Positions 1-64,000 of a stretch of 64,000 bases of DNA are shown piece after piece. Source of the DNA: Stylophora pistillata (lineage: Eukaryota); the NCBI RefSeq assembly GCF_002571385.2, contig NW_019217800.1, positions 505,251 to 569,250 on the forward strand, given 5' to 3'. The first letter of the stretch is position 1; every line of letters begins with the position of its first letter. The notes below the pieces were generated by a model, which saw only the letters and a program-made list of their open reading frames with translations, searched no databases and was not told the DNA's origin. A program made the position numbers and the translations under genes.

Positions 1-47431: not shown

Positions 47432-50400
47432 TTTTGGCCACTACTGCCCGATTTGCGATTTTGACCACTAGTGGCCAATTTCCCATTTTGGCCACTAGTG
47501 GCCGATTTGCAATTTTCCCCACTAGTGCTCAATTTGCAATTTACCCACTACTGGCCGATTTGCGATTTTAGCCCCTAGTGGCCGATTTCCGATTTTGGCT
47601 ACTAGTGGCCCATTTACCATTTTTCCCGGTAGTAGCCCATTTCCAATTTTGGCCACTATATTGCCGCATTTCCCATTTTGATCATTACTTGCCGATTTCC
47701 CATTTTGGCCATTAGTGGCCAATTTCCCATTTTGCCCACTAGTATTTGCCATTTTGGCCACTAGTGCCTAACTTGCTATTTTGGCTAGTAGTGCTCGCTT
47801 TGCTATTTTGGCCACTCCTGGCCGATTTGCAATTTTCGCCACTACTAGAAAATTTGCCATTTTGACTACTAGTGGCCGTTTTGCGATTTTTGCCACTAGT
47901 GGCCGTTTTGCGATTTTGACCCCTGGTAGTCTTTGGCAATTTTTGCTCCTTTTCCTTCCTTGCAATTTCAAAGTGGCCGATTTGCGATTTTAGCCACTAG
48001 TGAACCATTTCCGATTTTCGCCACTACTGCCCTATTTGCAATTTTGGCCACTAGTCGACGATTTGCCATTTTGGCCACTAGTAGACGATTTCCGATTTTG
48101 CCCACTACTGGCGGATTTGTGATTGTGACTACTAGTGGACAATTTGCGATTTTGGCCACTAGTGGACGATATGCGATTCTGGCCACTAGTGGACGATTTG
48201 CCAAGTTGCCAGTAGTGGACGAATTGCGATTTTAGCCACTAGTGGACGATTTGCGATTTTGGCCACTAGTGGACGATTTCCGATTTTGGCCACTAGTAGA
48301 CGATTTCCGATTTTGACCACTAGTGGCCGATTTGCCATTTTGGCTACTAGTGGCGGATTTCCCCTTTTTCACCACTAATGGCCGATTTGCGATTTTTGCC
48401 ACTGGTGGAAGATTCGCCATTTTGGCCACTACTCGCCGATTTGCGATTTTCGCCACTAGTGGACGATTTGCCATTTTCGCCACTAGTGGACGATTTGCCA
48501 TTTTTTCCACTAGTGGATGATTTGCAATTTTCGTCACTCGTGGACGATTTGCCATTTTGTCCACTAGTGGCCGATTTTCCATTTTAGTCACTAGTGGACG
48601 ATTTGTCAATTTGCCCACCACTGGGCGACTTGCCATTGTGGCCACAAGCAGACGATTTGTCATATTGGCCACTAGTGGACGATTTACAATTTTGGCCACT
48701 AGTGGAGGATTTGCCATTTTGGCCACTAGTGGACGACTTCTCATTTTGGCAACTACTGGAGGACTTACCATTTTCGCCACAAGTGTACGATTTGCCATTT
48801 TCGCCACTAATGTACGATTTACCATTTTGGCCACTACTGGACAATTTGCCATTTTGCCCACTTGTTGACAATTTCCAACTTTGGCCACTAGTGGACAATT
48901 TGCCATTTGGCCACTAGTGGACGATTTGCCAATTTGGCCAGCAGTGAACAATTTGTCATTTTGGCCACTAGTAGAGGATTTGACAATTTGGTTACTAGTG
49001 GAAGATTTGCCATTCTGGCCACTAGTGGACGGTTTGCCATTATGGCCACTAATGGACGATTTGCAAATTTGGCCACAAGTGGACGATTTGCCATTTTGGC
49101 TACTACTAGACGATTTGCCATTTTGGCCACTAGTTGACGGTTGGCCATTTTGGCCACTAGTAGAAAATTGTCCATTTTGGCCACTAGTGGACGATTTGCC
49201 AATCTCGTTACTAGTGGACGATTTGCCATTTTGGGCTAGTGGAGGATTTCCCATTTTGGCCACTACTAGACGATTTCCCATTTTAGCCACTTGTGGATGA
49301 TTGGCCATTTCGGCCACTAGTGGAAGATTGCCCATTTTGGCCACTAGTAAACGATTTGCCATTTTCGCCACTACTCGACGATTTACCATTTTCGCCACTA
49401 GTGGACGATTTGCAATTTTGACCACTAGTAAAGGATTTATTATTTTTGCCTCTAGTGCAGGATTGGCAATATTGGCCAGTAGTGGACGATTGGCCATTTT
49501 GCACACTAGTGGACGATCTCCCCCTTTTGCCACTACTGGACGATTAACAAATTTTGCCAGTAGTGGACGATTTGCAATTTTGGCCACTAGTGGACGATTT
49601 CCCATTTTGGCCAGTAGTGGTCGATTTCCCATTTTGGCCACTAGTGGACGATTTTCCAATTTGTCCACTAGTAGACGATTTTCCAATTGAGTACTAGTGG
49701 ACGATTTTCCATTTTGGCCAGTAGTGGACGATTTGCCAATTTGGCCACTAGTGGACGATTTTCCACTTTGGCCACTAGTGGACGATTTGACATTTTGGAC
49801 ACTAGTGGAGGATTTGCCAATTTCGTTACTAGTGGATGATTTACTATTTTGGCCACTAGTCGACGTTTGGCCATATTGGCCACTAGTGGACAATTTGACA
49901 TTTTGGACACTAGTGGAGGATTTGCCAATTTCGTTACTAGTGGACGACTTGCCATTTTGGCCACTAGTGGACGATTTGCCAATTATGGCCACTAGTGGAA
50001 GATTTGCAACTTTGGCCACTAGTGGACGATTTGCCACTTTCGCCACTAGTGAACGATTTGTCATTTTGTCCACTAGTGGACGGTTTGTCATGTTGGCCAC
50101 TAGTGGACAATTTTCAATTTTCGCCACTAGTGGCCGATTTTCCAAGTTTGCCACTAGTGGACCGTCGATTTGCTATTTTCGGCACTGGTGGACGATTTGT
50201 CATTTTGTCCACTAGTGGACGGTTTGGCATGTTGGCCACTAGTGGACGATTTGCTATTTTGGCCCCTAGTGGACGATTTGCGAATTTGGGCAGTTGTGAA
50301 CGATTCTCGATTTTGGTTCCTAGTGGATGTTTTGCCATTTTGTCCACTAGTGGCCGATTTGATATTTTAACCACTAGTGTCGGATTTGCCATTTTGACCA

Positions 50401-51120
50401 TTTTTGGACGATTTGCCAATTTTTCCAGTAGTAGCGGTTTTGGGATTTTGGCCACTAGTTGCAGATTTGCCATTTTTTTTTTAATAGTGGCAGATTTCCT
50501 ATTTTAGTCACAAAGTGGCGGACTTTTCATTTTGGTCACAATGTGACTGATTTGCCATTCTGGTTACTTGTTTCTGGTTACGATTTGCGATTTTGGCCAC
50601 CAGTGGCCGACTCGCGATTTTGGTCACTACTCGTGCTTTTGCCGTTTTTGCCACGAGTGGACGATTTGCCATTTCTGCCACTAGTGCCGATTTTCTATTT
50701 TGGCCAGAACTGGACGATTTGCAATTTTTGCCACTAGTGGACGACTTACAATTTTGGCCACTAGTGGCTGATTTGGCATTTTGGGCATAAGTGGATGATT
50801 TGCAATTTTGGCTACAAGTAGGCGATTCGCTATTTTGGCCAATAGTGGCCGATTTGACATTTTGGTTACTTGTGGACGATTTGCATATATGGCCGCTAGT
50901 GACCGACTCTCGATTATGGTCACTAGTGGTGCTTTTGCCATCTTGGCCAGTAGTGGTCGTTTTGCCATTTTGGCCAAAAGCGGCTCTTTTGCCTTTCTGG
51001 CCACTAATGGTTTATTTGCGATTTTAGCTATTAGTGGCCCATTTGTCATTTTGGCAACTAGTGGCCGAGTTGTGATTATGACCGCTAGTGCAGTGGCCGT
51101 TTTACGATTTTGGGTTTTGG
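47432..51120. repeat. 27-bp tandem array (~135 units), consensus TTTTGGCCACTAGTGGACGATTTGCCA
   Basis: Periodic CCACTAGTGG palindrome every 27 nt. It produces the 9-aa repeat ORFs (MANRPLVAK, GKSSTSGQN, FWPLVDDLP, ILATSGRFA) on both strands. Confidence 0.97.
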
Positions 51121-53827
51121 ACACCAGTTGGTAACAGGCAAAATTAAGATTATATGAAGCCTAGTTTAACCATTGTAGGACACTAGAGGATAGACTGCTC
51201 GATAGACAGTGATGTTCTTAAGTTAGTGTCCACAAGTTATCATTACTATTACTATGGTTATCATTATTGTTAATATGTTGTTTTTTTTCTTCCGCTTTTC
51301 ATCGAGCATGTGGGATGCGGCAGTACTAGCCATATGCAGTCTGAACTGCTCTATTTTTTTTTTTATAGTAATGGCGCTGTTGATGTTGTGTTTCCGTCCG
51401 AAAGGAATCAAGGACACTTGCAAGTTCAGTCATTTTTCTGGATGCACCTAAGGCGCTTTATCCCTAAAATATAAAAAAACTACAACTAAAACCCTATTAA
51501 GTTATTTATTGACAAAATTTAATTATATACACAAACGATAACGCAAAGCTCGTCTTGAGAATAGATTTCCGATGCCTCCATGGGCTAATTTTTTAATAGA
51601 AGAAGTTTAGAATGTTTAGTGCAGGAGCCAGTGTGTTTACGTCCACGCCCTCGACAATCCTTATACATATAGGCAGAGTTTCCGATTGTTGTTAATCAAT
51701 CGCAGATGCCACAAAAATCTTTCTCTCTCTACTTGACAACGACGCCCTCGAAAACCGCAGGCCCGGCGCGCTGAAAAACTTCATATAATCTCATTTTTCG
51801 AGTGTGATGGAAAACTAGATAAATGGGGCCTTGAAGACACTTACAATGTCTTTTATGGTTCTTTAGGGGAGAAAAACGAAGAAATAAGAAAATTTATTAA
51901 GACTTTTATCCTGGTTGAGAGCAAAATAGAAGATTTTTTCATAATATGAAGATAAAGTATGACACTTTTTTTACCAGAGAACTGAAGCTTACGAAATTAA
52001 AGCGAGGGCAAATTCCTCTTATATCGTGGCCTTCCGTAGTTTGGTTTTATATCATTCGAAATGTGTCTTGAAATTGACTGGATAAGCTATCATGAAATAT
52101 TTATTCCCAAAGCCTGCACAGAATTAAATTAAATTGGATATTGGTTGAAGATTATCTTTGTCCATGAAATATCATTTATACAGAATACCTCTTGATAGTT
52201 TTCGACGTACGAAAACATTTAAGCAGTTTTCACTTTTTTCTGTTCGTGTTTTGACTGAAATTTCAAAAAGGAGGGCTAAAATCTTCCATGAATTGATAAA
52301 GTTGTATCTAAGAAGTTGTTTTGCGGGAAGGGAAACTCTACTCTTGTTGCTGAAAGAATAAATTTTTAATCGGACAGTTTTGATAAGAACAATTTTCTTT
52401 TGAATAGTTAATAATGATTTTTCCACTTCTTTTCACATTCGTCTTTCTCACGGCTTATTTCGTTGAACGAAAGAACAAACGATTTTACGGGTTTTCCTCA
52501 ACGTTGACATTATACTGACAGTATTGCATTTTTTTGGATCCCAGTTACACACATAGCAAATGTATAAAACGATCGGTCACTTGAACCAAGAACATGCACT
52601 TGAATTTTATTGAATTTGCTTAAACACAAATGCAAGATATATACTCTTATATCATCATATGGTCATATCGTCAATACTTGACAAGTTCACGCCGAAAAAA
52701 AGGAAACTTTTATCAACAATCTTTTCCAGTTGTTACTTATCTTCTAGGTTTGACTGCGGTTTAGGTTAATTATTTCAGAATTAACCAATTTTCGTCATCC
52801 ATCGTTTTCGGAAGCAGTGGTTCCTCTGGTTTCCCGCGGTTTATTTCGCATTCTGATCGCAACAGAGAGTGCGAAATGAATGTGAGTTCGTTGATATATT
52901 GCGCGGAAACACGCACCAATACCTTCTCGCTAAGACATTGCTTTTTTTTTTGTCTTTTTTTTTTTTTTCGGTCAGTAAGTCCTTCCTCATAGCAAAATTT
53001 CCAGATTGATTGTTTTCTTTGGAAGATGTTTATCCAACGTAAATCATGAAGCATATGAGAGAAGGACACACGGCGTCTTGCAAAAAGATATTAAATTCGA
53101 TAACGAAAAATAACTGTTTCAGAAGTTTTTGTCACATCAAGAGACTTTTCTTCCGATTTTCCCATCGGGGTCACCATATACAATTTAAAATTCTGTTTGT
53201 ACTTGCTTGCCTCGCTTGCTTTGTTTAGACTGGAGTTTGGTTCTCATAAAAATGAGGCCGATCTCGAAAAAAAAATTCATCGACGGCTTCATAACACCGA
53301 ATAGATATTTTTAATTCCGTATGAACCTAATTAGTAAAATTGGTTTACATTTGCATATGTACCTTTACTTTCATAGTCTTCAATTAAACAAGTGAATTTC
53401 GCTTCGATTCACCAAAGCTATGTTTTTTTCGATTAACTTCTAATATGTTAGTTTGTTATAACTGTTACAAAACAAATAAAGGAATCTCCCAGCGTTCGTT
53501 AATATGCTTCTCAAACTTGGCTTTTAAACAGTTTTCAAATTGAAAAAACAGTGTCAGTTGGGAAGACTTGCGAAATAATCTCGAATAATCAAGAACAAAA
53601 TTCAAATCAGGATCGATGACCATGAAAAATTTAAGGATATTTACTTCTTTGTCTCTACAACTTAAGCTTTCTGGAAGTAATCCACAAGGCTTTTATGCGT
53701 CTTCGCAGTTCAAAATCAAGGACGTCTGTAAAAGAAACCACAGATTTCTTCAAATGAAGAGTGGTAGTGATTACTGAAGCGTGAAGCAGTAAACAAAGCG
53801 AAACACGCTGTAAAGTTACGTAATTAT

Positions 53828-54490
53828 CTATTCAGTTGATTCACCAGAAGCGCCTTCTTTACCCGGTTTCTTCTCTGCTAAAGAAGGCTGAGGATCAGCT
53901 ACAAGCAATACTTCATTGTGACGGCCAAACAGCCGGAAAGGTGGATCATGGCCGGCTGCAATGTACATATTTTTCACATAACCCTTGCCGTCTCTCTCCA
54001 AGGCCTCTTTGAGCTTCTTCTCGTTTTCTCGCCAATCCTTGTCCTTCGCGAAACCGCCAAAACCCGATGCATACATCACACAGCCGTCAACTTTCTCATG
54101 GAACACCGATTTATCTTTAGGTACTGGAGGTGTGGCTTGGAACTCGGCTGGGGTGTAAAAAGACATAGTGAAGGCCTCACATTTTCCTTCGTTGTCGAGT
54201 TCGACCTGGGAATAAACAGGCACAGTCATGGCTATTTTCTTTCCCCCCTCGTTCTCTCCCCTGATGTAATTGAAGAGCCTCCAGAATCCGGTACTTGAGC
54301 AATTTTCTAGGTTGCCTTCTTCAAATCTTGTCTTGACCCAATGGGAGTCTTCATACAAGCGTACTTCGTAACCATCGTTGTGTTCGAGAACTTTGTAGCG
54401 CGGGCCTTCGGAGCCCCGGTAACTTTCGGGAATGTGGAATTCGCTCGTGTCTACCTTCGGTTTTTCTTCGCCTTTCAACCAATTCAACAT
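53828..54490 (-). CDS. SOUL family heme-binding protein (HEBP2-like), intronless, 220 aa
   Basis: SOUL motifs: PRYKVL..GYEVRLY..SHWV, GFWRLFNYIRGEN..KIAMTVPV, TMSFY.P..Q..PP.P.D..VF, Y.SGFGGFA, AG.DPPF.LF.RHNEV. GC-richer coding composition. Confidence 0.93.
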   Translation of the reverse strand: MLNWLKGEEKPKVDTSEFHIPESYRGSEGPRYKVLEHNDGYEVRLYEDSHWVKTRFEEGNLENCSSTGFWRLFNYIRGENEGGKKIAMTVPVYSQVELDNEGKCEAFTMSFYTPAEFQATPPVPKDKSVFHEKVDGCVMYASGFGGFAKDKDWRENEKKLKEALERDGKGYVKNMYIAAGHDPPFRLFGRHNEVLLVADPQPSLAEKKPGKEGASGESTE

Positions 54491-54979
54491 GGCTGCTTGA
54501 GTATTTAGGGCGACAAGAAATACTACGACTTAATCGGCGAGAGATCACTGCGAGTGATCGTCCTTACAAGTGCCACGGTAAGTTTGTCCAATCGCCGATT
54601 GCGTTACACAGGTTACTTGTCTCCGTGACGGTATAACGTGACTATTCCCCAACCACCAAACTTCAACTTGAAGGAGGGTAAATATCTTTTAAAAGGTTTT
54701 TTTTTAGTTTTAAGGTCACCTTTTGACAACCATAACTTTTGATTCTTCCATTCTAACCTTCAGGTGTAGCGATAGAAAGAGGGAGACTTGGGTCAGGTCG
54801 AAGAAAAGAGGGAGGCATGGGTCGGGTCGCGTGAAAAAAGGAGAGAAACTAGGGAATTTCATGAATGGCCCACAAAGCAAGGGGACGAAAAAACTGACTT
54901 TCTGGGTGGAGCATAGTTTTATCTTCATTCCTAAAATTTGACTCGGCTTAATGATGAGTAATTTTTGCGTGATTTTTCT

Positions 54980-56500
54980 GAGTTTGACTAATGGTCGTGG
55001 GTCGTGGGTACAAGTCGTGAGTCGTGGGTGTGGGTAAAAAAAGTCGTGGGTGTGGGTAATGCATAACAATTAATAGTTAAGAGCTCATATTTAATAATGT
55101 TAATAGTACCACTACTGATAGTTACTGTTATTTTTGTAAGGGAAAAGGGTTTTTTCGGGATCGTGAAGGGCCCTTTGGCTGGTTTTAAACGTGATTTGGT
55201 TATATCGCCGTGAACGTTGAATCGCCTTAACTTCATGGAAATTGCGAAATGACTGGCTTTTTTCGCGAAACGTGCCTTGAACCGTTGTTATTCTTCTTTT
55301 CCCACAAATTTATCCTGTAAGCGTCTCAAAACAAGACGTGAAACATAACTGTCATTAGTTACCGTGAAGTAATAGCCGGGAGTACCTCTCGACGAACAAT
55401 GAAATGTATGTTTCTTGAGTACGTCACATTTCGCAACCCTGCAGAGTCTGGTCTTTGTCAGATAAGAAATGAATCGTTTAAAAATTGAAATTATTAGAAC
55501 CTCTTTATTTATTAATTTACTTATCTCAATAATTCTTCATATCTAGTTTATTTTATGATTTAGAAAAGGACCTGGCCAGTTAAATGGACGAAGAAAAATT
55601 TTAAGATTGTATTAATTGGTTCTTCGTTTAATTTCTTGTCACCGATGCCAGTTGTCATGACCAATTTAACATTGGCTTGCGATTTCAGGTTGTCGATTGT
55701 ACCGCACACTGGATCAGAGGTTTTATATTTTCGTGCCTTGGAAAAACCTTGGAGCCAACATCTCCAGACCTGCAACTAACGTTGCAACGTTGCTATCTAT
55801 ATATCGGCTTATCTTGCAACAGTTCGCTGTTTCACTTCATTTTTTTTTTCTTAGATGCGGGGTAGATGATACGCGATACGGAGATGACAATTGATAAAGC
55901 ATTCGGCTCTTTGTCTGAATGTCATTGATCAATACAAGCTTTATTTTCCCTGACCAGCAGAGGGATATACTTTAATTTTACTTTTGAAACTTCATTTATT
56001 TTTAACCGGCACTGACAGCACAATTTAATTTTAATTCAAGAACACGGCTAATAGCCGTGTTTCTGATCCTCGAAGCTTCTTTCATGTTCTGAAAACGTTG
56101 TTCTTTTTTAAGTTTAACACTTCTCTCTTTTCAGTGTAAGATTATTTTTTTTGTGTGTTGATCAAGCGTTTGACCTGAACAAAACTCCTCAAACTCTTTG
56201 GAATGACCCTCATTTTGAGAGATTACATCATCCTGCAAATAATGGCTTTGTCTTTGATTTCACTTTTCTTTTTGAGTGAAATTAGTTAACTCTGTTGGAT
56301 GAAATTAATGAAATACTAGGCTCACTAAACCGAGCTTATACAATAACAAGGGTTGTATAATATTTATGTATTGTTATAACTAATATTTTAAATGATTACT
56401 ATTATTGCTAAGTATTAATCACACCCACGACTTTTACCCACACCCACACCCACGACCCACGACTTATACCCACGACCCACGACTTATACCCACGACCCAC
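54980..56500. mobile_element. Non-autonomous TIR element with (GTCGTGG)n subterminal repeats, right end truncated
   Basis: GTCGTGGGT repeats at 54993-55057 are mirrored by ACCCACGAC repeats at 56420-56500. The matching terminus and TSD are not found. Confidence 0.6.
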
Positions 56501-58137
56501 TCGTTCAAATGATTCCGGATGTTATTGTTTGTGTAGTCGATTAAATTAGAGTGTTGACTCATTTTTTCCTTTCATCTAGGATAGCATTTTTCCCTCTTGG
56601 TGTTCACATATTTTATTTCCGTTTTCGCACGAAAGGCGGCAGATTTATCCCTGAGGGTATCAGTTGCAAAGTTATTTTTCTATCTTGTGTCACTCGGCGC
56701 CAGAAATTCTCATATGTATATCAGTAGAGTCTCTATCAAACCCAGATGATTAGCTATTTTTGTAAAGCGTGCTTAAATTAAACTACATTTAGATGTTATC
56801 GATTTGTGTCTTTATATGGAGGCCAAAGAGCTATTTCAAACGAAAGAAAAAAAAGCCATTTCTTGGATAGAGTTCAGTCGAGATCGTGTAGCGTTGATTG
56901 AAATCACTGATACCAGAGAACAAGCGGAAACTGAAATACAGCGAGCGATAAAAACATCCAAGAGGCAGATACTTTTTTTATCAGTCAACTCTAGCTCTAA
57001 CTTTATCAGTCAACTCTACTCTAGCTTCCAAGCCTGGAACTTTTTGTTATTTAGTTATTGTTTTTTTTGTTTTTTTGGTTTTTTGGTTTTTTGTTTTTTG
57101 TTCTTTTTTTGTTTTTGTCGTCCAGGGATCGCGTATTGATCAACATGAAACATCGTGCTGAAAGTTGGATACGGAATTCGATGTCAAGTACTTCCTCAAT
57201 CCTAAAACCAGTGATTCTAAAGTGGTCTGGAGTAATTCTTACCATTTGATCATCTCATATTGAAAGAGCGCGACTGACACGTATGGCTAAAAGCTTGAAA
57301 CTATTTTTCAGAGCTCAGAATTTGTTGGAACTGTGCAAAAAGCATCCCACGACATTCATCTTCATACAAGTATAGAGTACTTGAAATGTTTGTTCAATAG
57401 ACCCTAGGAGATATGATTGTTTGGCGCGTGGTGTGAAAGAAGTAATTGCTTACTGGTGGCTGTTTGTGTGGAGTCATGATGGGAAATCGGAAATGTTTAC
57501 ATGTTAATAAACCACTAACAAACAGATAAATACCATTATATCTCTACAATTTCGTGTCTTTTGCAGCCTACGAGTGAGGAATAACTAATAAAAAAAATCC
57601 GACTAAGTAAAAATTTCGTGAACTTCCCACCGTGTTTGTGGCCTATTGACGTTACCTGTTGGCACAAGGACATGTAATATAAGTTTCGGAAACGACGGAA
57701 CGTTACCGGGTTACATTATTTTATAGGGTTCGGGCACGATCTCCTTCAAACCGGCAGCAGAAAATCAAACTAGGTTGCTTATCTCTATTTCACAATGAAC
57801 ATTCACTTAGTTTTGACTAATTTGTAGAGCAATGAAAATGATTTTTTACAAATTTCATCTCACGCCCCTTATCTTTCGGTGTCATTGGTCCTGTAATCTT
57901 CAAATGCTAATCAAGTTTGTTCGCTGTAAACACTGCCAAGTGTCACAACATGCCTATCTCCGAACTTCAACCCTTAAGTCTTGATGACGTAAATCGCGTA
58001 ATTAGCTCCAACATTCAGATATAAAGGCTCGAGCTTGTGAACTAACTGCGTGCAGGATAACCAACTGAGAGCGAGGCAATACTCACGTCCGTATCAAAAG
58101 GGTCAACAACTTGTCGTATCCAGAGAAAATAGAGTTT

Positions 58138-59212
58138 ATGGCTTGTCTGAAAGAAATTACTGCGTTTCTGTTTCTTGGGTTCTTGCTGGATTTCTCAAGC
58201 GCAAGATTTAATGATGAAAGTAGGTAAAATTACATTTGAAAACAAACACACACCACGCTTCTAACAAAAACAACTTCCTCTAGTTACAAGATTTCCTGGT
58301 ATCACTCAAATACACCCGCACTTCAATTAGTTTTAATACTTTTGCGATACTCATGAAGAAAAACTGTTTAAATTCAGCGTCATTAAATTTTATTTTCAGA
58401 GCTCACAGTGTTCGGCATAGACCAAAACATGGGTAGGACACAAGAGCGGTTGTTACTCAATTCATGGATGGAATCAGAGAGATTGACTTTTGGAAGGTCA
58501 AAACGTCAAACTAAATCAAAGAAGAGGACCTCGACATATCGTTTGCCATATTTCCCCCTGTATCCAATGGACTTACCAGGTAATTGTTCAACTATTGCCC
58601 AGTAATATTTATTTCAAGGAAGCGATTCGTGTTATGTTTTTGACGATGGCGTGCATTATCGGAAGTGAATCTTTAATTTTCAAACGATTTACCCATCTGT
58701 TCCGCAAAGGGTACATCTTCTTATCAAGTATTCATTAGCGATGACGATTTGCAGACACTCTTACTCAGCGTAAAGAAATAAGAAGTTTTTCCCATCTATA
58801 ACTTTGGTATTTTTATTTATGTACACGAATTTTTAAAATAAGATTCAATCTGCTCTACATGCTCCCATTGATTTTTTTTACACATGATATTCTGTAAACC
58901 TCTCTTTGCATGCGTTCCATTTTGAGATCAAAGAAATCTGCCGCCATACCTTCTCGCAATTTCTCGGTTCAAACCTTAATTAATTCAAATGGCGCTTACA
59001 TTTTAGCCATTCAGTATGGCGAAAACTATAAATCTCATTTTTAAATTATTCGTCAACTGATATGTCAAAATTGTCTCTGTTGTTTCTATTTTCAATAATT
59101 TGTTCTATATTAGTTCTATCTTTTAGTGGTTGCCACAACGACAACGAAGTTTAACTTACACTCGGTGATAAGAATGTCGTCACAGGATAATAAATCCATT
59201 AGGAAAAGTTGA
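58138..59212 (+). CDS. Putative small secreted precursor protein (3 exons, ~115 aa), no recognised family
   Basis: TATAAA at ~58020. Exon 58138-58219 encodes a signal-peptide-like MACLKEITAFLFLGFLLDFSSA (donor GTAGGT). Exon 58400-58579 is 180 nt, phase 1-1, and contains RSKR and KKR. Exon 59127-59212 ends in TGA. AATAAA at ~59546. Confidence 0.55.
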
Positions 59213-60463
59213 AGTGATAAATCTTCCTTTCCTTAAATTTGTGAACTGACTTCAAAGGGTGAAAATTAAAACTTAGTGGAAGCAAGTCCGGAAACACTAA
59301 GCCAACAAATGTTTATTACGGGATTAGCCTTGATCTCACTTTTACCCTAAATGGAATTACGCAAGCTTTTAAAACAATGTACCGAATCTCCTCTAATCTT
59401 ACAATAATGTGAGAACTACGAGAATTTTGATCAGATCTAGTTTAACTCATCAACATCGTATTGAAACAGACAAAGCTAAGAATCCTAGAACAAGTGTGTT
59501 TGACAAGCTTCATAACATGATACGTGAAGTGTGATGAGTTTTCGTAATAAATCTTTTCTTTCTTCACTACTGTCTTTGTTGTGAAAAAGACTCTTAATAA
59601 TGAACTGCGGATTACCATAGCCGAGCAAGGTTATCGTTCATCGCAAAGAGAAACAGTCACTTCAAAATAATGTTCTGAAATGTTGGTAGAGGAAAAACTC
59701 CATTCCTGATGTCCATTCCTTACCCAGCAGACTTAACAGACCGAAACTCGATAAGAATTCAACTGATCAGTGTTCATCAACAAAGTATTAGGTGTACTAA
59801 GACCCTGAAAGAATTCTAAGACGAGTTAATCAATACGCAGGTGACTAACACGAGCGAGTATGTGCAGAGAGCATTCTACTTAATTAAGAGCTGTCAACAT
59901 ATTTAATCTTCTACCAACTCGGCGGATTTCCCACCAGAGAAAGGTAAAGACGAGAGAGTGACAACAGCAATGTAGTTTACTTGAGTTTGTATGGTTGATA
60001 TGCTCTGCTGTGCGGCTCAACTCATGTTTACATTCCAAACATTTCTCCACGTCTAGCTCGTTTCGAGCAGGGCACTTTTGAATCAGATCAGATCAACTAC
60101 AACATCCGGTTCGTTTCCGATGATCACCAACCTGTAAAATTTTTTGTCTCATTTTTGTACATAAACACCAAATATCTAATTTTTCACTTTCTAAGGGACG
60201 TAATATTGAAAGTAAAATTTACCCGAACGGCTTGTGTGAAAGATCGTGTTGTTTTTAATAACCTTTGCAAACACGAGGAAACGATATGCTCTACTGTGAC
60301 TTTTGATGGAACTATGGCATGAAAATATGTTTTTTGCTTCCTCTATAGTCTGAGTCGAATCACTTTTCTTCAGTAATTGCTGCTGGTATGAAGTAATTCT
60401 TTGAATTTGCTTGAGCTATTGTGCTACGTACCTATTACATACGCCCATCCACAACTAACTAAA

Positions 60464-61677
60464 GGCATATTGTAAAATAAACACTGGATTGGATTTGTAA
60501 AACATGGACTGGATTTGTAAAATATGGACTGGATTTGTCAAACATGGACTGGATTTGTCAAACATGGATTGGATTTGTCAAACATGGACTGGATTTGTCA
60601 AACATGGACTGGATTTGTCAAACATAGACTGGATTTGTAAAACATGGATTTGTAAAACATGGATTTTTAGTGTTTGAATTGGTAGTACCATTTCAAACAC
60701 TGAAAGTTATCCGTGTTTAATTTCATCCTCGCGACCTTCTTCACTCTTTTTCACGTGTTTGCTGGATGCAGAATATTCACTTTTTCACGTAGTTGAGTAA
60801 ACTGAAAAAGCTCGTTCCAGATATGTACAGTTACTATAACAAATCTGGAAAATATTTAAGTACATGGCGCTTAAATAGACTCCAGTGTTTTATTCATCTT
60901 TAACACAAGAGAAGAAACAAATGTAAAGTCAGCCAAATAGACGGTCCCAAATATCCCGCTTCCAAGCTCTTCTTTAATTTTTACAGAGCTCCACGAGAAC
61001 TCTGGAAACTCAAATCCACGTCGCCGTTTTATGGTCAGAGATGGAACTTTAAAAGAAGCCGCCATCTCCTTCCTATCTTCTCCCGCGCAAATTTAAAAGA
61101 TGCAAATCTATTTTCGACTGAGTTCTACAATGCATTTTTCAAATTACGGTCTTTTGGCAGCCTGGTTGTTTGTATATCACGTACACTTTCAGGTTTGTTC
61201 CATGTTTGCCCTTGTAAAATTACCTATTCCCGTAAAGCATTGGAAATCGGTCTTGACCAGCTCCTGTGTATTGAGATGTTGTTAATTTTACAAATAAAAA
61301 CGCGCCGAATGCATTGTAGAGTTAATTATAAGCACGCGGAATTTTGTTTTTGAACACGAGAGAATGTCAAAAATGCTGAGAATGGTTACTCGCTGTAAGC
61401 GAATGCTTCTCGTATTTCTTGACTATTCTTAAAAATTTTCAAATGCTAATACAAACTCAACATCAAACAATCTTTTAGAGAAATTATTAGGTAATATAAA
61501 ATAAAAATAATATAAAGTAAAAAAATTAAGATTAAAAAGGGACAGACAGAGAAATAAACAAATAAACAGTCGAACAATGTTATCATGTTTCCATAAATCC
61601 ATGTTTTACAAATCCATGTTTTACAAATCCAGTCCATGTTTTACAAATCCAATCCAGTCTGTGTTTTACAATATGCC
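60464..61677. mobile_element. Non-autonomous Mutator-like DNA transposon carrying a kinase gene fragment
   Basis: TIRs GGCATATTGTAAAA...TTTTACAATATGCC. Perfect 9-bp TSD CTAACTAAA (60455-60463 and 61678-61686). Subterminal 20-bp repeats GGATTTGTMAAACATGGACT. Internal ORF 60871-61065(-). Confidence 0.85.
60871..61065 (-). pseudogene. Protein-kinase N-terminal fragment (subdomain I) inside the transposon
   Basis: MAASFKVP...FSWSSVKIKEELGSGIFGTVYLADF contains the Gly-rich loop GxGxFGxV. Similarity is lost afterwards (no VAxK, HRD or DFG) and the frame stops at 64 aa. Confidence 0.7.
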
Positions 61678-61701
61678 CTAACTAAACGCTTGTTTCAGCA
61701 A

Positions 61702-61729
61702 AAACAACAACAACAACAACAACAACAAC
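61702..61729. repeat. (AAC)n microsatellite
   Basis: About 9 tandem AAC units. Confidence 0.85.
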
Positions 61730-64000
61730 TACAAAAGCAACGATCACAATTAAAGCTGTCAAGTGGGATATTGTGCTAACATATGTTGGCTTCACTCTCC
61801 GATGTTGTCAGCTGACCTGTTTCAAAACGTCTGCTAAACCATATGTAACATGAGTTTAAGATGATTTCCAAGGTTTGACGTCAATCTTTTTATTGAAAAA
61901 CCATTTTTCATTTTTCTCTTTTGTCCTGCCTAAGCGCAGTTCTCGAGGGCGTGAGTAGTTTTCCAGATGCAACACTTCGAGCACATAAGCCAGAATGATG
62001 GAACCGCTTTACATAAAGAGGACACTAGTTTACTTTAACTACTTTAAATTTTTCATTTTTACTTTATTGTAATCAGACATGACATGACACTTAACAAATA
62101 ACGCACTACCCACAAATAGTAGAGCTAGTCTCAGCGGGCAGTGTGTGGACGCTAAAACATCTTAAATAAGTTTCGGCTCAACAAAAGATTCAATAAATAT
62201 ACAAGAAACAGAAATTAAATATTAAATCAGTAAAGCAGAAATGACAGTATGAGATAAAAATACAGAAACAGAAACACATGACAATAAATAGAAGAATACA
62301 TAAGTTATACACTACTATTAACTGGATTTAACTTTCGACACATCATTGATTATTCGTTCTACGTCAACATAACTATCCTGAACTTGAAGATTTTGAAATA
62401 ATGTAGATGTTAGNNNNNNNNNNNNNNNNNNNNNNNNNNNNNNNNNNNNNNNNNNNNNNNNNNNNNNNNNNNNNNNNNNNNNNNNNNNNNNNNNNNNNNN
62501 NNNNNNNNNNNNNNNNNNNNNNNNNNNNNNNNNNNNNNNNNNNNNNNNNNNNNNNNNNNNNNNNNNNNNNNNNNNNNNNNNNNNNNNNNNNNNNNNNNNN
62601 NNNNNNNNNNNNNNNNNNNNNNNNNNNNNNNNNNNNNNNNNNNNNNNNNNNNNNNNNNNNNNNNNNNNNNNNNNNNNNNNNNNNNNNNNNNNNNNNNNNN
62701 NNNNNNNNNNNNNNNNNNNNNNNNNNNNNNNNNNNNNNNNNNNNNNNNNNNNNNNNNNNNNNNNNNNNNNNNNNNNNNNNNNNNNNNNNNNNNNNNNNNN
62801 NNNNNNNNNNNNNNNNNNNNNNNNNNNNNNNNNNNNNNNNNNNNNNNNNNNNNNNNNNNNNNNNNNNNNNNNNNNNNNNNNNNNNNNNNNNNNNNNNNNN
62901 NNNNNNNNNNNNNNNNNNNNNNGGGGTAGGGGTTGGGAGAGTGGAATGGATGGTTTGTGTAGGGTGGTACCCAGAGGCACTTAGTAAAGGCTCGTGTTGA
63001 ATCAATACTTGTGAGAAACCTACACTTTTGGGACAAATTCTTCTGTATTTAATATTTTTCTATGCTGCTGAAAGCGTTCCCTTGCACGATAAGATGAGAC
63101 TGGAGACCTTTGTCAAAGCCGTGCAATTCTTTAGAAAGGAGTTAAACCACATTTCGTTCGTCCTCATAAAATATTCACATCTAATCTATAACATCTAATA
63201 TATTCAGTTATACGGGTGTGTCATAGCGCTTATGCATTCAGTGCGGGCCACCAGGTGCATTTCCTTCAAAAACGGTCGGTTAACTACCGATTGATGAACT
63301 ATTTAGTAAATTTTACGCAATTACTGAGCTGAGGCACCCAAATAACCCTAATTCTGGACGGATTTACTTCACAAAAGGAAGAAAAAAAAATATCTCTCCT
63401 ATACTTAAACCAAACGTATTATAAACTGATGTTCTCATGTAGTATTTGTTTACAAGAGAATCTTGATTTTAAACTTTATAGTTGGCGGCGGCCATTGATT
63501 AGATGAAACGAATCCTCTCTTCTGATTGCCCACTGGCCATTTTGCCCGCTCGAGATTGCCCACTTTAACCCCGCACAACGAAAAAATGCGGGGAGAGGAC
63601 TTAACAACAATCGTAATTTTTGGACAATGTCGGTAATGGAGTCGCAAATAGCGACGGAAGACGAAATCACGTTATTTTTTCAATTTGTCAAATGAAAAAA
63701 CCAGCACGCACCATCACAATTGGCTTTCTTATTAAAATACACAAAGCGTTTTTGATTCTTATAAAAACAAAATATTTTTGCTATATGGTAAATCTGTTGT
63801 ATATTGACCAAGCTTGTTTAGTCGAGATATTAACTTCGTTCTTTTTGTGCGGTTTTGTGGTCTCGGTCCATAAAAACGGCGGAATAAAAAGAACTAGACT
63901 TGACCTCCCTCTTGTTCAATAACACATATATCAGTGTTATCAAATTATAATATAAACAAAGAAAGAGCACATCTGTCGCTAGAATGACCCTCAGGGCTGC

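Follow-up and report, generated by a model that had tools for sequence, protein, structure and literature searches.

The usual view of cut-and-paste transposons in eukaryotes is that a transposase is almost all they require. Kaonashi elements, which are plant Mutator-like elements (MULEs), bear their own protease of ubiquitin-like modifiers, Ulp1, which belongs to another protease family than the one described below, and are not known to bear a kinase. Among animal Mutator/MuDR members, Phantom, Rehavkus and Ghost have 8–10-bp target-site duplications (TSDs), terminal inverted repeats (TIRs), an IS256-like DDE domain, a SWIM-like finger and non-autonomous derivatives (PMC6446971), as do the coral elements that we describe here. 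The coral elements differ in bearing a kinase: the main text of that 2019 survey contains neither 'kinase' nor 'protease', and its table rows name extras such as zinc fingers, SET, FAR1 or MutB (PMC6446971). Deubiquitinases of the VTD type, which are defined by Cys and Asp-x-His residues, occur in Helitrons and Helentrons and in herpesvirus tegument proteins (PMC9741609). The coral domain is likewise borne by a DNA transposon and shares the fold and these residues; unlike the Helitron VTDs, the predicted coral VTD is fused C-terminally to a protein kinase, and its element is of the cut-and-paste kind. According to the same paper, cnidarian VTDs are fused to transposon-associated domains, which it leaves unnamed; its main text contains neither 'kinase' nor 'mutator', and its supplementary text neither 'kinase' nor 'MULE' (PMC9741609). 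Pack-MULEs are 1–2-kb TIR elements that hold a gene fragment and no transposase (PMC6431247), and so is the copy in our window, by which we mean the whole 64-kb stretch of DNA that was analysed; unlike in Pack-MULEs, its fragment appears to come from the element's own gene and not from a host's. The msft-1/tlpr-1 element of Caenorhabditis briggsae is likewise an animal MULE with a whole enzyme gene, and the KRMA kinases on Mavericks are likewise kinases carried as DNA-transposon cargo (bioRxiv 10.1101/2022.07.12.499685). There the serine protease stems from a single capture out of a Maverick, and the kinases ride on Mavericks, whereas in corals a kinase of eukaryotic type is found repeatedly, in many MULE lineages that have diverged from one another. 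We found no description of kinase-encoding MULEs in the literature covered, Repbase and most subscription journals lying outside it. Here we present evidence that the element in the window is very probably a copy of a coral Mutator-type transposon that an internal deletion has left non-coding. In full-length relatives of this transposon, an intact kinase exon precedes the transposase and is in most cases joined to a predicted deubiquitinase; the kinase is likely part of the transposon's own machinery and not captured host DNA.

The element is 1,214 bp long (60464..61677, minus strand), with the ends GGCATATTGT...ACAATATGCC and terminal arms of 65 nt that are 94% complementary. Its left end, downstream of the kinase, consists of a TIR and an array of 20-nt and 15-nt subterminal repeats (60464..60666, unstranded), in which eight copies of the 20-nt repeat (60483-60636) are followed by the 15-nt units; these repeats are likely to be transposase-binding sites. 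The right end, upstream of the kinase, has a TIR with three to four repeat units (61595..61677, unstranded). From left to right, the interior comprises sequence past a deletion breakpoint (60667..60919, minus strand), common to the family copies and likely derived from the opposite end of the parent, then a kinase-derived segment, and then a non-coding leader that extends from the TIR to the kinase ATG (61066..61594, minus strand) and is likely the promoter and 5′ UTR of the parent. The kinase ATG lies 0.3–0.7 kb from the end repeats in the related elements L266, L273 and L274 as well. The 9-mer CTAACTAAA abuts both ends exactly, as the left (60455..60463) and right (61678..61686) copies of an unstranded TSD; its four occurrences in the window, where 1.05 would be expected, include this flanking pair. 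An initial annotation, made from the window alone, had described a 1.2-kb element with TIRs, 20-bp subterminal repeats and a perfect 9-bp TSD, all of which we confirmed. No transposase match was found in the 64-kb window.

A DNA search of its own genome (398 Mb) with the element returned 196 matches, several of them near-full copies. The genome-wide search for long copies that the initial annotation had proposed thus revealed a family, and in the gapped assembly it revealed no autonomous copy with the family's own TIR. Five of the six family copies with two readable ends (the window copy, C145, C1, C828 and C26) are flanked by a 9-bp duplication with at most one mismatch, the sequence of which differs in each; in another copy, C1008, a 10-bp duplication with one mismatch fits, and C38, from a related subfamily with slightly altered ends, has a 9-bp duplication too. 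The element is real and has been mobile. We also looked for the empty site that had been suggested as a check: no joint across the element was seen in four DNA or unlabelled runs, the contigs of which cannot prove absence. Contig X1 extends for 33 nt from the left flank into the TIR, and two other contigs for 23 nt only; the insertion therefore seems to be shared. To the right of the element lies a separate high-copy repeat (62056-62360), with a depth about 100–300 times that of the flank in three DNA runs.

We then characterized the coding remnant. The ORF (60871..61065, minus strand; ATG at 61065 in the context GAGATGGCGG) encodes 64 aa, which comprise 48 kinase codons and 16 read-through codons. 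The kinase-derived segment (60920..61065, minus strand) represents the N-terminus and the glycine-rich loop; it is 88% identical to the protein P0003 and 62% identical, over 47 columns, to the intact kinase of L266. Kinase origin is limited to codons 1–48, and unrelated sequence follows, so that the start of a kinase N-lobe which the initial annotation had read in this ORF was upheld for these codons and not for the last 16. By itself the 64-aa ORF had no Pfam match at E ≤ 10; despite this, phmmer found 62 proteins at E ≤ 0.001, and the 30 of these that were inspected were all kinase N-termini of the same type, in agreement with the kinase match that had been predicted. In C26, which has the TIRs of the window family, the kinase runs on through subdomains II–III with the lysine and alphaC motifs (PK_Tyr_Ser-Thr, E 1.1e-4). 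As C26 shares the TIRs and continues the kinase, the window copy lost the remainder by a deletion near 60920. The peptide search proposed earlier thus retrieved a longer kinase piece from inside the same TIRs, and full kinases together with a MULE transposase only from relatives with other TIRs.

The sequence past the breakpoint is shared by six other copies, which are 92–94% identical to the window copy in their internal part. When the 48 codons were compared among six copies, we counted 20 replacement changes, one stop and four silent changes, and one family copy has a frameshifting deletion. The stub ends before the catalytic Lys and therefore cannot act as a kinase. It is dead, decaying without selection, and has no functional product. 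RNA coverage, which the initial annotation had recommended checking, offered no sign of expression of the window copy in three raw RNA runs: 22, 43 and 49 reads of 12.9 million matched the element, mostly at less than 95%, and therefore come for the most part from other copies. A 149-aa frame on the plus strand had no Pfam match at the curated cut-offs and was taken as noise. P0003 is itself a 139-aa kinase stub, with 42 cluster members on many large contigs, and its cluster probably reflects a deletion derivative of the same family that was amplified independently in a different genome. In C26 (L047:2759-5044), both arms come from the end upstream of the kinase and enclose the longer kinase piece and an unrelated insert, which suggests long foldback ends or template switching.

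The size of the element, its TIRs, its 9-bp TSD and the presence of the 5′ end of a gene would fit a non-autonomous MULE that took up such an end from a kinase gene of its host, which was one of the two origins put forward by the initial annotation. Pack-MULEs are known in a cnidarian parasite (bioRxiv 10.64898/2026.02.11.705288), and kinase genes lie close to MULEs in a fungus (PMC8647823). Against such a capture, no host gene was identified as the source of the internal sequence: outside the TIR family, the best candidates scored in the gapped assembly of its own genome were at most 52% identical. The nearest full kinases sit in transposons, and many divergent elements contain the kinase as one exon on which purifying selection acts. 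In a FastTree phylogeny of 51 kinase rows, in which the stub fills 14% of the columns, it grouped with P0003 and C26 (support 98) and, together with these, with P0122 and L266 (support 100). Because a host parent was not found and the stub groups with transposon-borne kinases, we consider that the element is not a Pack-MULE, and a captured host fragment seems very improbable. The other origin put forward, a deletion derivative of an autonomous kinase-encoding element, gained support from L266 and from loci at which TIRs enclose both a kinase and a transposase. Neither the VTD domain of the relatives nor the probable splicing into the transposase had been anticipated by that annotation.

L266, the closest complete relative, is a contig of 9,159 bp with TIRs at both ends, the sequence of which differs from that of the window TIR; it encodes an intact kinase (Pfam Pkinase, E 5e-38) and a 937-codon transposase frame. 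L273 and L274, from the enclosing clade, encode a kinase-VTD and a transposase, and the repeats upstream of their kinases are 75–84% like the subterminal repeats of the window copy. The related full-length elements have the layout TIR, kinase(-VTD) exon, gap, transposase exon and TIR, where the transposase exon consists of a GCM/WRKY-like DNA-binding part, a DDE core and a SWIM-like finger. A VTD domain is fused to most full kinases of the family and is absent from L266; since this closest complete relative lacks it, the parent of the window element was probably without a VTD. Searches of the own genome gave 44 matches with a fuller kinase of the family as query and 72 with a 559-aa Porites protein. 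The kinase Lys, alphaC Glu, HRD, DFG and APE motifs are present in the full-length relatives, in all or nearly all rows. In diverged pairs, the kinase had a dN/dS of 0.17–0.18 and the VTD values of 0.18 and 0.32; in close pairs dN/dS was 0.37–0.38 for the kinase and, on few changes, 0.23 and 1.05 for the VTD, and the comparisons that involved L266 were saturated. Judged by these ratios, both domains are under purifying selection in full-length elements.

The domain C-terminal to the kinase had no good Pfam match, and a PDB sequence search gave nothing significant; Herpes_teg_N was hit in three of 35 rows at E ≤ 1, at best with 0.0012. Its structural model (pLDDT 92; Foldseek E 1e-4) resembles the zebrafish Helitron VTD 8ADD (Z 17.7, rmsd 3.0, 188 aligned) and cytomegalovirus M48 (2J7Q; Z 15.2), so that an M48-like papain fold is predicted for the relatives; the best non-VTD structure had Z 11.3. 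UFSP and ATG4 proteases also have an Asp-x-His triad (PMC9741609), and they matched the model at Z ≤ 7.7. In the alignment, the catalytic Cys is present in 34 of 35, the Asp in 29 of 30 and the His in 29 of 29 of the rows that reach them. The modelled domain is thus likely to be a deubiquitinase of the VTD fold.

The transposase of L266 was also modelled (pLDDT 71). The best match was ISCth4 of the IS256/Mutator family (Foldseek E 5.8e-6; Z 12.7, rmsd 4.9, 230 aligned), ahead of Hermes (Z 9.8) and the P element (Z 8.9), and the N-terminal part matched GCM, NAC and WOPR-type folds at middling Z scores of 6–7.5. The aligned transposase frames have D, D, CxxH and E motifs and a SWIM-like finger, as expected for an IS256/Mutator-type DDE transposase, which the autonomous relatives thus possess and the window copy lacks. 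The Pfam MULE profile matched the transposases at E 1.5e-4 to 0.013, its best score of 22.5 bits lying below the curated cut-off of 27.6. TSDs of 8–11 bp, mostly 9 bp, are a feature of Mutator/MULE elements; those of the window family are mostly 9 bp, and those of full-length relatives 8, 8 and 10 bp. TIRs, often long or accompanied by subterminal repeats, are another such feature, and the window element has them. On the modelled match to ISCth4 and the TSD lengths, we place the elements in the Mutator superfamily, as the initial annotation had done. Academ, Merlin, ISL2EU and Kolobok were also considered and were dropped, the linked transposase matching IS256/Mutator best.

We examined how regularly kinase and transposase occur together. 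At 14 of 33 own-genome kinase or VTD loci with examined flanks, a transposase-like frame lies downstream on the same strand (13 of 32 without C465, a locus that had been chosen by its transposase), where chance linkage would be about 0.1% per 10 kb, as calculated from 49 transposase matches in 398 Mb, itself a lower bound. The remaining 19 loci have no transposase downstream, whether through gaps, through deletions or because the two were never linked. Among 15 candidate TIR pairs, a duplication was found for six: kinase and transposase are enclosed at C167 and C512 (8 bp each) and at C20 (10 bp), the kinase only at C1759 and C172 (9 bp each), and the transposase only at C362 (9 bp). In metagenome contigs, for which 79 loci were kept out of 277 relatives, ten loci have a transposase downstream and none on the opposite strand, three pairs among the ten being near-copies; where at least 3 kb of downstream sequence was present, the transposase was found at eight of 16 loci (five of seven with the C-terminal VTD domain and three of nine without). 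Conversely, eight of ten loci picked by their transposase have no kinase nearby. P0199, in which a VTD is joined to a MULE, is 98–100% identical to own-genome C768 over three of four pieces and was not counted as independent.

Kinase retrocopies, or a separate kinase-bearing element, might by chance have landed repeatedly in or beside MULEs. Nested insertions are common at such loci (C167, C269), and one kinase clade (C293, L296, L297, L307) has neither VTD nor transposase nearby where tested. Such nesting is made unlikely by the order, strand and spacing of the two genes, which are constant among elements with kinases only 32–64% identical, by the single TIR pair and TSD that enclose both genes, and by their co-divergence, in that the identities of the kinases are correlated with those of the transposases (rho 0.39 for 20 loci; for the 14 non-redundant ones, Mantel rho 0.33 with p 0.002). 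We find chance nesting scarcely credible, and retain the composite transposon. Pairing is not strict: C739 falls with C114 by transposase (49%) and with C43 by kinase (53%), and such mismatches suggest swapping. In a quick tree, the kinase-bearing transposases did not form one clade (six changes; 101 of 500 shuffles were as low), and their scatter among kinase-less ones fits either frequent loss of an old cargo or recurrent exchange. The homologues with a named source belong to stony corals, octocorals, a hydrozoan and a sea cucumber, and transposase linkage is known from corals. Viral contigs yielded 40 loci, all of them generic kinases at 22–34% identity, and the ESM Atlas yielded generic kinase clusters only.

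Several loci stand apart. L109-L110 (C293), P0190, P0211, P0212 and P0223 belong to the same kinase family and have tandem C-terminal repeats of an unassigned domain and no VTD or transposase, and a neighbour of C293 has a weak JAB-like match (E 5e-4); this clade is possibly a domesticated or differently mobilised branch. On a GC-rich contig (L333:6194-13046), a kinase-VTD is followed by a 749-codon frame with DD-CxxH-like motifs. As a coral-type transposase this frame was rejected and left out of the counts (hhalign probability 2.7% against coral transposases); it may represent a second transposase clade with the same cargo in another animal. Within the nested insertions at C167 (L099:1103-9265), one frame matches an integrase core (Pfam rva_4, E 3e-34) and another, of 412 aa and no assigned family, is duplicated. 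At C1202 (L044), a broken kinase-VTD lies next to a frame that we take to resemble the C-terminus of a Pif1-type helicase.

Does the composite element encode one protein or two? At most loci the kinase-VTD frame stops at a donor-like site, the position of which is conserved. Several transposase frames lack a start codon and are immediately preceded by a pyrimidine tract and AG. In L266, six repeated mini-exons with GT-AG borders join the kinase to the transposase; the eight GT-AG exons give an open frame of 1,380 aa, and direct splicing is in frame too. A rough splice model produced in-frame chains in seven of ten elements, six of them above all 12 shuffled controls, and no chain in three of ten. 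Two Porites gene models (P0135 and P0320), which are predictions only, fuse the VTD to the N-terminus of the transposase. From these signals in the sequence, we somewhat favour a single protein, for which splicing would connect the kinase(-VTD) exon to that of the transposase by way of short linker exons. The same composite element might instead contain two separate genes, with the kinase-VTD as a free accessory protein, an anti-silencing factor or selfish toxin-like cargo, that was swapped between Mutator lineages; a nematode MULE has a separate protease toxin and an antidote (bioRxiv 10.1101/2022.07.12.499685). Separate genes would suit the 1.5–3 kb between the kinase(-VTD) and transposase exons, the three elements with no chain and the differing partners of C739; no fused kinase-transposase protein was found among proteins of 1,382–3,945 aa, where six unrelated kinases were, and no transcript joining kinase, VTD and transposase was seen. 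They would not account for the donor-like end of the kinase-VTD frame, the acceptor-like start of several transposase frames, the long open chain of L266 or the two Porites predictions. The two-gene reading, which departs from the preferred one in the fusion step only and takes its share of the confidence placed in the composite element, is a real but lesser possibility.

In the window family, a single deletion took away nearly all of the coding sequence, from 48 codons into the kinase. The shortened form was copied to several sites, with its own 9-bp duplication at each, and then decayed; the short copies would have moved in trans, the parent's transposase binding the subterminal repeats and acting by cut-and-paste. 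In the full-length elements, the role that we find most likely for the predicted kinase and protease, with about even odds, is to act on the transposase or on host silencing and degradation factors close to it. The kinase would phosphorylate these targets, and the VTD would strip off ubiquitin chains, as proposed for Helitron VTDs (PMC9741609). Alternatively, the protease might cleave its own protein, or the enzymes might have a separate anti-silencing or selfish role.

A broader picture, which we hold tentatively, is that of an old and widespread animal Mutator lineage in which the transposase is made as a polyprotein that begins with an active kinase, followed by a deubiquitinase of herpesvirus type. 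Its transpososome would bring its own phosphate writer and ubiquitin eraser against host degradation and silencing, and in coral genomes dozens of supposed kinase genes, wrongly annotated as such, and possibly one domesticated clade of kinases would derive from it. That a kinase and, mostly, a deubiquitinase-like domain are kept under selection among elements with kinases 32–64% identical suggests that hosts control transposases through phosphorylation and ubiquitin, and the two soluble enzymes could serve to find the targets. Such a lineage would account for the cnidarian VTD fusions that were left unnamed in 2022 (PMC9741609), and would widen the routes by which VTDs move between transposons and viruses. 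It also carries a warning, in that many single-exon 'kinase genes' in coral annotations would be transposon parts. The window copy itself is ordinary, a fossil that does no more than mark the Mutator lineage with its encoded kinase-(VTD).

The window has other features besides this element. A long tandem-repeat region (48232-51160) contains several frames that are open on both strands. Three minus-strand frames presumably correspond to a histone H2B (40102-40515), a SOUL haem-binding protein (53828-54529) and an F-box/FIST protein (18139-22488), which they resemble, and two plus-strand fragments (31048-32001 and 37949-38696) resemble what we take to be C-termini of LINE reverse transcriptases.
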